Origin: Escherichia coli | GTDB lineage: Bacteria > Pseudomonadota > Gammaproteobacteria > Enterobacterales > Enterobacteriaceae | Length of the DNA: 64,000 nucleotides | NCBI RefSeq assembly: GCF_009931435.1 | Contig: NZ_CP043414.1 | Strand: one strand, 5' to 3' | Part shown: positions 1 through 64,000 of the stretch, one piece after another | How the letters are laid out: every line of letters starts with the position of its first letter | Position numbering within the stretch: position 1 is the first letter of the stretch | Translations under genes and position numbers: made by a program | The notes under the pieces: model-generated | Seen by the model: only the letters and a program-made list of their open reading frames with translations | Told to the model about the DNA's origin: nothing | The model's database searches: none

Positions 1-2
1 TT

Positions 3-161
3 AAATATCGTAACAAATGGTACGTTCTGGATGTAGGCGGGAACAATCTTAGGGTTATTGCCTACATAAACTTTGTTAATAAGCGGTTCTTTGTGAAGCA
101 CATAACGAATCATGCCGAGTATGACAAACTGACACGTTACTACAGAGAGAACAGAGAATGA
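3..161 (+). CDS. HigB-family (RelE-fold) mRNA-interferase toxin, C-terminal 52 codons; 5' end lies outside the window
   Basis: Frame ending in TGA at 159-161 translates to ...NKWYVLDVGGNNLRVIAYINFVNKRFFVKHITNHAEYDKL..., matching the VGGNxLRV...H.EYD pattern I recall for E. coli HigB (YgjN). Stop overlaps the start of the downstream HTH gene by 4 nt (ATGA). Confidence 0.6.
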   Translation, partial: KYRNKWYVLDVGGNNLRVIAYINFVNKRFFVKHITNHAEYDKLTRYYRENRE

Positions 162-577
162 CTGCTAATGCTGCACGCGCTGTTAAAGCAACAAGAGAAC
201 TGGTCAATGCAGTCCCCTTTCTGGGAGGCAGTGACTCAGAAGATGATTATCGTGAAGCACTGGAACTGGTCGAATATTTGATTGAAGAAGATGACACCAA
301 TCCACTTATCGACTTTCTGGCGAGCCGCATTGCAGAGTATGAAAACAACCACGAAAAGTTTGCAGAGTTCGACAAAGCCGTTGCTGCAATGCCGGTTGGC
401 GTGGCGTTACTTCGCACGTTGATTGATCAACATAATCTGACCTATGCGGATTTGAAGAACGAAATCGGCTCTAAATCCCTGGTCAGTCAGATTTTGTCTG
501 GACAAAGATCCCTGACGATATCCCACATTAAGGCACTTTCAGCCCGATTTGGCGTTAAGCCGGAATGGTTTCTTTGA
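158..577 (+). CDS. HigA-family antitoxin (HTH-XRE DNA-binding protein)
   Basis: 139-aa ORF from the track; its C-terminal half (EIGSKSLVSQILSGQRSLTISHIKALSARFG) resembles the HTH of E. coli HigA (YgjM). Toxin-first gene order is typical of higBA. Confidence 0.7.
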   Translation: MTANAARAVKATRELVNAVPFLGGSDSEDDYREALELVEYLIEEDDTNPLIDFLASRIAEYENNHEKFAEFDKAVAAMPVGVALLRTLIDQHNLTYADLKNEIGSKSLVSQILSGQRSLTISHIKALSARFGVKPEWFL

Positions 578-599
578 TTTTGACTGATGCCAAACGCCA

Positions 600-690
600 G
601 ATTGCCCGATGCGCTGCGCTTATCGGGCCTACATGTCGCACGAACTATGTAGGCCGGATAAGGCGTTCACGCCGCATCCGGCACGTTTGC
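600..690. repeat. REP/BIME-type palindromic element
   Basis: GC-rich imperfect palindromes (gcctacatgtcgcacgaactatgtaggccggataaggcgttcacgccgcatccggc) typical of E. coli REP units, between higA-like gene and ascB. Confidence 0.55.
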
Positions 691-3581
<2,891 letters not shown>

Positions 3582-3666
3582 CGGATTTTATCCTGTTATC
3601 AGTAGGGTAGAGGTAGTTGTTATCAGTCGACGTGACGGGAAATTGCCGATGCTGAAACGGAATTAA

Positions 3667-3754
3667 GAAACCGGTTTCACAAAATCATGAATAGTTGATA
3701 CTGATTAAGCAAGAGAGTTAATTGCTCATTTTTTATATTTGTGAAACCGGTCAC
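3667..3754. promoter_or_regulatory. Divergent ascF/ascG control region with two GalR/LacI-type operator-like palindromes
   Basis: Perfect palindrome GAAACCGGTTTC at 3667-3678 and related GTGAAACCGGTCAC at 3741-3754, in the intergenic region between divergent ascF and ascG. AscG is a LacI/GalR-family repressor. Confidence 0.35.
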
Positions 3755-3837
3755 CTGAATATTTTTCCCGCTGCTTGCGCAAGGACAATCAGCCAACGGT
3801 GCAGTACACTGCGTTGATTGCGTGTAAAGGGATGAAA

Positions 3838-4851
3838 ATGATGACGACGATGCTGGAAGTGGCGAAGCGCGCCGGGGTTTCAAAAGCGACCGTTTCCCGC
3901 GTGCTTTCAGGTAATGGCTACGTCAGCCAGGAAACTAAAGATCGCGTGTTTCAGGCGGTGGAAGAGAGCGGCTACCGCCCAAATTTGCTGGCGCGCAATC
4001 TGTCAGCGAAGAGTACCCAGACGCTGGGGCTGGTAGTGACCAACACGCTTTACCACGGCATTTATTTTAGTGAATTACTGTTTCATACCGCGAGAATGGC
4101 GGAAGAGAAAGGGCGTCAGCTGCTATTGGCAGATGGCAAACATAGCGCCGAAGAAGAACGCCAGGCGATTCAGTATCTACTGGATCTGCGCTGCGACGCC
4201 ATTATGATTTACCCGCGCTTTTTAAGCGTGGATGAGATTGATGACATCATTGATGCACACAATCAGCCGATAATGGTGCTCAATCGCCGCCTGCGCAAAA
4301 ACAGTAGCCATAGCGTCTGGTGCGATCATAAACAGACCAGCTTTAACGCCGTGGCAGAGTTGATAAACGCCGGACATCAGGAGATTGCTTTCCTTACCGG
4401 TTCGATGGATTCCCCCACCAGCATTGAACGCCTTGCCGGATATAAAGACGCGCTGGCGCAGCATGGTATTGCACTCAATGAAAAACTTATCGCTAACGGT
4501 AAATGGACGCCTGCCAGCGGGGCCGAAGGGGTAGAAACGTTGCTCGAACGTGGGGCTAAATTTAGCGCGTTAGTTGCCAGTAACGACGATATGGCGATAG
4601 GTGCGATGAAAGCGTTGCATGACCGTGGTGTAGCGGTGCCGGAGCAAGTATCGGTTATTGGATTTGATGATATCGCAATTGCCCCCTACACCGTTCCGGC
4701 GCTCTCCAGCGTAAAAATTCCGGTGACTGAGATGATTCAGGAAATAATTGGGCGGCTGATATTTATGCTCGATGGTGGTGCTTACACACCGCCGAAAACC
4801 TTCAGCGGAAAACTAATCCGCCGCGACTCACTCATTGCTCTTTCGCGATAA
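3838..4851 (+). CDS. ascG: LacI/GalR-family transcriptional repressor of the asc operon
   Basis: Track ORF 3775-4851 (TTG at 3775). K-12-like N-terminus MTTMLEVAKRAGVSKATVSRVL begins at 3838/3841; AAGGG Shine-Dalgarno 7 nt upstream of 3838. HTH plus periplasmic-binding-like fold. Confidence 0.88.
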   Translation: MMTTMLEVAKRAGVSKATVSRVLSGNGYVSQETKDRVFQAVEESGYRPNLLARNLSAKSTQTLGLVVTNTLYHGIYFSELLFHTARMAEEKGRQLLLADGKHSAEEERQAIQYLLDLRCDAIMIYPRFLSVDEIDDIIDAHNQPIMVLNRRLRKNSSHSVWCDHKQTSFNAVAELINAGHQEIAFLTGSMDSPTSIERLAGYKDALAQHGIALNEKLIANGKWTPASGAEGVETLLERGAKFSALVASNDDMAIGAMKALHDRGVAVPEQVSVIGFDDIAIAPYTVPALSSVKIPVTEMIQEIIGRLIFMLDGGAYTPPKTFSGKLIRRDSLIALSR

Positions 4852-4999
4852 ACATTGTCATCACATGTCATCGTCACTAGTGTCGATGACATCGTTTTTT
4901 CTGCACTGCAGAATTTAATTTCTTTAAATAACAATCAATTAAAAGTTGGCATGATTTGTGAATGTATCGGCGCATTAACTGTCATTGCTGGAGAATTTG

Positions 5000-5527
5000 A
5001 TGAACCGTTTCATCATTGCTGACGCAAGTAAATGTATTGGTTGTCGTACCTGTGAAGTGGCGTGCGTGGTTTCTCATCAGGAGAATCAGGACTGTGCATC
5101 GCTGACCCCGGAAACTTTTTTACCGCGAATCCATGTCATTAAAGGTGTGAACATTTCCACGGCGACAGTCTGCCGTCAGTGTGAAGATGCACCGTGCGCT
5201 AATGTCTGCCCGAATGGTGCTATCAGCCGTGATAAAGGGTTTGTTCATGTCATGCAGGAACGTTGCATTGGTTGCAAAACCTGCGTTGTGGCTTGCCCGT
5301 ATGGTGCGATGGAAGTGGTAGTGCGTCCGGTGATTCGCAACAGCGGCGCAGGGCTTAACGTACGCGCTGACAAAGCCGAAGCTAATAAATGCGACCTCTG
5401 TAACCATCGTGAAGACGGCCCGGCCTGTATGGCTGCTTGCCCGACCCATGCGCTGATTTGTGTCGATCGTAATAAACTTGAACAACTGAGCGCAGAAAAA
5501 CGCCGCCGCACGGCGCTGATGTTCTAA
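5000..5527 (+). CDS. hydN: Fe-S electron-transfer protein (4Fe-4S ferredoxin-type) involved in formate hydrogenlyase maturation
   Basis: Track ORF from TTG at 4985; ATG at 5000 gives [22 protein letters not shown]..., 175 aa, with multiple CxxCxxCxxxCP motifs. GGAG SD upstream. Confidence 0.9.
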
Positions 5528-5679
5528 AAATCTTACAGAACTGTTCTGGCATCAAAGGAATTCCCGGAAATATTCGTAGAATACGGAGCAGGCGGTATCG
5601 CCAACCTGTGACTACCGGATGCGACGCGGTCGTGTCCGGCTGGGCGGGTTACGCAATTCATGATGGCGGGAATAACTCA

Positions 5680-7932
5680 ATGGCAAAAAACACATCTTGC
5701 GGTGTCCAACTGCGTATTCGTGGCAAAGTGCAGGGCGTCGGTTTTCGTCCCTTTGTCTGGCAACTGGCACAGCAATTAAATCTTCACGGCGATGTCTGTA
5801 ATGACGGCGATGGCGTAGAAGTCCGGCTGCTGGAAGACCCGGAAACGTTTCTTGTTCAATTGCATCAGGATTGTCCGCCGCTGGCGCGTATTGATAGCGT
5901 CGAATGTGAGCCGTTTATCTGGATGCAGCCGCCCACTGAGTTCATCATCCGCCAGAGTGCGGGCGGCGTCATGAATACGCAAATTGTTCCCGATGCCGCT
6001 ACTTGTCCTGCCTGTCTTGCCGAAATGAATACCCCAGGCGAACGGCGTTATCGTTATCCGTTTATCAACTGTACCCATTGCGGCCCGCGTTTCACCATTA
6101 TTCGCGCGATGCCTTACGACCGTCCATTTACCGTGATGGCGGCGTTTCCGCTATGTCCGGCCTGCGATAAAGAATATCGCGACCCGCTCGATCGTCGCTT
6201 CCACGCCCAGCCGGTGGCCTGCCCGGAGTGTGGCCCACATCTTGAATGGCTAAGTCATGGTGAACATGCGAAACAAGAGGCGGCATTACAGGCGGCTATC
6301 GCTCAGTTAAAAATGGGCAACATTGTCGCTATCAAAGGGATTGGCGGATTTCATCTCGCCTGCGATGCGCTTAACAGTAACGCGGTGGCGACACTACGGG
6401 CGCGCAAACATCGCCCGGCGAAACCGCTGGCGGTTATGTTGCCAACGGCAGAAGGTTTGCCCGACGCTGCCCGACAGTTGCTCACCACGCCCGCCGCGCC
6501 GATTGTACTGGTGGATAAAATATATGTTCCGGAACTTTGTGACGATATCGCCCCTGGCCTTAACGAAGTCGGGGTGATGTTGCCTGCGAATCCGCTCCAG
6601 CATTTGCTGTTACAGGAACTGCAATGCCCGCTGGTGATGACCTCCGGCAACCTGAGCGGTAAACCACCGGCTATCAGCAACGAACAGGCGCTGGAGGACT
6701 TGCAGGACATTGCCGACGGATTCTTGATTCATAACCGCGACATCGTGCAGCGGATGGATGATTCAGTGGTGCGCGAAAGTGGCGAAATGTTGCGCCGCTC
6801 GCGGGGGTATGTACCGGATGCGCTGGCTTTGCCTCCGGGCTTTAAAAATATTCCTCCTGTGCTGTGTCTCGGTGCGGATCTGAAAAATACCTTCTGTCTG
6901 GTGCGTGGTGAACAGGCGGTGTTGAGTCAACATTTGGGCGATTTAAGTGACGATGGCATTCAGATGCAGTGGCGCGAAGCGTTGCGTCTGATGCAAAACA
7001 TCTACGATTTTACCCCGCAATACGTTGTGCATGACGCGCATCCGGGCTATGTCTCCAGCCAGTGGGCGCGCGAAATGAATCTGCCGACGCAAACGGTGCT
7101 GCATCATCATGCTCATGCGGCGGCGTGTCTGGCAGAACATCACTGGCCGCTGGATGGCAGTGATGTCATTGCTTTGACGCTCGACGGTATTGGTATGGGC
7201 GAAAACGGCGCTTTATGGGGCGGCGAGTGCTTGCGGGTGAACTATCGCGAATGCCAGCACCTGGGTGGCTTGCCTGCGGTGGCGCTTCCGGGGGGCGATC
7301 TTGCGGCAAAGCAGCCGTGGCGAAACCTGCTGGCGCAGTGCCTGCGCTTTGTGCCGGAGTGGCAGAATTACCCTGAAGCGGCAAGTGTGCAACAGCAAAA
7401 CTGGAGCGTGCTGGCGCGGGCCATTGAGCGTGGAATTAACGCGCCGCTGGCGTCATCGTGCGGGCGTTTGTTCGATGCTGTGGCGGCGGCACTGGGCTGT
7501 GCGCCAGCCACGTTAAGTTATGAAGGTGAAGCGGCTTGCGCCCTCGAGGCGCTGGCGGCTTCATGCCAGGGAGTGACGCATCCGGTGACGATGCCGCTGG
7601 TGGACAATCAGCTGGATCTCGCCACTTTCTGGCAGCAGTGGCTGAACTGGCAGGCACCGGTTAATCAACGCGCGTGGGCATTTCATGATGCGCTGGCGCA
7701 GGGTTTTGCCGCGTTGATGCGTGAGCAGGCCACGATGCGTGGTATCACTACGCTGGTATTTAGCGGCGGGGTTATTCATAACCGTTTGCTGCGTGCACGT
7801 CTGGCGCATTATCTTGCTGATTTTACGTTGCTCTTCCCGCAGAGTTTACCTGCGGGGGATGGCGGGTTGTCTCTGGGGCAGGGGGTTATTGCTGCGGCCC
7901 GTTGGGTGGCGGGTGAAGCCCAGAACGGATAA
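5680..7932 (+). CDS. hypF: Carbamoyltransferase hydrogenase maturation factor
   Basis: Track ORF 5608-7932; ATG at 5680 gives [25 protein letters not shown]..., 750 aa. Acylphosphatase-like N-terminus, two CxxC zinc-finger pairs, YrdC and Kae1-like domains. Confidence 0.93.
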
Positions 7933-7949
7933 ACGTGTTGCATTTGGGC

Positions 7950-8040
7950 GCAGTGCCGGATGCGGCGTGAACGCCTTATCCGGCCTACACATGCGCTCCC
8001 CGTAGGTCGGATAAGACGCGCCAGCGTCGCATCCGACATT
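7950..8040. repeat. REP/BIME palindromic element between convergent hypF and norW
   Basis: gccggatgcggcgtgaacgccttatccggcctaca...gtaggtcggataagacgcgccagcgtcgcatccgac, classic REP sequence. Confidence 0.55.
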
Positions 8041-8058
8041 TTGGGCACACTAGCCTGC

Positions 8059-9192
8059 CTACATCGGCAAGGTTTTCAACAATCCAAACGCCTCTTTCAT
8101 CCGATCCTCACTGACCACAAAAGCGCGAAGCTGGTCAGCATCGTCAACGCCGCGCGCCACCATTCCCTGGCTTTCGGTACAAATCTGCCAGCGCAAATCC
8201 CGACGCTGGGTTTCCCCTGCCAGATGCAGCGGTAATTCCGGCGTTTTGATTTTTACCAGCATGGCGGGAAGTTTCAGCGGTGCGTTTCCACCGAGCAAGT
8301 TCTTCGCCAGCACCATCGCGCTAAGTTGAATCGGCTGCAGGAACGGCAATACCTGACCGTTAATTTCTGCGCAATCGCCCAGCGCGTAAATATCGGCATT
8401 ACTGGTTTGCAGATAACTATCGACGCAAACGCCGCGATTAATCGTCAGCCCTGTACGTCGTGCCAGGGCGGTTTCCGGGCGCAGTCCGGTGGCGGCAATT
8501 ACCGCATCCACTTCGATGCTGCGCTGGCGGTCCAGCGTTGCCAGAATACCAGAATTCGTTTTTTCCAGCCCCTGCAACTGAGATTTCAACAGCAGATGAA
8601 CGCCCATCTCCGTCAACCGATGCTGCAAGCGGCTGCTTACTTCCGGTGGCATTAACGACGCCAGAATACTGGCAGCGTTGTCGATTAGCGTGACCGCTTT
8701 GCCTGCCCGACAAAAATCCATCGCCAGCTCGCTACCAATCAAGCCACCGCCAACAATCAACACGCGTCGGGCATCCCGCAGTTGCGTTTCACAGGCGCGA
8801 TACTCTTGCTGACTATTTAACGTCAGCATTAACTCACGCCCAGACACTGGCGGGACAAAGGCACTGGCACCAGTTGCCAGCACCAGCTTGTCGTATTGCC
8901 ACTGATTATTCTGGCTTTTCACCACATGGGCTTCGGCATCGATATCCGTCACCCAGGTGTGCGGAAACAGGTGCAGATTAAACTGCTCGGCAAATTCACC
9001 CGCCGTCTGGCGGGTGAGGTCATCGGCACGTTGCCCCTGGCTGATAACATGGCTAAGATCAGGTTTGTTGTACTCATCCATGCTGTCGGCGGCAATCAGG
9101 GTTAATGGAATACTGGCGTCCTGTTTGCGAATATTTTTCACCAGTTGGCGGGCGGCGAAGCCCGAACCAATGATCACAATGCCGTTGCTCAT
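8059..9192 (-). CDS. norW: NADH:flavorubredoxin oxidoreductase
   Basis: 377-aa ORF with N-terminal GxGxxA FAD/NAD-binding motif ([10 protein letters not shown]); overlaps norV by 4 nt. Confidence 0.93.
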
Positions 9193-10628
9193 TTTGCCTC
9201 CGATGCCAGTTCGTCAAAGACGTCTTTGCCAAGGGAGCATTCCGGGCACAGGAAGTTATCCGGGACTTCACTCCACGGCGTTCCTGGCGCAACGTCCTGC
9301 ATTGGCTCGCCTTTTGCCGGATCGTAAATCCACTGGCAGACGCTGCACTGCATCCGTGGGCCGAGGTCAGCCGTCGTGGTGGCACAGGTTTCTTCTTTAA
9401 CCACCGTATTCACCGTGCTCTGCGGCAGCGGCGAAAGCGCCCACTGACGGGCAATTTCACGACCGTGTTCACGGCATAACTCCAGCGCATCCTGGTCCGG
9501 TCGCCATTTGGCTTTCAGGCTAAGCGACATTTCGAAACCTGCATCCTGCAGGCGTGTGGAAAGACGATCCACCGCACCGCCGCTCCAGCCGTGAGAGCCG
9601 AAAGCACTGGCGCGTTTGTTACGGAAGCGTAATCCGGTCATCTCCTCCACCAGCCCGGCGATTTTAGGCATCATCACGTTATTCATCGTCGAAGTGCCGA
9701 CCAGCACGCCTTTTGAGCGGAAGACATTGGTCAGGATTTCGTTTTTATCGCTTCGGGCGACGTTGAAAATTTTCACCGCTACGCGCGGGTCGGTTTCCGC
9801 AATCCCCTGGGCGATAGCGTCAGCCATCATGCGGGTGTTATTCGACATGGTGTCGTAGAAAATGGTGATTCTGTCTTCCTGATAATCCGCCGCCCATTTC
9901 AGGTACAGCTCGACAATTTGCGTCGGGTTATCGCGCCACACTACACCGTGAGAGGTGGCAATCATATCGACCGGCAAGTTAAAGCCCAGGATCTCGGTGA
10001 TTTTCGGCGTTACCAGGCGGCTGAACGGTGTCAGGATATTGGCGTAGTAACGCTGACACTGCTCGAAAAGCTCGGTCTGATCCACTTCATCGTTGAAGAG
10101 ATGCTCGTCGCAGTAGTGCTGACCGAAAGCATCGTTACTGAACAGCACCGCGTCGCCCGTCAGGTAAGTCATCATGCTGTCCGGCCAGTGCAGCATTGGC
10201 GTTTCGACAAAAATGAGCTGTTTGCCGTTGCCGATATCCAGCGTGTCGCCGGTTTTCACCACGTTGAAATTCCACTCTGGATGATGGTGATGACCATTTA
10301 TTGAGTCGATAGCGTTGGCAGTACAATAGATCGGCGTATCGGGAATTTGCGCCATCAGTTCGGTCAGCGCCCCGGCGTGGTCCTCTTCAGCATGGTTAAT
10401 CACGATGTAATCGATATCCGCCAGATCGATTTCATTACGCAGGTTCTGCACAAATTCGCGGCTGAATTTATGGTCGACGGTGTCGATCAGCACGTTTTTT
10501 TCTTCGCGAATGAGGTAGCTGTTGTAGCTGCTGCCGCGCAGCGTTTTATATTCTGTACCGTGAAAATCACGCACTTCCCAGTCACGTTGACCAACCCAAT
10601 GAATGTTATTTTTCACCACAATAGACAT
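9189..10628 (-). CDS. norV: Anaerobic nitric oxide reductase flavorubredoxin
   Basis: 479-aa ORF with metallo-beta-lactamase-like, flavodoxin-like and C-terminal rubredoxin (CxxC...CPxC) regions. Confidence 0.93.
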
Positions 10629-10675
10629 AGCAACCTCAATTTATTCAGTGTGTTCTAAAAAGATGTCTTGCTAAT

Positions 10676-10691
10676 TGCAGATTGCGTGCCA
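10676..10691 (-). promoter_or_regulatory. Sigma-54 (-24/-12) promoter of norVW
   Basis: Reverse complement reads TGGCACgcaatCTGCA (GG-N10-GC spacing), about 45 nt upstream of the norV ATG. norV is known to be sigma-54/NorR dependent. Confidence 0.6.
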
Positions 10692-10746
10692 GTTTTTTAT
10701 CTGATTGTTTTTACTATATAAATAAAATTATGCTCATTAATGAGTA

Positions 10747-10802
10747 GTCAAAATGACTATCAATAAAATGGTCGATATGACAATATCTATAGTCAAATTG
10801 AC
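10747..10802. promoter_or_regulatory. Three NorR enhancer-binding sites (GT-N7-AC)
   Basis: GTCAAAATGAC (10747-10757), GTCGATATGAC (10771-10781) and GTCAAATTGAC (10792-10802) in the norR-norV intergenic region; matches the established NorR site consensus. Confidence 0.6.
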
Positions 10803-10814
10803 AGTGAGGCAAAG

Positions 10815-12329
10815 ATGAGTTTTTCCGTTGATGTGCTGGCGAATATCGCCATCGAATTGCAGCGTGGGATTGGTCATCAGGATCGTTTTCAGCGCCTGAT
10901 CACCACGCTGCGTCAGGTGCTGGAGTGCGATGCGTCTGCGTTGCTACGTTACGACTCGCGGCAGTTTATTCCGCTTGCCATCGACGGACTGGCAAAGGAT
11001 GTACTCGGTAGACGCTTTGCCCTGGAAGGTCATCCACGGCTGGAAGCGATTGCCCGCGCCGGGGACGTGGTGCGCTTTCCCGCAGACAGCGAATTGCCCG
11101 ATCCCTATGACGGTTTGATTCCCGGGCAGGAGAGTCTGAAGGTTCACGCCTGCGTTGGTCTACCGCTGTTTGCTGGACAAAACCTGATTGGCGCATTGAC
11201 GCTCGACGGGATGCAGCCCGATCAGTTCGATGTTTTCAGCGACGAGGAGTTACGGCTGATTGCCGCTCTGGCGGCGGGGGCGTTAAGCAATGCGCTGCTG
11301 ATTGAACAACTGGAAAGTCAGAATATGCTGCCGGGCGATGCCGCGCCATTTGAAGCGGTGAAAGAGACGCAGATGATCGGTCTGTCGCCAGGCATGACGC
11401 AATTGAAAAAAGAGATTGAGATTGTGGCGGCGTCCGATCTCAACGTCCTAATCAGTGGTGAGACGGGAACCGGTAAGGAATTGGTGGCGAAAGCGATTCA
11501 TGAAGCCTCGCCACGGGCGGTGAATCCGTTAGTCTATCTCAACTGTGCCGCACTGCCGGAAAGTGTGGCGGAAAGTGAGTTGTTCGGGCACGTGAAAGGG
11601 GCGTTTACTGGCGCTATCAGTAACCGCAGTGGAAAGTTTGAAATGGCGGATAACGGCACGCTGTTTCTGGATGAGATCGGCGAGTTGTCGTTGGCATTGC
11701 AGGCCAAGCTGCTGCGGGTGTTGCAGTATGGCGATATTCAGCGCGTTGGCGATGACCGCAGTTTGCGGGTCGATGTGCGCGTGCTGGCGGCGACTAACCG
11801 CGACTTGCGCGAAGAGGTGCTGGCAGGGCGATTTCGTGCTGACTTGTTTCATCGCCTGAGTGTGTTTCCGCTTTCGGTGCCGCCGCTGCGTGAGCGGGGT
11901 GATGACGTCATTCTGCTGGCGGGGTATTACTGCGAACAGTGCCGCCTGCGGTTGGGGCTTTCCCGCGTGGTGTTAAGTTCCGGGGCGCGGAATTTATTGC
12001 AACATTATAGTTTCCCGGGGAACGTGCGCGAACTGGAACATGCTATTCATCGGGCGGTGGTGCTGGCGAGAGCGACCCGCAGCGGCGATGAAGTGATTCT
12101 CGAGGCGCAACATTTTGCTTTTTCTGAGGTGACGTTGCCGACGGCAGAAGTGCCGATGGTGCCCGTTGTTAAGCAAAACCTGCGTGAAGCGACAGAAGCG
12201 TTCCAGCGTGAAACTATTCGCCAGGCGCTGGCACAAAATCATCACAACTGGGCTGCCAGCGCACGGATGCTGGAAACCGACGTCGCCAACCTGCATCGGC
12301 TGGCGAAACGTCTGGGGCTGAAGGATTAA
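10815..12329 (+). CDS. norR: Sigma-54-dependent NO-responsive transcriptional activator
   Basis: 504-aa ORF: GAF domain N-terminus, AAA+ sigma-54 activator core ([14 protein letters not shown]), C-terminal HTH. Confidence 0.93.
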
Positions 12330-13291
12330 ATAATCCCGGCCTGATAGAAATCCTGCAGGTTAATTGCGCCGGTAAGTTTGCCGTTTTCATCCACCACTGG
12401 TGCGGCGGTGATTTTGCGTTTCATCAGAACTTCTTTGGCGTCGATGGCGCGGCTTTGCGCCTGTAATGTGGTGCCGCCTGTCGTCATCGCTTCATTAACT
12501 GGCGTGGTGAGTGCGCCGCCGCCAACCAGCCAGCGACGTAAATCCCCGTCGGTAAAGACGCCTTGGACCTGTTGTTGAACGTCGCACACGGCTACCAGTC
12601 CCAGACCGGTGCGACTGAGTTCCAGCATCGCATCCATCACGCTGGCGGTTAACGCCACCTGCGGGATGGCGTCATCACGGCGCATCAGATGATGCACTTT
12701 GTTCAGCAAGCGAGCGCCCAGTGCCCCAGCTGGGTGGGATCGGGCAAAATCTTCTTCATTAAATCCGCGCGCCTGCATGACCGCCATCGCCAGCGCGTCG
12801 CCCATCATCAGGGTATTCACAGTGCTGGAGGTCGGTGCAAGATGCATCGGGCAGGCTTCGCGTTCTACAGAGATATCCAGCACCGCTTTCGCCGCCAGGC
12901 CCAGCGGTGATGTCGGTTTACCGGTCATCGCCAGCAGCGCGATAGATTTGTCTTCCAGACGCGGAATAATCAGATCCAGTTCCTTTGCGCCACCGGAGTA
13001 AGAGATAAACAGCATCACATCGCGGCTTTCAATCATCCCCAGATCGCCGTGCAGTGCTTCTGCCGGATGGACAAAAAAAGCAGGCGTGCCGGTACTGGCA
13101 AGCGTTGCGGCGATTTTCTTACCAATGTGGCCCGATTTGCCAATTCCCGAAACCACCACTTTGCCTTCGCAGTGCAGGATGATATTGGCGGCGCGAACAA
13201 AATCATCGCCCAGACGTTCTGGTAAACGGCTTGCTTCCTGCAACTCCAGCATTAACGTCTGACGTCCCGCGTTCAGTAGTGCTTCACTCAT
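12326..13291 (-). CDS. gutQ: D-arabinose 5-phosphate isomerase (SIS + tandem CBS domains)
   Basis: 321-aa ORF at the end of the gut operon; SIS domain ([14 protein letters not shown]) plus CBS pair. Confidence 0.9.
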
Positions 13292-14057
13292 TGCTCTCTC
13301 CGGTTATGATCACATCGATCCCTTTCTCTTCCAGCGCCTGACGAAACGCCGGATCGATACCTGCGTCGGTAATTAGCTTATCGACGCTTTCAAGACTGCA
13401 AACTACGTTGGGGCTTTTACGGCCAAACTTTGATGAGTCCGCCATCAAAATCACTTCGCGCGCGGCATTACACATCGCTTTACTGACGGTATAGACCTCG
13501 TTGAAGGTAGTTACGCCTGCATTGAGATCGATGCCATCGGTGCCCATAAACAATTTATCGAAGCTGAAATGTTCGAAGGCGTTCTCTGCCAGCTGCCCGT
13601 GAAATGAGGCCGATTTTTTACGAAACGTTCCGCCTGGCATCAGGATAGTTTGTTCGTTATCCAGTTCGGATAGCGCATTGACGATATGCAGGCTGTTGGT
13701 CATTACTGTGATGTTATTAAAGCGCGAGAGCAGGGGGACCATCTGCAAAACTGTACTGCCAGCATCAAGAATGATCGAATCGCCATCATGGATAAAACTA
13801 ACGGCAGCTTCTGCAATCAGCTCTTTCTTGTGGGTGTTGATGAGTGTTTTATGATCGATAGGCGGATCGGATTCCTCTTTATTCAACACCACTCCGCCAT
13901 AAGTACGAATGACGGTTCCTGCATGTTCCAGAATGACCAGATCTTTGCGAATGGTTGTGCCTGTGGTGTCAAAGTATTGCGCCAATTCTTCAACCGAGCA
14001 TTTACCCTGCTTTTGCAGATACTCCAGAATGGCGGCCTGACGCTGACGAGGTTTCAT
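13284..14057 (-). CDS. srlR: DeoR-family glucitol operon repressor
   Basis: 257-aa ORF with N-terminal DeoR HTH ([29 protein letters not shown]); synteny. Confidence 0.9.
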
Positions 14058-14123
14058 GGGCGTGATTACCTGATTTAGGTTTCAAAATGATAACTTCGCA
14101 AGCAAGTAACATTCACAACGAAA

Positions 14124-14483
14124 TTATCCACGTTTCAGTTTAAGCGCCAATGATAGAGCATTCTGTGATAGTGGATCATGGGGAAAGATCACATCGGGCC
14201 GTAAATCACCAGGATACATACCCGTAATTGCGGGAATTTTTTGCGGTTTAGCGAAAACGGTCAGTCCTTTCATAAACAAGGTATCGACGATGCGCTGCTG
14301 ATCGTCCAGGGCGATGGCGACCACGACCCGCGGTTTAAAGCGTCCGCTGGAACGGCCCACGCCAACCCGCCCTTGCTGGCATAGTGTGTCGAAGGCACGG
14401 TTAAAACGAGAAATTTGCCAGCCGCCTAAGGCCAGTTGCGCACACCAGGCGATAACGGCGACGGTGATGAGTGCGGATACCAT
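14124..14483 (-). CDS. srlM: Glucitol operon activator
   Basis: 119-aa ORF immediately downstream of srlD, length and position as for GutM. Confidence 0.88.
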   Translation of the reverse strand: MVSALITVAVIAWCAQLALGGWQISRFNRAFDTLCQQGRVGVGRSSGRFKPRVVVAIALDDQQRIVDTLFMKGLTVFAKPQKIPAITGMYPGDLRPDVIFPHDPLSQNALSLALKLKRG

Positions 14484-14518
14484 AACTTTTCCTTAATGTA
14501 GTGGCGGAAGTCCTGTAT

Positions 14519-14582
14519 GCCTGATGCGCGTAGCGCATCAGGCATTCTATTAGTCTCGCGGAGATCCTTAACGGATCTCCGC
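14519..14582. other. Two strong inverted repeats in the srlD-gutM spacer
   Basis: gcctgatgcgcgtagcgcatcaggc (14519-14543) and gcggagatccttaacggatctccgc (14558-14582; perfect 10-bp stem); no adjacent T-run. Confidence 0.45.
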
Positions 14583-14588
14583 TGTTGA

Positions 14589-15743
<1,155 letters not shown>

Positions 15744-15753
15744 GTTTCAGCCT

Positions 15754-17291
<1,538 letters not shown>

Positions 17292-17528
17292 TTATTGTTT
17301 TATTACCAAACGGCAACCTAATCTAATCAGATTGAAAGATTTAAAAGTGTTATTTTGATCGCAAAATGAAAGATAAATATTTTAATTTGAAAGTTTATAT
17401 AAAAGGATAGTGAGGCGGATGAGTTGAGTTATGTAAAGTCCGTATCGGGCAGTGACTACCGCTTCCTTGTGCGGGGCGTGATGCTTTACCATACTTGCCC
17501 CTGGTTGAATCTGTTAAATGGACCCCTC

Positions 17529-18614
17529 ATGTTCAAGCGTCGTTATGTAACATTGCTTCCCCTTTTTGTGTTGCTTGCCGCCTGTAGCAGCAAGCCAAAA
17601 CCTACTGAGACTGAAACGACCACCGGAACGCCGTCTGGCGGCTTCCTGCTTGAGCCGCAGCACAATGTGATGCAGATGGGCGGCGATTTCGCTAACAACC
17701 CGAATGCCCAGCAGTTCATCGACAAAATGGTGAACAAACACGGTTTCAATCGTCAGCAGTTGCAGGAAATTCTCTCCCAGGCGAAACGTCTGGATTCGGT
17801 ATTGCGGCTGATGGATAACCAGGCACCAACCACATCGGTGAAGCCGCCATCAGGTCCGAACGGCGCATGGCTGCGTTATCGCAAAAAATTTATTACGCCG
17901 GACAACGTGCAAAACGGCGTGGTTTTCTGGAATCAGTATGAAGATGCGCTGAATCGCGCATGGCAAGTGTATGGCGTACCGCCAGAAATCATCGTCGGGA
18001 TTATCGGCGTCGAAACTCGCTGGGGACGCGTGATGGGGAAAACTCGTATCCTCGATGCGCTGGCAACGTTGTCATTTAACTACCCACGCCGCGCGGAGTA
18101 TTTCTCTGGTGAGCTGGAAACCTTCTTGCTGATGGCGCGCGATGAGCAGGACGATCCGCTCAATCTGAAAGGTTCCTTTGCCGGGGCGATGGGCTACGGA
18201 CAGTTTATGCCATCGTCTTATAAACAATATGCGGTAGATTTCAGCGGCGACGGGCATATCAACCTGTGGGATCCGGTTGATGCCATCGGTAGCGTGGCGA
18301 ACTATTTCAAAGCGCACGGCTGGGTGAAAGGTGATCAGGTTGCGGTAATGGCAAACGGTCAGGCTCCAGGCTTGCCAAATGGCTTCAAAACCAAGTACAG
18401 CATTTCGCAGCTTGCCGCGGCAGGTTTAACGCCACAGCAGCCGCTGGGCAACCATCAGCAGGCCAGCTTACTGCGCCTGGATGTTGGCACCGGTTACCAG
18501 TACTGGTACGGTTTGCCGAACTTCTACACTATCACCCGTTACAATCACAGCACCCATTACGCAATGGCCGTCTGGCAGTTAGGACAAGCCGTGGCACTGG
18601 CGCGCGTGCAGTAA
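17529..18614 (+). CDS. mltB: Membrane-bound lytic murein transglycosylase B (lipoprotein)
   Basis: Track ORF 17424-18614; ATG at 17529 gives MFKRRYVTLLPLFVLLAACSSK (lipobox LAAC), 361 aa. Confidence 0.9.
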   Translation: MFKRRYVTLLPLFVLLAACSSKPKPTETETTTGTPSGGFLLEPQHNVMQMGGDFANNPNAQQFIDKMVNKHGFNRQQLQEILSQAKRLDSVLRLMDNQAPTTSVKPPSGPNGAWLRYRKKFITPDNVQNGVVFWNQYEDALNRAWQVYGVPPEIIVGIIGVETRWGRVMGKTRILDALATLSFNYPRRAEYFSGELETFLLMARDEQDDPLNLKGSFAGAMGYGQFMPSSYKQYAVDFSGDGHINLWDPVDAIGSVANYFKAHGWVKGDQVAVMANGQAPGLPNGFKTKYSISQLAAAGLTPQQPLGNHQQASLLRLDVGTGYQYWYGLPNFYTITRYNHSTHYAMAVWQLGQAVALARVQ

Positions 18615-18623
18615 CTCTTTGCA

Positions 18624-18652
18624 AGAGGGAGGTTAAACTTCCCTCTGTTTTC
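18624..18652 (+). terminator. Rho-independent terminator after mltB
   Basis: Perfect 7-bp stem agaggga/tccctct with 9-nt loop followed by GTTTT, 10 nt after the mltB stop. Confidence 0.5.
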
Positions 18653-18892
18653 TTACTGTTTATTCGAATGACGTAATTGCTTGATTTTTTTCGACAGCGA
18701 TATCGCATATCCCAGGCAGACAACGCCTAACGCAGCCTGACCGAAGTCGAAAGGTTCAAGGTAGCCAGAAGATAAAATTTTACATATCACTGAAACCAGT
18801 GCGCCGATGCCACCAATGATGACCCAAATACGCATTTGCGTGGTTTGTTTAAGCACGTTTTGTGGCGTGTTATCCGTTTTCTTTGTTGCCAT
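18653..18892 (-). CDS. Hypothetical small membrane protein (79 aa)
   Basis: Internal ATG of track ORF 18653-19150 preceded by GGGAGA SD 8 nt upstream; product MATKKTDNTPQNVLKQTTQMRIWVIIGGIGALVSVICKILSSGYLEPFDFGQAALGVVCLGYAISLSKKIKQLRHSNKQ has two hydrophobic segments and a basic tail. Not recognised as any named gene. Confidence 0.35.
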   Translation of the reverse strand: MATKKTDNTPQNVLKQTTQMRIWVIIGGIGALVSVICKILSSGYLEPFDFGQAALGVVCLGYAISLSKKIKQLRHSNKQ

Positions 18893-19074
18893 TGCTATTC
18901 TCTCCCTGTGAATACATATCAATGTGAACGCGGCATGGTAGCGCTTTTTCTTTACCGACTGGTCGCAACAGTCTTTTTCCGGAACGCAACTCGTAAAATG
19001 AATCGCTCGTCCCCATCTTCTGCGGGAAAGTGCTATCTTGTCCGGCATATATTTTTTGACTGACTGAGGTTGTG

Positions 19075-19572
19075 ATGATTGACAGTGAACTGATGCAGTT
19101 AAGCGAACAGGTAGGGCAGGCGCTGAAAGCCCGTGGCGCAACCGTAACAACTGCCGAGTCTTGTACCGGCGGTTGGGTAGCGAAAGTGATTACCGATATT
19201 GCCGGTAGTTCCGCCTGGTTTGAACGCGGATTTGTCACCTACAGTAACGAAGCCAAAGCGCAGATGATCGGCGTACGCGAAGAGACGCTGGCGCAGCACG
19301 GCGCGGTGAGCGAACCCGTCGTGGTGGAAATGGCGATAGGCGCACTGAAAGCGGCTCGTGCTGATTATGCCGTGTCTATTAGTGGTATCGCCGGGCCGGA
19401 TGGCGGCAGTGAAGAGAAGCCTGTTGGCACCGTCTGGTTTGCTTTTGCCACTGCCCGTGGAGAAGGCATTACCCGGCGGGAATGCTTCAGCGGTGACCGT
19501 GATGCGGTGCGTCGTCAGGCTACTGCGTATGCATTGCAGACCTTGTGGCAACAATTTCTACAAAACACTTGA
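19075..19572 (+). CDS. pncC: NMN amidohydrolase (CinA-like C-terminal domain protein)
   Basis: ATG at 19075 (GAGG SD upstream) gives MIDSELMQLSEQVGQALKARGAT..., 165 aa; immediately upstream of recA. Confidence 0.9.
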   Translation: MIDSELMQLSEQVGQALKARGATVTTAESCTGGWVAKVITDIAGSSAWFERGFVTYSNEAKAQMIGVREETLAQHGAVSEPVVVEMAIGALKAARADYAVSISGIAGPDGGSEEKPVGTVWFAFATARGEGITRRECFSGDRDAVRRQATAYALQTLWQQFLQNT

Positions 19573-20713
<1,141 letters not shown>

Positions 20714-20733
20714 TCGTCTTGTTTGATACACAA

Positions 20734-20762
20734 GGGTCGCATCTGCGGCCCTTTTGCTTTTT
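20734..20762 (+). terminator. Hairpin plus T-tract after recA (partial terminator before recX)
   Basis: gggtcgcatctgcggccc followed by ttttgctttttt, 20 nt after recA stop. Confidence 0.5.
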
Positions 20763-20781
20763 TAAGTTGTAAGGATATGCC

Positions 20782-21282
20782 ATGACAGAATCAACGTCCC
20801 GTCGCCCGGCATATGCTCGCCTGTTGGATCGTGCGGTACGCATTCTGGCGGTGCGCGATCACAGTGAGCAAGAACTGCGACGTAAACTCGCGGCACCGAT
20901 TATGGGCAAAAATGGCCCGGAAGAGATTGATGCCACGGCAGAAGATTACGAGCGCGTTATCGCCTGGTGCCATGAACATGGCTATCTCGATGACAGCCGA
21001 TTTGTGGCGCGCTTTATCGCCAGCCGGAGCCGCAAAGGTTACGGTCCGGCGCGTATCCGTCAGGAACTGAATCAGAAAGGTCTTTCCCGCGAGGCGACAG
21101 AAAAAGCGATGCGTGAATGTGACATCGACTGGTGTGCACTGGCGCGCGATCAGGCGACGCGAAAATATGGCGAACCTTTGCCAACTGTCTTTTCAGAAAA
21201 AGTTAAGATCCAGCGTTTTCTGCTCTATCGCGGCTATCTGATGGAGGATATCCAGGATATTTGGCGAAATTTTGCCGACTGA
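20782..21282 (+). CDS. recX: RecA regulator RecX
   Basis: 166-aa ORF directly downstream of recA. Confidence 0.92.
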
Positions 21283-21409
21283 ACGCATACGGTATTTTAC
21301 TTCCCAGTCAAGAAAACTTATCTTATTCCCACTTTTCAGTTACCAGCCCGGCGGTTAAGACACGCTGTCGCTGGTGGCGATATTTCGTTAGCTTGATTTC
21401 AGGATAATT

Positions 21410-24040
21410 ATGAGCAAGAGCACCGCTGAGATCCGTCAGGCGTTTCTCGACTTTTTCCATAGTAAGGGACATCAGGTAGTTGCCAGCAGCTCCCTGGTAC
21501 CCCATAACGACCCAACTTTGTTGTTTACCAACGCCGGGATGAACCAGTTCAAGGATGTGTTCCTTGGGCTCGACAAGCGTAATTATTCCCGCGCTACCAC
21601 TTCCCAACGCTGCGTGCGTGCGGGTGGTAAACACAACGACCTGGAAAACGTCGGTTACACCGCGCGTCACCATACCTTCTTCGAAATGCTGGGCAACTTC
21701 AGCTTCGGCGACTATTTCAAACACGATGCTATTCAGTTTGCATGGGAACTGCTGACCAGCGAAAAATGGTTTGCCCTGCCGAAAGAGCGTCTGTGGGTTA
21801 CCGTCTATGAAAGCGACGACGAAGCCTACGAAATCTGGGAAAAAGAAGTAGGGATCCCGCGCGAACGTATTATTCGCATCGGCGATAACAAAGGTGCGCC
21901 ATACGCATCTGACAACTTCTGGCAGATGGGTGACACTGGTCCGTGTGGCCCGTGCACCGAAATCTTCTACGATCACGGCGACCACATTTGGGGTGGCCCT
22001 CCGGGAAGTCCGGAAGAAGACGGCGATCGCTACATTGAGATCTGGAACATCGTCTTCATGCAGTTCAACCGCCAGGCAGATGGTACGATGGAACCGCTGC
22101 CGAAGCCGTCTGTGGATACCGGTATGGGGCTGGAACGTATTGCTGCGGTGCTGCAACACGTTAACTCTAACTATGACATCGACCTGTTCCGCACGCTGAT
22201 CCAGGAGGTAGCGAAAGTCACTGGCGCGACCGATCTGAGCAATAAATCGCTGCGCGTAATCGCTGACCACATTCGTTCTTGTGCGTTCCTGATCGCGGAT
22301 GGCGTAATGCCGTCCAACGAAAACCGTGGTTATGTACTGCGTCGTATCATTCGTCGCGCAGTGCGTCACGGCAATATGCTGGGCGCGAAAGAAACTTTCT
22401 TCTACAAACTGGTTGGTCCGCTGATCGACGTTATGGGCTCTGCGGGTGAAGACCTGAAACGCCAGCAGGCACAGGTTGAGCAGGTGCTGAAGACTGAAGA
22501 AGAACAGTTTGCCCGCACTCTGGAGCGCGGTCTGGCGCTGCTGGACGAAGAGCTGGCGAAACTTTCTGGCGATACGCTGGATGGCGAAACTGCTTTCCGT
22601 CTGTACGACACCTACGGTTTCCCAGTTGACCTGACGGCTGATGTTTGTCGTGAACGCAACATCAAAGTTGACGAAGCTGGTTTTGAAGCAGCAATGGAAG
22701 AGCAGCGTCGTCGTGCGCGCGAAGCCAGCGGCTTTGGTGCCGATTACAACGCAATGATCCGTGTTGACAGTGCATCTGAATTTAAAGGCTATGACCATCT
22801 GGAAGTGAACGGCAAAGTGACTGCGCTGTTTGTTGATGGTAAAGCGGTTGATGCCATCAATGCAGGCCAGGAAGCGGTAGTCGTGCTGGATCAAACGCCA
22901 TTCTATGCGGAATCTGGCGGTCAGGTTGGCGATAAAGGCGAACTGAAAGGCGTTAACTTCTCCTTTGCGGTGGAAGATACGCAGAAATACGGCCAGGCGA
23001 TTGGTCACATCGGTAAACTTGCTGCGGGTTCTCTGAAAGTGGGCGACGCGGTGCAGGCTGATGTTGATGAGGCTCGTCGCGCTCGTATTCGTCTGAATCA
23101 CTCCGCAACGCACCTGATGCACGCTGCGCTGCGCCAGGTTTTGGGTACTCATGTATCGCAGAAAGGTTCACTGGTTAACGACAAAGTGCTGCGCTTCGAC
23201 TTCTCACACAACGAAGCGATGAAACCAGAAGAGATTCGTGCGGTTGAAGACCTGGTGAACGCGCAGATTCGCCGTAACTTGCCGATCGAAACCAACATCA
23301 TGGATCTCGAAGCGGCGAAAGCGAAAGGTGCGATGGCTCTGTTTGGCGAGAAGTATGATGAGCGCGTACGCGTGCTGAGCATGGGCGATTTCTCCACCGA
23401 GCTGTGTGGCGGTACTCACGCCAGCCGCACCGGTGATATTGGTCTGTTCCGCATCATCTCTGAATCGGGTACTGCTGCAGGTGTTCGTCGTATCGAAGCG
23501 GTAACCGGAGAAGGCGCTATCGCCACCGTTCATGCAGACAGCGATCGCTTAAGCGAAGTCGCACATCTGCTGAAAGGCGATAGCAATAATGTGGCTGATA
23601 AAGTGCGTTCAGTACTGGAACGTACGCGTCAGCTGGAAAAAGAGTTACAACAGCTTAAAGAACAAGCAGCCGCACAGGAGAGCGCAAATCTTTCCATTAA
23701 GGCAATTGATGTTAATGGTGTTAAGCTGTTGGTTAGCGAGCTTAGCGGTGTTGAGCCGAAAATGTTGCGTACCATGGTTGACGATTTAAAAAATCAGCTG
23801 GGGTCGACAATTATCGTGCTGGCAACGGTAGCCGAAGGTAAGGTTTCTCTGATTGCAGGCGTATCTAAGGACGTCACAGATCGTGTGAAAGCAGGGGAAC
23901 TGATTGGTATGGTCGCTCAGCAGGTGGGCGGCAAGGGTGGTGGACGTCCTGACATGGCGCAAGCCGGTGGTACGGATGCTGCGGCCTTACCTGCAGCGTT
24001 AGCCAGTGTGAAAGGCTGGGTCAGCGCGAAATTGCAATAA
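21410..24040 (+). CDS. alaS: Alanine--tRNA ligase
   Basis: 876-aa [27 protein letters not shown]..., class II aaRS motifs. Confidence 0.97.
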
Positions 24041-24274
24041 TATAAGCGCCAGGCAATGCCGTGGACTCGCTTCACGGCATTCGCATTAACGCTATCGACA
24101 ACGATAAAGTCAGGTTGAAGTTGTGTATATCGGCTAAACTTAGGTTTAACAGAATGTAATGCCATGACTGCTTACATGTAATGTGTTTGTCATTGCTTAC
24201 TTTTTGGCGTTATATGATGGATAATGCCGGGATACAGAGAGACCCGACTCTTTTAATCTTTCAAGGAGCAAAGA

Positions 24275-24460
24275 ATGCTGATTCTGACTCGTCGAGTTGG
24301 TGAGACCCTCATGATTGGGGATGAGGTCACCGTGACAGTTTTAGGGGTAAAGGGCAACCAGGTACGTATTGGCGTAAATGCCCCGAAGGAAGTTTCTGTT
24401 CACCGTGAAGAGATCTACCAGCGTATCCAGGCTGAAAAATCCCAGCAGTCCAGTTACTAA
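24275..24460 (+). CDS. csrA: Carbon storage regulator (RNA-binding global regulator)
   Basis: 61-aa [64 protein letters not shown], full-length match to CsrA. Confidence 0.97.
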
Positions 24461-24774
24461 TCTTTCCGCGTCTCATCTTTATCGGTGAGACGCACCCTCA
24501 AAATTCCTCCTTCACTCCATTGTTTTTTCGCTTTACTCCCGTTCATTCAACTTTAGTCTCCATTTTTTGCATTACTGCTATCTGTCAGACCTCCGTTTTT
24601 CTGTTGATAAAACACTCTTTTTGACGTTTTTACAGACTAATTGAGTGTGAATTGTGCAAACGATAAAAGTGTGGGAAAAATTGTTTGACTTATAAGTCTC
24701 AGAAAGTAATATGTGCGCCACGCAGCGACGATGAGCGATAAACAAGTTCTTCGAAGCACTCGTAAGAGGCGTGT

Positions 24775-24867
24775 GGTGAGGTGGCCGAGAGGCTGAAGGC
24801 GCTCCCCTGCTAAGGGAGTATGCGGTCAAAAGCTGCATCCGGGGTTCGAATCCCCGCCTCACCGCCA
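24775..24867 (+). tRNA. serV: tRNA-Ser (anticodon GCU)
   Basis: 93-nt sequence GGTGAGGTGGCCGAGAGGCUGAAGG...CCGCCUCACCGCCA with long variable arm and anticodon loop CCUGCUAAG. Confidence 0.93.
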
Positions 24868-24870
24868 TTT

Positions 24871-24947
24871 GCATCCGTAGCTCAGCTGGATAGAGTACTC
24901 GGCTACGAACCGAGCGGTCGGAGGTTCGAATCCTCCCGGATGCACCA
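24871..24947 (+). tRNA. argV: tRNA-Arg (anticodon ACG)
   Basis: GCATCCGTAGCTCAGCTGGATAGAGTACTCGGCTACGAACCGAGCGGTCGGAGGTTCGAATCCTCCCGGATGCACCA; 3 nt after serV. Confidence 0.93.
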
Positions 24948-25082
24948 TATTCTACGAAATCTTCAGCAATGAAGGTGTCGAAGAGGTGGCGGTACTAACC
25001 GCAAGCACCAGGGAGGATAACGTTGCTTTAGCAACGGCCCGAAGGGCGAGCCGTAAGGCGAGTAATCCTCCCGGATGCACCA
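24948..25082 (+). repeat. Spacer repeat unit ending in a tRNA-Arg 3'-terminal fragment (aatcctcccggatgcacca)
   Basis: About 135-nt unit after argV; its last 19 nt duplicate the T-arm/acceptor 3' end plus CCA of tRNA-Arg without the rest of the tRNA. Confidence 0.6.
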
Positions 25083-25146
25083 TCTCTTACTTGATACGGC
25101 TTTAGTAGCGGTATCAAAAAATCTGCAGTAAAGTAAGTTTCCCGAT

Positions 25147-25223
25147 GCATCCGTAGCTCAGCTGGATAGAGTACTCGGCTACGAACCGAGCGGTCGGAGG
25201 TTCGAATCCTCCCGGATGCACCA
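25147..25223 (+). tRNA. argY: tRNA-Arg (anticodon ACG)
   Basis: Identical 77-nt tRNA-Arg copy; spacing to neighbours (276 and 140 nt) matches the argVYZQ arrangement as I recall it. Confidence 0.9.
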
Positions 25224-25286
25224 TCTCTTACTTGATATGGCTTTAGTAGCGATATCAATATCAGCAGTAAAGTAAGTTCTCCCGAT

Positions 25287-25363
25287 GCATCCGTAGCTCA
25301 GCTGGATAGAGTACTCGGCTACGAACCGAGCGGTCGGAGGTTCGAATCCTCCCGGATGCACCA
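25287..25363 (+). tRNA. argZ: tRNA-Arg (anticodon ACG)
   Basis: Identical 77-nt tRNA-Arg copy. Confidence 0.9.
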
Positions 25364-25498
25364 TATTCTCCGAAATCTTCAGCAATGAAGATATCGAAGA
25401 GGTAGCGGAATTAACCGCAGGCACCAGGAAGGATAACGTTGCTTTAGCAACGGCCCGAAGGGCGAGCCGCAAGGCGAGTAATCCTCCCGGATGCACCA
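25364..25498 (+). repeat. Spacer repeat unit ending in a tRNA-Arg 3'-terminal fragment
   Basis: Near-identical copy of the 24948-25082 unit after argZ. Confidence 0.6.
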
Positions 25499-25561
25499 TC
25501 TCTTATTTGATATGGCTTTAGTAGCGGTATCAATATCAGCAGTAAAGTAATTTCTCCCGAT

Positions 25562-25638
25562 GCATCCGTAGCTCAGCTGGATAGAGTACTCGGCTACGAA
25601 CCGAGCGGTCGGAGGTTCGAATCCTCCCGGATGCACCA
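25562..25638 (+). tRNA. argQ: tRNA-Arg (anticodon ACG)
   Basis: Identical 77-nt tRNA-Arg copy; last gene of the operon. Confidence 0.9.
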
Positions 25639-25771
25639 TATTCTCCGTAATCTTCAGCGATGATGGTATGGAAGAGGCGATGGTAATCACCGTCTGCTCC
25701 AGGGAGGATAACGTTGCGGCAGCAACGGCCCGAAGGGCGAACGCCAGTGAGTCATCCTCCCGGATGCACCA
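25639..25771 (+). repeat. Spacer repeat unit ending in a tRNA-Arg 3'-terminal fragment (diverged copy)
   Basis: Third, more diverged copy after argQ, ending tcatcctcccggatgcacca. Confidence 0.55.
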
Positions 25772-25918
25772 TCTTCTGCAAAAAATCCCCTTCAAAAATA
25801 TTTCATTTCTAAATAACTATTTTATCCATTTCCTGAATATTCTTCTCCTTCGCCATCAGCGACAAAATCAAGCAATTACGCTAAAGTAGCGTCATATTTT
25901 TCGACTTGCGAGAAGACC

Positions 25919-26485
25919 ATGTACGAGCGTTATGCAGGTTTAATTTTTGATATGGATGGCACAATCCTGGATACGGAGCCTACGCACCGTAAAGCGTGGC
26001 GCGAAGTATTAGGGCACTACGGTCTTCAGTACGATGTTCAGGCGATGATTGCGCTTAATGGCTCGCCCACGTGGCGCATTGCTCAGGCGATTATTGAACT
26101 GAATCAGGCCGATCTCGACCCGCATGCGCTGGCGCGTGAAAAAACAGAAGCAGTCAGAAGCATGTTACTCGATAGCGTCGAACCACTCCCCCTTGTTGAA
26201 GTGGTGAAAAGCTGGCACGGACGTCGACCAATGGCTGTAGGAACGGGGAGTGAAAGCGCCATCGCTGAGGCACTGCTAACGCACCTGGGATTACGCCGTT
26301 ATTTTGACGCCGTCGTTGCTGCCGATCACGTCAAACATCATAAACCTGCGCCAGACACATTTTTATTGTGCGCGCAGCGTATGGGCGTGCAACCAACGCA
26401 GTGTGTGGTCTTTGAAGATGCCGATTTCGGTATTCAGGCGGCCCGTGCTGCAGGCATGGACGCTGTGGATGTTCGCTTGCTGTGA
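25919..26485 (+). CDS. yqaB: HAD-superfamily sugar phosphatase (fructose-1-phosphatase)
   Basis: 188-aa ORF with HAD motif I FDMDGTILDTEP. Confidence 0.9.
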   Translation: MYERYAGLIFDMDGTILDTEPTHRKAWREVLGHYGLQYDVQAMIALNGSPTWRIAQAIIELNQADLDPHALAREKTEAVRSMLLDSVEPLPLVEVVKSWHGRRPMAVGTGSESAIAEALLTHLGLRRYFDAVVAADHVKHHKPAPDTFLLCAQRMGVQPTQCVVFEDADFGIQAARAAGMDAVDVRLL

Positions 26486-26910
26486 GTGAAGCTTTATCGC
26501 TTTTCTCGTTGTTTGCCAGTAGTTTCCTCAGCGCTACACTATTACCCGGTAATTCCGAAGTCGTGCTGGTTGCAATGTTGCTTTCCGGGGTAAGTCATCC
26601 CTGGGTTTTAGTTTTAACAGCAACAATGGGTAATAGCCTTGGAGGGTTAACTAACGTTATCCTTGGGCGTTTCTTTCCATTGCGTAAAACATCGCGCTGG
26701 CAAGAGAAAGCTACCGGCTGGCTGAAACGCTATGGTGCAGTCACGCTATTATTAAGCTGGATGCCCGTGGTTGGCGATTTACTGTGTCTGTTAGCGGGAT
26801 GGATGCGCATCTCCTGGGGGCCAGTAATCTTTTTTTTGTGCCTTGGTAAAGCGTTACGCTATGTTGCAGTTGCAGCAGCGACCGTTCAGGGCATGATGTG
26901 GTGGCACTAA
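26482..26910 (+). CDS. yqaA: DedA/SNARE-associated inner membrane protein
   Basis: 142-aa hydrophobic ORF, 4-nt overlap with yqaB. Confidence 0.88.
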   Translation: MSEALSLFSLFASSFLSATLLPGNSEVVLVAMLLSGVSHPWVLVLTATMGNSLGGLTNVILGRFFPLRKTSRWQEKATGWLKRYGAVTLLLSWMPVVGDLLCLLAGWMRISWGPVIFFLCLGKALRYVAVAAATVQGMMWWH

Positions 26911-26955
26911 TTGTAGGCCTGCACACATGGTCACCATTACAGTTATGCTAATTAA

Positions 26956-28539
<1,584 letters not shown>

Positions 28540-28547
28540 CAGAAAAG

Positions 28548-28620
28548 AAAAAGGCCACTCGTGAGTGGCCAAAATTTCATCTCTGAATTCAGGGATGATG
28601 ATAACAAATGCGCGTCTTTC
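28548..28620 (-). ncRNA. micA: MicA (SraD) small regulatory RNA
   Basis: Minus strand reads GAAAGACGCGCATTTGTTATCATCATCCCTGAATTCAGAGATGAAATTTTGGCCACTCACGAGTGGCCTTTTT, the MicA sequence as I recall it, with its terminator hairpin GGCCACTCACGAGTGGCC and T-run; located between gshA and luxS. Confidence 0.85.
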
Positions 28621-28688
28621 ATATACTCAGACTCGCCTGGGAAGAAAGAGTTCAGAAAATTTTTAAAAAAATTACCGGAGGTGGCTAA

Positions 28689-29204
28689 ATGCCGTTGTTA
28701 GATAGCTTCACAGTCGATCATACCCGGATGGAAGCGCCTGCAGTTCGGGTGGCGAAAACAATGAACACCCCGCATGGCGACGCAATCACCGTGTTCGATC
28801 TGCGCTTCTGCGTGCCGAACAAAGAAGTGATGCCAGAAAGAGGGATCCATACCCTGGAGCACCTGTTTGCTGGTTTTATGCGTAACCATCTTAACGGTAA
28901 TGGCGTTGAGATTATCGATATCTCGCCAATGGGCTGCCGCACCGGTTTTTATATGAGTCTGATTGGTACGCCAGATGAGCAGCGTGTTGCTGATGCCTGG
29001 AAAGCGGCAATGGAAGACGTGCTGAAAGTGCAGGATCAGAATCAGATCCCGGAACTGAACGTCTACCAGTGTGGTACTTATCAGATGCATTCGTTGCAGG
29101 AAGCGCAGGATATTGCGCGTAATATCCTGGAACGTGACGTACGCATCAACAGCAACGAAGAGTTGGCGCTGCCGAAAGAAAAGTTGCAGGAATTGCACAT
29201 CTAG
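28689..29204 (+). CDS. luxS: S-ribosylhomocysteine lyase (AI-2 synthase)
   Basis: 171-aa [34 protein letters not shown]..., HxxEH metal motif (HTLEHL). Confidence 0.96.
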
Positions 29205-29217
29205 TCAATTGAAGAGG

Positions 29218-29247
29218 CCGGGCAGGTGATATCACCGCCCGGTTTTT
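29218..29247 (+). terminator. Rho-independent terminator of luxS
   Basis: ccgggcaggtgat/atcaccgcccgg hairpin followed by TTTTT, 14 nt after the luxS stop; abuts the stop codon of the convergent 370-aa ORF. Confidence 0.6.
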
Positions 29248-29248
29248 A

Positions 29249-30361
29249 TTACCTGTCAGTCACCCGATATTCCACGCTATGTGCTTCATCAGGTTGAGGA
29301 ACTTCCAGCCTTGAGGCCATCCGCATCACGACCGCTTCAGGAACGGCATACTCGCGCCTGGCATTTTGCTGCTTCCATTGCGCCCACGGTACTTCCAGAT
29401 AAACGATTTTTACTCGTGCACCGTAAGCCGTAAACAGACTGATGAGCTGGCTACGCAACTGGCGGGTAATGTTCGTTGCATTCCAGATGAACGGCTTCTT
29501 CTGGCGTAAAAAAACGCGCGCTTCTTCTTTTGCCTGTTGCACAATACGCCCGGTGGCGGTTTTGTCGTCCGGACTGGCATTGATTCGCCGCCGCATATCA
29601 TCAAGGCTGATAACGTTCACTCTCTGGCACTGTTCACTGATAAAGCGATCTTTGCCCATACCCGGTAAACCACACAGCAAAATAACCTCAAAAGATTCAG
29701 CCTCCCAGGGAACAAAATCAGGAGAACTTTGTTCATGGGTCAGGTAATGCCAGCGTGCGGAATCCGAAGCGAATGAACGCACTTTTCCCCAGCATTGTTG
29801 CTCCTGGCAAAATAGCTTGAACAGATCGATGCGTTCCAGCATTGATTGCTGATCATGACAATGGCGACCAAGCAGATCGGCACGAGCAAGCAAAGCGAGC
29901 AGACGCGTGTCGATACGCATTGCAGCCGTGAGCAGCAAACGCTCCGGTTCCGGACGTTCCAGTAACCATAGCGGTAACCCATGCAGACGCACCAGTGCAA
30001 CAATTTGCTCGCGTAGCACGAACGGTGTCGGGATATCGCGCCATAAAATTTGTCGGGCCGTCAATTCACCCCGACGAGCATGACCAGGGGACTGAATACG
30101 TCCGTTTTCCTGCACGGTAGTACTGCGCTTTTCAACGTCATGCAATAACGCCGCCGCCCATAAAATTTCCTGCTGCTGAGCGGGGAGTTGCTGAAACTCA
30201 GCCATCGCAACGAGTGCGTTCAGCACCATTTCAGTATGCACACCAACGTCGCCTTCACCATGATGCTCCGGGTCTTGCGGCGTGTTATGCATATCCTCAA
30301 CCCAGCTAAAACGCTGGCGTAGCGTCGACCAGCGTTTGTCGTCGGTAAGTTGCCAAATCAT
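29249..30361 (-). CDS. HD-domain phosphoesterase fused to P-loop NTPase (polynucleotide-kinase-like); predicted RNA/DNA end-healing enzyme
   Basis: 370-aa ORF. N-terminal HD signature: [16 protein letters not shown] (res 31-46), AALLHDVEK (res 70-78), ARADLLGR (res 159-166). C-terminal Walker A GLPGMGKD (res 231-238) and Walker B-like NVISLDD (res 249-255). Start overlaps the stop of the upstream ligase-like ORF by 4 nt. Confidence 0.65.
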
Positions 30362-31065
30362 GACTGTTCTCCATAAGCGAACTCATGGGCCATCCGCGCC
30401 CGTCGCCAGTGGCGTTTCCAGTGCTCGGTGGTTTTGACATGATTTTTGCGTACATACTTGAAGACGTTATGCGAAAAGTCAGCGACGGAAAACGCATCAC
30501 TATTCCGGCTGACAATGCCTTCCAGCGTACAGGGTTGCCCGGTTTGCGTATCCCAGGGATCGAACGCGCCGCGCGCATTGGTCAGCGCCAGAAAATCACG
30601 TTGCCAGCTTTTTTCATCATTCCCCGGCTGCGGGCCGGAGATTTCGGGAACGCAGGGGAAATCAAACAGAGCGGCGTAAAACTGCACCTCTTCCCAGCTC
30701 AGCCACATATCCTGGCAGCGAACGGCAAACAGATAAAAATCCTGCTCCAGGGCGCGATATTCAATCGAATGAACGGCATAAAGATTTTCACCAAACAACT
30801 CCAGATCGCCGAGATCGTTTTTCAGCGATTGCCAGCGTTGGCGAATTTTATAGGTCCATGCCGATTCCGTTGGCGCGGCATGGGAACGGGCAAACACGCC
30901 GAAGCGATTAAGACAGTTATTTTCGCCGTCGAGTTTTTCAGTATGTACCAACTGCGAAATTGCCTGCATATCTTGCCAGTAACTGGCGTTAATGCGGTCA
31001 TCGCTGGTGGTGCCAGGGGAGAAGGGATAATGCCAGGTTCTCCCGTATTTACGTTGGATAATCAT
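30358..31065 (-). CDS. Rnl2-like ATP-dependent RNA ligase (nucleotidyltransferase domain only)
   Basis: 235-aa ORF with candidate covalent-nucleotidyltransferase motifs in canonical order and spacing: I KLDG (K44), III LFGE (90-93), IV EGIV (182-185), V KYVRK (203-207). First gene of a 2-gene operon. Confidence 0.6.
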
Positions 31066-31291
31066 AATAATCCATTATTTTGTGTGTAATAAATGTACGC
31101 CCGCGTGGGTGCGAGTTATGGGGTTAAAAGAAAAATGTGAGTATCACCCGCGAAAGCGAGGGCGAAGAAAAAAGAGAGTTAACAACCTGAGCGAATGCTC
31201 AGAACCGATTAATGGTGAATGGAAGAGTTTGGGGCGGCGAAAAGATACACCGTTTGAGATGATAAAACAACCGTTTACAGAATGAGCAAAT

Positions 31292-31312
31292 AAAAAGGGA
31301 GCCGCAGCTCCC
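31292..31312 (-). terminator. Rho-independent terminator of emrB
   Basis: gggagc-cgca-gctccc hairpin; on the minus strand it is followed by TTTTT, about 10 nt after the emrB stop. Confidence 0.55.
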
Positions 31313-31322
31313 TTTGACAACC

Positions 31323-32861
31323 TTAGTGCGCACCGCCTCCGCCGCCACCTGCGCCAAATGGCGGTTTAGCAAACCACACCAGCCCCAGCAGGACGAGGAA
31401 TATCCCGGCTGACATCCAGAAGATCTCATTGGCGGAAATAATCAGCCCCTGATTAGTGATCTGCTGGGCAATCCAGCCTGATGCCTGTTGTTGCGTCATC
31501 CCCAGCCCTTCCAGTTGGCTGTACATCGCCTGAGCGTTCGGGTTAAACGGGTTTACCGACTCGGTTAACTGTGCGTGGTGCATCGACTCGCGGTTGGTCC
31601 ACATAGTCGTCGTAATGGACGTGCCGATAGATCCCGCCAGCGTTCGCGTAAAGTTGGAGAGACTCGATGCCGCCGCCAGTCGTTCCGGTGGCAAACCGGA
31701 CAGCGTAATGGTGGTCAGCGGCATAAAGAAGCAGGCCACCGCGAAGCCCTGGATAAACTGCGGCCAGGCCGACGCACCAAAATCCATACCCGGTTCAAAG
31801 GTATAGGCACGCCAGTAGAAGCAGACGGCATACATAATAAAGCTGAAGGTTACCAGCCGCCGCATATCCAGTTTATGCGCGAAGCGGCCGATAATCGGCG
31901 ACAGGATCACCGGAATAATCCCTACCGGCGCAGAGGCAAGCCCCGCCCAGGTTGCTGTATAGCCGTAGACTTCTTGCAATAACTGCGGCAGCAGAACAAT
32001 CGCGCCGAAGTAGAGCATATACGCGAGGCTGATACACAAGCAGCCGATGGTGAAGTTGCGCGACTTAAACAACGACAGATCGACTATAGGGTTATCGTCG
32101 GTCAGCTCCCAGACAATCAGGAAGCTGATAGCCACCACCGCCACCACGGTGAGGATGATAATTTCCTGTGATGAAAACCAGTCCAGCTCTTTACCCCGGT
32201 CGAGCATAATCTGCAGGCTGCCGATACCAATCACCAGCAGTGCCAGCCCCACGGCATCAATCCGCCGCCGTTCGGTGCGGGTTTCGCGTCCGCGCAGGGT
32301 TTGCAGTGTCATCAACACCACCGCCACGCCAATCGGCACGTTGATGAAGAATATCCAGCCCCAGTGGTAATTATCGCTGATATAACCGCCGAGGATCGGG
32401 CCGCAAATTGGCGCGACAATCACCGTCATCGACCACAACGCCAGCGCGATCGAGCGTTTGGCTGGCGGGTAGTTATTCAGCAATAGACTTTGCGAAAGCG
32501 GGATCAACGGCCCGGCGACAATTCCCTGAATCACGCGGAAGAAGATCAGCATATTCAGGCTGCTGGAGACACCACATGCCCACGATGCAATAGCGAAGGC
32601 GATGGTCGACCAGAGGAACAGCTTCACTTCCCCAACACGTTTTGCCAGCCAGCCGGTAAGCGGGATCGAGATGGCATTCGCCACCCCGAAAGAAGTGATT
32701 ACCCACGTTCCCTGGCTGAGCGATGAGCCCAGGTTTCCGGCGATAGTGGGGATCGCTACGTTAGCAATGGTGGAGTCCAGCACCTGCATGAATGTCGCCA
32801 GTGACAGCGCAATTGTCATAATGACCAGTTGCGCGCCTTCCAGCGGTTTTTGCTGTTGCAT
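31323..32861 (-). CDS. emrB: Multidrug efflux MFS transporter, permease subunit
   Basis: Track ORF 31323-32870; ATG at 32861 gives MQQQKPLEGAQLVIMTIALSLATFMQVLD..., 512 aa, 14-TM MFS. Confidence 0.93.
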   Translation of the reverse strand: MQQQKPLEGAQLVIMTIALSLATFMQVLDSTIANVAIPTIAGNLGSSLSQGTWVITSFGVANAISIPLTGWLAKRVGEVKLFLWSTIAFAIASWACGVSSSLNMLIFFRVIQGIVAGPLIPLSQSLLLNNYPPAKRSIALALWSMTVIVAPICGPILGGYISDNYHWGWIFFINVPIGVAVVLMTLQTLRGRETRTERRRIDAVGLALLVIGIGSLQIMLDRGKELDWFSSQEIIILTVVAVVAISFLIVWELTDDNPIVDLSLFKSRNFTIGCLCISLAYMLYFGAIVLLPQLLQEVYGYTATWAGLASAPVGIIPVILSPIIGRFAHKLDMRRLVTFSFIMYAVCFYWRAYTFEPGMDFGASAWPQFIQGFAVACFFMPLTTITLSGLPPERLAAASSLSNFTRTLAGSIGTSITTTMWTNRESMHHAQLTESVNPFNPNAQAMYSQLEGLGMTQQQASGWIAQQITNQGLIISANEIFWMSAGIFLVLLGLVWFAKPPFGAGGGGGGAH

Positions 32862-32877
32862 CACACGCACCTCTGGA

Positions 32878-34050
32878 TTAGCCAGCGTTAGCTTTTACGA
32901 TATCGTCGATCAGTTTATTGACAGGTGCCAGGCTGATTTCACGCGCGGTACTTACCGCAACCGGTGTGGAACGTACTTTATTTGCCAGTACCTGACCGTC
33001 ACGGTTAGTGGTATTGACGCTCACCAGCGTGGATAAACCGATACGCAGCGGGTATTGCTCCAGCTGTTTCTGGTCCAGTTCAATACGAACAGGCAGACGC
33101 TGAACGACTTTGATCCAGTTACCGGTAGCATTTTGCGCCGGAAGCAGTGAGAACGCGCTACCTGTGCCCATATCCAGACCAACCACTTTACCGGTGTATT
33201 TCACATCATCGCCGTAAATATCGGTGGTGATAGTGACCGGCTGACCGATACGCATATTGGCAATCTGCGTCTCTTTAAAGTTGGCATCCACCCACATATT
33301 GGTGGCTGGAACGACCGCCATCAGCGGCGTCGTTGGGCTAATTTGTGCCCCAGGCTGTACCGCGCGGCGGGAGACATAACCGGTCATCGGACTGACAATA
33401 CGGGTACGCTCCAGCGCCAGCCAGGCGTTACGTACTTCGGTGGCAGCCTGTTGCACGGCAGGCTGATCTTCCAGTTTAGTCCCCAGAATCATCGCCTGAT
33501 TGGCATTGTATTGTTGAATAGCGACGTCCAGTTGCGCCTGGGCACTGGTGACGGCGTCGCGGGCGTGTTGCAGCTCTTCGCGACCAATCAGGTTGGCATT
33601 GCCCAGCGGCACACGGCGGTTGTAGTCGCTTTGTGCTTTCGCGAGGGCGATTTTCTGCACCTCAATATTCGCCTGCAACTGCTTGCTGTTAATCATCAGC
33701 TGGTGGGTTTGGCGAACGCTGGAAGCCAGTGCCGTTTTGGCTTTTTCAAACGCCTGGCGAGCATCTGTCGGGTCGAGAGTGACCAGAACATCGCCTTCTT
33801 TTACAAAATCGGTGTTATCGGCCCAGACTTTCGTCACGCTGCCAGACACCTGAGACATAATTTGAATCTGATTCCCTGCCACGTATGCGTCATCGGTTTC
33901 TTCGAAATGACGCAGTACCAAAAACCAATAAATCCCTATCGCTACGGCAATAATTATAAAGAGCAAGGTGAGAAGGAGGAGCAGACGCTTACGTTTGCCG
34001 CTCTTCTTTACCGGTTGCTGCGGGGTTTGAGTCTCCGCATTTGCGCTCAT
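32878..34050 (-). CDS. emrA: Multidrug efflux periplasmic adaptor (membrane fusion protein)
   Basis: Track ORF from GTG at 34062; ATG at 34050 gives MSANAETQTPQQPVKKSGKRKR..., 390 aa. Confidence 0.93.
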   Translation of the reverse strand: MSANAETQTPQQPVKKSGKRKRLLLLLTLLFIIIAVAIGIYWFLVLRHFEETDDAYVAGNQIQIMSQVSGSVTKVWADNTDFVKEGDVLVTLDPTDARQAFEKAKTALASSVRQTHQLMINSKQLQANIEVQKIALAKAQSDYNRRVPLGNANLIGREELQHARDAVTSAQAQLDVAIQQYNANQAMILGTKLEDQPAVQQAATEVRNAWLALERTRIVSPMTGYVSRRAVQPGAQISPTTPLMAVVPATNMWVDANFKETQIANMRIGQPVTITTDIYGDDVKYTGKVVGLDMGTGSAFSLLPAQNATGNWIKVVQRLPVRIELDQKQLEQYPLRIGLSTLVSVNTTNRDGQVLANKVRSTPVAVSTAREISLAPVNKLIDDIVKANAG

Positions 34051-34176
34051 ATTGTTCTCCACGATCTTCTTAACTCATCGGCTGAGCCGACCTGCTTGCC
34101 AAAAAGGCCAGCATGTTGCGATGCTGGCCAGTCATTTTTTCTTTTATAAATCTGGATTTTTGAGCGAGATGACGCG

Positions 34177-34707
34177 TTAGCTCATCGCTTCGAGAACCAC
34201 ACCGTCTTGTTCCATCTGGTCGAGACGGGAGAGCAATTTGCGGGTGATTTGCTCGAGCTGATCTTTTTCTGTTGTGCTGAGCGCGGACCAGAGTTGATGC
34301 AGGCAATTATGCTGCGGTGGTAAAACCTCGCGCAAAAACTCGTGACCTTTTTCCGTTAATTGCAGATGCAGGCAGCGGCGATCGTTATCGCTTTCACGAC
34401 GTTCGATCCAACCGCGTTTTTCCAGTTCATCGGCAATACGCGTCGCGTTGGTACGGGATGATCCAAGAGCACAACTCAATTCAGAAGGCTGAATACTGTG
34501 GTTTTCCTGAGACTCCAGCGTAATCAACGCCATAAACAACGTCTCGTTAATCCCCTGAGCCTTCAGCATTTTATTGCGGTTCTCCAGCAGCTTGCTTTGC
34601 ATATGCATGCAAAGACGGGTCAGAAGGATCTCCTGATAAGGAAAATCTTCGTGGCGGCTGGCGCGAAATTTTAGCATTTGTTCAATGGGCGTAAACGAAC
34701 TATCCAT
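34177..34707 (-). CDS. mprA: MarR-family transcriptional repressor of emrAB
   Basis: 176-aa ORF with winged-HTH, directly upstream of emrA. Confidence 0.92.
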
Positions 34708-34797
34708 TTGGGTATGACCTCATTAATTTCAGCCGATATAGTAACGACAGTGACAAATAAAGTAAATGTATTGTTTTAGAAAAATGATTCTTGTGGG

Positions 34798-35133
34798 TTA
34801 TATAATCGCCATCACTTTCCAGGCGAGCCCATAGGCCAGCGCACTAAGCAGTGTTGGGATGATAATGCTGCGTGTTTTATAGAAACTGGCACCCAGTACC
34901 GCGAAGCCGACCAGAGTGGGCACGAAACGGCGTGTATCGTGCATCACTTCTGGTGCGGTAGAGACAACCAGCAGAGCGCATATCGAGGCGATGCCAATGG
35001 TGTCGAGCAAAATACCTACCGCGCCACGTTTGGTTGGGCGGGCATTACCCACACGCAGGCGCAGCGGCAAATAGCGGAAGCAATAATTCGCCGCGCCAAC
35101 CAGTAACCCAAGCAGCAGAACCTCATAGCTCAT
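34798..35133 (-). CDS. ygaH: AzlD-like small membrane subunit of L-valine exporter
   Basis: 111-aa hydrophobic ORF overlapping ygaZ stop; synteny. Confidence 0.88.
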
Positions 35134-35860
35134 CGGGCGCTCCTTGCCAGAATGCCTGGATTAACGCAGTGAGGCAGCCACAGACAATGCCTGCCAGAAT
35201 GGCGACGGGAATAGAAAATAGCGTTATGCCTGCAAGGGCACCAACTAACGCTGCGGTAACGCAAAGAGATTGTTTGCGCTGGAAAGAGGCGAGCAGGAAA
35301 CTCATAAAGAGTGCCGGAAGCATAAAACCTAATGCTGCTTCAACGGCGGGATATCCTTGCAGCAAGCCGCTGCCGGAGAATGCCCCTATTACCGTACCAA
35401 ATACCCACGATGACCATGAACTGAAGGCAATGCCGATCATCCAGTTCTCGCTCCAGCGGCGATTATTGCGTACCAGTTTTGCGGTTGCGGCGGCAAAAAC
35501 CTCATCCGTCAGGCCAAACGCCCACAGGGCAGTTTTCGATTTTTGCAGACGCTGAATAATACGGCTACGCAGTGACGGGCCATACAAAACATGGCGAACA
35601 TCCATTGCCATGACGGTCAGTGCAGCAACCCACAAACTACTCCCGGCTGCCAGCATCGCGGTAATGACGAACTGGCTCGCGCCTGCATAAATGATGCAGG
35701 AGAAAAAAACGCTTTCGAGAGGAGAGAATCCCAGACGGGTCGCATTCAGACCGAACGCAAAGGCCACCGGAATATAACTAATAACAATCGGTAAACTGTC
35801 TTTGCATCCTTCCATGAAGGTCGCCGAACCAGGAGCAGGCTGTGGAGTAGGGCTTTCCAT
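35123..35860 (-). CDS. ygaZ: AzlC-family membrane subunit of L-valine exporter
   Basis: 245-aa polytopic ORF; synteny with ygaH and mprA. Confidence 0.88.
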
Positions 35861-35983
35861 AGAGTGTACGCTTAACGATTGTTAATATTATAAATAGACT
35901 GAATGAATATCTTAACCTTATCAGACTGATGGGCTTCTTAACACCCTTATAAGTGTAAAGCCACGAAAACGGTTGCTGATTGC

Positions 35984-37168
35984 TTAAATTGCGGCTTCCT
36001 GACGATGAAAACCTCGCCACCAGACCAGTAAGTTAACCAGGGCAATCGTCGCGCCAGCCAGACAAACGCCAGCCCAACCGCCATGTTGCCAGGCTGAGGC
36101 TGAAATTAGCGAACCGGCGGCACCGCCAATAAAGTAGCTGGTCATGTAACCTGCAGTCAGGCGATTACGCGCATCAGGGTGTATTCGATAAATTACCGTC
36201 TGGTTAGTGATATGCACGCCCTGCACGGTGAGATCCAGCACCAGGATGCCGATAATCAAGGCCAGTACGGAAGTGTGACCAAACCAGATCGCCAGCCATG
36301 AAAGTAACAGCAGCAGCAGACCGAAAGTTGTGGTGTGGTGCGATTTGCCCTTATCGGCAAAACCGCCCGCCGGACGAGCGCCCAACGCTCCGGCAGCTCC
36401 CGCGAGTCCAAACAGACCAATTACGCCATCGCTGTAATTAAAAGGCGGAGCGGCGAGCAAAAAGGCCATTGAGGTCCAGAGAATGCTGAAGTTGGCAAAG
36501 GTCAGGCAGCCCAGCAACGCGCGGGTGCGCAGAATTTTATCGCTGATAAACATGCTGAAAACGGAACCAAGCAACTGTGGGTAGTTGAGGTGGGTTTCTG
36601 ATTTCATTTGTGGCAGACCACGCCATAATGCCAGCGCCATCAGTGCCATTAACACCGAGGCAACCCAAAAGACGGTGCGCCAGCCGCCGAGGTTTGCCAG
36701 CAACCCGGCAACGGTTCGTGCCAGCAAGATCCCCAACAGCAGCCCGCTCATAATGGTGCCGACCACTTTGCCGCGTTTGTCCGGTGAAGCCAGCGTCGCT
36801 GCCAGCGGAACCAGAATTTGTGCCACGACCGAGAATAAACCGGTTAATGCCGTACCGAGGATCATCATCGCCAGCGACTGACTGCTGGCGGTAATCAACA
36901 TACCGCCCGCTGCCAGTAAGGTCATCGAGACAATCAGGCGGCGGCGTTCAAACACATCACCGAGGGGAACAAGAAACAGCAGACCTGCGGCATAGCCCAA
37001 CTGCGCGGCGGTAACAATAAAGCCCGCCGAACTGGCGGAAAGGGAAAAGTTACGCGCGATGGTGTCGAGTAATGGCTGGGCGTAATAGTTACTGGCTACC
37101 GCCAGACCGGTGGCGATAGACATCAGCACGATCAGTGCCGGGCTAAGCTCATGATTAGGTTTAGTCAT
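35984..37168 (-). CDS. ygaY: MFS transporter (intact; recalled as a pseudogene in K-12)
   Basis: 394-aa uninterrupted 12-TM-like ORF between ygaZ and proX. Confidence 0.8.
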   Translation of the reverse strand: MTKPNHELSPALIVLMSIATGLAVASNYYAQPLLDTIARNFSLSASSAGFIVTAAQLGYAAGLLFLVPLGDVFERRRLIVSMTLLAAGGMLITASSQSLAMMILGTALTGLFSVVAQILVPLAATLASPDKRGKVVGTIMSGLLLGILLARTVAGLLANLGGWRTVFWVASVLMALMALALWRGLPQMKSETHLNYPQLLGSVFSMFISDKILRTRALLGCLTFANFSILWTSMAFLLAAPPFNYSDGVIGLFGLAGAAGALGARPAGGFADKGKSHHTTTFGLLLLLLSWLAIWFGHTSVLALIIGILVLDLTVQGVHITNQTVIYRIHPDARNRLTAGYMTSYFIGGAAGSLISASAWQHGGWAGVCLAGATIALVNLLVWWRGFHRQEAAI

Positions 37169-37267
37169 TATTTTTGTTCATCAGGTGATGATTAAGCTGG
37201 AAATCAATAATAGCGGATGTTGATGAATATGGGATGAAAGATAGATTGTTGAAATGTGCGGTGTGGT

Positions 37268-37350
37268 TTGTAGGCATGATAAGACGCGGCCGCATCGCAT
37301 CAGGCATTGTGTACAGAGTGGCGGATGAGGCAAAAGCGCCTTATCCGCCC
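37268..37350. repeat. REP-like palindromic element between ygaY and proX
   Basis: gtaggcatgataagacgcggccgcatcgcatcaggc ... gcggatgaggcaaaagcgccttatccgc. Confidence 0.45.
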
Positions 37351-37359
37351 GAATAAAAA

Positions 37360-38352
37360 TTACTTCTGCGCTGCCAGCGCCTCATTCACCCAGCCATCGA
37401 ACTGCTGCTGGTGGGCTTTGATCCAGCCATCAACGTGTCCCTGAATATCGCCTTCTGAGGCTTTGCCGTCATGCATGATGGCGTTCTGGGCGTTAATGTC
37501 TGCCACCGGCAACTGCATAATGGCAAACAGTTTCGCTGCTGCCGGGTTTTTCTCGGCCCAGGCTTTGTTGGCAACGATATGCATGGTACTGACCGGGAAG
37601 CCGTAATTCGCGCCATTCGGCAGTTTGGTATCGGCATTTTTATCGCCCGGCAGTGCGGAGAACGGCACCTGCAACCAGACCACATCTTTCCCCGGTTTCA
37701 GTTCGTTACTCACCCAGTACGGCGTCCAGGTGTAGTAAAACACCGGCTTACCCTCTTTGTAACGACTGATGGTGTCAGCCATCATCGCTGCGTAGTTCCC
37801 CTGATTATGGGTTACGGTATTGGTCAGTCCATACGCGGCAAGCTGGTGGTTGATCGCACCTTCGCAGCCCCAGCCTGGGTTACAGCCGGTTAAATCCGCT
37901 TTACCGTCGCCGTTGGTATCGAACAGTTTGGCGATCTTCGGATCTTTCAGTTGCGCGATGTTGGTGATTTTGTACTGGTCGGCGGTTTTCTTATCGATCA
38001 GGTAACCCTGTGCCGCGCCGTTAACGAATACCCCTTCACGATAAAATTTCTTATCGCCACCGGCAGCTTCGTACATGTTGTCATGCAGCGGCGTCCAGTT
38101 CACGGCGGTGAAGGTTGCATCGCCGGAAGCAAGTGAGGTGTAGCCAACGTTGTAATCCACTTCGCTGGGTTTATTGACGGTATAACCTAATTTCTCCAGT
38201 GCACGACTGACCAGCAGCGTCTGGAAGGTTTCTTCAGTGATGGTGCTCTGAACTGGATTAACAGTAATACCTTTGCCCGGCAGATCGGCAGCAAAAGTTT
38301 GTGTAGAGATAAGCGTGGCAAACGCTGTCGCAAAAAGTACGCTATGTCGCAT
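37360..38352 (-). CDS. proX: Glycine betaine/proline ABC transporter periplasmic binding protein
   Basis: Track ORF to 38394; ATG at 38352 gives [31 protein letters not shown]... (signal peptide), 330 aa. Confidence 0.93.
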
Positions 38353-38409
38353 TGTTATTCCTTTTTTTGGCAGGGTGAAAATGCCCGGCGTCACCGGGCA
38401 AGTGCAGAG

Positions 38410-39474
38410 TTACTTAATGAATGGGCGGGTCAGCAGACCGACAGGGCCAGTGGTGTACCAGCGACGGTTGCCGCGACTGCGTGAGTCGCGCCCAACGGCC
38501 TGCGTCAGGCGGTCGAGGATAATGGCGAGGATCACAATCCCGACGCCGCCAACGGTGGCAAGCCCCATATCCAGACGACCGATACCGCGAAGTACCATCT
38601 GACCCAGCCCGCCGACGGCAATCATCGAGGCGATGACCACCATAGAAAGGGCCAGCATCAGCGTCTGGTTAACGCCCGCCATTATGGTCGGCATCGCCAG
38701 CGGTAACTGAACTTTGAACAGCATTTGACGCGGGCTGGCACCGAATGAGCGCGAGGCTTCAATTAAATCCGCCGGAACCTGATTAATACCAAGAATCGTC
38801 AGACGGATAATCGGCGGCAGAGCAAAGATTATAGTCACCACTACGCCCGGCACGTTGCCGATACCAAACAGCATGACGATTGGCACCAGATAAACAAACG
38901 CTGGCGTGGTCTGCATGGCATCAAGCAGTGGACGAATAATTTTCGCCGCTCGCGGACTTCTCGCCAGCCAGATCCCCAACGGCAAACCTATGACGATACA
39001 GAACAGCAGGGCGGTTAACACCAGCGCCAGGGTAACCATGGCCTGCGACCAGGCACCGATTGCGCCGATGGCAATCAGCGAAACCAGAGTCGCCACGCCC
39101 ATTCCGACCCCGGAAATCTGCCAGGCGATGAGAGCGAAAACGATAATCGCCACCGGCGCGGGCATACCCAGCAGCAATTGCTGGAAACCGTTGAGGATGT
39201 AATCAACCGGAACGCGCACGCCCTGAAAGACGGGACGAAAATGGGTAACGACCCAGTCGATCCCTTCAGTGACCCAACTGTCGAGCGGGATTAGCGTTTT
39301 ATGGAACGGATCGAGAATATTAAAATGCTCGACGTTTGGCGCAGGCGTACTGGTCAGCCAGTCAGCGCCACCGCCGTCAGTCGGTGCAGTCGCCGGTGTA
39401 CCCCAGGCGTCTGCAGATTGTGCAGCACTGTCCGCCGCTGGCGTGGTATCCCACGGATTATTTTGATCAGCCAT
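38410..39474 (-). CDS. proW: Glycine betaine/proline ABC transporter permease
   Basis: 354-aa ORF, 8-nt overlap with proV. Confidence 0.93.
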
Positions 39475-40669
39475 TATTTACCCCCTCACGATCTAAAGCG
39501 CGCAGCAGCATTCCTTTCGAAATGATGCCGACATACTGTTGGTCCTCGTCGACCACGGGCACCGCACAGGGCGCTTGTCCGACATGAGAGAGCAACTCGC
39601 TAAGAGGCGTTTGCGCATCGACTGCTAATGGCGCATCAATCAGCGCCGCATCAAGACCTTGCTGCTGCGTTAACGCGGTTTTAAGCGAATCGATAGACAC
39701 AGCGCCGACAAACTTATTACCGCGTTCGATAACGTAGCCATATTCGCGGTCTTCATCCTGCAATAATTTCAATGCCGAACGTGGGCCGAAGCCAGGGGTT
39801 TTACGAATTAAGCCATTCGGTGTCCGACGGGCAATATCTTTCGCACTGAATACCTGACTAATATCAACGCCACGGAAGAAGGTACGGACATAATCATTCG
39901 CCGGATTATTGAGAATTTCATCCGGTGTGCCAACCTGCACCACTTCACCATTTTGCATAATGGCAATTCGGTCGCCAATACGCATCGCTTCGTCGAGATC
40001 GTGAGAAATAAAGACAATGGTACGTTGATGTTTCGCCTGTAATTTTACCAGCTCATCCTGCATCTCAGTGCGAATTAATGGATCAAGCGCCGAGAAGGCT
40101 TCGTCCATTAATAATATATCCGGATTAATTGCTAATGCGCGGGCTAATCCGACGCGTTGACGCATCCCACCAGAGAGTTCGTCCGGGTAGCTATGGGCAT
40201 AATTTTCCAGCCCGACCTGACGCAGTGCATCAAGGGCTTTTTCCCGGCGTTCTTCGGCATTAATTCCGGCCAATTCCATACCGAATGCAGTATTGTCCAG
40301 CACGGTCATATGCGGCATTAAGGCAAAGGACTGGAAGACCATCGCAATCTTTTTTCTGCGCACCTCACGGAGTTCGGCGTCGGATATTTTGGCAATATCC
40401 ACACCATCAATCAGCACTTGCCCGCGGGTGGGTTCAATCAGGCGATTGAGAAGGCGTACCATTGTGGATTTACCCGAACCGGATAATCCCATGATGACAA
40501 ATATCTCGCCTTCTTCAATGGCCAGACTGGCGTCTTTTACGCCAAGCGATAGCCCGGTTTTTTCCAGAATTTGTTCTTTTGAAAGTCCTTGTTCGATATA
40601 TTTGAACGCTCGCTGAGGATGCTCGCCAAATATTTTATAGAGATTTTTAATTTCTAATTTAATTGCCAT
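39467..40669 (-). CDS. proV: Glycine betaine/proline ABC transporter ATPase (with C-terminal CBS domains)
   Basis: 400-aa ORF with Walker [10 protein letters not shown] and ABC signature LSGGMRQR. Confidence 0.95.
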
Positions 40670-41023
40670 GCAATAGAAAGATTCCTGTTATTTGTTTATG
40701 TCGATACATTACCCAATGGAAATAGTCACTTTTTTCTACCCTAACATACTGAGAATCTGAGGCAACCCCTGATGGCAAATGTGGCATGAATATTGATGCG
40801 AGCAAATCGCCGGAATTTCCCATGATATAAGGGCTGAGAGCAAATCGAGAAAGTTGATATTTTTTGTCATAGATAGCGAAAAAACGCCTGAATATTGTGG
40901 TTTCAGGCGAATAATGCAACAGAGTATCAGTGTAGATCACCACAAAATATTTGCGTGATAAAAAGCTATTTGGCAGGAATTATTTCCCTACTGTGGTTGG
41001 TGATATTTTTGAAAATAACACAC

Positions 41024-41992
<969 letters not shown>

Positions 41993-44137
41993 TTAAAGTG
42001 CACAGGAGACGCAGCCTTCAATTTCAGTGCCTTCCAGCGCCATCTGACGCAGGCGGATGTAGTAGAGCGTTTTGATACCTTTGCGCCAGGCGTAAATCTG
42101 CGCTTTGTTGATATCGCGAGTGGTGGCGGTATCGGGGAAAAACAGTGTCAGCGACAGCCCCTGATCGACATGGCGAGTCGCTTCGGCGTAGGTGTCGATG
42201 ATCTTTTCTGCGCCGATTTCGTAAGCGTCCTGATACAGCGCCAGATTCTCGTTAGTCATAAATGGGGCAGGGTAGTAAACGCGTCCTGTTTTGCCTTCTT
42301 TGCGTATCTCTACTTTCGCCACAATCGGATGAATACTCGACGTGGCATGGTTGATATAAGAGATGGAGCCGGTTGGCGGCACTGCCTGGAGATTCTGGTT
42401 GTAAATGCCATAGCGCATCACGTCGTCGCGCAGTTGCGCCCACATTTCGCGGGTAGGTAACGTGATGCTGCTACGAGCAAACAACTCGCCAACTTTCGCC
42501 GTTTTCGGTTGCCAGTTACCTTGCAGATATTGGCTAAAATATTCACCGCTGGCATAGCGTGACTGTTTGAACCCGGCGAAGGTTTCACCGCGTTCGCGCG
42601 CCAGCAACATTGAGGTACGCAGCGCGTGCCAGGTGATGGTGTAGAAATAGAGATTGGTGAAATCCAGTGCTTCCGGCGAACCATAGGCGATGCCTTCTCG
42701 CGCCAGATAACCGTGTAAATTCATCTGCCCCAGACCGATAGCGTGTGAGGCGGCATTTCCGGCTTCGATGGACGGCACGCTGCGAATATGACTCATATCT
42801 GACACCGCAGTTAAACCGCGTACGGCGATCTCTACCGTGCGGGCAAAATCGGGGGAATCCATGGTGTGGGCAATATTCAACGAACCTAAATTGCAGGAAA
42901 TATCATGGCCTGTGCGGGCATAGTCGAGATTCTCGTCATACTCTGAGGCGCTGTTAACCTGCAAAATTTCTGAGCAGAGATTGCTCATATTTATACGCCC
43001 GGCAATAGGGTTAGCACGGTTAACCGTGTCTTCATACATGATGTAGGGATAGCCGGACTCAAACTGGATCTCCGCCAGTCGCTGGAAGAAATCACGGGCG
43101 TTGATGTATTTTTTGCGGATTCGCTCATCGGCAACCAGTTCGTCATAGTGTTCACTGATGGCGATATCGGCAAACGGCTTGCCATAAACACGCTCAACGT
43201 CATAGGGCGAAAACAGTGCCATCTGCGCATTCTCTTTTGCCAGATGGAAGGTGATATCCGGGATAACCACGCCCAGCGACAGTGTTTTAATGCGGATTTT
43301 CTCGTCGGCATTTTCCCGCTTTGTATCGAGAAAACGCAGTATATCGGGATGATGGGCATGTAAATAGACTGCGCCAGCACCCTGACGCGCGCCGAGCTGG
43401 TTGGCATAGGAAAATGCGTCTTCCAGCATTTTCATCACCGGAATCACGCCAGAAGATTGATTTTCAATACGTTTAATTGGCGCGCCCGCTTCCCGCAGAT
43501 TCGACAGCAAAAATGCCACGCCGCCGCCGCGTTTCGACAGTTGTAGTGCGGAATTTACCGCCCGGCCAATCGACTCCATATTGTCTTCAATACGCAGCAA
43601 AAAACAGGAAACCAGTTCGCCGCGCTGCTGCTTACCACAGTTGAGGAATGTCGGTGTTGCAGGCTGAAAGCGTCCTGACAGCATCTCATCGGTCAGTTGC
43701 GTCGCCAGTGTTTTATCGCCTTGTGCCAGCGTCAGCGCCACCATCGTGACTCGATCGGCAAAATCTTCCAGATAACGCTTACCGTCGAATGTCTTCAACG
43801 TATAGCTGGTGTAAAACTTCCATGCTCCGAGGAATGTCTGAAAACGAAAACCGCTGGCGTGTGCGTGGGCAAATAGCGTAATGACAAATTCGCGAGAGTA
43901 ACGGTTGAGGACGCTTTCATCATAGTAACCCTCGTTGACCAGCCAGTTCAGGCGCTGCTGTTGGCTGCTGAAGGTCACGCTATTCGGGCGTACATGCGTC
44001 GCCAAAAATGCATCTACTGCCTGGCGGTCTTTATCGAACTGAATGCGACCCGCGTTATCGTAAATATTAAGCATCGCATTCAGAGCGTGGTAATCCATCG
44101 TTTCCTGCGTCAGGCGTTCTGCGGTTGTCGTTGCCAA
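41993..44137 (-). CDS. nrdE: Class Ib ribonucleotide reductase alpha subunit
   Basis: 714-aa ORF ending ...EGCVSCAL. Confidence 0.95.
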
Positions 44138-44520
44138 AATTCGGTTACTCCTTTACGAACGTTTTCGATATCGCTTTGCGTACCCATGAGTTCAAAGCGG
44201 TACAGCCACGGCACGCCGCATTTCCGGGCAATCACATCTCCGGCGCGGCCATACGCCTCACCAAAGTTGCGATTACCCGAAGCAATAACGCCGCGAAGCA
44301 ACGCCCGGTTGTGCTCGTCGTTTAAAAAGCGAATGACCTGCCGTGGCACCGCGCCAGCCGTACCGCCGCCGCCGTAAGAGGGCACGATCAGGATGTAAGG
44401 CTCGTCTACCTGAATCCGTTCCCGCTCATTGAGCGGGATGCGCACCGCGGGCAGTCCTAAACGTTCGATAAAACGCTGCGTATTTTCGGAGCTGCTGGAA
44501 AAGTAGACGAGTTGGCTCAT
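44110..44520 (-). CDS. nrdI: Flavodoxin-like NrdI (class Ib RNR activation)
   Basis: 136-aa [24 protein letters not shown]... Confidence 0.93.
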
Positions 44521-44762
44521 GCACTGGCCGCGTGTGGCGCTGGATGCAGACGATTGATCATGTCCGGGCGGAAACCAGACCAGCTAAGATCTCCTGCAAT
44601 CACTACCGGCAACTGACGAAAGCCCTGAGCACGTAACGCTTCCGCCGCTTCAGGAACGCGATCGACATTAATCATTTCAAAATCAAAGCCCCGGTTTTCC
44701 ATCGCCCGTTTGGTGGCGTGGCACTGAACGCAATCGTTACGAGTGTAAATAGTAATGCGCAT
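44517..44762 (-). CDS. nrdH: Glutaredoxin-like protein NrdH
   Basis: 81-aa ORF with CVQC redox motif. Confidence 0.93.
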
Positions 44763-44970
44763 GATTCGTATTTCCGTTTAAAATGAAGATACGGCGCGAT
44801 GATACGCGTCGGGTTGTCTCTCTGTTGATACAGAGATACTAGATGTAGTTGAAAAAAGATTCAACCATACAAGATATGGGAATTTTAGATTGATTACACC
44901 ACCGATGAATGGCTCAACGGGGTAGGGGATTTTGTGTTTTTTTGCCGGGCGATTGCCCGGCATCAGGAAG

Positions 44971-45402
44971 TTACATCCGCATGGAAACGGCCAGGCGGTT
45001 AAAGCAATTCATCAGCCCGATGGCAAATGTTAAGTCGCTGATTTCTGCTGCGCTGAAATGCTCAAGCAAAGGCTGATAAACGTCGTCTTCCGCATGGGTT
45101 CGGGCAATATCGGTCACCGATTCCGCCCATGCCAGCGCCGCCCGCTCGCGATCGTCAAAATGATGGCTTACGCGCCAGCCTGCCAGGGCATCCAGCTTAT
45201 GCTGCGGCACACCGGATTTGCGTAATGCTTTGCTGTGCATCTCCAGACAAAATGCGCAACCATTGATTTGCGAGACGCGCAAATAAACTAACTCCATCAG
45301 CGTAGTTTCCAGCGTGCTATTTTCCAGCGCCGTTTTGGCCTGCACCAGCGCGTTATATACCGTTGGGCTAAGTTCGTAGTAAGGCTGACGTAATGTAGTC
45401 AT
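44971..45402 (-). CDS. AhpD-like / carboxymuconolactone decarboxylase family protein
   Basis: 143-aa ORF with CxxCxxxH signature (NGCAFCLEMH); strong AGGAG SD; divergent from a MocR-type regulator. I do not recall a gene here in K-12. Confidence 0.7.
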   Translation of the reverse strand: MTTLRQPYYELSPTVYNALVQAKTALENSTLETTLMELVYLRVSQINGCAFCLEMHSKALRKSGVPQHKLDALAGWRVSHHFDDRERAALAWAESVTDIARTHAEDDVYQPLLEHFSAAEISDLTFAIGLMNCFNRLAVSMRM

Positions 45403-45489
45403 ACAGTTTCTCCTCTTATTAACGCCCGCAATGTAGCACTATAATGGACTGCTAAAGAGAGCCATAAATTACCTAAAAAAGCAGACCAT

Positions 45490-46824
45490 ATGCCGCGCTA
45501 TCAGGATATCGCCCGTCAGTTAAAAACGGCTATTGAGCAAGGGGAACTGAAACCCGGCGCAAGGCTACCTTCAAGTCGTACCTGGTCGCAGGAACTGGGG
45601 GTGTCTCGATCCACTGTCGAAAATGCGTATGCTGAGCTGGTGGCGCAAGGATGGCTGATCAGGCGGGGACAGGCTGGCACATTTGTCAGTGAGCAGATAT
45701 ATCCGCAACAATCTACTGTACAAGTTGTGTCTTTTGCCGGTGAAAGTCAGCAACCGTTGCCATTTCAAATGGGATTACCCGCACTCGATCTCTTTCCGCG
45801 AGAGCTGTGGGCGCGGGTGATGGGGCGTCGCCTTCGTACCCAGACGCGCTTTGATTTGGCGTTAGGCGATGTCTGCGGTGAGGCGGCGTTGCGTGAGGCA
45901 ATAGTTGATTACTTACGCGTTTCACGTGGGATTGATTGTCAGCCAGAGCAGGTCTTTATCACTCACGGTTATGCGGCCTCAATGGCTTTAATTCTGCACG
46001 CGCTGGCGAAACCGGGAAACGGGATGTGGATGGAAGATCCCGGCTTTCCACTGATTCGCCCGATTGTCACTCGCCACGGTGTGGAAATTTTGCCTGTGCC
46101 GGTTGATGACAACGGACTGGATATCACAAGCGGAATACAAAATTATCCTGATGCGTGTTTTGCCCTGATAACACCAGCACACCAAAGCCCGCTGGGTGTG
46201 GCGCTCTCTTTAGCGCGCAGGCATCAGATACTGGAATGGGCAGAGCGTAGTCAGGCATGGATTATTGAAGATGATTATGACAGTGAGTTTCGCTATCACG
46301 GTAAGCCGTTACCGGCGTTAAAAAGTCTCGATGCACCGCAGCGGGTAATTTATGCCGGAACATTCAGCAAAGCACTATTTCCTGCATTGCGCTGTGCGTG
46401 GCTGGTGGTGCCGGTGAAGCAAATTGCACAATTCCGCCACCAGGCGTCACTGGCTCCATGTGCGGTACCTGTTCTATGGCAGAACACACTGGCAGACTTT
46501 CTTCGCGAGGGGCATTTCTGGCGGCATCTGAAGAAAATGCGTCAGCATTATGCTCAACGTCGGCAATGGATTGAGCAAGCGTTGACGCAGCAGGGATTTC
46601 AGGTTGTGCCGCAGAAAGGTGGTATCCAGATGGTGATCAGAATGATGGGCGATGATATTGCCCATGCGCGTAAAGCCAATGCTGCAGGCCTTGCGGTGCA
46701 GGCACTTAGCGACTGGCGTATCCGCTCAAGTGGGGAAGGTGGATTACTTCTCTCGTTTACCAATATCGTTAACGAAGGTATGGCGCGACAGGTAGCACAA
46801 CAATTACGTAAAGCCTTAAGCTAA
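45490..46824 (+). CDS. MocR/GabR-type regulator (GntR wHTH fused to PLP-dependent aminotransferase-like domain)
   Basis: 444-aa ORF; N-terminal GntR HTH (YQDIARQLKTAIEQGELKPGARLPSSRTWSQELGVSRSTVENAYAELVAQGWL), C-terminal class-I aminotransferase-like region with candidate PLP lysine (FSKALFP). Confidence 0.75.
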   Translation: MPRYQDIARQLKTAIEQGELKPGARLPSSRTWSQELGVSRSTVENAYAELVAQGWLIRRGQAGTFVSEQIYPQQSTVQVVSFAGESQQPLPFQMGLPALDLFPRELWARVMGRRLRTQTRFDLALGDVCGEAALREAIVDYLRVSRGIDCQPEQVFITHGYAASMALILHALAKPGNGMWMEDPGFPLIRPIVTRHGVEILPVPVDDNGLDITSGIQNYPDACFALITPAHQSPLGVALSLARRHQILEWAERSQAWIIEDDYDSEFRYHGKPLPALKSLDAPQRVIYAGTFSKALFPALRCAWLVVPVKQIAQFRHQASLAPCAVPVLWQNTLADFLREGHFWRHLKKMRQHYAQRRQWIEQALTQQGFQVVPQKGGIQMVIRMMGDDIAHARKANAAGLAVQALSDWRIRSSGEGGLLLSFTNIVNEGMARQVAQQLRKALS

Positions 46825-46879
46825 AAAACCCCGAAATCAGGTTCCGGGGTCAAGACGCGTATTTATTATCATTGTTGCA

Positions 46880-47209
46880 CTACGATTTGCGCATGCTTAA
46901 CAGTGCGCCGATAAAAATACCAACCGCAGCTGCTGTACCCACGCTACACCAGGGTCTTTCACGAACAAAAGAATCCGCGCAGCCAACGGCATCGCGCGCG
47001 GCTTGCTGAACGCGAGTACGACCATGCATTCGCGCTCTGGTTTCTTTCAGTAGAGCCTGCGCTTTACTACGAGCGGCTTCGGCTTCCCCTTTGGCGTCGC
47101 TGCCCCAGGACTTCAATACAGATTCGAGGCTGTCAGCTAATTGATTGACATCATTCTGGATATCCTGCACGCCATCATCAACGTCGTTGCGGTTCGGTCG
47201 GTTAAACAT
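46880..47209 (-). CDS. ygaM: ElaB/YqjD/DUF883 family ribosome-associated membrane-anchored protein
   Basis: Track ORF to 47221; ATG at 47209 gives MFNRPNRNDVDDGVQDIQNDVNQLADSLE..., 109 aa, C-terminal TM. Confidence 0.85.
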   Translation of the reverse strand: MFNRPNRNDVDDGVQDIQNDVNQLADSLESVLKSWGSDAKGEAEAARSKAQALLKETRARMHGRTRVQQAARDAVGCADSFVRERPWCSVGTAAAVGIFIGALLSMRKS

Positions 47210-47360
47210 ATGATCCCCCATTAGAATTCGATGTAATTTTCAGTGTAGACCATAATTTTCTTAACTGAGGTTCATCGCGGCTTTATGGACTTTTCTGAAA
47301 GCGTTGTGAATGCGCAATCAGGTAAGGTAGGCCCGCGGTTGATAATAACGAGGATCAAAT

Positions 47361-47705
47361 ATGTATTTACGACCAGACGAGGTGGCGCGCGTACTTGAAA
47401 AAGTCGGTTTTACTGTCGATGTGGTAACTCAGAAAGCGTATGGTTACCGCCGTGGGGAAAATTATGTCTATGTTAATCGCGAAGCGCGAATGGGACGTAC
47501 CGCTCTGGTAATTCATCCAACATTAAAAGAACGCAGTTCAACACTGGCTGAACCCGCTTCCGATATTAAAACGTGCGACCATTACCAGCAATTTCCGCTC
47601 TATTTAGCGGGTGAACGTCATGAGCATTACGGTATCCCACATGGCTTTAGTTCGCGTGTTGCGCTTGAACGTTATTTGAATGGTTTATTTGGCGAAGCCA
47701 GTTAA
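47361..47705 (+). CDS. ygaC: DUF2002 family protein
   Basis: 114-aa [25 protein letters not shown]...; synteny. Confidence 0.85.
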
Positions 47706-47741
47706 AGACGCGACTGGCGATGCCAGTCGCGAAAAGAAGGG

Positions 47742-48191
47742 TCAGGCTTTTACCTGCTGGTAACGGCTGACTTTAAACAGTCGGCGGCAATAATCGAGGA
47801 AGTAGCCATAAACCGCCCCCATCAACATCGAAACAACGATGTTTGAACTGACCGCAGCCATAATCTGATGCCAGTCTGCGCCCACCACTAACAAGATCGC
47901 CACATACACCGGTGACTGGAACGTCACATACGCCAGGATATCCGCCAGATTTTTTACCCAGCCCGACGGACTAACTTTGCGTGCCGCGCGCATAAACAGA
48001 TCGCGGTACATACCGTATGGCCATGCAATTAAGATGTTCACCGGAATCGCTACCAATCTGGAATAAAGAGACTGTTCGAAGCTCATTCCGGAGAGGAAAA
48101 CTTCAATACACATGTTCACGACAGAACAGTAAACAACCATCGCGAACGTATCTGCAACTGCATGACGCAAGCGTGACTGCGGTGAGAACAT
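47742..48191 (-). CDS. alaE: L-alanine exporter
   Basis: 149-aa membrane ORF adjacent to stpA. Confidence 0.88.
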
Positions 48192-48857
48192 GCTAATGCT
48201 CCTTAATAAAAGCGTAATGGGACGTTAATAGAGATGAAAGCAGTGGATCTCATTGCCATCTGCATTTTCGCATAGCGTATATCGCTGGCTATGACTAATC
48301 AATTAGTGAAAAATTTTTATTTAATCTGTTTTTGTAGATAAAATATTCCGTAGCGGCGCGTTTTTTGTACATTGTGGATTTTTACATGCTGATATGATTT
48401 ATTTTTAATTAAATCAATTAGATATGGGCGTATCTTTATTTTCACTAATGAAAGTTTGGGGGTGAGGTAACGCTATAAGCGTAGAGAATTCGGTGTATGC
48501 AGTGACTGGGTCATTTTCAGCATTTTTTATGCCAGACAATGTACATTAACAGCAGAAAGCACCAGTGAGTGATGTTTATTTTTATTCGTATATATTGCAT
48601 TTTTATTCGATTTGGTTTTATCAGGCTTGCGGAATTAGCGAGCAGAGAGCGCCGCTCTGTTCACCAATAACCGAAATTACTCATCAAATTGGCTAATATA
48701 TAATCTTGAAATTATTCTGAGAGTTTCAGAAAATAACAGCTGAAATAATCTCGTGCAGGACTGTAAATAGATTAAATTTTGTGGAAATATAATAAGTGAT
48801 CGCTTACACTACGCGACGAAATACTTTTTGTTTTGGCGTTAAAAGGTTTCCTTTATT

Positions 48858-49262
48858 ATGTCCGTAATGTTACAAAGTCTAAATAACATTCGCACTCTCC
48901 GTGCGATGGCTCGCGAATTCTCCATTGACGTTCTTGAAGAAATGCTCGAAAAATTCAGGGTTGTCACTAAAGAAAGACGTGAAGAAGAAGAACAGCAGCA
49001 GCGTGAACTGGCAGAGCGCCAGGAAAAAATTAGTACCTGGCTGGAGCTGATGAAAGCTGACGGAATTAACCCGGAAGAGTTATTGGGTAATAGCTCTGCT
49101 GCCGCACCACGCGCTGGTAAAAAACGCCAGCCGCGTCCGGCAAAATATAAATTCACCGATGTTAACGGTGAAACTAAAACCTGGACCGGTCAGGGCCGTA
49201 CACCGAAGCCAATCGCTCAGGCGCTGGCAGAAGGTAAATCTCTCGACGATTTCCTGATCTAA
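48858..49262 (+). CDS. stpA: H-NS paralogue, DNA-binding/RNA chaperone
   Basis: 134-aa [39 protein letters not shown]... with C-terminal TWTGQGRTP motif. Confidence 0.95.
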
Positions 49263-49308
49263 TTACTGAGGCCGGATGTCGCTGCTATGGCGCGTCCGGC
49301 GTCGCTTC

Positions 49309-49833
49309 TCAAGCTTGTTGGTTCCACGGCATCTTATCTAACAACCTTGCCATCCCACAAAAACCGCTAATTCCTGCAAACAGTAACCCGGCACCAACAA
49401 AGCCGCTTAATAAGAAGAAACCGCTATTTACGGTATAACCCAGTACAACACCGATTAATATTAAACCACCCGCGGCGATCTGCACCTGGCGCATTAACGG
49501 CAAGGGTTGAGATTTATTTACCGCTACTGGCAATCCTGCTTTTTTCCAGCCATCAATCCCATCTTCGAGTAAAAAGATTTCTGCGGGTGCGGCAATCGCT
49601 GCTAATTTATCGGCGTTATTACTGGTGCGTTTACCTGCCTGGCAGTGGAAGATAATTTGCTCACGACGTAATTTAGCCGGAAGACCTGACTGTTCGAGCA
49701 CAGATAATGGAGCCAGATCTGCTTCAGGAATATGTTCACGAAGATATTCATCAGCATCACGAATATCGATTAACTTTGCGCCGCGTGCGATTAATTCTTG
49801 TGCATCATGCGGCGAAATGGTTGTCAAAGCCAT
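49309..49833 (-). CDS. ygaP: Rhodanese-domain inner membrane thiosulfate sulfurtransferase
   Basis: 174-aa ORF with rhodanese active-site Cys ([10 protein letters not shown]) and C-terminal TM helices. Confidence 0.88.
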
Positions 49834-49842
49834 AGTGACTCC

Positions 49843-50142
49843 TTACGGACAATAGACATTTTTCAGGGTGGCGATAATGGCATTTACCGCCTCATTTTTA
49901 ATGGAATATAGAATGCGTTGGGCATCCCGTTGGCTGTCGATAAGCCCTTCGTCTCGCATACGCGCGAGATGCTGTGATGTCGCAGAGGCACTCAATCCGG
50001 TAATGCGCGTCAGCTCTCCCGCGCTGGTACCGGGGGAACCGCTAAGCATGCACAGAATCAGCAACCGTTTGGGGTGGCTCATTGCTTTCAATAAGGCTGC
50101 TGCCTGTTCGGCACTGGCCTGTAATTGCGCGAGTTCAGTCAT
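49843..50142 (-). CDS. ygaV: ArsR/SmtB-family transcriptional repressor
   Basis: 99-aa ORF with wHTH; upstream of and co-oriented with ygaP. Confidence 0.88.
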   Translation of the reverse strand: MTELAQLQASAEQAAALLKAMSHPKRLLILCMLSGSPGTSAGELTRITGLSASATSQHLARMRDEGLIDSQRDAQRILYSIKNEAVNAIIATLKNVYCP

Positions 50143-50324
50143 AGTTATTTAAGTATTTTCTAAATTAAGTAAACTCTAAACTAAAAATACAACATATGCC
50201 AGCATCAGCAGCGTAAATGAGAGTAAAAGCGTAAGCTGAAACTGGCAGGCTCCGCTAAAATTACTACGCTTAAGAGATAAAATCTCTTTTTAAACAATGA
50301 GTAATTTTCTTATAGGGAGTACAT

Positions 50325-50483
50325 ATGGGTTTCTGGAGAATCGTCATCACCATCATTCTGCCGCCGCTCGGCGTGCTGCTCGGTAAAGGGTTCGGTTGGG
50401 CGTTCATTATTAATATTCTGCTGACACTGCTTGGGTATATCCCCGGTTTGATTCACGCGTTCTGGGTGCAAACCCGCGATTAA
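50325..50483 (+). CDS. yqaE: Pmp3/UPF0057 family small membrane protein (52 aa)
   Basis: Not in the ORF track (under 60 aa). ATG at 50325 to TAA at 50481-50483 translates to MGFWRIVITIILPPLGVLLGKGFGWAFIINILLTLLGYIPGLIHAFWVQTRD; GGGAG SD upstream. Confidence 0.8.
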   Translation: MGFWRIVITIILPPLGVLLGKGFGWAFIINILLTLLGYIPGLIHAFWVQTRD

Positions 50484-50566
50484 ACCTGTCCTCACCCCCG
50501 CGGCGTTAACGCGCCGCGTTCCTCTGCTACACTTTCTGAGTGTTTCCGTTAACGAATGAGGTAGCT

Positions 50567-51016
50567 ATGGGTCTGTTCAATTTTGTGAAAGATGCTGGAG
50601 AAAAACTCTGGGACGCGGTTACAGGTCAGCACGATAAAGACGATCAGGCGAAGAAGGTGCAGGAGCATTTGAACAAAACCGGTATACCTGATGCCGATAA
50701 AGTGAATATTCAAATTGCCGACGGCAAAGCGACGGTCACTGGTGACGGCTTAAGTCAGGAGGCGAAGGAGAAAATCCTTGTTGCGGTGGGGAATATTTCC
50801 GGTATTGCCAGTGTCGATGATCAGGTGAAAACGGCGACACCAGCCACTGCCAGCCAGTTTTATACCGTTAAGTCTGGCGACACTCTGAGTGCCATTTCCA
50901 AACAGGTCTACGGTAATGCCAATCTGTACAATAAAATCTTCGAAGCGAATAAACCGATGCTAAAAAGCCCGGATAAAATTTACCCGGGGCAAGTGTTGCG
51001 TATTCCTGAAGAGTAG
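50567..51016 (+). CDS. kbp: K+-binding protein with BON and LysM domains
   Basis: Track ORF from 50540; ATG at 50567 gives [18 protein letters not shown]..., 149 aa; C-terminal LysM ([31 protein letters not shown]). Confidence 0.88.
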
Positions 51017-51679
51017 TTAATTGCCAGCCATTGCTTGCTGGATAATGGGAATTGGCGTCAGTAAATGCTGGCGCATTAACTCACTGGCGCGCGCGGTATC
51101 TCGCGCCAGTACCGCCGCAGTCAGGGTCTGGTGCTGATCGCGTTTATCCTCCAGCATTTCCACCGAAAGCACTGTTCGCCGCAGCCAGATAAATCGATAG
51201 CGCGCCGCCAGATCAAACAACCGTTCACGCATTTGCAGCAAATAGTGAGAACCACAGCCCGCCACAATTGCCGTATGAAACGCCTGATGACGCAGATCCC
51301 ACTCATCAAGCATTTTCTCACTGGCGTCACAGGCCTCCAGCTTACTCAGCAGATGCGCTTTTGCGAGAACGTCTGCCTCCCATTCATCGCCACCGCGGGC
51401 AATCGCCAGACTGACCAGCATCGCTTCCATATTGGCGCGGGCGTCGAAAATATCGAGCAGCTCCTGCTCTGACATAGACGCCACCCGATACCCTTTTTGA
51501 TTCACCACCGTGACCAGTCGTTCTGCTACCAGTTGCGAAAGCGCTTCCCGCAACGGCCCAACGCCAAGTGCATAACGCGATGTCAGCAAACTCATCCGTA
51601 ATTTTTCATCCGGTTGAAAATTACCGCGAATAATATCGTTCTTCAGCCAGCGATAGCCATCCAGAGACGTAATGGTCAT
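51017..51679 (-). CDS. csiR: GntR/FadR-family repressor of csiD-gab operon
   Basis: Track ORF to 51697; ATG at 51679 gives MTITSLDGYRWLKNDIIRGNF..., 220 aa. Confidence 0.88.
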   Translation of the reverse strand: MTITSLDGYRWLKNDIIRGNFQPDEKLRMSLLTSRYALGVGPLREALSQLVAERLVTVVNQKGYRVASMSEQELLDIFDARANMEAMLVSLAIARGGDEWEADVLAKAHLLSKLEACDASEKMLDEWDLRHQAFHTAIVAGCGSHYLLQMRERLFDLAARYRFIWLRRTVLSVEMLEDKRDQHQTLTAAVLARDTARASELMRQHLLTPIPIIQQAMAGN

Positions 51680-51699
51680 GGTGTGACTCCTGATCATTA

Positions 51700-53100
51700 T
51701 TAGCGCGTATTATGAACGGGTGTTTTTTGCCACAATACCAGTTTTTTCCAGCGCGCCATAATCGGCACGGTACAGATTATCCCTATCGCTAATAAACCGG
51801 TGGAGATCACTTCTAACTGTTGCGCCGGGCGGAATAGCATCACTACCAACACAAAGGTAATAAAGCCGATTACCAGCCAGGTGAGCCACGGGTAAAGCCA
51901 CATTCGCAGGCGAATTTCGCTTCCTTCTGCTCGCAGGATTTTGCGCATTCGTAATTGCGAAACGGCGATGACTAAATAAACCAGCAGGGCGATAGCGCCG
52001 GAGCTGTCGATCAGAAATTTAAACACTTTCGCCGGTGCGTAATAGTTAACCACCACCGTTAAAAACGCCGCGCCGGTGGAGAGTAACACCGCCACGTACG
52101 GGGTTTTACTGCGGTTAATTTTGCCCATTACCGCGGGTGCATCACCGCGACGGCTTAAGGAGTAGAGCATCCTTGACGCGGTATACAGCGCCGAGTTCAG
52201 GCAACTGGTTACGGAAAGTAATATCACGCAGTCCATGATTAATTTCGCATGAGGAATATTGAGCAATTCCAGAACCGAGCGATAAGATCCAACGGCTTTC
52301 AGTCCCGGCATATTCCACGGTATTAATGCCACGACGACAAAAATAGAGCACAAATAGAAGATAGAAATACGCCAGATAACCGAGTTGGTGGCGCGGACAA
52401 TATGTTTTCCCGGCGTGTCGGATTCCGCGGCGGCAATGGTGACAATTTCTGCGCCCATAAACGAGAACATGGTGATCAACATCGCGCTTAATACCGCACC
52501 GAAGCCATTGGGCATAAAGCCGCCGCTATCCCACAATCTTGAGATCCCGCTCACTTCGGCATACGGGTAAAAACCGCTAATTGCGACTGCACCAAGGAAT
52601 ATAAATGCCAGAATGGCAATGACTTTGCACAGCGCCAGCCAGAACTCAAATTCGCCGTAGTTTTTAACGCTTAATAAATTACTGCCAGTTAAGGCGAGGG
52701 TAATGACGAGGGAAAACAACCAGATAGGAATGCCTGGAACCCACGAGTGCAGGATCATGGCGGCGATATTGGCTTCCAGCGGGATAACCAGTACCCAAAA
52801 CCACCAGTACAGCCAGCCGATGGTATAACCCGCCCAACGACCAATAGCTTTATCGGCATAGGTGGAAAACGAACCCGTGTCGGGCGTGGCAACCGCCATT
52901 TCCGCCAGCATTCGCATAATCATAACCACCAGTAATCCGGCGAACAGATAGGCCAGTAATACCGCTGGACCCGCTTCGGCGATGGCGACGCTGGAACCGA
53001 CAAACAGACTTGCGCCGATAACACCGGCAATAGACAACATGGTGACGTGGCGTGACTTCAGCCCGCCGCCTAACTCATGTGGTTGCGATGATTGCCCCAT
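51700..53100 (-). CDS. gabP: GABA permease (APC family)
   Basis: Track ORF to 53163; ATG at 53100 gives MGQSSQPHELGGGLKSRHVTMLSIAGVIG..., 466 aa. Confidence 0.92.
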   Translation of the reverse strand: MGQSSQPHELGGGLKSRHVTMLSIAGVIGASLFVGSSVAIAEAGPAVLLAYLFAGLLVVMIMRMLAEMAVATPDTGSFSTYADKAIGRWAGYTIGWLYWWFWVLVIPLEANIAAMILHSWVPGIPIWLFSLVITLALTGSNLLSVKNYGEFEFWLALCKVIAILAFIFLGAVAISGFYPYAEVSGISRLWDSGGFMPNGFGAVLSAMLITMFSFMGAEIVTIAAAESDTPGKHIVRATNSVIWRISIFYLCSIFVVVALIPWNMPGLKAVGSYRSVLELLNIPHAKLIMDCVILLSVTSCLNSALYTASRMLYSLSRRGDAPAVMGKINRSKTPYVAVLLSTGAAFLTVVVNYYAPAKVFKFLIDSSGAIALLVYLVIAVSQLRMRKILRAEGSEIRLRMWLYPWLTWLVIGFITFVLVVMLFRPAQQLEVISTGLLAIGIICTVPIMARWKKLVLWQKTPVHNTR

Positions 53101-53194
53101 CCTGAATCCTCTCGAAAGTGTGTCACTTGGGAGAGCGCCCCGACATTTCCCGCGTCGGGTCACGCGTGTAATTGTTATTGGTTCTTTTTGCCGG

Positions 53195-53420
53195 AGAGCG
53201 GCTCCGCCTTATCCGGCCGACATAGATTTATTCCTGTTCACGTACAGATTGTCGGATGCGGCGTAAACGCCTTATCCGACTTGGATTCTCGTAGGCCGGA
53301 CAAGACGCGAAGCGTCGCCTCCGGCATGGTGCGCCGAATGTCGGATGCGGCGTAAACGCCTTATCCGACCTACATTTCCGTAGGCCGGACAAGACGCAAA
53401 GCGTCGCCTCCGGCATGGGT
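53195..53420. repeat. Cluster of REP/BIME elements including two tandem ~80-bp units
   Basis: gtcggatgcggcgtaaacgccttatccgac...gtaggccggacaagacgc(g/a)aagcgtcgcctccggcatgg occurs twice (about 53251-53328 and 53340-53417), preceded by a third partial copy. Confidence 0.6.
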
Positions 53421-53426
53421 GCGGTG

Positions 53427-54707
53427 CTACTGCTTCGCCTCATCAAAACACTGGCTGATGATCTCCAGACCCTGACGGATCTGAGCATCTTCAATAGTGA
53501 GCGGGACAAGGATGCGCAGCACGTTGTAATACGGGCCGCAGGAGAGAAGAATCAGGCCTTTATCGCGGGCGCGCGCCACGATGTCGGCGGTGAGTTTGGC
53601 GTCCGGTTTACTGTGATCGCCACCTTCAAACAGCTCGATAGCAATCATCGCCCCCAGCCCGCGAACGTCGCCTACCTCAGTGTGTTTTTCGGCGATCGCC
53701 AGCAATCCGTCTTTCAGCTTTTGCCCCAGATCGTTGGCTTTTTGCAGCAGATTTTCCTGTTCAAACACCTTCAACACTTCCAGCGCCGCGACGCAGGCAA
53801 TCGGGTTACCCGCATAAGTGCCGCCTAAGCCGCCCGGAGCGACAGCGTCCATCACTTCGGCGCGCCCGGTGACGCCCGCCAGCGGGAAACCGCCTGCGAT
53901 CGATTTCGCAAAGGTGGTGAGATCAGGTGCCACGCCCATTTGTTCCATCGCAAACAGCGTGCCGGTACGCCCCGCGCCGCTTTGCACTTCATCGGCAATC
54001 AACATGATCCCGTGCTCGTCACACAGCGCACGTAAACGCTGCATAAAGGCTGGCGTCGCGGCGTAGAAACCGCCTTCGCCCTGAACCGGCTCAATCACGA
54101 TGGCGGCGATATCTTCCGGCGCCGCGTCATTTTTAAAAATTCGGTGAATACTTGCGATAGCGTCATCTTCACTGATCCCGTGGAGCGGGCAAGGATAAAG
54201 CGCGCGATAAACATGGCCCGGCATCAGGCCCATCCCAGCAGAGTACGGATTCACCTTGCCAGTCAGCGCCAGCGTATAGTGCGTGCGCCCGTGATACGCG
54301 CCGCTAAAGGCGATGGTGCCGCTACGTTTGGTGGCGGCGCGGGCGATTTTCACCGCGTTTTCCACCGCTTCGGAACCAGTCGTCACCAGCAGCGTTTTTT
54401 TGGCAAAATCGCCTGGCACCTTCTGATTCATAATCTCGCACAGCTCCAGATACGGCTCGTAGGCCAGCACCTGGAAGCAGGTGTGCGACAGTTTTTTCAA
54501 CTGCGCTTCCACCGCCGCAACCACTTTCGGATGCAGGTGCCCGGTATTGAGCACCGCAATCCCGCCCGCGAAATCAAGATACTCACGGCCTTCAACGTCC
54601 CACACCCGGCAGTTTTCCGCGCGGTCAGCGAAAATCGGGTGAATTTGCCCAACGCCACGGGGAATCGCCTGACTGCGGCGTTGCATTAACTCTTTATTGC
54701 TGCTCAT
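53427..54707 (-). CDS. gabT: 4-aminobutyrate aminotransferase (PLP-dependent)
   Basis: 426-aa ORF MSSNKELMQRRSQAIPRGVG... Confidence 0.95.
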   Translation of the reverse strand: MSSNKELMQRRSQAIPRGVGQIHPIFADRAENCRVWDVEGREYLDFAGGIAVLNTGHLHPKVVAAVEAQLKKLSHTCFQVLAYEPYLELCEIMNQKVPGDFAKKTLLVTTGSEAVENAVKIARAATKRSGTIAFSGAYHGRTHYTLALTGKVNPYSAGMGLMPGHVYRALYPCPLHGISEDDAIASIHRIFKNDAAPEDIAAIVIEPVQGEGGFYAATPAFMQRLRALCDEHGIMLIADEVQSGAGRTGTLFAMEQMGVAPDLTTFAKSIAGGFPLAGVTGRAEVMDAVAPGGLGGTYAGNPIACVAALEVLKVFEQENLLQKANDLGQKLKDGLLAIAEKHTEVGDVRGLGAMIAIELFEGGDHSKPDAKLTADIVARARDKGLILLSCGPYYNVLRILVPLTIEDAQIRQGLEIISQCFDEAKQ

Positions 54708-54720
54708 TCGCGTTCTCCAG

Positions 54721-56169
54721 TTAAAGACCGATGCACATGTATTTGATTTCTAAATAATCTTCGATGCCATACTTCGAACCTTCACGACCCAGCCCCGAGG
54801 CTTTTATGCCGCCGAACGGGGCCACTTCATTGGAAATAATGCCGGTATTGATACCGACGATGCCGTATTCCAGCGCCTCGCCCACGCGGAAGACGCGGCT
54901 TAAATCACGGGCGTAAAAATAGGCGGCAAGGCCAAACTCGGTGTCATTGGCCTGCGCAATCACATCGGTTTCATCTTTAAAGCGGAACAGCGGGGCGAGG
55001 GGGCCGAACGTCTCTTCTTTCGACACTTTGGCGTTGGCCGGAACATCCACCAGAATGGTCGGCTGGAAGAAGTTGCCGCCGCGTTCATGCGCTTTGCCTC
55101 CGCAAACCACGCGCGCGCCTTTCTCCAGCGCATCGGCGATATGCTCTTCCACTTTTGCTACCGCTTTTTCATCGATCAGTGGCCCAATGGTGACGCCTTT
55201 TTCCAGCCCATCACCGATGTGCAGTTTGCTCACCGCCTGCTGCAATTTTTCGGCAAAGCGGTCATACACGCCGTCCTGCACATACAGGCGGTTGGCGCAG
55301 ACGCAGGTTTGCCCGGCGTTACGGAATTTCGAGGCCAGCGCGCCTTCCACGGCTTTATCGAGATCGGCATCGTCAAAGACAATAAACGGTGCGTTGCCGC
55401 CCAGCTCCAGCGACACTTTTTTGATGTCTTTCGCGCACTGTTCCATTAACTGACGGCCAATTTCGGTCGAGCCGGTAAACGACAGCTTGCGCACCAGCGG
55501 ATTGCTGGTCAGTTCGTTACCGACCGCGCCCGCCGAACCGGTGACCACGTTAAATACGCCAGCCGGAATGCCCGCGCGAATCGCCAGCTCTGCCAGCGCC
55601 AGCGCAGAGAACGGCGTCTGACTGGCGGGCTTCAGCACCATCGTGCAGCCTGCCGCCAACGCCGGACCGGCTTTACGGGTAATCATCGCCGCCGGGAAGT
55701 TCCACGGCGTGATAGCGGCGGTAACGCCAATCGGCTGCTTGATAACAATCAGGCGTTTATCGGCCTGATGACCGGGAATGGTGTCGCCATAAATACGCTT
55801 GCCTTCTTCGGCAAACCACTCAATAAAGGAGGCGGCGTAGCTGATTTCGCCTTTCGCTTCAGCCAGCGGTTTACCCTGTTCGAGGGTCATCAGGCGCGCT
55901 AAATCGTCCTGGTGCTCCATCATCAAATTGAACCAGTTACGCAGAATGTTGGCGCGCTCTTTGGCGGTAAGGGCACGCCAGGCGGGCAGGGCGCGGTTGG
56001 CGGCGTCGATAGCGGCGCGGGTTTCATCTGCGCCCATTTTGGGTACGCTACCCAGCTTGTCGCCGTTTGCCGGATTAGTGACCTCGATGACTTCGCCATT
56101 GTTGGCGTCCAGCCACTCCCCGTTAATTAACGCCTGCTGGCGGAATAAGTTACTGTCGTTCAGTTTCAT
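54721..56169 (-). CDS. gabD: Succinate-semialdehyde dehydrogenase [NADP+]
   Basis: 482-aa aldehyde dehydrogenase ORF. Confidence 0.95.
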   Translation of the reverse strand: MKLNDSNLFRQQALINGEWLDANNGEVIEVTNPANGDKLGSVPKMGADETRAAIDAANRALPAWRALTAKERANILRNWFNLMMEHQDDLARLMTLEQGKPLAEAKGEISYAASFIEWFAEEGKRIYGDTIPGHQADKRLIVIKQPIGVTAAITPWNFPAAMITRKAGPALAAGCTMVLKPASQTPFSALALAELAIRAGIPAGVFNVVTGSAGAVGNELTSNPLVRKLSFTGSTEIGRQLMEQCAKDIKKVSLELGGNAPFIVFDDADLDKAVEGALASKFRNAGQTCVCANRLYVQDGVYDRFAEKLQQAVSKLHIGDGLEKGVTIGPLIDEKAVAKVEEHIADALEKGARVVCGGKAHERGGNFFQPTILVDVPANAKVSKEETFGPLAPLFRFKDETDVIAQANDTEFGLAAYFYARDLSRVFRVGEALEYGIVGINTGIISNEVAPFGGIKASGLGREGSKYGIEDYLEIKYMCIGL

Positions 56170-56191
56170 CGCTACATCCTGTTTTCAAAGG

Positions 56192-57460
56192 TTATTGATT
56201 AAAGGCGGCGTGTAAGGCATCCACACTACGTGCCGCTCGCAGCGTGCGTCCGGGGTTACTCTGGCTTGCCAACAGCGTTTGTACCTTGCTGACAATATGC
56301 GCACCAATAGGAATTGCTGATGTCGCTGCCGGGGAGGGCGCATTGCAGGTGTGGATCGTGCGCGGGGTAGTGACAAACAGAAAATCGTCAATCAGCTTAC
56401 CGTCCGGCGATACTGCCTGCGCACGCACACCGGCGGGCCAGGGCTGGAGATCGCTTAACGAAAGCCCGGGACAATACTTTTGCACCAGCCGCAGATAGCC
56501 GCTTTTGCACAGCGAGTTTTTCATCTCGCCCAGTCCTGAGCGTAGATGGTTTTGCAGCACCCGGCGAATCCCCGACGAGCCCAAAATCTCCAGCGTGTCG
56601 CTAAATGAGAAGTCGCGCTTGCGATAGCCTTCGCGTTTGAACGCCAGCACCGCGTTTGGCCCGACGGTCACGCTGCCGTCGATCATACGAGTGAGATGAA
56701 CGCCCAAAAATGGCATTGTCGGGTCGGGTATGGGGTAAATCAGGTGGTTAACAATCTGGTTATGCTCCGGCGCAAGGCGGAAATATTCGCCACGGAACGG
56801 GCAAATGATAAAGCCCGGCTTGAGGCCGAGCATTTTCACCAGCCGGTCAGCCATCAGCCCGGAACAGCTAATCAGCGTCGATGCTTCATATTCGCCGCCC
56901 TGACGGGTCCGTATTACCACGCCCTTTTTATGCTCATTGAGAGCGCTGACTTCGGCGTTATAAATAATCTCGCCGCCTCTGGCCTGGAAGATTTTTGCCA
57001 TCGCCGCTGTCACTTCGCGGTAGCTGACAATACCGCTGGACGGCACAAAAATGCCGCCCAGTCCGGTGATATTCGGTTCGTGCTCGCGTAGCTCCTCGGC
57101 GTTTAACCACTCGCGCTCGATCCCGTTCGCCGCCGTGCGTTCCCATAAGCCGCGCATCCGTTCCATTTCGAGTTCAGACGTGGCGACCAGCATCTTGCCG
57201 CAGTTGTCGTAGCGAATGCCGTTTTGCTCGCAAAAGGCTTTGGTGGCGCGGTTTCCCGCCAGGCAAAACTGCGCCTTCAGGCTGCCGGGTGTGTAATAGA
57301 CCCCGGCATGGATCACGCCGCTGTTGTGGCCCGTCTGGTGACAGGCCGGGCCGGACTCTTTTTCCAGCAACGCAATGCGGGCATCCGGATAGACATCAAT
57401 CAGTTGCATGGCGGTCGACATGCCAATGATGCCGCCGCCAATAATCACAAAATCATACAT
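56192..57460 (-). CDS. lhgO: L-2-hydroxyglutarate oxidase/dehydrogenase (FAD)
   Basis: 422-aa ORF with N-terminal FAD motif VIIGGGIIG. Confidence 0.93.
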   Translation of the reverse strand: MYDFVIIGGGIIGMSTAMQLIDVYPDARIALLEKESGPACHQTGHNSGVIHAGVYYTPGSLKAQFCLAGNRATKAFCEQNGIRYDNCGKMLVATSELEMERMRGLWERTAANGIEREWLNAEELREHEPNITGLGGIFVPSSGIVSYREVTAAMAKIFQARGGEIIYNAEVSALNEHKKGVVIRTRQGGEYEASTLISCSGLMADRLVKMLGLKPGFIICPFRGEYFRLAPEHNQIVNHLIYPIPDPTMPFLGVHLTRMIDGSVTVGPNAVLAFKREGYRKRDFSFSDTLEILGSSGIRRVLQNHLRSGLGEMKNSLCKSGYLRLVQKYCPGLSLSDLQPWPAGVRAQAVSPDGKLIDDFLFVTTPRTIHTCNAPSPAATSAIPIGAHIVSKVQTLLASQSNPGRTLRAARSVDALHAAFNQ

Positions 57461-57479
57461 CCGCTCGATTCCTTTGCGC

Positions 57480-58571
<1,092 letters not shown>

Positions 58572-58791
58572 TTATTGTGATCAAAAGCAACAAATTAGTA
58601 ACATTTAATGTAGGGTATTAAGGCAAAGGAGACAGGAAATGAATAACTAAAGCAACAGGTTAGGGAGAGCTACCATCAGAGAACAGATTATCTGGTCGAT
58701 AAAAAACAGTAAATGGCTTCACTGCAAAATGACCGTTAGTAAACTAAACATATCATCTGCCCCGTTTTAGCGGGGCAGATATAACATTAAA

Positions 58792-61044
58792 TTACAAATA
58801 GAAATAGTTCGGCGGTTCTCCTGTTTTCCCTAAAAGAAGAGCGCTGCGCCCAGGAATATTGATATTTAGAGCTCCGCCTCTAAGCGTAAATACTTTACCA
58901 GGGGGAATACTTTTGCGTGTATTATTATTATTAATGGTAATGCTATTACTCCCCATGTTTTTATATATTCCTGGTTGCAATTTGTTAGGCCAGGTACCTT
59001 CAACTTCTTCGTTTCCTTTATTTATTATAACTAGTCCATCATGAGGAGAGTGATTAATGTTCACAGAATCCCCACGACTAAAGGCCAGAACATTTTTAGT
59101 TGCAAATACACCCTCAAATGCGCTCCATATTCCTTCTTTATCTATATATAATGCGTGGAATTCATTGTAGAGCTGCTGATAGGTAGAGCAACCTTTATTA
59201 AGCCACGCCTCACCGCCGACACGAGTGGACCCATCATCATTTTTAATCTCAGTCGTTGATTTTAATACCTGACCATCCCAGTAAACTAAAGGCCTGCTGA
59301 ACGGGAGAGCGGCCATATATGCCATTGCTAATTGTTCATCTTGCTGATGGTTAAATAAAAAGTCATTGAAAAGATTACCATTGTTAGGGAAATCGTGGTT
59401 GATGTTAATCAATATCCGTCTTTCTGATGGGATGCTTGAGATTGCGGAACCCGGTTTTGATGCAAGGGTTTGGAGATCTCCACCGAATGAAAAGGCTTTT
59501 ATCGTCTTCATGAGCAATGAAAAATCAATGGCGCTTAAATCATCTCTTTCATAAAGCAGCGATGACATTTGTTGTTCATCTAACGGACAAGTTACCAGGT
59601 ATTCCATGTAATTCATAACAGCTTTTTTTTGATATTTTGGATTAAATAAATTTGTATTGTGCAACCGCTCATTATAATTTTTAAGCGGTGGGGTTATCGA
59701 CCTCTCTATTTGTTCATGTTTTGAGTGTTTTGCTGCATCATAACGTAAACCTCGTACGCCATATTTTCGCATTTCACGAACGTATTGATTTTGCAACATA
59801 ATAACCTGGTCACTTTTGGGTGTTGTTTTAGGCATTCCATTTAAACGCTTTTCTTTTAATGCATGGAGGTTTTCCCATTCATCCTTAGAAATATTATCTT
59901 TACTTGCTTCGAAGTCTTTTGCAGTGAGATGTATATCTTCTGGATGGATTTGGTCACGTTCTTTTGTTACTGGATCTATAATAAAGGGAATCAAGACCTG
60001 ACCTTGCCAATAGCCAGGGATACCACTTTCTATATCTTTACTAATCTTCGCTCGTATATCGGCAGAGGGATAATCCAGATCATTTTTACCACTTCCTCCG
60101 ATCCCCATAAAGTTAAATGTATAATCAGGAATGATATCGATGCCAAATTTTTTGGCATCTTTAACCAATGCGATAAAATCCTGCAAATCTCCCATTGGAT
60201 TATGAATGGTACAAAGATCTTCGGGTTGATAAGCGTGATACCAGTAACCTTTTTCTTCTTCAGGTGTTTCTGGTCCGTCGGCGCGGAAAGTTGTTACGGG
60301 AGGGATTTGTATATAACCATAATGGCAACGTGCAAACTCCGCCATATTTTTCCTGATTTGCTGGTAGGTGGCATTAAAAGCATGAAGAATCGCCTCGCCA
60401 GGTTTTTTGGGTGTGATGATTTCACATTGTGATTTCTGATCAGCAGTAAGAGATTTACGCTCAAGTGTTTGCCGTAGATGTTCTGGATTGATTAATATTT
60501 TAAATGTTTCTTGCTGGCCGGAAGGTGACGTTACGTTAATATTATATACATCAGCTGCCAGTTCATAGTCAGGAATGTTAATAGCATATGCAACATACTT
60601 ATCTTTTGGAGACGGTTTGTCAGATATAATGTGAGTGAAATGTTCAGCTGGACCATACTGATGAACACCGCTGTTATCACCTCTTTCAATCATTGTATCT
60701 CGTTGATAAACCCATGTTTTTCCTTCTCCTATCCTGTCTGGCGCTGTAATGCTACGCTGTGCTGCTTTATTCAACTCTCGGTAAGTTGTATCTGGAAAAA
60801 GGGAAATTTTATAATCGTTTTTTAACAGATCATTAATGACTTTTTCTGCGTGAAAAGTTGATATAATTTCTCTGTCTTTTAAATCCTGAGGATAAACTCC
60901 ACAAGAATTAATAATATTTGTTATACAGTTTAGATATTCTAATGTATTTAATTTGGAATTTAGATTCCCGTCAGTAATGTTCCATGATAACAATGTGGGG
61001 TTGTCGATAGGTAAATTTCTTGGTCCTGGTTTTATAGAAAACAT
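58792..61044 (-). CDS. ygaQ: GH13 alpha-amylase-family protein (intact; recalled as fragmented pseudogene in K-12)
   Basis: 750-aa uninterrupted ORF in an AT-rich region; contains alpha-amylase region-II-like motif GVRGLRYDAAKH. Confidence 0.75.
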   Translation of the reverse strand: MFSIKPGPRNLPIDNPTLLSWNITDGNLNSKLNTLEYLNCITNIINSCGVYPQDLKDREIISTFHAEKVINDLLKNDYKISLFPDTTYRELNKAAQRSITAPDRIGEGKTWVYQRDTMIERGDNSGVHQYGPAEHFTHIISDKPSPKDKYVAYAINIPDYELAADVYNINVTSPSGQQETFKILINPEHLRQTLERKSLTADQKSQCEIITPKKPGEAILHAFNATYQQIRKNMAEFARCHYGYIQIPPVTTFRADGPETPEEEKGYWYHAYQPEDLCTIHNPMGDLQDFIALVKDAKKFGIDIIPDYTFNFMGIGGSGKNDLDYPSADIRAKISKDIESGIPGYWQGQVLIPFIIDPVTKERDQIHPEDIHLTAKDFEASKDNISKDEWENLHALKEKRLNGMPKTTPKSDQVIMLQNQYVREMRKYGVRGLRYDAAKHSKHEQIERSITPPLKNYNERLHNTNLFNPKYQKKAVMNYMEYLVTCPLDEQQMSSLLYERDDLSAIDFSLLMKTIKAFSFGGDLQTLASKPGSAISSIPSERRILININHDFPNNGNLFNDFLFNHQQDEQLAMAYMAALPFSRPLVYWDGQVLKSTTEIKNDDGSTRVGGEAWLNKGCSTYQQLYNEFHALYIDKEGIWSAFEGVFATKNVLAFSRGDSVNINHSPHDGLVIINKGNEEVEGTWPNKLQPGIYKNMGSNSITINNNNTRKSIPPGKVFTLRGGALNINIPGRSALLLGKTGEPPNYFYL

Positions 61045-61604
61045 AATAAAGTTCCTCTAATGGTAGAGTAATATGGTGTATACGGAAACATAAAAATGTT
61101 TAATTGTTGTGAAAGTAATTGCAAACAGATGTCCTACTTTTATCCAATATTTATATGGAAAAGGATAATGCTTAAATCTGTTTTTTTAATTATCGATGTG
61201 GTCTGGAGAGGCAACTGTCAAAAATCGCTCATACGAAACTAATGATTAGCAGAATAAGATCTATGAAAGAATATATTGCTATATGAAGTTTATTTTTATG
61301 GGGTGAAAAGTAACAGATATCATAATGATGCGAAAACTCTTCAGTTAATGTAATAAACTTATATTATTAGATACAAAATCATTACAAAGTATCATTGAAT
61401 CGATGATAACTATAGATTGTGCTAATTATTAACATTTGCTTGTTGACTGCGAGTATCGACTTTGCGAATGGAGGTGGTGTCGGGTTTTATGTCGCATGTA
61501 TTGACGACCCAGGATGGATGAGAACGCATAAAAAATCTGTTATTTACATCATAAGATCATCATGTTTATTGCGTGGTTTATAAGTATTGTTATTGCATAC
61601 TCAA

Positions 61605-61680
61605 GGCCCTTTAGCTCAGTGGTTAGAGCAGACGACTCATAATCGCCTGGTCGCTGGTTCAAGTCCAGCAAGGGCCACCA
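61605..61680 (+). tRNA. ileY: tRNA-Ile2 (anticodon CAU, lysidine-modified type)
   Basis: GGCCCTTTAGCTCAGTGGTTAGAGCAGACGACTCATAATCGCCTGGTCGCTGGTTCAAGTCCAGCAAGGGCCACCA; cloverleaf with anticodon loop CTCATAA; adjacent to ygaQ as in K-12. Confidence 0.9.
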
Positions 61681-62431
61681 AATCAGCATTCTTGTATCAG
61701 GAAGAGTTAAGGGTACAAGGGGTACTCGATGGCGGTCTATATTTCACGACTAACGCCATTTCAAGGAAGAAGTGTGGTGGGTGGTTTCGAATGAGGGCTG
61801 GTGTTTTGGTACGTGGCACGCCACTGCAATGTATTTATCCATCAGTACTCATTCAAAAGTACCTGGAAAAAATGCCCGCTATGCCAAGCGGGCAAATTGC
61901 TTACATGTGGAATTAAGTAATTAACGATAAAGCCAGAGTATTATCATTTATTATACCCCTTCATTTAATCAGGTTAATTACTCAAATCACTGAACTATTC
62001 TCTGTTCGCTCACTTATGCTGAGTGAGTACCACGACCAATGTATGTAGAACAATGCCGTAGAGTAAGGATGAAATGTCTCTGCCACGCCTTAAACATCTA
62101 CTACTGACTAGAACCGCCGTCGCATGCAGAAGAGTCTTGTGAGCGTTACAGGAGTCTGGCTTTGCTCATTAATCAACGCTATTTAGATATAAATTTCTAA
62201 TACTCGAAAAACGATTTTCACAAATAAATTATAACGGATGGTTTTTATCATACAGCGAAATAACCTTTTGTTTATTAAATTTAACATTCCTGTGCTAAAT
62301 TAATTAAAAGTACCATGTATAGCATATGAATCTGTTAATGCCAGCAATTGTCTCAAATGAGCGATTTTTTATAGTGACTAACAATAATAACATTAAAAAT
62401 AGTCATGTAGACATTAACTGAGGAAAAGACA

Positions 62432-63886
62432 ATGTTAGTTAGTAAAAGCAACGAAATTAACACTAGCACATTTATAAATAGTGGAAATTGTAATGAAAGA
62501 AAATCTTCTAAATCCATGGAGTTACTAGCTTATAGTATTATAAAATTAATTTGTAAAGAAGCTGCCTCAGGGACGTATAACGGTGCTCTTGAAATTTTAC
62601 AAAAAATGATGTCTGAATGTAAATATCATGAAGGCAATGCTTTTGTCATTATGGGAGCCGGAGAACAATTAAAACGTATTAAATATGATGCTAATGAAAA
62701 TAAATTAAAAGTATACAACGTACACTTTGATAATAATCAAGAGTTAGTTGCTGATGGTGAGCCTGACGTAGTATTTTTAAAAAAAACGGTGTGGGAAGAC
62801 CTTCTCGTTAAACTAAATCTGGAGAACAAAGAAAATGCGGTTTCTGAAATTAACCTGTCATCTAATAAAAATAATGTTGATCAGTTTATTGAATGCGCTA
62901 AGAGAAATGAACAGACCCTATTCGACAATATAAGAAAAAGTGATTTTCATGTTGCTTCACTTCAGCCAGGTAGAACGCGTAGTGTTATTTCAGAAACGCC
63001 GCCAAATGACTGTATGGAATCACCTAATTTATATGAAAACCACACAGATAAGGTTTCAACTGTAACTAAAAATTCTCAGCAAGTTAAAGGTCACTATGGA
63101 GATAAGTTGAAAGAAATGCAGTTGTTCCTCAACCAGATGAGCAATGCACTTCAACAGGATTCATCTTTGTTAGAGTCAAAGGAACACACCATAGATATTC
63201 AAGAAAAAACGAATAAGTTTGTGCAGCATTTTCAGCGGGTATTATTTGATAAAAATGGAAGGTCATCAGAGTTTCTACTTAATTTTTATGAGTGTTGCTA
63301 TAAGTTTTTACCAAGAGCGCAGCCTCAAGATAAAATCGATAGCTATAATTCAGCACTGCAAGCTTTTTCCATCTTTTGTTCATCTACGTTCACACATAAT
63401 AATGTAGGGTTTAATTTCAAATTATTTCCAGAAGTCAAACTGTCTGGAGGAGATCTTGAAACGGTATTCAAATACAAAAATGGCAATTTTGTCTGGGAGA
63501 TAGCCAGAATTAAAATTACTCTCCCAAAAGAAGAGGGTGGTTTATATAATTTAGGTGGATTGGACTTTAAGGGGTGCTTCTTTTCTGGACAGAACTTCAG
63601 TAACTATGATATTAAATATGTGAACTGGGGGACGTCATTGTTTGATGTTGATACTCCGTGTATTTTTAATACGCCTGCTAACAATGAGAGTTATGAAAAA
63701 TCATTAAAGCCTGTGAGCGAAAACGGTTTAAATGGAGTCTTATCTGATCGTAATAAAAAAATAAAAATGATCACGGGCGTGGCACCATTCGATGGTATTT
63801 CATCTATGGATGATGACTTTGATGATAGTTCCTCTGAGGATGAGCCCGTTGAGAATAGTCCTGTTGTGACTAGGCCCCTTGTATAA
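62432..63886 (+). CDS. Hypothetical protein, AT-rich (about 30% GC by eye), probable horizontally acquired island gene
   Basis: 484-aa ORF 750 bp downstream of the tRNA-Ile 3' end. Contains about six tandem 5-residue repeats with hydrophobic centre (GLDFK GCFFS GQNFS NYDIK YVNWG TSLFD) and an acidic Ser/Asp/Glu-rich C-terminal tail. Confidence 0.55.
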   Translation: MLVSKSNEINTSTFINSGNCNERKSSKSMELLAYSIIKLICKEAASGTYNGALEILQKMMSECKYHEGNAFVIMGAGEQLKRIKYDANENKLKVYNVHFDNNQELVADGEPDVVFLKKTVWEDLLVKLNLENKENAVSEINLSSNKNNVDQFIECAKRNEQTLFDNIRKSDFHVASLQPGRTRSVISETPPNDCMESPNLYENHTDKVSTVTKNSQQVKGHYGDKLKEMQLFLNQMSNALQQDSSLLESKEHTIDIQEKTNKFVQHFQRVLFDKNGRSSEFLLNFYECCYKFLPRAQPQDKIDSYNSALQAFSIFCSSTFTHNNVGFNFKLFPEVKLSGGDLETVFKYKNGNFVWEIARIKITLPKEEGGLYNLGGLDFKGCFFSGQNFSNYDIKYVNWGTSLFDVDTPCIFNTPANNESYEKSLKPVSENGLNGVLSDRNKKIKMITGVAPFDGISSMDDDFDDSSSEDEPVENSPVVTRPLV

Positions 63887-64000
63887 AGTTCTAAAAGCAG
63901 TTTTCAATGATAAATAAATGGCGATTTTTACAAAGAGATAATAACGTAGATTGAAATAATATGTATTATTGATTGAGTAAACGGGATTATTCTTCACACT

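Follow-up and report, generated by a model that had tools for sequence, protein, structure and literature searches.

The left edge of the window—the whole 64,000-nucleotide stretch of Escherichia coli DNA analyzed here—in all likelihood belongs to a chromosomal Type II toxin-antitoxin (TA) operon of the PF09907 HigB_toxin/K-12-type HigA family, a second, paralogous 'higBA' that resides between hycI and ascB in a minority of E. coli. The assignment of the gene pair to the HigB_toxin/HigA family is firm and, judging from its sequence, the hycI-ascB operon very probably functions as a TA system. Its features and those of its immediate surroundings are as follows ('L001' coordinates refer to the locus in E. 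coli 2020CK-00188):

Window 1–161, plus strand, in frame from base 3: codons 52–103 of the toxin gene, its 3′ end, i.e. the last 52 residues (translation)
Window 158–577, plus strand: the antitoxin gene, 139 aa (ORF list; RefSeq WP_000126291.1)
Window 583–587, no strand: right copy of the direct repeat ACTGA, border of the 900-bp higBA segment (BLAST breakpoints and junction sequences)
Window ~600–685, no strand: two inverted REP units, BIME-like, between the convergent genes higA and ascB (inverted repeats)
Window 691–2115 (or 2127), minus strand: ascB (6-phospho-beta-glucosidase), the convergent right-hand neighbor (ORF and annotation of an identical genome)
L001 4932–5687, between hycI and higB and ~300–1070 bp to the left of position 1: a gene for a 251-aa protein with a signal-peptide-like N-terminus, MCAFLFCLVLPAQA
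L001 5683–5687, no strand: left copy of the direct repeat ACTGA, which includes the stop codon of the 251-aa gene (junction sequences)

Frame 3 of the plus strand stays open between base 3 and the TGA stop at 159–161, and its translation within the window, up to that stop, reads KYRNKWYVLDVGGNNLRVIAYINFVNKRFFVKHITNHAEYDKLTRYYRENRE; the strings that led the initial annotation to call this C-terminus HigB-like are indeed present in this frame. Codons 1–51 lie outside the window and were read from E. coli 2020CK-00188, a genome 100% identical to the window over positions 1–7426. The full toxin gene there is 312 bp long (L001 5850–6161), begins 151 bp left of the window and encodes 103 aa. It is intact—neither truncated nor frameshifted, outcomes that the initial annotation had left to leftward extension to decide—and its product, WP_032184987.1, already carries the RefSeq label 'type II toxin-antitoxin system HigB family toxin', correctly so. 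Because the first 51 codons come from another genome, we infer, rather than observe, that the toxin is intact in the window's own strain. The window itself keeps 161 bp of the gene, compared with the 33–39 bp that survive in two toxin-deletion alleles described below.

Profile searches of the kind the initial annotation had proposed match the full toxin to HigB_toxin, PF09907 (4.6e-23; model positions 4–73 of 74), and to no second Pfam family at E ≤ 10, PF05015 included; NCBIfam has no curated model that matches it. In the PDB, the HigB chains of E. coli K-12 and Shigella (5IFG, 6KML and 5YCL) align with residues 1–100 at ~1e-22. An AlphaFold model built with 15 homologues as input (pLDDT 88) comprises, in order, three helices, four strands and a helix at 88–101, the RelE-superfamily fold with a C-terminal helix like that of K-12 HigB, upon which it superimposes (6KML/5IFG) with a TM score of 0.90–0.94 and an rmsd of 1.1 Å. 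The next-best fold matches after HigB are Cami1, YoeB and RelE, all ribosome-dependent toxins. In an alignment of homologues, the residues that are invariant in the family are intact in the window's toxin.

The toxin gene comes first, and its stop codon and the start codon of the antitoxin gene share the ATGA at 158–161, a 4-nt overlap; the toxin-first arrangement is the same in all of the genomes and genera examined. That the second protein is a 139-aa HTH protein, as had been noticed from the letters, is borne out by the ORFs and by a match to HTH_3 (7.9e-9) at residues 85–138, its C-terminal part. Residues 9–138 align with HigA in the PDB (5IFG_B/5YCL_A) at 2e-35, and identity to K-12 HigA is 46% over 130 residues. 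The N-terminal domain resembles the toxin-binding and dimerization domain of HigA, and the HTH comes last, the layout of K-12-type HigA. NCBIfam returned nothing for the antitoxin beyond one meaningless sub-threshold match.

The HigB-HigA pair of K-12 and Shigella (YgjN/YgjM) thus resembles the window's pair in Pfam family, toxin fold, antitoxin domain order and 4-nt gene overlap. The toxins share Y53, K56, R68, H88, E90, Y91 and D92, but are only 39% identical overall, and the K-12 genes are situated elsewhere, between fadH and rlmG. In K-12, ascB and hycI have no gene between them, so the view that the pair is an extra TA module, absent from K-12 at this place, holds. The HigB-HigA pair of Proteus vulgaris Rts1 has the same toxin-first order and RelE-superfamily fold, but its toxin belongs to PF05015 (HigB-like), the family to which the window's toxin finds no match, and the antitoxin domain order of the K-12-type family is reversed with respect to Rts1 HigA (PMC7160566). 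Our literature search, which included the RefSeq protein accessions, found no experimental study of the hycI-ascB higBA; papers on the TA repertoire of E. coli describe other HigA/ParE loci, not this pair. On its own, the pair is one further Type II module among the many of E. coli.

By sequence, the closest characterized relative of the pair is SehA/SehB of Salmonella enterica (STM4031/STM4030.S). For SehA we used the S. enterica cluster representative P0124, a protein of 103 aa; its C-terminus AYYRGNKE and N-terminal PFNEAM match the published sehA primers, and a close homologue of P0124 is 40% identical to K-12 HigB, the figure reported for SehA. The window's toxin is the same length, 103 aa, and aligns with it without gaps at 55% identity and 75% positives, which leaves a sequence divergence of 45%. 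The operons agree in being toxin-first, with an antitoxin of ~140 aa and a C-terminal HTH; identity between the window's antitoxin and a SehB-like gene is 46–59% across two blocks. A Citrobacter-like sehAB locus was located by means of a SehB fragment; sehB is frameshifted there, probably through assembly errors, and related half-palindromes lie upstream of the Citrobacter sehA-like gene. The Salmonella-type locus sits between fdhE/esterase and yiiD-dtd, the window's module between hycI and ascB.

SehA matters here for what has been reported of its action. Toxicity requires each of Y53, D61, H88, Y91, K93, T95, Y97 and Y98, and the protein is said to have no endoribonuclease activity and to inhibit RNase III instead (PMC12817084). 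All eight of these toxicity-critical residues occur at the same positions in the window's toxin; at position 68, in contrast, SehA has lysine where the window's toxin and K-12 HigB have arginine. K-12 HigB keeps only four of the eight, with N61, F93, V97 and H98 at the others.

What the toxin does can be sketched by analogy. The promoter described below would drive a bicistronic transcript of the overlapping genes higB and higA. If K-12 HigBA and Salmonella SehAB are reliable guides, the antitoxin would dimerize and bind the toxin through its N-terminal domain, and repress the operon by way of its C-terminal HTH at a palindrome in the promoter; on depletion of the antitoxin by Lon-type proteolysis, the freed 103-aa RelE-fold toxin would shut down translation, and growth would stop. 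In K-12, HigB is toxic and cleaves only mRNA that is being translated, HigA neutralizes the toxin and autoregulates the operon, and induction depends on Lon (PMC2814082).

The initial annotation also likened the toxin's C-terminus to HigB-type mRNA interferases. Membership of the HigB family stands; the mechanism is not safe, the nearest relative being the reported RNase III inhibitor, and 'mRNA interferase' is one of two live mechanisms for the window's toxin. That the module works exactly like K-12 HigBA, its toxin entering the ribosomal A site and cleaving translated mRNA as a RelE-type interferase, is quite possible, although we would sooner bet against it than on it. The common Pfam family, the nearly identical fold, the seven residues shared with K-12 HigB, the restriction of K-12 HigB cleavage to translated mRNA and the ribosome-dependent character of Cami1, YoeB and RelE all speak for it. 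The identities do not—39% to K-12 HigB versus 55% to SehA, a protein reported to lack endoribonuclease activity—and neither do the four SehA-critical positions that are changed in K-12 HigB and kept here. [quoted passage not shown] Being the closest E. coli relative of SehA, the toxin is a natural case for asking whether inhibition of RNase III extends throughout this sub-clade of PF09907 or is peculiar to Salmonella.

The promoter predicted for the operon, TTGTGA-17-TATAGT, lies ~75–105 bp upstream of the toxin start, outside the window. Scans for promoter and terminator consensus sequences did no better overall on this DNA than on shuffles of it, and of the predicted promoters we used only the one that coincides with a conserved palindrome. 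This palindrome, the 17-bp GTTTACATATTGTGAAC, overlaps the predicted -35 of what is the sole promoter-like site of the region. Among the best 80 of 245 loci, a set that includes neither Salmonella LT2 nor E. coli, the 16 closest loci from other genera all have the palindrome GTTYACATWWTGTRAAC (with at most one mismatch) upstream of the toxin gene; the toxins of these loci, from Leclercia, Phytobacter, Mangrovibacter, Yokenella, Pantoea, Mixta, Kluyvera, Citrobacter and Photorhabdus among others, are 65–79% identical. The other 1.42 Mb of the same loci contain no match to GTTYACATWWTGTRAAC, and this putative operator motif occurs nowhere else in the 64-kb window. Eleven of the 16 loci have two copies, typically near -73 and -35, on either side of a TATAGT-like -10. 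The E. coli alleles are different: all five that we examined have one copy of GTTTACATATTGTGAAC, at -104 to -109, and the proximal operator is cut down to a half-site. In the hyp-linked E. coli alleles an extra CTTAAAA places the Shine-Dalgarno sequence AAGGA ~15 nt from the ATG, a distance that could mean weak expression of the toxin or an attenuated module.

The promoter of K-12 higBA has the same layout, and in both operons a 17-bp palindrome that fits GTTnnCAnnnTGnnAAC, the putative operator, lies beside the -10. The core of the K-12 operator is GTTGCCAATCTGGCAAC, however, and the two differ as TACA and GCCA. Because the cores differ, we infer that cross-regulation between the two paralogous HigA repressors is unlikely, and that the two circuits are probably insulated from one another. 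From the conserved 17-bp palindrome and its divergence from the K-12 higBA operator comes a specific prediction of what separates the two paralogous HigA repressors. The Pantoea and Mixta loci (L016, L018 and L019) display a single GTTTACATWWTGTGAAC site, ~60–100 bp upstream of the toxin gene, and, farther upstream, an ATTGCCA-containing sequence that resembles the core of the K-12 higBA operator. There is a hint here of operator swapping between sub-clades.

In E. coli 2020CK-00188, the order to the left of the window is hycI, the 251-aa gene, an intergenic region of 162 bp and the toxin gene. The 251-aa protein has no match in Pfam, NCBIfam, PADLOC or PHROGs. The higBA segment proper is 900 bp long, made up of promoter, higB and higA, and is bounded by the two copies of ACTGA; a repeat of 4–5 bp fits insertion and deletion alike. 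Other strains depart from this arrangement in various ways:

K-12: 31 bp stand in place of L001 4911–6583
LS45: the 900-bp higBA segment is precisely absent and the 251-aa gene is kept; the sequence joins exactly at ACTGA, as it does in K-12
Ec40743: L001 5711–6122 is deleted, and with it the promoter and most of higB
ST131: L001 5096–6128 is deleted, which joins the 5′ portion of the 251-aa gene to the final 33 bp of higB
LH85-a and E2348/69: higBA is present without the 251-aa gene, behind a different leader in which the palindrome is still found

The locus occurs in at least six states of decay, the scar in K-12 among them. What remains of the 251-aa gene in K-12 is its first bases and its last 32 bp, and since the ends of the gene are there, the K-12 site is a deletion derivative and not a virgin site; most of the gene was apparently lost by deletion between short GGGATGT repeats. 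The deletions of Ec40743 and ST131 both end 30–35 bp before the antitoxin start, and so spare the antitoxin gene and its ribosome-binding site, although the two could be nested rather than independent. An active toxin, harmful on its own, would be expected to leave just this asymmetry: toxin removed, antitoxin kept together with its ribosome-binding site.

Across 5426 complete E. coli genomes, the antitoxin gene is found in 2508 and the toxin gene in 1091, about a fifth; 747 genomes have the 251-aa gene, higB and higA together. (Full-length higB of the K-12 type is present in 2821.) The antitoxin occurs without the toxin in ~1417 genomes, ~26% of E. coli, so that the toxin is missing from 57% of antitoxin carriers. 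Throughout the 5426 genomes both genes of the module are always single-copy and chromosomal, never on plasmids. In all 1091 genomes with a toxin match, 80% or more of the gene is covered, none of the toxin copies listed is flagged as a pseudogene, and an annotated antitoxin adjoins the toxin in each of 30 toxin genes sampled. The antitoxin-only protein of ST131 and Ec40743, WP_000126294.1, is the very antitoxin that accompanies the toxin in the full modules of LH85-a and O145:H28. Where codons differ from one E. coli allele to another, the changes are mostly synonymous: synonymous:nonsynonymous counts run from 1:0 to 7:3 for pairs of toxin genes and up to 16:0 for pairs of antitoxin genes. The divergence of the alleles (95–100%), their fixed position and their presence in several lineages, including the B2 strains E2348/69, ATCC 25922 and ST131, speak for a lengthy stay in E. 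coli and for loss on repeated occasions; apparently an old resident, the module is disappearing piece by piece, the toxin first. The graded series at hycI-ascB—full module, toxin deleted, upstream gene deleted, K-12 scar—together with some 1400 antitoxin-only genomes, constitutes a body of data on how chromosomal TA systems are lost.

Some of these observations might suggest that the module is itself a decaying, attenuated remnant, its toxin weak or weakly expressed, and the pair persisting by linkage and drift. The lost proximal operator, the long leader with its distant Shine-Dalgarno sequence, the six or more decay states and the absence of the toxin from 57% of antitoxin carriers could all be read that way. 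We find this improbable, nevertheless: differences in both genes are mainly synonymous, the family-invariant and SehA-critical residues are intact without exception, the toxin matches all span 80% or more of the gene and the listed copies are free of pseudogene flags, and the deletions spare the antitoxin and its ribosome-binding site. A functional TA operon remains the reading that we favor.

Three strains of the B2 phylogroup, ST131, E2348/69 and ATCC 25922 (loci L004, L092 and L093), show change on the other side of the module as well. To the right of higA they have a gene for a DUF4259 protein of ~145 aa in place of ascB-ascF-ascG and, in E2348/69, an IS200C transposase gene beside it. With DUF4259 substituted for ascBFG, the whole of the hycI-hydN interval has therefore to be regarded as hypervariable.

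A different employment for the pair is suggested by defense-system searches. PADLOC matches the toxin to PD-Lambda-2_A (1.9e-15) and the antitoxin to PD-Lambda-2_B (2.1e-14); PHROG families match both proteins, and a Salmonella pair 68% identical to this one sits in the early/immunity regions of lambdoid prophages beside Cro-like genes, so members of the sub-clade travel on phages. In the PD-lambda-2 system of Vassallo et al. (2022), component A resembles HigB_toxin, and B resembles HigA in its N-terminal part. From this it might be supposed that the main role of the window's module is anti-phage defense by abortive infection, in the manner of the HigB-containing PD-lambda-2 or of the prophage-borne copies. 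The resemblance is partial. In PD-lambda-2 it is B, fused to a peptidase, that is the toxic component; A neutralizes it, and a third gene is needed (PMC9519451). The window's antitoxin has no peptidase domain and covers only positions 9–115 of the 402-position PD-Lambda-2_B profile, and the third component, which is related to a P4 antitoxin, is absent here: what comes next, after the REP pair, is ascB on the other strand. The surroundings, furthermore, are housekeeping operons rather than a prophage or defense island. A principal role in phage defense consequently strikes us as quite unlikely for this conventional-looking, two-gene TA operon.

A more adventurous proposal joins the toxin to the fate of the antitoxin. 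The E. coli toxin might be an RNase III inhibitor of the SehA type, and the intact lone antitoxin of ~26% of genomes, ST131 included, might be kept for a function of its own, for instance as anti-addiction immunity against incoming prophage-borne SehA/HigB-like toxins, such as those of the Salmonella lambdoid prophages, or as a stand-alone repressor. As a whole we rate this combination as rather unlikely.

The initial annotation had also described the module as flanked by a REP element. A REP pair does lie at its right-hand border, with inverted repeats at 619–634/647–662 and 653–666/669–682; the REP core occurs six times in the window versus 0.07 expected, and the REP-pair part of our query finds matches throughout E. 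coli genomes, at a median of 37 places in each. K-12 has the pair too, and aligns with the window from 584 onward. The REP pair therefore belongs to the flanking chromosome rather than to the module. Beyond ascB come ascF and then ascG. Over the 56 kb that follow position 7426, identity to E. coli 2020CK-00188 is ~98.7%. The window therefore comes from a different, mosaic strain, and the drop in identity from window 7427 onward indicates that a boundary of the recombination mosaic lies near hydN/hypF.

The rest of the window contains a few other items. Between emrB and luxS/MicA, at 29249–31065 on the minus strand, two ORFs overlap, one of 235 aa labeled 'RNA ligase family protein' in the near-identical genome and one of 370 aa labeled 'ATP-binding protein'; neither has a PADLOC match, and together they resemble a small accessory insertion of two genes. 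Going by the annotation of that near-identical genome, genes of the PLP-dependent aminotransferase and carboxymuconolactone decarboxylase families lie at ~44967–46820, between ygaM and nrdH. At the far end, 61605–64000, a tRNA gene (Ile in the near-identical genome) precedes a 484-aa DUF5507 ORF (62432–63886), again with no PADLOC match; just past this ORF, the related genome has an ATPase and a fragment of a recombinase, and the region resembles the border of an island linked to a tRNA gene. Ordinary in appearance are one tRNA-Ser and four tRNA-Arg genes upstream of csrA (24775–25635), and a match to the REP-derived Rfam family naRNA4 at 53294–53370.

Follow-up and report, generated by a model that had tools for sequence, protein, structure and literature searches.

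Introduction

AscG is a LacI/GalR-family repressor of the cryptic ascFB operon for which no inducer is known, expression of the operon following upon insertion of IS186 in ascG (PMC3505978). The closest described system is that of Escherichia coli K-12, the AscG boxes of which at ascFB (Ishida, Kori & Ishihama 2009, J Bacteriol 191:6136) are available as a RegulonDB curation from gSELEX; the passage of PMC3505978 that cites Ishida 2009 gives two AscG sites at ascFB. Guharajan et al. (PMC8667592) listed an AscG site from P_ascF as TGAAACCGGTTTCT, and reported strong, AscG-dependent repression with this site at +1 of a CRP-independent synthetic promoter, and next to none with it at -61. A CRP ChIP-seq peak with the motif GGTGACCGGTTTCACA has been recorded at ascG/ascF in the enterotoxigenic strain ETEC H10407 (Haycocks et al., PMC4287617).

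The lac promoter (CRP site at -61.5, lac O1 at +11, plus auxiliary operators) resembles the asc control region in being a weak class I CRP promoter with a LacI-family operator over or just downstream of the start, and a second operator upstream near the CRP site. However, the LacI tetramer loops lac O1 to O3 and O2, whereas AscG gives no looping signature and has no known inducer (PMC3505978), and the upstream asc site lies within the CRP box itself rather than beside it. At gal OE, the target of GalR, and at the CytR-CRP promoters, a LacI/GalR-family repressor with an upstream operator likewise interferes with CRP-dependent activation. By way of contrast, GalR loops OE to OI with HU, and CytR binds cooperatively with CRP without any competition, whereas the asc motifs overlap by 14 of 16 bp and would be expected to exclude one another's ligands. 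Finally, the palindrome TGAAACCGGTTTCA, the same 14 bp as the AscG consensus, occurs as a string in publications dealing with PtxS or the kgu operon of Pseudomonas, and is the operator bound by PtxS, which is also of the LacI family. PtxS is nevertheless a non-orthologous regulator serving another regulon (2-ketogluconate) in another genus, and the motif is common to the two on account of the half-site preferences of the LacI family, the loci themselves not being homologous.

Gene content and distribution of the locus

The 64-kb stretch of E. coli DNA that was analysed, hereafter the window, contains three intact asc genes, as follows.

691..2115, minus strand: ascB, 6-phospho-beta-glucosidase, 474 aa, intact (open reading frame list; RefSeq annotation; NF007356, 1089 bits).
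2124..3581, minus strand: ascF, PTS cellobiose/arbutin/salicin EIIBC, 485 aa, intact (open reading frame list; NCBIfam NF007311, 1026 bits, cut-off 722; a 100%-identical genome in RefSeq carries this annotation).
3841..4851, plus strand: ascG, LacI/GalR-family repressor, 336 aa, intact, with an alternative ATG at 3838 (LacI-family NCBIfam matches).

Together with hydN and hypF, which are also present in the window, these genes are arranged in the order found in E. coli K-12, but in the opposite orientation. An earlier note on this DNA had described paired operator-like palindromes in a divergent ascF/ascG control region, and both the motifs and their setting were borne out: the span concerned (3582-3837) is exactly the ascF/ascG intergenic region, ascF starting at 3581 on the minus strand and ascG at 3838 or 3841 on the plus strand. 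An RNA element in the intergenic region was ruled out, no Rfam match being returned there at E values up to 1, and a scan of the region for terminator-like sites found none.

The 601-bp region around the sites was present in 4698 of 5426 complete E. coli genomes, with the annotation reading ascF and ascG in all of them; the asc locus is absent from the remaining 728. The asc allele carried by the window is an unusual one, positions 3400-4000 being matched at an identity of at least 99% over 601 bp in only 18 E. coli records, while some 4500 fall between 95 and 99%. Outside E. coli, the nearest AscG is that of 'Escherichia sp. E1V33' (98%).

The surroundings of the locus also exhibited some distinctive features. 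Genes for a HigB-family toxin and a helix-turn-helix antitoxin adjoin the 3' end of ascB (window 1-700; locus L002, 1-1178), where K-12 has hycI, and this pair is an accessory insertion or replacement at the junction. Further into the window, the annotation of locus L086 placed genes for an RNA-ligase-family protein and an ATP-binding protein between emrB and luxS (~29250-31060), and genes for a PLP-dependent aminotransferase-family and a carboxymuconolactone-decarboxylase-family protein between ygaM and nrdH (~44970-46820). Both of the latter pairs are accessory, and neither is known to occur in K-12 at these positions.

The promoter-proximal AscG operator

The first of the two motifs, GAAACCGGTTTC, is a perfect 12-bp palindrome at 3667-3678, and forms the inner part of the operator designated O1.

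3666..3679, no strand assigned: AscG operator O1, AGAAACCGGTTTCA, one mismatch to the consensus TGAAACCGGTTTCA; inner 12-bp palindrome at 3667-3678, centre 3672/3673.

Measured against the palindromic consensus formed by the half-sites TGAAACC and GGTTTCA, which meet in a central CG, O1 departs at one position while retaining the perfect inner 12-mer, whereas the second motif, O2, carries three mismatches, all of them in its right half. The reverse complement of O1, TGAAACCGGTTTCT, is identical to the P_ascF AscG site in Table S3 of PMC8667592, and O1 is thus the known AscG operator of P_ascF, both functional and already described. The earlier reading of this palindrome as a LacI/GalR-type operator for AscG, with CG at its centre, is supported.

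For phylogenetic footprinting, AscG was used as the query against one genome per species, yielding 80 orthologous loci with protein identities of 66-98%, and the resultant 81 sequences were aligned on the core AACCGGTT. The genera represented included Escherichia, Citrobacter, Enterobacter, Lelliottia, Leclercia, Klebsiella, Raoultella, Kluyvera, Phytobacter, Pseudocitrobacter, Aeromonas and Sodalis, among others, and in those loci with sequence shown through the start codon, the divergent upstream gene began with an AscF-like N-terminus. The O1 core was recovered in every one of the 81 loci, from Escherichia to Aeromonas, at maximal information content, and the information content of the block TGTGGAACCGGTTTCCTA was near maximal across the same 81 sequences; O1 co-occurred with ascG in all 80 orthologous loci.

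Counts of matches carried less weight. O1 was the only match to the 12-mer with fewer than two mismatches in the 64-kb window, and allowing up to two mismatches gave seven matches against 2.96 expected, a number reached in 3 of 100 shuffles. It is the conservation of O1 at a homologous position in 81 of 81 loci, not these counts, that provides the decisive argument for its reality. Further AscG boxes within the window were ruled out, since none had fewer than two mismatches and the two-mismatch matches were near chance.

Within E. coli, the 40-mer around O1 was identical in 2247 of 4699 records and differed by one base in 2451. The outermost position of O1 (window 3666) is subject to an A/G polymorphism in the aligned sequences, with G, the alternative, being also the state in most other genera.

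The putative ascF promoter and its CRP box

Alignment on the O1 core also brought into register a set of putative promoter elements, which are listed below with the associated CRP box.

3677 (plus or minus 2 nt), minus strand: putative ascF transcription start, from the position of the -10 element; leader of ~96 nt.
3684..3689, minus strand: putative ascFp -10 element, CATGAT; (C/G)ATGAT keeps a constant distance from O1, and 72 of 81 loci have A2 and T6.
3707..3712, minus strand: putative ascFp -35 element, TTGCTT; 17-bp spacer, with TTG 16-17 bp upstream of the -10 element in 81 of 81 loci.
3740..3755, no strand assigned: CRP box, TGTGAAACCGGTCACC, 9 of 10 consensus positions of TGTGA-N6-TCACA, centre 3747/3748; putative class I activator site for ascFp.

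The 3740-3755 box was the sole match to TGTGA-N6-TCACA with up to one mismatch in the 64 kb (1.66 expected). The motif GGTGACCGGTTTCACA reported under the CRP peak of PMC4287617 is the reverse complement of window 3740-3755, so that the same 16-mer is reported as bound in vivo in ETEC. A CRP-like box with up to two mismatches was present in 79 of the 81 orthologous loci, and the distance of its centre from that of O1 was 74-75 bp in 76 of the 81 sequences, 73 bp in a single one and 65 bp in the other four. With the start placed at 3677, CRP would be centred at -70.5, and at -60.5 in the four loci with the 65-bp spacing. As 75 and 65 bp differ by one helical turn, this is the pattern to be expected of a class I CRP site that has shifted between the positions -71.5 and -61.5.

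In Enterobacter, only ~38 nt separate O1 from the ascF ATG, which indicates that the promoter cannot be downstream of O1. A sigma-70 consensus scan with a threshold of 9/12 reported no promoter in the region, a silence explained by the match of the ascFp hexamers to only 7 of 12 consensus positions; hexamers as weak as these agree with a dependence on CRP. Taken as a whole, the fixed geometry of this footprint would mark a sigma-70 promoter that depends on CRP in the class I manner, with an operator held fixed relative to the core promoter. O1, at about +5 of ascFp, would then cover the transcription start. The base-resolution promoter model that this comparison suggests, with O1 over the start and CRP at a class I position, would constitute a modest addition to what was known.

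Two other features of this part of the region were recorded. Where the window reads TCAACT (3693-3698), in the ascFp spacer ~20 bp upstream of O1, most non-Escherichia orthologs (loci L022-L076) have a conserved GAAACT resembling an AscG half-site. In the ascF leader (window 3594-3627), there is a 10-bp direct repeat, TGTTATCAGT, with a spacing of 24 bp, and E. coli E272 (locus L085) is without exactly one 24-bp leader unit, corresponding to a deletion between the TGTTATCAGT repeats.

The distal AscG site within the CRP box

The second motif, GTGAAACCGGTCAC at 3741-3754, had also been proposed as an AscG operator, some 70 bp from the first; the distance was roughly right, the 9-mer GAAACCGGT shared by the two motifs recurring with a start-to-start spacing of 76 bp. 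The corresponding AscG-type element is as follows.

3742..3755, no strand assigned: AscG operator O2, TGAAACCGGTCACC, left half-site perfect, right half-site 4/7, centre 3748/3749; embedded in the CRP box.

Inspection of its symmetry demonstrated that this motif is not a true palindrome about CC|GG: the left TGAAACC is perfect, while the right GGTCACC matches the AscG half-site at four of seven positions. Its outer GTGA...TCAC symmetry has its centre 1 bp to the left of CC|GG, and belongs to the CRP-type box, TGTGA-N6-TCACC, at 3740-3755. O2 overlaps 14 of the 16 bp of that box, and together with O1, from which it is separated by 76 bp centre to centre, brackets the -35 and -10 hexamers of ascFp.

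In E. coli, the 40-mer around the second site was identical in 4546 of 4699 records, but among the orthologous loci the 6-bp CRP spacer AACCGG occurred only in four Escherichia-type sequences. The nearest approaches were seen in Kluyvera and one Enterobacteriaceae isolate (locus L059), where the spacer is AACCGA or AATCGA. Other genera keep the CRP half-sites while the spacer varies freely (for example CTTAGA, TGATGA, TGCAGA and ATGGGA). Conservation across the orthologous loci was thus found for O1 but not, outside Escherichia and apart from the near-matches in Kluyvera, for O2, which marks O2 as a lineage-specific member of the AscG boxes.

The second site is therefore primarily a conserved, ancestral CRP box, which in Escherichia has come to include the core and one half-site of an AscG operator as well. 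The consensus motifs of CRP and AscG overlap naturally with a 1-bp offset and have TGA...TCA in common, so a change in the spacer alone would be needed to create O2. The proposal of a second AscG operator therefore stands in part: two AscG sites are reported in the passage of PMC3505978 that cites Ishida 2009, while the element itself is first and foremost the CRP box occupied in the ChIP-seq data of PMC4287617, its AscG-like spacer being confined to the Escherichia lineage. The right half of O2 is degenerate (4/7), and AscG is predicted to bind O2 more weakly than O1. The distal AscG site is then best regarded as a lineage-specific overlay on a conserved CRP box, and offers a small, testable example of a repressor site evolving inside an activator site.

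Comparison with E. coli K-12

Alignment of the intergenic region with that of K-12 MG1655 revealed 13 substitutions, none of which falls in either motif; five are in the ascFp spacer and two between the -35 element and the CRP box, those that remain being located in the ascF leader or ahead of the ascG promoter. The two strains agree fully in the promoter hexamers and in the CRP box, the K-12 coordinates being 2839425-2839440 for O1, 2839349-2839364 for the CRP box with O2, and 2839428 for the predicted ascF start. AscG itself is 98% identical to its K-12 counterpart, and wholly so over residues 1-60, which comprise the helix-turn-helix and hinge. Its eight substitutions (T83/A, N141/S, T233/M, D261/E, A314/D, Y315/F, T316/S and L334/P, with the window residue given first) all lie in the regulatory domain, and the stretch AGVSKATVSRVL is unchanged in the 80 orthologs.

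The AscG boxes of K-12 ascFB therefore belong to the same locus, with identical sites, hexamers, CRP box and AscG DNA-binding region, and with O1 as the experimental P_ascF site; no functional difference is predicted between the two, the 13 intergenic and eight regulatory-domain substitutions being the whole of the difference. Operator integrity, named in the earlier note as possibly bearing on expression, consequently does not set this strain apart, the sites, putative hexamers and AscG residues 1-60 all being those of K-12. On the strength of these unchanged elements a K-12-like cryptic phenotype is predicted, with the operon in this strain as repressed as it is in K-12. For annotation purposes, neither the cis-elements nor the AscG DNA-binding region gives any hint of asc expression differing from that in K-12.

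The AscG box, the two ascFB sites and CRP binding here have already been published for E. coli, and the copies in this strain are unchanged. Only two points are mildly new: O2 arose within a single lineage, and in one natural isolate, E. coli TUM1226, the 54-bp core promoter is inverted, as considered below.

Mechanism of repression and alternative explanations

The most satisfactory reading of these data, to which a probability of about 85% may be attached, is that 3582-3837 represents the usual regulatory region by which the cryptic asc operon is controlled, consisting of a CRP-dependent promoter and a promoter-proximal repressor site. Under this scheme ascFp, on the minus strand, would combine a weak -35 element (TTGCTT), a 17-bp spacer and the -10 element CATGAT to initiate transcription at ~3677, with cAMP-CRP on the 3740-3755 box (centre ~-70.5, class I) activating the promoter. 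An AscG dimer on O1 (centre ~+5) would occlude RNA polymerase or the start site. In Escherichia, the AACCGG spacer would provide the second, weaker AscG site O2 inside the CRP box, where AscG may compete with CRP and so impose a double lock in conjunction with O1. ascG would be transcribed from a conserved promoter of its own at 3782-3810. The sequences and their conservation are demonstrated here, and AscG-dependent repression through the O1 sequence and CRP occupancy of the 16-mer are documented in print (PMC8667592; PMC4287617); in drawing up this scheme we infer the transcription start, the class I geometry, and the competition between CRP and AscG at O2.

The abstract of the 2009 study by Ishida and colleagues is said to give the consensus TGAAACC-GGTTTCA with two sites at ascFB, and the study reportedly ascribes repression to interference both with cAMP-CRP, at a CRP box overlapping one of the AscG sites, and with RNA polymerase binding. 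The same abstract reportedly places both sites 'upstream of the ascFB promoter', a wording that, if taken literally, would conflict with a location of O1 over the start site. The near absence of any effect of AscG at -61 of a CRP-independent promoter (PMC8667592) fits an O2 that acts only via exclusion of CRP.

A further elaboration, tentative and on the whole doubtful, is that O2 is an innovation of the Escherichia lineage in which the CRP spacer changed to AACCGG, such that AscG excludes both the activator and RNA polymerase, and that this double lock may help to explain the silence of asc; the 14-bp inverted repeat would then be a by-product that occasionally inverts the promoter, as in TUM1226. 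Were this so, relatives with only O1 and a plain CRP box may regulate asc normally.

Repression by looping, as had been suggested in the earlier note, is unlikely. According to this alternative, AscG dimers on O1 and O2 would associate and loop out the 76 bp with the core promoter, repressing cooperatively in the manner of LacI/GalR. Two AscG-type sites 76 bp apart do bracket the -35 and -10 elements, and the geometry would permit a loop, spacings of 75.5 and 77.5 bp giving stable loops in the LacI system of PMC3505978, in which several chimeras of LacI/GalR paralogs also displayed dimer-dimer looping. However, the chimera of the LacI DNA-binding domain with the AscG regulatory domain (LLhA/Q55A) exhibited less than a 2-fold dependence on spacing between 70.5 and 77.5 bp, whereas the GalR, TreR and GalS chimeras did depend on it, and the authors contrasted the LLhA/Q55A result with the two natural AscG sites (PMC3505978). 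The comparative evidence pointed in the same direction: conservation of a second operator and its phasing with the system was not found, the 74-75 bp spacing being kept in ~70 loci in which the spacer of the CRP box does not resemble an AscG site. Since the spacing persists without a second AscG-like site, it is accounted for by the geometry of CRP and promoter, and loop phasing is not needed to explain it. In addition, AscG, at 336 aa, is of a length like that of GalR and has no LacI-type tetramerisation tail.

The preferred reading, of AscG acting at O1 on a CRP-dependent promoter, also has to be set against the very improbable alternative that the sites serve, wholly or in part, as targets of the paralogous GalR and GalS through cross-talk. 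When K-12 was scanned by information theory, both sites were scored as binding GalR (12.66 bits at 2839356; AAGAAACCGGTTTCAC at 2839425-40; PMC5110547), and the NCBIfam models nearest to AscG are those of GalR and GalS. The scan matches are nevertheless in silico only, and asc is not among the 15 GalR-bound ChIP-chip regions of the same study (PMC5110547), on which ground GalR cross-binding was rejected as the main explanation. Moreover, the O1 sequence responds to AscG titration (PMC8667592), and its co-occurrence with ascG throughout the 80 loci likewise points to AscG as the cognate regulator.

The two sites resemble each other more closely than the earlier note described, forming a perfect 14-nt inverted repeat (ACCGGTTTCACAAA at 3670-3683 and TTTGTGAAACCGGT at 3738-3751) with 54 nt between its arms. 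In E. coli TUM1226 (NZ_CP135719.1, locus L084, 331-384), the 54 bp corresponding to window 3684-3737 are present as the exact reverse complement, with one mismatch to K-12. This amounts to an inversion between the 14-bp repeats, which would point the ascF core promoter at ascG. It might be supposed in consequence that the repeats are the ends of an invertible segment, ascFB being switched ON and OFF by inversion of the 54-bp core promoter. Such a supposition is hardly credible: TUM1226 was the only inverted case among 4699 E. coli records, every other record having both 40-mers in the usual orientation with a coverage of 80% or more. Moreover, the locus is not flanked by any recombinase gene, and the operator and CRP functions already account for the repeats. 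The TUM1226 case itself could have arisen by a rare template switch or through an error of assembly.

That the palindromes are chance matches without function has a negligible probability, for although some 12-bp palindrome may readily occur in an AT-rich intergenic region of 256 bp, and the window contains no more CRP-like matches than chance would give, this reading is already refuted by the fixed geometry of O1 (81/81) and the CRP box (79/81) across genera, by published AscG-dependent repression (PMC8667592), and by published CRP ChIP occupancy (PMC4287617).

The putative ascG promoter

A second putative promoter, directed towards ascG, was recognised from its conservation.

3782..3810, plus strand: putative ascG promoter, comprising a -35 element AGGACA (3782-3787), a 17-bp spacer and a -10 element TACACT (3805-3810).

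In nearly all of the 80 loci, GGACA or CGACA followed after ~17 bp by GGTGCAGTACACTGCG is conserved between the CRP box and the ascG ATG. By way of contrast with the fixed arrangement at ascFp, the distance from the CRP box to this promoter differs between genera, from which it follows that the CRP geometry belongs to ascFp rather than ascGp. The putative ascG promoter is overlapped by neither of the AscG sites, which would argue against tight autoregulation. Autoregulation of ascG through O2 was likewise judged unlikely, O2 being ~68 bp upstream of the putative ascG start and ascGp having no constant distance from the CRP box among the genera.

The sequence GGTGCAGTACACTGCG (window 3798-3813), which includes the near-palindrome GCAGT-AC-ACTGC, hardly varies among orthologs from Escherichia to Aeromonas, in which it precedes ascG by ~30 bp. 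This degree of conservation exceeds the needs of a -10 hexamer, and may indicate an unrecognised protein site or an element at the 5' end of the ascG mRNA.

Follow-up and report, generated by a model that had tools for sequence, protein, structure and literature searches.

The 186-bp spacer between norV and norR described here is, judged from its sequence, almost certainly the native region through which nitric oxide induces the E. coli norVW operon, a reading to which we give a probability of about 0.96. This control region is already known in full, and it is intact and ordinary here. The window, by which we mean the whole 64,000-nucleotide stretch of DNA that was analysed, is a segment of the E. 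coli chromosome with the gene order hycI-asc-hydN-hypF-norWV-norR-gutQ-srl-...-gab. According to the open reading frame and annotation boundaries, the divergent intergenic spacer occupies positions 10629-10814, the exact gap between norV (9189-10628, minus strand) and norR (10815-12329, plus strand), and contains 30% G+C. An earlier note had matched this spacer to the established regulation of norVW, and the match holds, with flanking genes that score above their NCBIfam cut-offs and with published primers and a published ChIP-seq motif that agree with the sequence; no observation spoke against it. What this analysis established is the anatomy of the sequence, the statistics behind it, the identity with the characterised K-12 allele and how far the region is conserved across genera.

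The flanking genes norR, norV and norW are intact. NorV, the flavorubredoxin nitric oxide reductase (479 aa), scores 1046.7 bits against NF003954, for which the equivalog cut-off is 711, and differs from its K-12 counterpart at four amino acids. NorW, the NADH:flavorubredoxin reductase (377 aa; 8059-9192, minus strand), reaches 679.3 bits against NF003437 (equivalog cut-off 392). The NO-sensing enhancer-binding protein NorR (504 aa) scores 820.6 bits against NF003451 (equivalog cut-off 476) and differs from K-12 NorR at 11 of 504 residues. Its Pfam domains comprise a GAF domain (22-154), a Sigma54_activat domain (187-353) and an AAA lid (359-420), with the GAFTGA motif at residue 262; the short C-terminal helix-turn-helix domain was not detected by Pfam at E ≤ 0.001. 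R75, D96, D99, C113 and D131, which we take to be the residues of the iron centre, are all retained. On the norV side, a Shine-Dalgarno GAGG was read directly at 10634-10637 (minus strand), and the TGAGGTTGCT-ATG block of norV is kept in the alignment of enteric spacers.

The enhancer consists of three inverted repeats, all of which fit GTC-N5-GAC. Site 1, GTCAAAATGAC, lies at 10747-10757 and is the promoter-proximal one, site 2, GTCGATATGAC, at 10771-10781, and site 3, GTCAAATTGAC, at 10792-10802. They were read directly at the span where the earlier note had placed three GT-N7-AC NorR sites (10747-10802), and they are the published sites 1-3, which map onto exactly these repeats through the mutagenic primers of Tucker et al. 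2010 (PMC2831303). The site 1 repeat is that of the Site1 primers and of the 21-bp site-1 oligonucleotide, site 2 that of the Site2 primers, and site 3 is identical in sequence to the Site3 primers; the published numbering likewise places site 1 nearest the promoter (PMC2831303). The centre-to-centre spacing is 24 bp between sites 1 and 2 and 21 bp between sites 2 and 3, roughly two helical turns each, and 12 bp separate the end of site 3 from the norR ATG. Relative to the predicted norVW start, the three centres fall at about -87, -111 and -132.

How much weight these repeats can bear depends on how strictly the motif is worded. As GT-N7-AC, the form in which the earlier note had given it, the motif occurs 203 times in the 64-kb window, and this wording alone is not significant, since 149 of 200 simulated windows contained three copies within 56 bp. 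The sites themselves are nevertheless present, and the stricter GTC-N5-GAC, with 14 matches in the window, did not cluster three times within 56 bp in any of the 200 simulated windows, nor did three copies arise in the spacer in any of 20,000 simulations with the spacer's own composition (these simulations were first-order Markov). Position-weight matrices for both factors also bear out the note's reading, placing the sigma-54 element first in the window and the NorR sites in the top three places. The NorR matrix was symmetrised and built from 130 distinct sites at non-Escherichia loci of other genera; site 1 (20.6 bits) ranks first in the window, site 3 (18.3 bits) second and site 2 (16.6 bits) third, while the other eleven core matches score between -0.1 and 16.2 bits. 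Because the GTC/GAC core is a condition of this matrix, what it tests are the inner and flanking positions, for which the consensus is GTCA-N3-TGAC.

Two of these further matches deserve mention in their own right. A fourth GTC-N5-GAC, GTCACGTTGAC, lies at 10581-10591 in the norV coding region, 38-48 nt past the ATG, and is probably due to chance, as it reaches only 8.2 bits on the NorR matrix. An isolated GTCATAATGAC at 32815-32825, inside the 5' end of emrB, scores 16.2 bits, just below site 2; it stands alone, no sigma-54 element was found close by, and it too is probably a chance match. Near emrB, the window also carries a two-gene insert (29249-31065, minus strand) between luxS and emrB, which we presume is not expected at this position on the K-12 map. 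The product of one gene (370 aa) has an AAA_33 kinase-like domain and matches an HD domain weakly, below threshold; that of the other is a 235-aa RNA ligase family protein, and the pair looks like an RNA-repair-type cassette.

The promoter element recognised in the earlier note, TGGCAC-N5-CTGCA at 10676-10691, was read on the norV strand and belongs to a sigma-54 site already mapped in E. coli. The -24/-12 element, CTGGCACGCAATCTGCA, spans 10676-10692 on the minus strand, with the GG of -24 at 10690-10689 and the GC of -12 at 10678-10677, and is the motif OS25 assigned to norV by sigma-54 ChIP-seq, with a PSSM score of 12.27 and a distance of 37 nt from norV (Bonocora et al. 2015, PMC4591121, Table 1). 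Within it, TGGCACGCAATCTGCA (10691 to 10676, minus strand) is the sole exact match to TGGCAC-N5-YTGCA in the 64-kb window. A sigma-54 matrix was built from 40 intergenic E. coli ChIP-seq motifs (PMC4591121, Table 1), excluding norV and also hydN, which lies inside the window. With 18.2 bits, the norV element outscores every other match in the window, both strands considered, and among the training sites it would take 8th place. Of 100 simulated 64-kb windows, 10 contained an equal or higher score, so the promoter call rests also on position and on the literature, which includes an RpoN holoenzyme gSELEX peak within the norR-norV spacer (PMC8743547). From the usual spacing between -12 and +1, transcription of norVW is predicted to start at about 10665 on the minus strand with a 37-nt leader, in agreement with the 37 given for norV in Table 1 of PMC4591121.

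Three further sigma-54-like motifs in the window were observed alongside. The second-best match to the sigma-54 matrix (17.2 bits) is CTGGCATAAAAAATGCT at 48519-48535 (minus strand) in the alaE-stpA spacer, about 327 nt upstream of alaE and conserved in K-12. The sigma-54 ChIP-seq paper (PMC4591121) does not contain this motif in its main text, and neither alaE nor stpA is mentioned in that of the RpoN SELEX paper (PMC8743547). In the proV-nrdF spacer, GTGGCATGAATATTGAT at 40781-40797 (plus strand) is a known sigma-54 site, OA04 of the ChIP-seq set. The hydN-hypF promoter carries TTGGCATGATTTGTGAA at 4946-4962 (plus strand), upstream of hydN, which is OS26 with one base different from K-12.

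Between enhancer and promoter lies a 55-bp stretch (10692-10746) with 82% A+T and 18% G+C, compared with 51% G+C for the window. IHF is stated to bind between the NorR enhancer sites and the norV start (PMC2831303, citing Tucker 2004), and this is the stretch reported to be bound and bent. The suggestion that the A+T-rich DNA suits IHF-mediated looping draws on composition and on the published statement of binding; to the IHF consensus the E. coli sequence offers only a match with two to three mismatches. At one mismatch or fewer, no match to the IHF consensus WATCAANNNNTTR was found between enhancer and promoter; the single such match in the spacer (10758-10770) falls between sites 1 and 2, and the 53 across the window, against 58 expected, are at chance level. 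The candidate core AAACAATCAGATA (10698-10710, minus strand), two mismatches from the consensus, was placed by its aligned position in other enterics, and AATCAGATAAAAA (10706 to 10694, minus strand) offers an overlapping alternative register. Exact copies of the consensus lie 7 bp upstream of TGGCAC in the spacers of Citrobacter, Kluyvera and several Enterobacter; the aligned position is degenerate in E. coli and E. albertii, and the CA of the IHF-like core is invariant in the 14-genus alignment. We infer from these features where the core would lie in the E. coli spacer; papers on NorR biosensors and on dCas9 looping give no coordinates for it. A role for IHF is suggested by the high A+T content, the conserved position and the binding stated in the literature, and not by a consensus match.

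The spacer is nearly that of K-12. It matches E. coli K-12 MG1655 at 182 of 186 positions and shares with it the gene order, the length of 186 bp, the three sites with their 24- and 21-bp spacings, and the sigma-54 17-mer. The four single-base changes, at 10742, 10730, 10712 and 10645 (columns 76, 107, 125 and 192 of alignment A1), all lie outside the functional elements, sparing the NorR sites as well as the -24/-12 element. For K-12, changing any one site to GG-N7-CC abolishes induction of norV-lacZ, single-site mutation weakens enhancer-dependent ATPase activity and open-complex formation, and all three NorR sites are essential in vivo (PMC2831303). Genomic SELEX with NorR recovered the norR/norVW spacer as its only major target, the figure legend noting two minor peaks elsewhere (PMC8249747).

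The norV-norR spacer was found in 5425 of 5426 complete E. coli genomes, and the allele in the window, at ≥99% identity, in two of the 5426. The 601 bases around the spacer (10400-11000) are 100% identical to strain R32_14_1F, to which most of the window is about 98.6% identical and its last 10.7 kb 98.2%, so that the window belongs to a different strain; together with the count of two genomes this suggests an allele that is rare or shared by recombination. One reading is that the four lineage-specific changes, two of which (10712 and 10730) fall in the A+T-rich looping stretch, would alter the binding or bending by IHF and hence inducibility. The departures from K-12, the rarity of the allele and an IHF core that even in E. 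coli generally fits the consensus poorly speak for it, but no change touches a NorR half-site, the -24/-12 element or a column invariant across genera, this stretch has changed far more in other genera, which tolerate it, and NorR, NorV and NorW are intact. We consider such an alteration very improbable. The related idea, that through IHF-dependent looping the rare allele may set a different NO threshold or a different norVW output from those of K-12, is likewise very doubtful, and the spacer is best read as an ordinary norVW control region.

A more drastic change was observed elsewhere in the species. E. coli isolate AF3 (NZ_OZ547117.1, L125:3492-3652), from a UK blood culture, carries what appears to be a precise deletion of 45 bp by which sites 1 and 3 are fused, seen in one of the 5426 complete genomes. 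Aligned to 10747-10802 of the window, this allele has one enhancer site left in a spacer of 141 bp. If it is no assembly error, it should fail to induce norVW, given the results of Tucker et al. 2010.

The norR side of the spacer suggests a second use of the same sites. NorR is described as a regulator of both norR and norVW (PMC8249747), and the three sites, directly upstream of the norR start codon, are positioned for the reported control of norR by NorR, a geometry from which autoregulation may be inferred. A sigma-70 consensus scan of the plus strand of the spacer did not find a norR promoter, and it returned one chance-level match on the minus strand (10783 to 10756). TATAGT at 10788-10793 is not claimed as a norR -10 element, as an acceptable -35 is absent. 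Since site 3 ends so close to the norR ATG, any norR promoter must overlap the NorR sites, and it could be argued, with this overlap and the dual role of NorR in its favour, that the sites serve here mainly as norR autoregulation operators and not as the norVW enhancer. Operator and enhancer roles are not exclusive, however, mutation of any single site abolishes norV-lacZ induction (PMC2831303), and a sigma-54 promoter stands at a conserved offset on the norV side, so that a mainly autoregulatory function appears extremely unlikely.

Scanning 100,044 species genomes with GTCA-N4-GAC-N(8-12)-GTC-N5-GAC-N(11-15)-GTC-N5-GAC returned at least 120 loci. Among the matches listed, a divergent NorR homologue (42-97% identity) starts beside site 3 at 57 of 120, and nearly all NorR-linked loci have TGGCAC or TGGCAT at a fixed offset past site 1. 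Again among the matches listed, most Enterobacteriaceae have an offset of 55 bp, Morganellaceae one of 53-55 bp and Pseudomonas one of 41 bp, and the same arrangement stands beside NorR homologues in Pseudomonas, Comamonadaceae, Shewanella and Morganellaceae. In these matches, norV lies downstream in Citrobacter, Enterobacter, Kluyvera, Pseudescherichia, Klebsiella, Moellerella, Morganella and Shewanella, and the NO-inducible flavohaemoprotein gene hmp (NF009805, 528-566 bits) in Pseudomonas, Comamonas and Mitsuaria.

When 14 enteric spacers from 14 genera were aligned (alignment A2), mean column identity was 61%, and nearly all invariant columns were functional. They comprise the GTC and GAC halves of the three sites, joined in sites 1 and 3 by the A that follows GTC; on the promoter side, TGGCA-G, the -12 G and some of the A-run preceding TGGCAC; and the CA inside the IHF-like ATCAA. 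The -12 element (columns corresponding to 10676-10680) was seen to vary: it reads CTGCA in Escherichia, Citrobacter and Kluyvera, TTGAT in several Enterobacter, Pseudescherichia and Morganella, and CTGAT, CTGAC or CTGAA in many Pseudomonas hmp promoters among the matches listed. All of these forms other than CTGCA are without the canonical C of the -12 GC.

Among the closest known systems are the divergent promoters of NorR homologues and hmp in Pseudomonas. There, too, three GTC-N5-GAC sites abut a divergent NorR homologue (about 50% identity), and TGGCAC or TGGCAT follows site 1 at a fixed offset before a gene for NO detoxification. The target differs, being hmp and not norVW, as do the site spacings (19/26 bp against 21/24 bp in E. 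coli), the promoter offset (41 bp against 55 bp) and often the -12 element (CTGAT against CTGCA).

Additional Pseudomonas loci have the same three sites with TGGC(A/G)CG or TGGCATG about 41 bp downstream and no adjacent norR, and several genomes carry a second or third triple-site locus of this kind among the matches listed. By-eye reading of open reading frame translations placed an NnrS-like membrane protein downstream at five of them (L005, L020, L037, L078 and L105) and a short-chain dehydrogenase-like gene at three (L013, L055 and L086); some of the loci lacking norR have a small open reading frame (MF.FFSN...) together with an NnrS-like gene. These loci look like additional members of NorR regulons. 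Seven loci in Bacteroidales metagenome-assembled genomes (L003, L047, L048, L049, L065, L066 and L071) were rejected as false positives of the scan arising from repeat arrays. L003:2155-2290 is a tandem array of about six copies of the 23-bp unit TCAAGGGTCATAATGACTCTTCA, and the other six show pattern matches at 23-bp intervals, with several contigs affected in each genome; none of these array loci yielded a NorR homologue.

The abundance of the loose GT-N7-AC motif and the 10% of simulated windows with an equally large sigma-54 score might still be held to favour chance matches without regulatory role in an A+T-rich spacer, but this view has a negligible probability and is already refuted by conservation and published binding data: the stricter cluster was never seen in simulations, the sites are invariant over 14 genera while the surrounding spacer has diverged, the arrangement recurs beside NorR homologues in other families, and binding and mutagenesis have been published for identical sequences (PMC2831303, PMC8249747, PMC4591121).

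For the norVW control region, protein binding, the need for all three sites and IHF binding are carried over from the K-12 literature, and the mechanism in the window strain would by analogy follow the same course. NorR dimers would occupy the three GTC-N5-GAC enhancer sites, and occupancy of all three would allow assembly of the active AAA+ oligomer. Binding of NO to the non-haem iron of the GAF domain would then release the repression of ATPase activity. IHF would bend the A+T-rich 55 bp and so enable the NorR oligomer to touch the sigma-54 RNA polymerase, presumed to be pre-bound as a closed complex at the -24/-12 element. ATP hydrolysis would open the promoter, and norVW would be transcribed from the predicted start on the minus strand.

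Looping assisted by IHF is a feature of enhancer-binding-protein promoters such as those of the NtrC/glnAp2 and NifA/nifH types. The norVW region resembles generic promoters of this class in having activator sites about 80-140 bp upstream of GG-N10-GC and an AAA+ activator with GAFTGA. The NorR system differs in that there are three sites, all essential (PMC2831303), and in that the signal is sensed by the iron centre of a GAF domain and not through phosphorylation.

The norVW promoter serves as a model of how sigma-54 promoters are activated from enhancers, and it is commonly built into NO biosensors. The finding matters little past correct annotation, and it places an intact promoter in the window strain. 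As a search motif GT-N7-AC is too loose, whereas triplicate GTC-N5-GAC is highly specific, and the exact triple-site pattern retrieved NorR-linked loci from many proteobacterial genera.

Follow-up and report, generated by a model that had tools for sequence, protein, structure and literature searches.

A conserved RNA hairpin within the last norR codons as the probable 3'-end signal of the convergent gutQ message

Introduction

Where can the 3'-end signals of two convergent transcripts be placed when no DNA lies between the genes? The question is raised by norR and gutQ in a 64,000-nt stretch of Escherichia coli DNA (contig NZ_CP043414.1, here called the window), in which the stop codons of the two genes share bases. 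A sequence-only reading of this DNA had proposed that the arrangement leaves no room for terminators, that the two transcripts must overlap at their 3' ends, and that transcriptional interference or antisense pairing between the gut and nor operons could follow. The overlap itself matters little, being annotated, of a common kind, and with its transcript overlap already catalogued. The locus serves as a worked example of convergent genes without a spacer, in which one operon would carry its 3'-end signals within the neighbouring coding sequence.

Results

The norR/gutQ junction

The following features define the junction.

10815 to 12329, + strand: norR coding sequence, 504 aa, sigma-54 enhancer-binding NO sensor, stop TAA at 12327-12329 (ORF list, NCBIfam, RefSeq)
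12326 to 13291, - strand: gutQ coding sequence, 321 aa, arabinose-5-phosphate isomerase, stop TAA being the complement of 12326-12328 (ORF list, NCBIfam, RefSeq)
12326 to 12329, no strand assigned: shared tetramer TTAA, read from the sequence and kept as TTAA, CTAA, CTAG or TTAG at 62 of 79 loci

Direct readout of window positions 12320-12329 gave GAAGGATTAA, with TTAA at 12326-12329. Base 12326 is the third base of both the last norR codon and the gutQ stop, bases 12327-12328 belong to both stops, and base 12329 is the third base of both the norR stop and the last gutQ codon; the stops are thus interlocked with 2 nt in common, and the reading frames including stops overlap by 4 nt. The encoded proteins were compared with NCBIfam equivalogs, NorR matching NF003451 with 820.6 bits over profile positions 3-511 of 512 and GutQ matching NF008581 with 674 bits over 1-321 of 321; since both proteins are full length, the stops are true gene ends and not an annotation artefact. 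The gene names, coordinates and 2-nt stop overlap given in the sequence-only reading were right, with window sequence, ORF list, NCBIfam and RefSeq in agreement; no intergenic space exists, the reading frames sharing 4 nt.

gutQ is the final gene of the srlAEBD-gutM-srlR-gutQ cluster, with srlR, gutM and srlDBEA co-directional on its far side, and norVW is divergent from norR on the other. In RefSeq, the identical strain and K-12 (b2708/b2709) both carry this 4-nt overlap, with gutQ at 2829813-2830778 and norR at 2830775-2832289 in MG1655. The overlap is an already annotated and catalogued arrangement and not a new finding.

Frequency and conservation of the overlap

A 1,051-bp junction query matched 5,425 of 5,426 complete E. 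coli genomes, and the matched genes were always annotated as norR and gutQ. With each species represented by a single genome, GutQ was found encoded at 80 loci, of which 79 were usable. The 4-nt overlap was kept at 62 of the 79, with the tetramers (in gutQ sense) TTAA at 25, CTAA at 25, CTAG at 10 and TTAG at 2, all four tetramers able to interlock two TAA/TAG stops being found among them. An 8-nt overlap was present at two loci, both in Enterobacter, and a 38-nt overlap at 12. Of these 12, 11 came from Klebsiella or Raoultella; in them a 7-nt deletion has put the end of norR into another frame, so that the protein continues for about 10 additional aa. The norR tail was absent at three loci, and a simple spacer between norR and gutQ was found at none of the 79. 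Across these loci the last residue of NorR was variable (D, G, S, R, A, P or N), and that of GutQ was I or L.

Because 62 of the 79 species-level loci retain the 4-nt overlap, the arrangement is conserved and not a chance juxtaposition. The overlap is ancient, and the interlocked stops (N-TA-N) would predate the divergence of the Enterobacteriaceae genera. The junction evolves through point substitution and deletion, and never by gain of a spacer; the simplest reason may be that any insertion or deletion there alters a C-terminus.

Convergent overlap as a class is fairly common. E. coli has 663 overlapping adjacent pairs, of which 75 are convergent (Huvet & Stumpf 2014, PMC4161906). The nine convergent pairs in the 64-kb window have spacers of 158, 127, -4, 38, 44, 56, 36, 46 and 0 nt, so that one pair overlaps and kbp/csiR lie end to end with nothing between them.

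A stable hairpin beyond the gutQ stop

12279 to 12312, - strand: conserved hairpin in gutQ-sense RNA (fold energy, pairing, synonymous constraint, recoding)

The hairpin is located 14-47 nt beyond the gutQ stop, within norR codons 489-500. It contains 13 bp in total, divided between a lower stem of 4 bp (12309-12312 with 12279-12282) and an upper stem of 9 bp (12298-12306 with 12283-12291; UCGCCAGCC/GGUUGGCGA), with a 2-nt internal loop and a 6-nt loop at 12292-12297. MG1655 carries an identical hairpin at 2,830,792-2,830,825. When gutQ-sense RNA past the stop was folded, 100 nt gave -38 kcal/mol (z -3.0) and 70 nt gave -30.9 kcal/mol (z -4.0), and the stable stem-loop shortly after the stop was also present in the 45-nt fold (dG -23.5).

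The tail that follows the hairpin, GGUUUCC in Escherichia and CAUCUCC in Enterobacter, has no U-tract, and for this reason the structure is not a canonical intrinsic terminator. A consensus terminator scan found no hairpin-plus-U-tract site on the - strand, and the Rfam 15 covariance models gave no match with E<=1 in 11500-13400. The claim that there is no room for terminators holds for intergenic space but fails for 3'-end signals, given this hairpin inside norR.

Selection on the hairpin at the nucleotide level

For synonymous variation, the codons of 72 norR orthologues were aligned and compared in 12-codon windows with 2000 permutations. The least synonymous variation in norR was found at codons 488-499 (relative entropy -0.64), a value reached in 0 of 2000 permutations (permuted minimum -0.35 +/- 0.06, P<=0.001), and the next independent window stood at -0.27. 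Several codons were nearly fixed, namely A491 as GCC in 72/72, A497 as GCG in 71/72 and V490 as GTC in 68/72, and the unpaired third positions of H494 (in the loop) and K498 (in the internal loop) varied at the normal rate. A separate protein search, meant to supply norR orthologues without a gutQ neighbour as a control, yielded nothing beyond close relatives from the Enterobacteriaceae.

Stability was compared with that of 5,000 codon-usage-weighted synonymous recodings of norR in which the NorR protein was kept. The native gutQ-sense minimum free energy of -23.5 stood against -10.7 +/- 3.2 for the recoded sequences, only 0.02% of which were as stable, and when all 164 norR windows were scanned in the antisense direction the three most extreme were the three hairpin windows (z -3.65, -3.48 and -2.91, the next being -2.24).

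When the 13 pairs were followed through 62 species, 99.1% of cells were paired. Compensatory changes were seen at pair 42/51, which passes from CG through UG to UA within Citrobacter, and at pair 36/57, from CG to UA. As the hairpin is very conserved, covariation is thin, with 3 compensatory against 7 unpaired cells, and all 7 of the latter are G-U in the norR sense. On these three independent lines, synonymous constraint, stability against recoding and cross-species pairing, the hairpin is selected at the nucleotide level, and it restricts synonymous codon choice at norR codons 489-499. A hidden antisense gene was considered as the source of the constraint (ORF 11994 to 12296, - strand, with its ATG in the hairpin loop) and was rejected, its length ranging from 8 to 177 aa among species.

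Loci that have lost or displaced norR

The norR gene is gone from Enterobacter sichuanensis, where the remnant still forms the hairpin, now with 10 bp in the stem and GUGU in the loop; each of its four substitutions either maintains pairing or adds to it. In Kosakonia quasisacchari the norR 3' end is tandemly triplicated and the gutQ-proximal copy retains the hairpin. In Escherichia sp. MOD1-EC7003, norR-norVW is deleted and hypF now adjoins; a 45-nt remnant stops right after the upper stem, with one pair broken, and REP-like repeats come after it. Kosakonia cowanii has a different structure at the hairpin position, and in Enterobacteriaceae bacterium UBA7338 the insertion of a prlF/yhaV toxin-antitoxin cassette has duplicated about 31 nt, and a canonical terminator now follows gutQ (GCGUUC-UACUGU-GAACGC-UUUUUCUU). 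The picture from these five loci is mixed and the support weak, the hairpin being kept in two, eroded in one and replaced in two.

Published Rho-dependent termination on the gutQ-sense strand

11728 to 12221, - strand: C-rich, G-poor tract of gutQ-sense read-through RNA, candidate Rho loading region (C/G 1.2-1.7 in 78-nt windows)
11816, - strand: putative homologue of MG1655 2,831,288 (+), where a published Rho region peaks, placed by coordinate transfer on the ground that both genes have the same length
13758, - strand: putative homologue of MG1655 2,829,346 (+), a published Rho region inside srlR, likewise placed by coordinate transfer

Downstream of the hairpin, C exceeds G in the gutQ-sense RNA from +105 to +598 (C/G 1.2-1.7). 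Published data for MG1655 contain a Rho termination region at 2,831,288 (+), described as 'antisense norR', with a Rho score of 5.27 and p 2e-12 (Adams et al. 2021, PMC7815308, Supplementary file 2). Reads up- and downstream of this position numbered 87/25 without bicyclomycin and 130/197 with it (PMC7815308). The position is 510 nt past the gutQ stop, at about 11816 in the window. As the Rho score is taken over 800-nt windows, the terminated RNA could begin either at gutQ or within norR, although a sequence scan found no promoter-like site on the gutQ-sense strand.

The Rho region inside srlR had 697 reads upstream and 76 downstream in LB without bicyclomycin, an attenuation of about 9-fold before gutQ (PMC7815308), and with such Rho-dependent attenuation little gut transcription would reach the junction under non-inducing conditions. 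The Term-seq data of Adams et al. 2021, from LB and M63 glucose cultures in which the gut operon was not induced, contain no 3' end between 2,830,100 and 2,831,299 (PMC7815308), and the SMRT-Cappable-seq supplements mention neither gutQ nor norR.

In Rho-dependent transcripts of a class described by Dar & Sorek (2018, PMC6061677), a stem-loop without a U-tract is followed by RNA with C in excess of G, and trimming by PNPase and RNase II leaves a precise, protected 3' end; some of these stem-loop/Rho sites lie in coding regions of downstream genes (PMC6061677). From the combination of a stem-loop without a U-tract, an excess of C over G downstream and Rho dependence, the hairpin in norR was assigned to this known class, the protective stem-loops of Rho-dependent terminators, to which it would belong.

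The norR-side transcript end and the junction hairpin

12395 to 12420, + strand: weak terminator-like motif in norR-sense RNA, a 5-bp stem then AUUUUGCGUU, starting 66 nt past the norR stop (conservation tests negative)
12315 to 12342, no strand assigned: 11-bp hairpin straddling the junction in this strain (dG -12.9 kcal/mol, z -2.4)

A conserved norR terminator or structure inside gutQ was looked for and rejected: terminator-like sites on the + strand were no more numerous than in shuffled sequences, synonymous constraint in gutQ was not significant (P=0.24), recoding gave a z of about -1.6, and RNAalifold on 26 species returned no convincing structure. By scan, constraint, recoding and RNAalifold, no signal comparable to the gutQ hairpin was found on the norR side, and the published set contains no Rho region or 3' end there (PMC7815308).

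The hairpin straddling the junction was likewise rejected as a shared bidirectional terminator, as it is not conserved in other genera and has no flanking U- or A-tracts. Its cells were paired in 79%, with two pairs broken in 31 of the 62 species, and it is probably incidental. With no intergenic space and this hairpin unconserved, no bidirectional terminator of the convergent pair was found at the junction.

Discussion

A proposed 3' end for the gutQ message

Since no spacer exists, the gut-side 3'-end signals would lie inside norR. Past the gutQ stop, RNA polymerase would transcribe the antisense of the norR 3' end, and this untranslated RNA would first fold into the stable stem-loop without a U-tract at 12279-12312. 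C-rich, G-poor RNA would next be exposed, Rho would load, and termination would take place a few hundred nt into norR. 3'-to-5' exonucleases would next degrade the RNA as far as the stem-loop, and the stem-loop would set and protect the mature 3' end. On the gut side, mature RNA probably overlaps by about 50 nt and nascent RNA by as much as about 0.5 kb, and transcript overlap would be a built-in consequence of the anatomy.

The overlap, its conservation, the hairpin and the selection on its nucleotides are shown by the present analysis, the overlapping transcription and the Rho dependence are taken from published MG1655 data, and the only new point is the conserved RNA hairpin inside the last norR codons. 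This hairpin is probably the 3'-end signal of the gutQ message, and from its fold and setting we infer its protective, 3'-end-defining role. The proposal as a whole, which comprises the interlocked stops, the gut 3' signals inside norR, the hairpin with Rho termination and the trimming by exonucleases, is considered more likely than not.

Alternative readings

The same palindrome might act in the norR sense or as DNA instead of as a gutQ 3' element, for example as an mRNA element affecting norR decay or translation or as an inverted repeat bound by protein. The norR-sense RNA does fold better than 99.6% of synonymous recodings (P=0.004), and each of the 7 cells that are unpaired in the gutQ sense is a G-U pair in the norR sense. 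In 61 of 62 species, however, the fold is stronger in the gutQ sense, at -22.9 kcal/mol, than in the norR sense, at -18.8 kcal/mol; 99.1% of cells are paired in the former and 92.2% in the latter, and the consensus G-U pair 41/52 becomes an A-C mismatch in the norR sense, and a mismatch in a DNA palindrome. A norR-sense structure would moreover stand within a translated reading frame, where ribosomes would unwind it, and the hairpin persists, even improved, in the norR-less E. sichuanensis. On the G-U pair, the greater stability in 61 of 62 species and the position of a norR-sense element inside a translated frame, the hairpin is assigned to the gutQ sense with moderate confidence, and action in the norR sense or as DNA is thought quite unlikely. 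Alternatively, the hairpin might itself be a terminator, assisted by NusA/NusG or driven by polymerase collision, ending transcription about 50 nt into norR and keeping the overlap short. Its GC-rich stem of about -23 kcal/mol beginning 14 nt after the stop would suit this role, as would the short GGUUU after the stem in Escherichia, and single-molecule work has stem-loops positioning head-on polymerase collisions at convergent gene boundaries (bioRxiv 10.1101/2022.10.23.513370). This reading is nevertheless improbable, as a conserved U-tract is absent, the A- and U-tracts typical of bidirectional terminators do not flank the hairpin, and the Rho-dependent region 510 nt on implies read-through past it. 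A frozen accident, in which the genes were pushed together and the hairpin is a by-product of the coding sequence for the NorR helix-turn-helix, would fit with how common short convergent overlaps are (75 in E. coli) and with norR codons 358-372, an equally strong sense fold outlier (z -4.1) that has no conservation signal. Two independent tests, synonymous conservation (P<=0.001) and recoding (0.02%), converge nonetheless on the same 12 codons, with variation limited to unpaired positions, and the accident is accordingly rated as very improbable.

A different kind of alternative concerns the overlap and not the hairpin. Complete norR and gutQ mRNAs must overlap, as the sequence-only reading had said, and gutQ-norR is among the 165 convergent MG1655 pairs with overlapping transcription in >=50% of 58 transcriptomes (ExcludonFinder, NAR 2025, PMC12288877). 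In a regulatory excludon, this obligatory 3' overlap would be used for control between the gut and nor operons: once gut is induced, its polymerases and antisense RNA would enter norR (or the other way round), and the partner would be expressed less, either because polymerases collide head-on or because RNase III cuts the sense-antisense duplex. Such use is in keeping with the overlapping transcription catalogued in MG1655, with gutQ-sense transcription that extends about 0.5 kb into norR under restraint by Rho, and with a tail-to-tail order that is kept across many genera without a spacer ever being acquired. Against it, retention of the overlap is more simply explained by the change that any insertion or deletion would make to one or both C-termini, and at the junction the transcription units on either side are weak, gut being attenuated about 9-fold in srlR in LB. 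The pairing is also dispensable, as norR has been lost in three lineages and insertions have occurred in two more. No obvious physiological connection is known that would tie NO detoxification to the use of sorbitol or to the supply of KDO precursor, and both promoters that feed the junction are weak. The four papers found to name both genes have nothing on cross-talk, no expression data linking the operons were found, and no report of reciprocal expression or RNase III processing for gutQ-norR was found among them. The gut and nor operons might be coupled in their regulation; the weak promoters, the Rho region in srlR and the lineages in which the pair is lost or separated are several points that argue against a strong effect under ordinary conditions, and the excludon is judged unlikely. 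A more specific version would make a cross-operon device of the gutQ hairpin in norR and the spacer-free junction, with sorbitol-induced read-through, its extent set by Rho, entering the last 0.5 kb or so of norR and lowering NorR synthesis by collision or duplex decay. Little credence is given to this device, which, if real, would link sugar-alcohol metabolism to the NO-detoxification response across Enterobacteriaceae.

Implications and comparison with known systems

Under the preferred reading, in which the hairpin marks the 3' end of the gutQ message in concert with Rho, the synonymous codons of the neighbouring gene have been restricted for what we take to be roughly 100 million years. 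This bears on the interpretation of synonymous constraint and on the annotation of 3' UTRs and of Rho terminators located inside genes. It also bears on genome recoding and refactoring, where the gutQ message could lose stability if the final norR codons were exchanged for synonymous ones.

In REP-type 3' stem-loops, a stable hairpin downstream of the last gene of an operon blocks 3' exonucleases and so stabilises the mRNA. The gutQ hairpin differs from these in being a unique sequence inside a coding region and not a repeated extragenic element. The short convergent overlaps with interlocked stops offer a close parallel for the junction: two full-length genes encoded on opposite strands have 4 nt (N-TA-N) in common, each stop using the TA of the other, and the norR/gutQ overlap is conserved among orthologous pairs; nothing essential sets it apart, and in Klebsiella and Raoultella the 7-nt deletion has extended the overlap to 38 nt. 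Convergent excludons (PMC12288877) include gutQ-norR by name on account of its overlapping transcription, but the class is defined by mutually exclusive expression or RNase III processing, and gutQ-norR would be a candidate member. Intrinsic or bidirectional convergent terminators (SEnd-seq; RNAP collision model, bioRxiv 10.1101/2022.10.23.513370) resemble the gutQ side in having a GC-rich hairpin near the boundary, and differ from it in that the gutQ hairpin has neither U-tract, A-tract nor intergenic position and the hairpin straddling the junction is unconserved. The likeness is greatest to the Rho terminators with a protective stem-loop described by Dar & Sorek (PMC6061677), which share with the gutQ side a stable stem-loop near the stop, the lack of a U-tract, an excess of C over G downstream and bicyclomycin-sensitive read-through, the last of these as published for MG1655. 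Members of that class have a precise 3' end set by the stem-loop, and the gutQ hairpin is placed among them from its fold, the base composition and the Rho region; a difference from them is that the gutQ element sits on the strand antisense to a convergent gene, whose codons it measurably constrains across a bacterial family.

Rearrangements of the gutQ-norR junction

norR has been lost or displaced at several gutQ loci, three of which are as follows. In Kosakonia quasisacchari (L050:3967-4250), three tandem copies of a unit lie between gutQ and an intact norR; the unit consists of the last ~50 nt of norR, with the conserved stem-loop of the gutQ-sense RNA (the hairpin) in them, plus about 40 nt, so that the two genes lie 243 nt apart. 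The pair is split in Enterobacteriaceae bacterium UBA7338 (L043:3990-4940) by a toxin-antitoxin cassette, prlF/yhaV (PF15937 and PF11663 in Pfam), inserted precisely at the gutQ-norR boundary; roughly 31 nt from the 3' end of norR are duplicated, and a canonical intrinsic terminator now stands 3' of gutQ. The locus of Escherichia sp. MOD1-EC7003 (L007:3967-4130) carries a deletion of norR, norV and norW, and the order is gutQ, a 45-nt norR remnant, REP-like repeats and hypF.

Folding and termination in the flanking genes

The top sense-strand folding outlier of norR against synonymous recodings was found at codons 358-372 (11886-11930; -22.1 kcal/mol, z -4.1), and synonymous variation at these codons showed no dip to match the fold. 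On the gut side, a Rho-dependent termination region has been mapped inside srlR at MG1655 2,829,346, homologous to window position ~13758, with 697 reads upstream and 76 downstream without bicyclomycin (PMC7815308), which suggests that the distal gut genes are attenuated in LB by this region.

Lineage of the window

Over the segment 11800-12850, identity was 100% with R32_14_1F, an 'E. coli' strain from goat (NZ_CP074749.1), but only about 92.5% with E. coli of the K-12 type; among the 5,426 complete genomes filed as 'E. coli', only 16 reach at least 95% identity across it. The window probably originates from a divergent (cryptic-clade) Escherichia lineage catalogued as E. coli.

A two-gene insert that is not known from K-12 was observed between luxS and emrB (29249-31065). 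One gene encodes a kinase-like protein (HD + AAA_33), the other a member of an RNA ligase family. The insert has the look of an RNA-repair pair; PADLOC gave no match for it. Separately, a PLP-dependent aminotransferase-family gene (45490-46824) is a pseudogene with an internal stop according to the annotation of the identical strain.

Other gene junctions in the window

Two co-directional overlaps, both of the usual translational-coupling type, were also noted:

13284-13291, srlR/gutQ overlap, 8 nt, co-directional
9189-9192, norV/norW overlap, 4 nt, co-directional

Elsewhere, kbp (plus strand, end 51017) and csiR/glaR (minus strand, end 51018) converge with a spacer of 0 nt and form a second pair in the window without space for an intergenic terminator. 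The ExcludonFinder list of MG1655 convergent pairs with overlapping transcripts, in which gutQ-norR appears, also contains glaR-kbp (PMC12288877).

Follow-up and report, generated by a model that had tools for sequence, protein, structure and literature searches.

The question raised by the gut (sorbitol) operon of Escherichia coli at the srlD-gutM junction is what two strong hairpins are doing in the short spacer between the last structural gene and the first of the regulatory genes. The operon lies on the minus strand of the 64-kb stretch of DNA analyzed here (hereafter the window), to which all coordinates refer unless a K-12 position is given.

Organization of the operon and of the spacer

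The genes were recognized as open reading frames from the sequence, and their names were taken from the RefSeq annotation of matching E. coli DNA. In the order of transcription, the structural genes are srlA (16710-17273), srlE (15754-16713), srlB (15372-15743), and srlD (14589-15368), the last of which encodes sorbitol-6-phosphate dehydrogenase and ends with a TGA stop codon at 14591-14589. They are followed by the regulatory genes gutM (14124-14483), which encodes the activator, srlR (13284-14057), which encodes the repressor, and gutQ (12326-13291). All seven genes are on the minus strand, as is the srlD-gutM spacer, which occupies 14484-14588 and is 105 nt long.

On the mRNA, the srlD stop codon UGA is followed by six nucleotides (UCAACA), the first hairpin (hairpin A, 14582-14558), and an A/U-rich linker of 12 nt. 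Then come the second hairpin (hairpin B, 14545-14517) and a further 33 nt, which include the ribosome-binding site AAGGA and lead to the AUG codon of gutM. This Shine-Dalgarno sequence was read from the sequence at 14490-14494 on the minus strand, 6 nt before the ATG at 14483-14481. Its AGGA core is kept upstream of gutM in nearly all of the 67 Enterobacteriaceae species compared.

It should be added that the region 14100-15000 of the window is only ~95-97% identical to nearly all of the 5,400 complete E. coli genomes. For this region, strain A37 from a wild rodent was closest (98.1%), and the GutM protein of the window shares 99% identity with its counterpart in Escherichia sp. E1V33. The source of the window seems to be a divergent Escherichia lineage; otherwise, 14100-15000 seems to be a recombination hot spot.

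Structure and stability of the hairpins

An inverted-repeat search found exactly two inverted repeats in the spacer, both of them 100% complementary. Hairpin A, which is proximal to srlD and specific to this locus, has the sequence GCGGAGAUCC-GUUAA-GGAUCUCCGC and covers 25 nt (14558-14582, minus strand). Its arms, 14558-14567 and 14573-14582, form a perfect stem of 10 bp with a 5-nt loop, and the stem starts 6 nt past the srlD stop codon. Hairpin B, which is proximal to gutM, has the sequence AUGCCUGAUGCGC-UAC-GCGCAUCAGGCAU, in which arms of 13 nt (14517-14529 and 14533-14545) enclose a 3-nt loop.

The RNA of the whole spacer folded with -47.7 kcal/mol, as compared with -21.6 ± 3.2 kcal/mol for 200 dinucleotide shuffles, none of which was as stable (z = -8.06). 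Folded alone, hairpin A gave -20.8 kcal/mol (z = -7.2) and hairpin B gave -24.0 kcal/mol (z = -7.3). Five inverted repeats in the 64-kb window are perfect, of the hairpin type, and with arms of 10 nt or more; two of the five are those of the srlD-gutM spacer. A third helix, in which CUUCC pairs with the gutM Shine-Dalgarno sequence, is also present in the minimum-free-energy fold; it was rejected as a chance pairing, since on its own it gave -3.6 kcal/mol with a z-score of -0.24.

The first-pass annotation of this DNA had reported two hairpins in the 105-bp spacer, and this was confirmed by both the inverted-repeat search and the shuffle-tested folding. They had been described as two 25-nt palindromes, one of them with a perfect stem. 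The palindromes are indeed there, the second being the G+C core (14519-14543) of hairpin B, but the limitation to one perfect stem does not hold, since both stems are perfect. The absence of T-runs, also pointed out in that annotation, was borne out: no T-run follows either stem, and on the mRNA strand no U-tract is found 3' of either stem, the tails being GAGACUAAUAGAAU and ACAGGACUUCC. A terminator scan of the spacer gave no terminator-like site. An Rfam scan of 12000-18000 (E ≤ 10) gave sub-threshold chance matches only; the best of these, NiCo-AnGGAG, scored 22.8 bits against a gathering threshold of 64.5 (E = 0.2), which is at chance level.

Hairpin B as a REP element

Across the complete E. 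coli genomes, a 43-nt query centered on hairpin B matched at least 189,006 places. Matches were present in 5425 of the 5426 genomes, with a median of at least 40 places per genome. Many dispersed copies, an extragenic location, and a G+C-rich stem-loop of ~25-40 nt are the features of REP elements (also called PU), and hairpin B shows all of them, with its 13-bp stem and 3-nt loop. Judged by copy number and structure, hairpin B is a REP repeat, that is, a copy of a mobile element and not a bespoke structure. The first-pass view of the two hairpins was incomplete in this respect, as the REP nature of one of them had been missed. The element is a REP of the short type, present as a single copy on the minus strand, and its assignment rests on the copy number and on the allelic series described below. 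Its hairpin spans 14545-14517, its core plus foot spans 14543-14515, and the element as a whole covers 14515-14545.

The core of the window copy is 92% identical to the canonical REP allele over 25 nt, and it shares with REP elements the stem-loop, the high copy number, and the intercistronic position. It differs from them in the foot and in the stem. The GTAG foot (CTAC on the other strand) is absent: the window has GGCATAC, whereas the canonical sequence is GGCCTAC, so that CTAC has become ATAC. The mismatches or bulge of the stem are absent as well: the stem of the window is perfect, whereas the canonical allele has G.U and C.U at the two positions. The ancestral allele at this locus is GCCTGATGCGCTACGCTTATCAGGCCTAC, which has the CTAC foot and the stem mismatches and is also the short-type REP consensus. 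At the locus, GCCUGAUGCGCUACGCUUAUCAGGCCUAC is found in other strains of E. coli and in further Escherichia species. The presence of the foot in these strains and species means that the window copy descends from a true REP by point mutation.

Both the GTAG foot and the mismatches in the stem are hallmarks of REPs, and the REP transposase, TnpA-REP, depends on them for binding and cleavage (Messing et al. 2012, PMC3479197). Since the window copy has lost the very features that this transposase needs, it is probably immobile. A BIME consists of two inverted REPs and a linker (PMC3479197). The spacer of the window holds one REP only, and the other hairpin is single-copy and unrelated in sequence, so that the pair of hairpins is not a BIME.

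Other REPs are found in the window at 604-682, 7955-8041, 37270-37305, and 53251-53373, several of them as inverted pairs resembling BIMEs; they can be used as internal references for REPs of this genome. In the RefSeq record of K-12 (NC_000913.3), no repeat_region feature is present anywhere in the 45 kb from 2805000 to 2850000. The silence of this record about the srlD-gutM REP is therefore uninformative.

Allelic series of the REP

Within E. coli, the REP alleles at this locus form a stepwise series, from GCTTATCAGGCCTAC through GCTCATCAGGCCTAC and GCTCATCAGGCATAC (K-12) to GCGCATCAGGCATAC (the window and strain A37). Three substitutions distinguish the window allele from the ancestral one: a G.U pair was changed to G-C, a C.U mismatch was changed to C-G, and two A-U pairs were added at the foot of the stem. 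All three strengthen or extend the stem, at the cost of the GTAG foot and the stem mismatches. The REP hairpin of the window has a folding energy of -24.0 kcal/mol versus -13.2 kcal/mol for the canonical allele; in the REP of K-12, one stem mismatch remains. The perfect-stem allele is rare, with 22 records at least 99% identical to the 43-mer, and a 121-nt query of the spacer was matched at 99% identity or more by 5 of 5407 records.

If selection, and not quasi-palindrome template-switch mutation, drove these substitutions, the strength of the REP stem would be a means of tuning how much the structural genes of the gut operon are expressed relative to the regulatory ones. The allelic series could mean that the REP at this locus is a mobile element caught in the middle of its domestication, which is considered unlikely.

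REPs are targets of IS621. In strain SCU-301 (NZ_CP051751.1), a copy of this IS110-family element is located within the foot of the srlD-gutM REP, exactly at ATCAGGCCT^AC, with a CT core. The insertion occupies 2509-3892 of the locus piece from that strain, equivalent to approximately 14516-14517 of the window, and separates srlD from gutM by ~1.4 kb. Its junctions read ...AUCAGGCCU|... and ...|ACAGGAC. The allele of the window, GGCATAC, does not have the CT core of the IS621 target.

Conservation of hairpin A

Hairpin A is present in 5408 of the 5426 E. coli genomes, as one copy per genome and always at the end of srlD. It was found in all Escherichia species recovered and is absent outside the genus. 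Among 14 distinct sequences from Escherichia, pairing of the helix is complete (100%), and the loop varies freely. Three pairs of the helix vary, each on one side only, and every one of these changes leads to a G.U pair; in K-12, hairpin A is closed by a G.U pair. By a back-of-envelope estimate, the probability that pairing would be kept by chance in three of three stem changes is ~0.03. This pattern is no more than consistent with hairpin A being a conserved structure.

In a covariation test on 15 Escherichia spacers, no pair showed a double compensatory change, and shuffling gave a flat control. Both results are attributed to the diversity within Escherichia, which is too low for such a test. 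In the Escherichia alignment, the stem columns look no less variable than the rest of the spacer.

RNA 3' end and coverage in K-12

The spacer of K-12 is collinear with that of the window, from which it differs at 4 positions. A Term-seq 3' end in K-12 is located at 2828590 (+) of NC_000913.3, 31 nt upstream of the gutM ATG (Adams 2021, PMC7815308). It was obtained in LB at OD 0.4 with a read count of 4666, and was classed as "orphan" (PMC7815308, Supplementary files 1 and 3). The sequence printed for it terminates with ...CAUCAGGCAUACA (PMC7815308), and comparison of the sequences places the 3' end 3 nt past the REP stem. The equivalent position in the window is 14514 on the minus strand, a coordinate transferred from K-12 and not taken from RNA of this strain. 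The mapped 3' end is at the REP only; none is reported at hairpin A.

RNA coverage in K-12, taken in windows of 800 nt, drops from 585 to 197 in untreated cells; in the presence of bicyclomycin, the drop is from 309 to 199 (PMC7815308). The Rho score of the site is 1.91, slightly below the 2-fold guide value of Adams 2021, and the site is flagged as a significant Rho termination region (PMC7815308). Its intrinsic-terminator score, 1.51, is below the threshold of 3.0 (PMC7815308). Downstream of the REP, the C:G ratio is only 1.2-1.35, and no clear rut-like tract is seen there. A Northern band described as "the size of srlAEBD" has also been published (Maes et al. 2017, PMC5389530). REP-containing fragments are major substrates of poly(A)-dependent decay; REP RNAs resist decay, and poly(A) polymerase is needed for their removal (PMC5389530). 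Furthermore, Rho-dependent transcripts end at stable stem-loops, including REPs, after trimming by exonucleases (Dar & Sorek 2018, PMC6061677).

The first-pass annotation had suggested that the two hairpins act as a partial terminator or as a processing or stability element, uncoupling srlAEBD from gutM-srlR-gutQ, and had named Term-seq and Northern analysis across the junction as the checks. Both exist in the literature: Term-seq of the K-12 orthologue gave a 3' end at the REP and not uniform read-through, and an srlAEBD-sized transcript was seen by Northern analysis (Maes 2017). The 3' end and the ~3-fold drop in K-12 support the suggested uncoupling. The effect ascribed to the hairpins has to be modified in two respects: the site of the 3' end is the REP alone, and the drop is linked to Rho and not to intrinsic termination.

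Proposed role of the two hairpins

The spacer is likely to carry a composite RNA-structure element, hairpin A followed by the REP, in which Rho-dependent attenuation and an exonuclease-blocking 3' structure together lower the expression of the regulators. Transcription from the srlA promoter would partly stop beyond srlD, in a Rho-dependent manner according to the K-12 data. The released or cleaved RNA would then be trimmed back to the REP stem by 3'-to-5' exonucleases, and such trimming might be the origin of the exact 3' end. This would leave a stable srlAEBD mRNA ending ~3 nt past the REP. Hairpin A would form a second barrier if the REP were breached, and probably serves in this way as the inner barrier that shields the coding end of srlD. 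The net result would be roughly 3-fold less gutM-srlR-gutQ RNA than structural-gene RNA.

For K-12, Rho termination, trimming to the REP, and a stable srlAEBD mRNA accompanied by ~3-fold less regulator RNA are shown or strongly implied by the published data; in the strain of the window the same events would be expected. The RNA data all come from K-12, whose REP has one stem mismatch, and the stronger REP stem of the window would, if anything, block exonucleases better than that of K-12.

Such an element would explain how the transporter and the dehydrogenase are expressed more highly than the activator and the repressor, which are encoded downstream on the same transcript. It would also provide an interpretation for the "orphan" 3' end of K-12, which is present in a public table without comment, and would add one more REP to those marking the steady-state end of a Rho-terminated RNA. 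The element would be an ordinary intra-operon attenuator and stabilizer, of a known kind.

According to Higgins in 1982 and Newbury in 1987, intercistronic REPs at malE-malF and hisJ-hisQ reportedly set differential expression within their operons. In common with the srlD-gutM site, the REP there lies between a highly expressed upstream block and less expressed downstream genes, and stabilizes the upstream mRNA against 3' exonucleases. However, malE-malF and hisJ-hisQ use REP pairs, whereas srlD-gutM has one REP and a unique hairpin; in addition, the genes downstream of the latter, unlike those of the two other operons, are the operon's own activator and repressor. BIME-associated attenuation of transcription is said to have been described by Espeli et al. 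in 2001. The shared feature is a REP-containing intergenic element that lowers downstream transcription with the help of Rho, whereas the Escherichia srlD-gutM locus has a single REP.

The site also resembles Rho-dependent transcripts with 3' stem-loops (PMC6061677; Peters et al. 2012 cited there). The 3' end at the foot of a stem-loop and the sensitivity to bicyclomycin, both as found in K-12, and the lack of a U-tract are shared, and the structure is a REP, as in 24% of the cases of Dar & Sorek. The srlD-gutM site differs in being within an operon, so that termination is partial and sets the ratio of upstream to downstream genes, and in having a second, non-REP hairpin upstream of the REP.

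REPs, intercistronic REP stabilizers, and REP-capped Rho-dependent 3' ends are already established, and a literature search found no paper that treats the srlD-gutM locus in these terms. Mild novelty is confined to two points, the series of alleles in which the stem becomes perfect and the replacement of one hairpin by another, unrelated one at a fixed position; beyond good annotation, the locus is of little importance.

Comparison across Enterobacteriaceae

The spacer was recovered from 67 Enterobacteriaceae species by anchoring on GutM. It measures between 41 and 612 nt, with no conservation of sequence from genus to genus. A stable hairpin is present in all 67 spacers, but the hairpins are non-homologous: they comprise single REPs, REP pairs, REP arrays, CCCUCUCCC...GGGAGAGGG repeats, and short unique stems rich in G+C. 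Where a hairpin was scored (62 species), the first strong one mostly starts 4-9 nt past the srlD stop codon. The median folding energy per nucleotide was -0.42 for the srlD-gutM spacer versus -0.21 for the neighboring gutM-srlR spacer of the same genomes, and the median z-scores were -3.5 and -1.3, respectively; as the species are related, the tiny p-values of this comparison overstate the case.

REP-type motifs were found in roughly two-thirds of 69 spacers, an approximate figure obtained with a loose regular expression that gives a few false positives. BIME-like pairs are present at the site in Citrobacter, Klebsiella, and Enterobacter. The long spacers of Kosakonia cowanii (612 nt) and Phytobacter ursingii (550 nt) are filled with REP-type arrays, with 18 and 13 motif matches, respectively. 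In Trabulsiella, Pluralibacter, and the UBA5654 lineage, a short unique stem is followed by a U-rich tail, for example, UUUAUUAAGG. Across the family, the spacer acts as a landing pad for REPs, and it is a hairpin and not a sequence that is conserved at this position. Together with the stem-perfecting substitutions within E. coli, the unrelated hairpins at the same site in 67 species make a small example of positional conservation without conservation of sequence.

Alternative explanations

A constitutive promoter for gutM-srlR-gutQ might be located in the spacer or in the 3' end of srlD, with the hairpins in or next to the promoter or within a 5' untranslated region. This explanation is possible but doubtful, and it may coexist with the composite element. 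An RpoD-holoenzyme SELEX peak lies between srlD and gutM and is listed as constitutive for gutM-srlRQ, but no hexamers are given (Shimada 2014). The filter of Adams 2021 seems to have kept the K-12 3' end only if a transcription start site was present in the stretch from the srlD stop codon to this 3' end, or no more than 200 nt upstream of the latter. On biological grounds, furthermore, the regulators have to be expressed to some extent even while the operon is off. All Escherichia sequences retain a -10-like TAGAAT/TAAAAT between the two hairpins, and in a relaxed scan this hexamer formed part of a weak sigma-70-like candidate, TTAAGG-16-TAGAAT (8/12; 14544-14571, minus strand), which spans the loop of hairpin A and the linker between the hairpins. 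However, this is the sole match in 290 nt and has a poor -35 hexamer, while a standard promoter scan of the spacer was empty. Moreover, a start directed by this -10 would fall within the REP, ~24 nt ahead of the 3' end mapped in K-12.

REPs spread as selfish elements, and the presence of one is by itself no proof of selection for the role proposed above. A REP might simply have landed in a permissive spacer, its stem being perfected by quasi-palindrome template-switching and its effect on the RNA 3' end being a by-product. Several observations fit this: the spacer collects REPs across the family (the two-thirds of 69 spacers from the loose motif count), its content is free to vary, as is its length (41 to 612 nt), the IS621 insertion is tolerated in one strain, and the perfect-stem allele is rare, both as the 43-mer (22 records) and in the 121-nt query (5 of 5407). 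On the other hand, species without a REP keep a G+C-rich hairpin 4-9 nt past the srlD stop codon, which means that a hairpin is kept even without a REP. The neighboring gutM-srlR spacer lacks similar structure, and K-12 has a real RNA 3' end and a coverage drop. Selfish DNA accounts for the origin of the REP and the perfecting of its stem, but not for the persistence of hairpins in the REP-less species, and is unlikely to be the explanation of the site; in any case, it concerns selection and not the molecular effect.

The position of hairpin A raises a further alternative at the level of translation, namely, that a hairpin 6 nt past the stop codon hinders terminating ribosomes and lowers SrlD via stalling and trans-translation. 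Such stalling and trans-translation were reportedly described by Liang, Rudd and Deutscher in 2015 for REPs that lie no more than 15 nt from a stop codon. The 6-nt distance follows directly from the sequence, and the first strong hairpin of the 62 species is mostly 4-9 nt past the stop. The same spacing would, however, be expected of any 3' stabilizer placed just outside the coding region, and SrlD is a catabolic enzyme with no obvious reason to be throttled relative to SrlA, SrlE, and SrlB. This alternative is considered to be improbable.

It is more improbable still that one or both hairpins form a leaky intrinsic (Rho-independent) terminator. The stems are strong and rich in G+C, and the U-rich tail in the short-spacer genera (Trabulsiella, Pluralibacter, and the UBA5654 lineage) could make a weak terminator there; in Escherichia, however, there is no U-tract, the published score of 1.51 is below 3.0, and the coverage drop in K-12 is bicyclomycin-sensitive. 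A site acting at the DNA level, with the 10-bp inverted repeat as an operator for dimeric SrlR or GutM, or with the REP acting via gyrase or IHF binding, is hardly credible: despite the perfect symmetry of the repeat and reports that REPs bind gyrase, IHF, and Pol I (PMC3479197), hairpin A was rejected as an operator because no second copy of the 25-mer is found in the window even with up to three mismatches, and hence none at the srlA promoter, and because the repeat is missing from other genera in spite of their conserved GutM and SrlR; as for the REP, the locus has a single one instead of the BIME, which is the REP-pair unit of that report.

Other features of the window

A terminator-like hairpin, CGTGCATTGGCACG followed by TTTGTCTTTT, is located at 17046-17059 on the minus strand, ~215 nt into srlA. 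Its position matches that of a Term-seq 3' end of K-12, 2826058 (+), listed as "internal" to srlA (Adams 2021, Supplementary file 1), and may be a site of premature termination or attenuation early in the operon. At the end of gutM, just upstream of srlR, a promoter-like sequence, TTGGCG-16-GATAAT (9/12; 14123-14150, minus strand), is a candidate for an internal srlR promoter. Outside the operon, a perfect 10-nt inverted repeat, ATACTGTATG..CATACAGTAT, at 19572-19593 has the form of a LexA (SOS) box. This repeat sits where the gene order of K-12 would place the recA promoter.

Follow-up and report, generated by a model that had tools for sequence, protein, structure and literature searches.

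A predicted small membrane-protein gene between mltB and pncC in Escherichia coli, related to Salmonella STsORF92 and missing from K-12

The spacer between mltB and pncC in the analyzed window (the whole 64,000-nucleotide stretch of Escherichia coli DNA) contains a reading frame of 79 codons, here named ORF79, that is very probably a genuine and separate gene for a helical-hairpin membrane protein of 79 residues: an ancestral gene, orthologous to STsORF92 of Salmonella, that was deleted in K-12 and has been shuttled by recombination. The locus is part of the chromosomal housekeeping region srl-mltB-pncC-recA. According to the ORF list and to the PGAP annotation transferred to the window from the locus in strain RMDEC465, mltB, which encodes lytic murein transglycosylase B, occupies positions 17529–18614 and pncC (NMN amidohydrolase) positions 19075–19572, both on the plus strand. 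The spacer between the two boundaries therefore measures 460 bp, in agreement with a preliminary description of the sequence. The pncC start at 19075 is the PGAP start in RMDEC465, which is 99.8% identical, and an in-frame GTG is located at 19072. ORF79 (18653–18892, minus strand, WP_032184982.1) is antisense to mltB, pncC, and recA and translates into the 79 amino acids MATKKTDNTPQNVLKQTTQMRIWVIIGGIGALVSVICKILSSGYLEPFDFGQAALGVVCLGYAISLSKKIKQLRHSNKQ. A Shine–Dalgarno sequence, GGGAGA (18906–18901, minus strand), is found 8 nt ahead of the ATG; the intact antisense frame and its Shine–Dalgarno sequence had both been described before and were recovered here. The convergent neighbor of ORF79 is mltB and the divergent neighbor is pncC, and the adjacency to pncC is kept in every orthologous locus examined.

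Judged by its substitution pattern, ORF79 evolves as a coding sequence. Pairwise dN/dS values of six Escherichia alleles range from 0.08 to 0.27 and the variable sites are distributed over the three codon positions as 8/3/22, indicating that purifying selection is acting within Escherichia. An open frame of equal length is found in synteny in several genera, and this conservation together with the coding pattern of substitutions argues that ORF79 is more than a chance reading frame. Among nine sampled long-form E. coli genomes, eight contain the intact 240-nt ORF79 (three allele classes) and the ninth contains a 77-aa CDS in its place. Purine-rich sequences that resemble a Shine–Dalgarno sequence are present at the same place in an upstream alignment of the Salmonella, Citrobacter-like, and Klebsiella orthologs. 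The proposal of a real small membrane-protein gene is thus upheld by dN/dS and cross-genus conservation. The accompanying suggestion of an unannotated protein was mistaken, since RefSeq/PGAP already annotates the gene as a hypothetical protein (WP_032184982.1, WP_000985460.1, and WP_000201679.1) and the Salmonella gene STsORF92 is listed in Table S1 of a previous study (PMC10117436).

The rate of evolution and the C-terminus of ORF79 count against the preferred explanation. ORF79 evolves far faster than its neighbors: the E. coli and Salmonella proteins are 52% identical, as compared with 92–97% for PncC, MltB, and RecA. In addition, some lineages have a frameshift in the C-terminal tail. Frameshifted tails (KKSSNY... 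and KKNQAIT...) were identified in protein clusters, E. marmotae included, and the point at which these variants diverge coincides with a run of seven adenines on the coding (minus) strand (18685–18691) within the codons for KKI near the C-terminus. The run is therefore probably a slippage site, and the 77-aa CDS of strain EC5931 is a further piece of evidence for slippage.

The stop codon of ORF79 (18655–18653) is located 6 nt from a G+C-rich hairpin (AGAGGGAGG-TTAAA-CTTCCCTCT, 18624–18646) that was identified by a terminator scan and by folding on both strands. The hairpin is the intrinsic terminator of mltB and, on the minus strand, a 3′-end hairpin of ORF79. The idea that it could serve both strands was right with regard to its position next to the ORF79 stop and to its folding energy (−15.4 and −15.3 kcal/mol on the two strands) but not with regard to the U-tract, which follows the hairpin on the plus strand (mltB) only and is missing on the minus strand. 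At the opposite end of the spacer, the pncC-proximal part of the divergent intergenic region (18972–19074, plus strand) contains four blocks, TTTTTCCGGAA, CTCGTAAAAT, TCCCCATCT, and GAAAGTGCTATCTT, that are conserved from Escherichia to Klebsiella in an alignment of 11 upstream regions and are kept in K-12 (alignment with the K-12-like locus). This part is presumably the promoter region of pncC and does not belong to ORF79.

A tblastn search with ORF79 identified a Salmonella protein with 52.6% identity over residues 1–78 (E = 1e-18), whose sequence matches the STsORF92 entry in Table S1 of PMC10117436 exactly. STsORF92 of S. Typhimurium SL1344 is encoded at the same position and in the same orientation between pncC (ygaD) and mltB; it has 81 amino acids as compared with 79 in ORF79, and it shares with ORF79 the Shine–Dalgarno sequence, the two helices, the basic tail, and a stop codon that adjoins the mltB hairpin. 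By sequence and position, ORF79 is the Escherichia ortholog of STsORF92. The Salmonella gene was proposed as a computational candidate by sPepFinder only, without an assigned function (Venturini et al. 2020, PMC10117436, Table S1), and was reported as not conserved in MG1655 (PMC10117436), which is explained by the deletion of the gene in K-12.

Syntenic homologs that are divergent from pncC-recA-recX are present in E. albertii, E. whittamii, and two further Escherichia species as well as in Salmonella, and additional homologs in the same arrangement were identified in a Citrobacter-like contig and in GCA_030283865.1. A profile search recovered the Citrobacter-like and other orthologs with E = 3.7e-28 to 4.5e-21. 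A homolog in this position was also observed in cryptic Escherichia clades. In Klebsiella-type loci the homolog is likewise divergent from pncC and a ZnuA-type ABC operon is located between the gene and mltB. Overall, the position divergent from pncC-recA-recX is conserved in the window, Salmonella, other Escherichia, GCA_030283865.1, and the Klebsiella-type loci, and the non-coding DNA that flanks the gene is not alignable across these genera, the Citrobacter-like locus included. When 1.84 billion representatives were searched exhaustively with an HMM, only 19 matches were returned. Those retrieved are all 43–156 aa in length; the full-length matches (75–96 aa) have one common layout and the remaining ones are truncated or frameshifted variants. 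Within the family, residues L55 and C59 do not vary, L14, G28, and Y62 hardly vary, and the motifs of the loop and the second helix are well conserved. The family is not covered by a curated model: the best Pfam match of ORF79 (IncE, 16.5 bits) is below the cut-off of 27, Pfam searches with 16 family members gave DUF981 as the best match (E = 2.2e-5, 2 of 16 members) and otherwise scattered matches, NCBIfam yielded nothing above the trusted level, PADLOC yielded nothing, and PDB sequences yielded only spurious TAL-effector repeats (E ≥ 0.003).

A global alignment of two spacers and a multiple alignment show that a segment at positions 18648–18971 is missing from K-12-like E. coli, which hold only GCTAATCA in its place. 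The segment spans the whole of ORF79, the Shine–Dalgarno sequence, and about 80 bp upstream, and its loss spared the mltB hairpin, which is kept in the K-12-like genome, and the conserved sequence upstream of pncC. In a K-12-like laboratory strain the spacer is 144 bp long (mltB end at 1715 and pncC start at 1860 of that locus), close to the approximately 150 bp that the preliminary description had given for K-12. K-12 is thus not a case of a spacer of the same length with a disrupted frame, and among long-form genomes the frame is intact in all but one of those sampled. The long form is present in Salmonella, Citrobacter-like, Klebsiella, and other Escherichia genomes, so the long spacer is, as far as the comparison of loci goes, the ancestral state in the Enterobacteriaceae and the K-12 form is derived from it by one deletion of about 320 bp. 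The description of the spacer as enlarged therefore reverses the direction of change. An origin of the long spacer by insertion or from a mobile element was considered and rejected based on the synteny of the gene in several genera and the alignment of K-12 as a simple deletion.

The segment and the gene are kept in 573 of 5,426 complete E. coli genomes, with one chromosomal copy each; about 89% of these genomes, K-12 included, carry the deletion. Most of the 573 genomes share one allele, which is found in EC958 and in named ST131 strains and is almost identical to the allele of the E. albertii type strain. The allele of AVS0226 encodes the same protein as that of EC958 (WP_000985460.1). Across the mltB 3′ end, ORF79, and the pncC 5′ end AVS0226 is 97–100% identical to E. 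albertii, as compared with 87–93% identity to the K-12-like genome over the same tract, and the flanks show the reverse pattern. In gene-bearing E. coli, ORF79 is located inside a tract of roughly 1 kb that resembles other Escherichia species. This tract and the near-identity of the EC958-type allele to that of E. albertii suggest that the presence/absence polymorphism is transferred through homologous recombination, with mltB and pncC as anchors. The allele of ORF79 in the window itself is a mosaic. The locus clearly illustrates a presence/absence polymorphism that is shuttled by homologous recombination between Escherichia species.

With regard to expression, a consensus scan for sigma-70-like promoters identified no promoter-like site on either strand between 18400 and 19300. 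The promoter-proximal sequence of the gene is not conserved between Escherichia and Salmonella in the upstream alignment; viewed by eye, a TACCATG block is the only feature of the promoter region that is common with Salmonella. Control by the SOS response is unsupported: the sole perfect LexA box in the window is that of recA itself (19575–19590) and none is present upstream of ORF79. STsORF92 was annotated as “no tss, low transcription”, has no Ribo-seq call in three conditions, and displays no significant change in re-analyzed expression or fitness tables (PMC10117436).

The low transcription of STsORF92 and its missing Ribo-seq call, together with the lack of a promoter-like site upstream of ORF79, fit a relic that retains residual constraint from an ancestral function, has no useful expression now, and is heading for loss as in most E. 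coli. The high frequency of the deletion, the C-terminal frameshift variants at the A7 run, and the quick divergence of ORF79 relative to its neighbors point in the same direction. This interpretation is unlikely. The dN/dS values and the distribution of variable sites over the codon positions indicate that purifying selection is still acting, the frame has remained open at the same length in Escherichia, Salmonella, Citrobacter-like, and Klebsiella-type loci whose flanks cannot be aligned, and the motifs of the loop and the second helix are well conserved. A functional ORF79 that is probably expressed weakly or conditionally, and is dispensable, is the preferred reading.

The preliminary description had noted two hydrophobic stretches and a basic C-terminus, and both are confirmed by hydropathy and charge. 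The hydrophobic peaks are located at about residues 22–40 and 51–66, and the net charge is +3 at the N-terminus, −2 in the loop, and +5 in the C-terminal tail. These charges fit an N-in/C-in topology, as judged solely by hydropathy and the positive-inside rule. An AlphaFold2 model of ORF79 contains helices at residues 9–42 and 47–77 with a mean pLDDT of 63; this moderate confidence counts against the preferred explanation. ORF79 is accordingly predicted as an inner-membrane helical hairpin of 79 residues with both termini in the cytoplasm and with the short acidic loop SSGYLEPFDFGQ in the periplasm. By analogy with other small membrane proteins, ORF79 would most likely act in the inner membrane through helix–helix association, either between its own copies or with a larger protein of the membrane. 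Contacts could involve the first helix, which is rich in glycine (IGGIGA), and, in the second helix, GCLGY with the invariant cysteine and the nearly invariant tyrosine.

Class II holins have two helices, an N-in/C-in topology, and a highly basic C-terminal tail, and the predicted layout, charges, and tail of ORF79 resemble those of class II phage holins and pinholins. A holin- or antiholin-like ORF79 would oligomerize in the inner membrane and regulate a murein hydrolase, for instance MltB, at the level of access or activity; the gene is convergent with mltB in the window and in Salmonella. Database matches in this direction comprise PHROG 1129 “holin” (E = 0.001, 20 bits; 3 of 16 family members at E ≤ 1), the NCBIfam model holin_2 in 1 of 16 members (E = 0.0077, weaker than the trusted level), and the name “Holin” that UniRef gives to a Pectobacterium relative. 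However, every one of the holin matches is weak, and a structure search against viral models with ORF79 gave nothing below E = 2. A tblastn search with ORF79 against 50,697 phage records returned only two mislabelled fragments and the same search with the Pectobacterium relative found nothing. ORF79 has at most weak similarity to holins and, unlike class II holins, no prophage, lysis cassette, or endolysin context but is encoded at a chromosomal, core-like, syntenic locus, and its adjacency to mltB is lost in the Klebsiella-type loci, where the ZnuA-type ABC operon intervenes and pncC is the conserved neighbor. A holin-like function is very unlikely. The two phage matches are UNVERIFIED_ORG “phage” contigs that carry mltB and recA-pncC, which identifies them as Salmonella-like chromosomal fragments, and a phage origin of the gene was rejected.

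The possibility of a type I toxin, raised in the preliminary description, did not hold up for the sequence features examined and is extremely unlikely. Such a toxin would be a hydrophobic peptide that depolarizes the membrane and is silenced by an antisense RNA. Type I toxins (TisB, HokB, IbsC, LdrD) are usually shorter than 60 aa with a single transmembrane helix. ORF79 is like them a small hydrophobic membrane protein that varies among strains, and the low transcription of its Salmonella ortholog would fit, but it differs by its 79 residues, its two helices, and its conserved polar loop. Folding of the 5′ leader gave no more structure than folding of shuffled sequences (minimum free energy −11.3 kcal/mol versus a shuffle mean of −13.3 kcal/mol, z = +0.74), and the Shine–Dalgarno sequence is unpaired in the centroid structure. 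The promoter scan was negative on both strands of 18400–19300 and Rfam returned no RNA match in the spacer at E ≤ 1, although a novel antisense RNA could escape these scans. The gene is also always single-copy, with no duplication found, and it has been inherited vertically at a single syntenic position in several genera.

Small inner-membrane proteins of enterobacteria that modulate larger ones, such as MgrB, AcrZ, MgtS, and KdpF, are in most cases single-helix proteins shorter than 50 aa; the partner and the regulator of each are known. ORF79 resembles them as a small membrane protein encoded by a stand-alone gene that evolves faster than its neighbors, and such genes are often missing from the annotation or from individual strains. 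It differs from them by its two helices and 79 residues and has no detectable sequence relationship to them. ORF79 is most likely a conditionally expressed, helical-hairpin accessory protein of the inner membrane. A role in modulating stress responses, also raised in the preliminary description, is conceivable. Small-protein screens based on K-12 could not find ORF79 because the gene is absent from the K-12 reference; its carriers include the pandemic ST131 lineage, E. albertii, and Salmonella. An E. coli “hypothetical protein” is now linked to Salmonella STsORF92, with purifying selection on both, and ORF79 is a tractable candidate for small-protein studies. It is otherwise an ordinary small accessory gene that leaves the current understanding unchanged.

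Two distant paralogs of Pantoea type (27–32% identity) adjoin a block of hcp, DUF4225, and a 104-aa two-helix gene; the genes that flank the two loci differ, the block is inverted in one of them, and in one the paralog and the 104-aa gene share 4 bp. DUF4225 is an effector of type VI secretion systems (T6SS) with lytic activity in the periplasm, and a small membrane protein provides the cognate immunity (PMC9765294). These arrangements would fit an orphan factor that protects, like an immunity protein, against lytic T6SS toxins of the periplasm, for example DUF4225 effectors, but for ORF79 such a role is exceedingly improbable. Four other paralogs are not near any hcp/DUF4225 module, the pncC-linked orthologs (the gene in the window included) have no hcp or DUF4225 gene nearby, and an immunity role is more readily assigned to the 104-aa gene, which directly adjoins the 3′ end of the DUF4225 gene and is encoded on the other strand. 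The link to T6SS is weak and holds for the two Pantoea-type paralogs only.

Taken as one broader proposal, a conditionally expressed envelope factor connected with lysis of the cell wall or membrane, either a holin/antiholin-like regulator or a resistance factor against a lytic periplasmic T6SS toxin (DUF4225-type), is quite unlikely. If it were true, the loss of the gene in most E. coli would change their lysis behavior or their susceptibility to contact-dependent killing, and its re-import into ST131-like lineages from sister species by recombination would have the same effect.

Apart from a SoxS ChIP table, literature searches with the accession numbers and with intergenic features of mltB/pncC/ygaD gave nothing of relevance. 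An apparent second copy of the gene in “E. coli” P0063 was rejected; it is located in a Klebsiella-type locus with fragmented genes, and the record is therefore probably a mislabelled or low-quality assembly.

ORF79, the 79-aa frame on the minus strand of the mltB-pncC spacer, is a real and conserved gene for a small inner-membrane protein that is annotated yet uncharacterized, and it is the Escherichia orthologue of STsORF92, a candidate small protein of Salmonella Typhimurium SL1344. The gene order in the window is srlE-srlA (minus strand), mltB, pncC, recA, recX, and alaS. According to the ORF list and the annotation, mltB (17529-18614) and pncC (19075-19572) are encoded on the plus strand and separated by 460 bp, the spacer length that the preliminary description had given as approximate. 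ORF79 is an 80-codon frame within this spacer (18653-18892, product MATKKTDNTPQNVLKQTTQMRIWVIIGGIGALVSVICKILSSGYLEPFDFGQAALGVVCLGYAISLSKKIKQLRHSNKQ), and the good Shine–Dalgarno sequence reported for the antisense frame was confirmed (GGGAGA, 8 nt 5' of the ATG). A terminator scan and folding identified a hairpin at 18624-18646 (AGAGGGAGG/TTAAA/CTTCCCTCT) that lies 6 nt from the ORF79 stop codon, which does abut it as described. The suggestion that the hairpin serves both strands holds for the folding (-15.4 kcal/mol on the plus and -15.3 kcal/mol on the minus strand) and fails for the U-rich tract, which follows on the plus strand only; the hairpin is thus a canonical mltB terminator and, for ORF79, at most a 3' hairpin or a weak terminator.

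The spacer of a K-12-like laboratory strain is 144 bp long, in agreement with the ~150 bp given for K-12 in the preliminary description. In a global alignment the short spacer still has the hairpin of mltB and, next to pncC, its final ~100 bp, and GCTAATCA alone stands in place of window positions 18648-18971, a deletion that takes out ORF79, its Shine–Dalgarno sequence, and ~80 bp upstream. The small gene was found at the same position and in the same orientation in E. albertii, E. whittamii, two further Escherichia species, a Citrobacter-like metagenome contig, and GCA_030283865.1. The Salmonella enterica counterpart encodes 81 aa (WP_001519391.1, 53% identity, E = 1e-18); the locus examined belongs to a 728-kb PLSDB record labelled “plasmid 2” (S. 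Senftenberg NCTC10384, NZ_LN868944.1) that carries alaS-recX-recA-pncC-mltB-srlAEBD and is therefore evidently a piece of the chromosome. In Klebsiella-type genomes a ZnuA-type ABC transporter operon separates the small gene from mltB, and the divergence from pncC-recA-recX is kept. Protein searches revealed further carriers in E. marmotae, S. enterica subspecies salamae and indica, serovar Typhi, and Citrobacter species. By parsimony, this syntenic presence across genera places the small gene in their common ancestor, with K-12 having lost it. The gene is thus ancestral at the pncC-recA locus and was removed by deletion from K-12 and from most E. coli, and the spacer is not enlarged, as had been proposed, but represents the ancestral long form. 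Upstream of pncC, window positions 18972-19074 (plus strand) contain three blocks (CTCGTAAAAT, 11 nt, TCCCCATCT, 9 nt, GAAAGTGCTATCTT) that the alignment shows to be conserved from Escherichia to Klebsiella and retained in K-12. The first two resemble a sigma-32-type -35/-10 pair (TTGAAA-N13-15-CCCCATNT); no literature backing was found for such a pair upstream of pncC.

The comparison of spacer length across E. coli genomes that had been proposed was made with a 901-bp query across the spacer, which matched 5,423 out of 5,426 complete genomes and was completely covered in 573; among the other matches listed, the short form appeared as two aligned pieces spanning 583 bp. A query limited to the extra segment (18647-18965) also identified 573 genomes, with one copy apiece and all chromosomal. 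The window allele is present at an identity of at least 99% in seven of the 5,426 genomes, nearly all other carriers (including EC958 and strains named O25b:H4-ST131) share a single allele ~95% identical to it, and a third allele occurs in a few genomes (e.g., VE-T9 and XJ5.2). The preliminary description had remarked that small membrane proteins of this size frequently lack annotation; all records examined (WP_032184982.1, WP_000985460.1, and WP_000201679.1) do carry this ORF, which PGAP names “hypothetical protein”. The 240-nt frame is intact in eight out of nine sampled carriers, the ninth (EC5931) containing a 234-nt CDS (77 aa). In E. coli O103 WL1467 (NZ_CP193491.1, hit H30) the 901-bp query aligned solely over its pncC-side third (query 591-899), and the mltB side has undergone a change distinct from the common deletion. 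One record labelled E. coli (CP178309.1, GCA_047199125.1, locus L031) shows a Klebsiella-type locus, in which ZnuA-type ABC genes separate mltB from the small gene; its genes are heavily fragmented and it is probably a mislabelled or low-quality assembly.

The window flanks are 98–100% identical to K-12-like E. coli, whereas the 3' part of mltB and the spacer (~17900-19100) reach just 90–96% identity to every comparator. The window is thus E. coli sequence whose allele at this locus is mosaic and locally foreign. The allele of AVS0226 (locus L002) encodes a protein identical to that of EC958 (WP_000985460.1). Over the last third of mltB, the whole of ORF79, and the 5' part of pncC, AVS0226 matches NBRC 107761, the type strain of E. 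albertii (locus L009), at 97–100% identity and K-12-like E. coli, in the portion of the tract common to both, at only 87–93%; outside the tract this pattern is reversed. Within ORF79 the AVS0226 and E. albertii genes differ by one nucleotide (dS = 0). Judged by these identities, the ~1-kb tract (L002 ~1200-2250, window ~18100-19150) is an interspecies recombination tract that carries the small gene. Together with the mosaic allele of the window, it suggests that gene-bearing E. coli lineages acquired or kept ORF79 via homologous exchange with other Escherichia, in either direction.

Pairwise dN/dS values (Nei–Gojobori) among six Escherichia alleles range from 0.08 to 0.27 for pairs with dS above zero, and the variable sites are distributed over codon positions 1, 2, and 3 as 8, 3, and 22. 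Across genera the frame remains open at 75–83 codons (one obviously over-extended start discounted), although the upstream noncoding DNA cannot be aligned between genera. The conserved residues are not limited to hydrophobic ones: most relatives keep an N-terminal LKQTxQ(L/M)R motif, Escherichia and Salmonella share the loop SSGY(L/F)EP(F/Y)DxGQ, the second-helix (V/G)CLGY, and the tail LSKKI, and Leu55 and Cys59 are invariant in 16 out of 16 aligned relatives. Between E. coli and Salmonella the identity is 52% for ORF79, compared with 92% for PncC, 92% for MltB, and 97% for RecA, indicating that ORF79 evolves much faster than its neighbors. An A7 run on the coding strand near the 3' end (window 18685-18691) lies at the point where several protein clusters have frameshifted C-terminal tails, examples being a 74-aa form in E. 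marmotae and the EC5931 CDS (77 aa); some of these variants may be sequencing errors.

The Salmonella orthologue is identical in protein sequence to STsORF92 (SL1344 2999268-2999513, plus strand, 81 aa; Venturini et al. 2020, PMC10117436), which was predicted by sPepFinder only, without a Ribo-seq call. Its entry carries the remark “independent; no tss, low transcription” and lists conservation in strain 14028s, with MG1655 marked “not conserved”. The expression and fitness tables that accompany the entry record no significant change for it. The existence of the gene is thus already on record in this entry and in RefSeq, neither of which records a function. A SoxS ChIP-seq peak assigned to “ygaD” (SL1344 2,999,297-2,999,313; PMC10268841) lies inside STsORF92 (codons 10-15, ~4030-4044 of the S. 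Senftenberg locus L004); by eye, the E. coli allele does not preserve its marbox-like motif (GCACAAACTGAAACA). Several features point to a relic ORF: STsORF92 is transcribed at a low level, no promoter is recognizable, loss is frequent, and the A7 run is slippery. The selection signal on the frame argues against a dead gene.

Hydropathy places two hydrophobic segments at residues ~22-40 and ~51-66, and the net charge is +3 in the N-terminal 21 residues, -2 in the loop, and +5 in the C-terminal 13 residues, as the preliminary description had noted for the hydrophobic stretches and basic C-terminus. From this distribution and the positive-inside rule both termini are predicted to be cytoplasmic and the acidic loop periplasmic. 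AlphaFold2 with a 16-sequence alignment predicts helices at 9-42 and 47-77 with a mean pLDDT of 63, a confidence too low for meaningful fold comparison, and a structure search against viral models gave nothing below E = 2. On its anatomy and by analogy, the product is most likely a conditionally expressed helical-hairpin accessory protein acting by helix-helix contacts in the inner membrane. Overall, the descriptive statements made earlier were all correct and their interpretation was supported in part. The type I toxin raised earlier as a possibility is not supported: the gene is single-copy, is syntenic across genera, and encodes a 79-aa, two-helix protein whose polar loop is conserved; its leader shows no excess of structure over shuffled sequence (z = +0.74), and neither a promoter-like site (both strands scanned) nor an Rfam RNA was found.

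HMMER, run exhaustively on 1.84 billion cluster representatives, identified 19 proteins at E ≤ 1e-3, and a word-indexed search that used the family profile identified 54 clusters, all within the Enterobacterales (Escherichia, Klebsiella, Pantoea, Pectobacterium, Erwinia, and one unclassified Enterobacteriaceae bacterium). The closer relatives are pncC-linked orthologues and the distant ones (~24–33% identity) are scattered single genes in unrelated neighborhoods. Searches of Pfam, NCBIfam, PADLOC, and PDB with the family gave no meaningful match, and all named clusters are “hypothetical protein” except for a single UniRef name, “Holin”. A holin-like protein would fit the predicted topology and basic tail, and weak matches to PHROG 1129 (E = 0.001, 3/16 members) and NCBIfam holin_2 (E = 0.0077, 1/16 members) point the same way; no genuine phage homologue was found, however, the gene lies outside any lysis cassette, and its conserved neighbor is pncC rather than mltB, so that this reading is a lead and not a finding. 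Two records labelled “Escherichia phage ECO95 1-6-1” (OR845620.1 and OR845594.1; UNVERIFIED_ORG, ~2x coverage) are not phage DNA but Salmonella-like chromosomal fragments with mltB and recA-pncC.

A role akin to T6SS immunity is a weak alternative to the accessory protein: DUF4225 acts as a lytic effector in the periplasm, and immunity to it is conferred by a small membrane protein (PMC9765294); two distant Pantoea-type paralogues adjoin a block of hcp, DUF4225, and a 104-aa two-helix gene (locus L017, 1869-3839; locus L023, 3001-4912), but four other paralogues and all pncC-linked orthologues lack an hcp or DUF4225 neighbor. The flanking genes of the two blocks differ and one block is inverted; at L023 the 104-aa gene and the paralogue share a 4-bp overlap.

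Follow-up and report, generated by a model that had tools for sequence, protein, structure and literature searches.

Spacer repeats of the Escherichia coli serV-argVYZQ operon are tRNA-linked repeats whose orphan tRNA-Arg tail forms one strand of a conserved helix

The repeated units in the spacers of the serV-argVYZQ operon of E. coli are the known enterobacterial tRNA-linked repeats (TLRs) raV, raZ and raQ, not a new element, and they belong to the family of 178-bp tyrT repeats that yield rtT RNA. The tRNA-Arg tail that ends each unit pairs with an upstream strand of the same unit, giving an acceptor/T-stem-like helix that ends in ACCA. As a whole, the units are probably best explained as TLR copies that form folded modules, are cut from the precursor in the manner of a tRNA 3′ end and turn over precisely. 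As cited in PMC8144298, TLRs were described by Egan and Landy in 1978 and catalogued by Rudd in 1999. The same paper defines them by 18-19 bp at the 3′ end that are identical to the upstream tRNA or rRNA gene, and its strain table names ‘raQ/Z/V’ in an argY/Z/Q deletion, among 22 TLRs. With the repeat family known and catalogued for so long, the arg units are ordinary as a matter of annotation; what is added here is the helix between the tail and its upstream strand, the co-variation of that strand with the tRNA, the spread across Enterobacterales and the number of units at the level of strains.

The window, that is, the whole 64-kb stretch of DNA that was analysed, holds the Escherichia locus csrA–serV-argV-argY-argZ-argQ–yqaB, with csrA as the neighbour of the operon and five tRNA genes, all on the + strand, on which ARAGORN and Rfam agree. 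A single sigma-70-like match was found between 24300 and 26000, where 2.2 are expected in shuffled sequence, and it is weak by itself. We infer that the units are co-transcribed with serV-argVYZQ in a single precursor. The features are as follows.

24685-24712, + strand: sigma-70-like promoter match TTGACT-16-TAATAT, 5′ of serV (by consensus match alone)
24775-24867, + strand: serV, tRNA-Ser(GCU) (ARAGORN, Rfam; orthologous annotation)
24871-24947, + strand: argV, tRNA-Arg(ACG) (ARAGORN, Rfam; annotated orthologue)
24948-25082, + strand: raV, TLR unit of 135 nt (unit 1; RtT 33.8 bits, MFE -60 kcal/mol, z -5.6)
25064-25082, + strand: orphan tail of raV, the last 19 nt of tRNA-Arg from T-loop A58 to CCA, which is the 3′ strand of the raV closing helix
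25083-25146, + strand: short spacer of 64 nt, 5′ leader of argY, with homologues at 25224-25286 and 25499-25561
25147-25223, + strand: argY, tRNA-Arg(ACG) (ARAGORN); in the present strain no unit intervenes between it and the next short spacer
25224-25286, + strand: short spacer alone, 63 nt, the entire argY-argZ spacer or ‘empty site’ (repeat family D3)
25287-25363, + strand: argZ, tRNA-Arg(ACG) (ARAGORN, Rfam)
25364-25498, + strand: raZ, TLR unit of 135 nt with the architecture of raV (unit 2; RtT 27.8 bits, MFE -53 kcal/mol, z -5.0)
25480-25498, + strand: orphan tail of raZ, a 19/19 match to the tRNA-Arg end
25499-25561, + strand: short spacer of 63 nt, 5′ leader of argQ (repeat family D3)
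25562-25638, + strand: argQ, tRNA-Arg(ACG) (ARAGORN, Rfam)
25639-25771, + strand: raQ, terminal TLR unit of 133 nt (unit 3; RtT 27.9 bits, MFE -52.2 kcal/mol, z -2.9)
25753-25771, + strand: orphan tail of raQ, an 18/19 match whose first base is C (CATCC...)

Each unit begins at the base next after the CCA of argV, argZ or argQ. The earlier note had described repeated units of about 135 nt behind these three genes, which was borne out at 135, 135 and 133 nt and 81-93% identity (pairwise 93% for units 1 and 2, 81.5% for units 1 and 3 and 81% for units 2 and 3). Its exact 19-nt tRNA-Arg tail on every unit stands for units 1 and 2 and has to be relaxed to 18/19 for unit 3; the 19-mer AATCCTCCCGGATGCACCA has six exact copies, namely the four tRNA ends and the ends of units 1 and 2, and with one mismatch there is one further copy, at the end of unit 3, and none in shuffled sequence. 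Likewise, the stems of the hairpin cgttgc-ttta-gcaacg are identical in all three units, the loop being ttta in units 1 and 2 and ggca in unit 3. An internal long spacer consists of a unit plus a separate short spacer of 63-64 nt, the short spacers being 88-95% identical to one another (families D3/D4), and the empty argY-argZ site is the exact absence of body plus tail. The trailer 3′ of the orphan CCA, TCTCTTACTTGATA, is also the trailer 3′ of the real CCA of argY (family D3). None of the three units was called as a tRNA by ARAGORN or the Rfam tRNA model. Reading them as tRNA pseudogenes was rejected, as no cloverleaf is recognised and only the last 18-19 nt are tRNA-derived.

The placement of the units among the TLRs follows from their position directly 3′ of a stable RNA gene, their tails and their homologous body. 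Gene order and unit occupancy are identical to those of the K-12 locus, and the K-12 raV, raZ and raQ (after argV, argZ and argQ) are alike in position, tail and core, the present strain showing a few substitutions and 1-nt length changes but no essential difference. Direct alignment gives a core common to the arg units and the K-12 tyrT units, GA.A.CGTTGC-loop-GCAACG.CCCGAAGGG.GA...GA.T.ATCC, and in K-12 it recurs in the Lys, Pro and 5S units as well. The Rfam family RtT (RF00391) matches all three units with E = 3e-5 to 0.012, at scores of 27.8-33.8 bits in the window and 29-31 in K-12 that lie below the gathering threshold of 45 bits; the control scores were 133-137 bits for Tyr, 101 for Pro, 47-60 for Lys and 36-46 for Ser. 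The 3′ half of the arg units has the RtT consensus structure, as seen in the cmscan alignment of model positions 46-130, in independent folds and in pair counts. Because the Arg subfamily falls below the RtT threshold, RefSeq leaves the arg units unannotated, and spacers left blank in this way are open to doubtful entries such as spurious ORFs on the antisense strand, a false tRNA call on that strand or the questionable protein ‘tpr’.

The last of these belongs to a rival explanation in which the units are small protein genes: either they would encode peptides rich in arginine, as the K-12 tpr (‘protamine-like protein’) does, or the minus-strand ORFs would be real. The K-12 annotation does put tpr inside the first tyrT repeat, and the ORF of unit 3 starts MRQQRPEGR, which may be compared with RRQRPEGR in tpr; yet this common stretch of peptide is simply what the conserved hairpins give when translated, no + strand ORF of 30 aa or longer exists in unit 2, and units 1 and 3 differ in start and frame. 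Furthermore, differences in loop length (3-5 nt, occasionally more) put family members into different frames, and the variation preserves base pairs. As the earlier note had rightly suspected, the minus-strand ORFs (25179-25499, 25379-25795 and others) are artefacts that run antisense through tRNA genes and have no RefSeq counterpart at the same locus. With ORFs absent or inconsistent and loops that shift the frame, a protein-coding reading was ruled out, and its probability is close to nil.

In raV, a 5′ hairpin region with a GCAA loop (24951-24984) and a second hairpin (24989-25002) precede a 3′ domain (25005-25078) that is closed by GCACCAGGGAGGAU / AUCCUCCCGGAUGC and holds three small hairpins, one of them the cgttgc-ttta-gcaacg hairpin at 25021-25036. 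The folding of each unit, proposed beforehand as a check, gave the same architecture in all three (MFE -52 to -60 kcal/mol, z = -2.9 to -5.6), and the second hairpin of raQ carries the compensatory changes GAUGGU/ACCGUC. The unit fold persists in the MFE fold of a 353-nt precursor context; in the full-precursor MFE two identical tRNAs mispair, which is a thermodynamic artefact of the repeats and makes that fold no reliable guide to co-transcriptional folding, and only the autonomy of the unit fold is taken from it. The tail had been taken for a free ‘orphan’ fragment, a description that folds and pair counts overturn, the tail being one strand of a conserved helix. In the predicted fold this closing helix resembles stacked acceptor and T stems, in which three small hairpins replace the T loop and the discriminator-CCA is left free. 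The pseudo-acceptor part is imperfect in E. coli, where GCACCAG faces CGGAUGC with two mismatches or bulges, and the closing helix is absent from the MFE fold in 5 of 27 units, in at least 3 of which the 5′ leader UAUUCUCC pairs instead with GGGAGGAUA.

Comparative evidence for the 3′ domain comes from 22 Arg units of ten genera, in which 96.6% of cells are paired as against 28-51% with slid partners. Eleven cells are compensatory, a number that 0 of 500 shuffles reached, and compensatory changes across genera fall in the closing helix and in hairpin 4. MAFFT with RNAalifold on the same 22 units recovered the 3′ domain only; since the 5′ halves are too diverged for sequence alignment, they were tested by per-sequence folds and shuffles, which indicated moderate structure across genera (mean z -1.5, with 10 of 25 below -2).

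The strand that lies opposite the tail follows the identity of the resident tRNA. It reads GGGAGGAT for Arg, GGGGAAGGAT for Tyr, AGAGGAT for Pro, CGTG(A/T)AGGAT for Lys and GGGGGGAT for Ser, and it co-varies both with tRNA type and with species-specific variants of the tRNA, including those of Hafnia and Serratia. In Hafnia, for example, tRNA-Arg ends in ...ATCTTCCTGGGTGCACCA, and the unit has the same tail together with a matching upstream GGGAAGAT. Measured across tRNA types as the longest perfect helix, this holds up for Arg and Tyr. The measure is confounded for Lys, where the upstream sequence considered takes in the acceptor strand of the tRNA itself and a mismatch interrupts the helix, and among the three Pro isoacceptors, whose tails are similar. 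No contiguous segment of the tRNA is copied in the upstream strand, and conversion from the tRNA therefore cannot keep its complementarity to the tail.

The earlier note had set conservation beyond the present strain as its own test, and Arg units were found in ten genera, with lengths of 129-138 nt: these are Escherichia, Citrobacter, Enterobacter, Superficieibacter and Pseudocitrobacter as well as Pseudescherichia, Cedecea, Serratia, Brenneria and Hafnia. Length is kept in this range though the 5′ half has diverged beyond alignment. There are 163 core matches in 120 loci of other species, and the core, which follows at least six tRNA species (Arg, Lys, Tyr and three Pro) and 5S rRNA, is also present in Orbales and Oceanospirillales. 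Of 5426 complete E. coli genomes, 5357 have the unit body, at 1-8 places per genome, a figure that is not an Arg unit count since the core cross-matches Lys and Tyr TLRs. Each of seven Escherichia loci has four tRNA-Arg genes, whereas the units number 1, 2, 3 or 4; the argY-argZ site is filled by a unit in other E. coli strains (loci L010 and L013), and every internal spacer is polymorphic for the presence or absence of a unit. Units are thus gained and lost precisely, via recombination or conversion between a tRNA end and the orphan copy, and individual units are dispensable within E. coli.

Such turnover is what would be expected if the units were neutral recombination debris, that is, passenger or selfish repeats homogenised by unequal crossing-over and gene conversion, with unselected structure and tails that match via conversion only. 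Variation in unit number at a fixed number of tRNA genes speaks for this, as do the decayed 102-nt unit relic of O157:H7, the decayed tails of Pantoea stewartii and the remark in PMC8144298 that TLRs ‘have no known function’. The strain table of that paper also lists a strain deleted for all 22 TLRs, and TLRs are therefore presumably not essential. Against debris stand the compensatory changes in the closing helix and hairpin 4, an upstream strand that tracks the tail in Hafnia, in Serratia and across tRNA types without being a contiguous tRNA copy, the length held despite 5′ divergence and the near-universal presence of the body in complete E. coli genomes. The explanation is judged unlikely on balance. 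The dispensability of the units would be expected of neutral passengers and of weakly selected modules alike.

The classic mark left by an element that has integrated into a tRNA gene is a second copy of the tRNA 3′ end, from T loop to CCA, and the units might accordingly be read as attachment-site scars, in which a phage or island entered the tRNA 3′ end and left its last ~19 nt duplicated in the style of a P4-type integrase. The extent of the duplication is integration-like, and of 5 viral-contig matches four (L135-L138) are no more than a few hundred bases away from the end of their contig, i.e., beside prophages. However, the body is only ~115 nt long and holds neither an integrase remnant nor a conserved ORF, and a site-specific integrase would not place the core behind so many tRNA species and 5S rRNA. 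A set of 50,697 phage records gave only one Salmonella chromosome contig and one partial match, the core was found in only 5 of 2.9 million viral contigs, and the plasmid matches are nearly all to megabase ‘plasmids’, i.e., chromosomes. Scars of this kind are very improbable. A phage or plasmid origin of the units was also rejected, the units being near-absent from phage, plasmid and viral-contig collections.

In the favoured account of folded TLR copies, the unit is most likely excised from the precursor as an RNA of ~130 nt, to judge by its relatives. RNase E would cut just 3′ of the orphan CCA, a cut proposed at this point because the unit end resembles a tRNA 3′ end and has the same U-rich trailer, and 3′ exonucleases would trim back to the CCA; a discrete RNA of ~130 nt would be freed, and the short spacer would pass to RNase P as an ordinary 5′ leader. 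By the same analogy, a 3′-processing-like site that gives a discrete spacer RNA is plausible. We infer this from rtT RNA, RrB and the published E. coli pathway of tRNA 3′ maturation. In K-12, the 171-nt rttR begins 7 nt past tyrV, and its 3′ terminus coincides exactly with the orphan CCA of the homologous tyrT unit; the 3′ end of RrB maps 3 nt past its repeat (PMC8144298), and RNase E cuts 1-3 nt past the encoded CCA, according to the abstract of PMC2190699. The open-access literature yielded neither a paper that joins argV/argY/argZ with ‘spacer’ or argQ/argZ with ‘sRNA’ nor any record of expression or mapped ends for the arg units.

The closing helix with its ACCA would, as modelled, resemble a minihelix, which is a known type of RNase P substrate. 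This lends some colour to a further rival, an extension of the processing decoys of the earlier note, in which the RNA is a decoy or sponge that titrates RNase P, RNase E, 3′ exonucleases, the CCA-adding enzyme, Hfq, CsrA or sRNAs. The csrA gene adjoins the operon, and the rrn TLRs RrA, RrB and RrF bind Hfq and CsrA in vitro (PMC8144298), but the 19 TLRs of tRNA operons score <0.01 in the CsrA-binder prediction of the same paper, where an rtT phenotype that was first claimed is noted as later retracted. Moreover, the homologous Tyr unit is not cut at its pseudo-acceptor, because rtT RNA is full-length. The sponge reading is rather improbable. Our guess is that the arg units are weakly selected structural or processing modules and not regulators.

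A broader and tentative possibility, which we consider doubtful, is that the arg units, and TLRs in general, are selected, structured mimics of the tRNA acceptor/T arm that co-evolve with the resident tRNA and act at the RNA level, the Arg short form then being a distinct subfamily missed by Rfam-based annotation. Such a mimic would consist of a minihelix in which the ‘T loop’ is enlarged and the tail is a true discriminator-CCA. It might serve as a co-transcriptional insulator and processing module that separates identical tRNAs in tandem; alternatively, it might compete as a substrate for the enzymes that read tRNA 3′ ends, namely RNase E, RNase P, RNase T/PH and the CCA-adding enzyme. TLRs lie in highly expressed tRNA and rRNA operons, are widespread in Enterobacterales and evolve in a way that preserves base pairs, and the comparative evidence on the tail helix leads to a concrete, testable processing model.

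Of the known systems close to the arg units, the rtT/RtT repeats of tyrT-tyrV are homologous in the 3′ half, with two conserved hairpins and a variable third, and they likewise stand directly after a tRNA, carry GAGTAATCC plus a tRNA tail and have a closing helix between tail and upstream strand. Compared with Tyr, the arg units are a short form without the ~50-nt middle module that bears the T-arm-like piece GGTTCGAC, their 5′ half is unrelated to that of the Tyr units, and only for the latter is a stable RNA product on record. RrA, RrB and RrF, which lie 3′ of 5S rRNA in rrnA, rrnB and rrnD, have the core hairpins of the arg units (CGTTGC-GAA-GCAACGGCCCGGAGGG) and likewise finish with the 3′ terminus of the stable RNA that precedes them; their tails, however, copy 5S rRNA, and unlike the arg units they sit between two terminators. 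The 3′ETS-leuZ, mentioned in PMC8144298, and other spacer-derived RNAs of tRNA precursors are comparable in that a non-tRNA portion of the precursor could outlast processing, but 3′ETS-leuZ lacks a copy of the tRNA end, belongs to no repeat family and acts by sRNA pairing. The tRNA 3′ ends used as attachment sites share with the arg tails a direct repeat that starts in the T loop, whereas the arg units have no mobile element between the repeats and instead a body of ~115 nt that recurs behind many tRNAs.

The window's five + strand tRNA genes at 24775-25771, serV (GCU) and four identical copies of tRNA-Arg(ACG), lie between csrA upstream and yqaB downstream, and the gene order matches the csrA–serV-argV-argY-argZ-argQ–yqaB locus of K-12. 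By megablast, the stretch is present in 5425 of 5426 complete E. coli genomes, with an identity of 99.3% for the top match and 90-97% for the majority of the rest. A single promoter-like site was found upstream of serV-argVYZQ and no terminator-like sites were found between its genes on the + strand, so the repeat units within the locus would belong to one serV-argVYZQ precursor.

Repeat units of the tRNA operon
24948-25082, + strand, unit 1 (raV), after argV, 135 nt
25364-25498, + strand, unit 2 (raZ), after argZ, 135 nt
25639-25771, + strand, unit 3 (raQ), after argQ, 133 nt

An earlier note had described repeated spacer units at these three places, and they were borne out, with 93% identity between units 1 and 2 and around 81% between unit 3 and either. 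The feature is real and its description was confirmed, with three small corrections. The 19-mer AATCCTCCCGGATGCACCA, for which the chance expectation is none, ends all four tRNA-Arg genes and units 1 and 2 (19/19), but the tail of unit 3 begins CATCC... and matches at 18 of 19 positions. The internal hairpin cgttgc-ttta-gcaacg, thought to be common to all, has the loop ggca in unit 3. Finally, the long spacers are not single units, as a separate short spacer of 63-64 nt follows units 1 and 2, and the argY-argZ gap consists entirely of this same short spacer. A 54-nt family (D3, the tail and the opening part of the short spacer) recurs at both orphan tails and at the real argY end, and the sequence of the argY site thus looks exactly as if body and tail were precisely missing.

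The minus-strand ORFs (up to 138 aa) had been dismissed as artefacts, which holds, as they run antisense across the tRNA genes and RefSeq annotates no CDS in that region in two genomes. The possibility that the units encode peptides like tpr, the annotated "protamine-like protein" of K-12, was rejected, as unit 2 has no + strand ORF of at least 30 aa and the + strand ORFs of units 1 and 3 differ in start. K-12 tpr itself (b1229; locus L003, 1288-1377), MRSFDQGSTRAPARERCRRQRPEGRSAQR, reads as the conserved hairpins of the repeat translated, and an ORF in raQ (MRQQRPEGR..., window 25714-25812) resembles it, while raZ yields none; tpr seems to be no genuine gene but an artefact of annotating the repeat. 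ARAGORN also calls a minus-strand "tRNA-Arg(tcg)" at 24891-24962, which is antisense to argV and extends into the first bases of raV; tRNA self-complementarity almost certainly produced this call falsely. The whole-window Rfam and ARAGORN scans also returned ordinary features of the chromosomal region:

28549-28620, - strand, MicA sRNA
53294-53370, - strand, naRNA4 (CssrE, REP-derived) element
61605-61680, + strand, tRNA-Met(CAU)

The units belong to the tRNA-linked repeats (TLRs), which, in the account given in PMC8144298, were first noticed by Egan & Landy in 1978 and catalogued by Rudd in 1999 as 22 copies at ten K-12 loci. The last 18-19 bp of every TLR match the tRNA or rRNA upstream of it exactly, and the repeats have "thus far ... 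no known function" (PMC8144298). Because the supplementary strain table of the same paper includes the deletion "Δ(argY/Z/Q, raQ/Z/V)" among the 22 TLRs, the three units are raV, raZ and raQ, an element already known. The K-12 family was re-derived from sequence as three Arg, four Tyr, 5 + 1 Lys, three to four Ser and one Pro unit and the rrnB unit.

All three units follow one fold plan, with a 5' hairpin (GCAA or GCGA loop), a short second hairpin and a 3' domain, and folding energies of -60, -53 and -52 kcal/mol for units 1, 2 and 3 (z = -5.6, -5.0 and -2.9 against shuffled sequence). The 3' domain, whose fold is unchanged within a 353-nt argV-raV-argY transcript, encloses three small hairpins and is closed by GCACC-A-GGGAGGAU paired with AUCCUCCC-GG-A-UGC, by which pairing the orphan tail is predicted to be the 3' strand of a helix that leaves the terminal discriminator-A and CCA. 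The tail's partner resembles the tRNA acceptor 5' strand (GCAUCCG in the tRNA, GCACCAG in the unit) fused to the T-stem 5' strand (GGAGG), and the modelled closing helix resembles the coaxial acceptor/T-stem stack of tRNA with about 55 nt replacing the T loop. The first 8 nt of the units, UAUUCU(A/C)C (24948-24955, 25364-25371 and 25639-25646), which follow the tRNA CCA, can also pair with GGGAGGAUA, the strand that pairs with the orphan tail. Of 27 Arg units drawn from various genera, at least 3 have this alternative as their minimum-energy fold, which either a two-state arrangement or chance could explain.

A scan of 100,044 species genomes found the core pattern at no fewer than 120 loci (at least 163 matches). 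Among the matches listed, at least 29 were linked to Lys-UUU, at least 25 each to Arg-ACG and Tyr, at least 14 to Pro-UGG, at least nine to Pro-CGG and at least one to Pro-GGG, with 5S-type tails on others; the taxa included many Enterobacterales, Orbales (Gilliamella, Zophobihabitans) and Oceanospirillales (Marinobacterium, Amphritea). Conservation outside the strain, which had been proposed as a check, was found in Arg units of 129-138 nt in ten genera, their number and position in serV-arg operons varying. The tail tracks the species' own tRNA variant, being ATCTTCCTGGGTGCACCA in Hafnia and CCTCCTGGATGC in Serratia oryzae and Pseudescherichia.

The main alternative is that the units are neutral repeat debris, against which stand their constant length and the covariation of the closing helix. 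When 22 Arg units were aligned, 96.6% of the cells across the 26 base pairs of the 3' domain were paired, while sliding the partners by 1-3 columns left 28-51% paired, and the 11 compensatory cells were reached in 0 of 500 shuffles. The compensatory changes include T-stem-like pairs in Hafnia, A-U replacements at the helix base in Serratia and Pseudescherichia, and GC/CG/AU swaps in the third small hairpin. The two central hairpins are invariant and thus uninformative either way; in the 5' half most genera have hairpins of unrelated sequence, with modest support (mean z -1.5). The upstream strand also matches the tail by tRNA type (Arg GGGAGGAT, Tyr GGGGAAGGAT, Pro AGAGGAT, Lys CGTG(A/T)AGGAT, Ser GGGGGGAT). 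As no tRNA segment contains the upstream strand as one continuous stretch, tRNA-gene conversion cannot maintain it, which argues for selection on pairing.

Neutral debris is favoured by the existence of a Δ22-TLR strain and by the polymorphism in unit number. The unit body is present in 5357 of 5426 complete E. coli genomes, and seven Escherichia loci always have four tRNA-Arg genes with one (O157:H7), two, three (K-12 and the window) or four units, so the units are individually dispensable and precisely exchanged, an outcome that recombination or conversion between a tRNA end and an orphan copy would give. The argZ-argQ spacer of O157:H7 FRIK2533 (L012, 1460-1561) is an internally deleted 102-nt relic lacking core and orphan tail, with the initial ~40 nt of a unit joined to the short spacer, and shows that units also decay imprecisely.

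Attachment-site scars were rejected as an origin, as one and the same short body is found behind many tRNAs, and phages, plasmids and viral contigs are almost entirely free of it. One IMG/VR contig, UViG_3300036824_000115 (L134, 3791-3949), carries two TLR cores with tRNA-Pro(GGG)-type tails well inside the predicted viral contig, no upstream tRNA being detected on that strand within the fetched stretch; it could be a prophage boundary splitting a tRNA-Pro/TLR locus. The two-hairpin core CGTTGC-N-GCAACG-N-CCCGNAGGG was also seen at loci where the same strand showed no upstream tRNA, in Pseudomonas, Alcanivorax, Alloalcanivorax, Marinobacter, Stenotrophomonas and Pectobacterium (L048 at 3710-3809, L049, L059, L112, L116, L094-L096, L123, L014 and L052), sometimes as tandems of ~75 nt. 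At most of these loci a third hairpin (TGGC.GCCAGGGATGGC..CCAT type) and an A-run come next; Stenotrophomonas carries CGCATGCCATGGATGGCATGCG and lacks the A-run. The loci may represent an undescribed family of related repeats, or else a free-standing ancestor of the TLR core.

By analogy with known RNAs, the unit end would be processed like a tRNA 3' end, giving an RNA of about 130 nt. This is suggested by rttR, the 171-nt RNA of the K-12 Tyr unit, which starts 7 nt past tyrV and has its 3' end precisely at the orphan CCA, and by long-form RrB, the TLR downstream of 5S rRNA in rrnB, which ends 3 nt past the 5S-derived repeat, an end its authors credit to RNase E (PMC8144298). RNase E cleavage 1-3 nt past the encoded CCA followed by exonucleolytic trimming, as described in PMC2190699, and the identical trailer after the orphan CCA and after real tRNA-Arg point the same way. 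The functional ideas of the earlier note, extra RNase P- or 3'-processing-like sites that could yield stable fragments or act as processing decoys, are reasonable analogies. A part as decoy or sponge, with RNase P cutting at the pseudo-acceptor, is conceivable. The starvation phenotype once reported for rtT has since been retracted, and tRNA-operon TLRs are predicted not to bind CsrA (PMC8144298).

In the K-12 lysQ, lysV, serX and proK operons (L004, L005, L007 and L008), a strong intrinsic terminator hairpin, e.g., AAAAAGCGCCCTAAAGGCGCTTTTTT, lies between tRNA and TLR body, and these TLRs would be transcribed by read-through only; the arg units, in contrast, follow their tRNA genes without an intervening terminator. 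The Rfam RtT model (RF00391) matches all three units at 27.8-33.8 bits (E 3e-5 to 0.012), below its gathering score of 45 bits, with two matches covering the full 130-position model and raV, searched alone, scoring 33.8 bits over positions 46-130. Control scores were 133-137 bits for Tyr, 101 for Pro, 47-60 for Lys, 36-46 for Ser and 29-31 for K-12 Arg units. The 3' half aligns convincingly with RtT, and aligning the units directly with the four tyrT/tyrV units of K-12 gave a common core, GA.A.CGTTGC-loop-GCAACG.CCCGAAGGG.GA-(small hairpin)-GA.T.ATCC, beyond which comes the tail specific to each tRNA. Compared with the rtT/RtT family, the Arg units are a short form without the ~50-nt middle module; because this form scores below the gathering score, RefSeq is blank beneath it, and current RNA-family annotation misses it.
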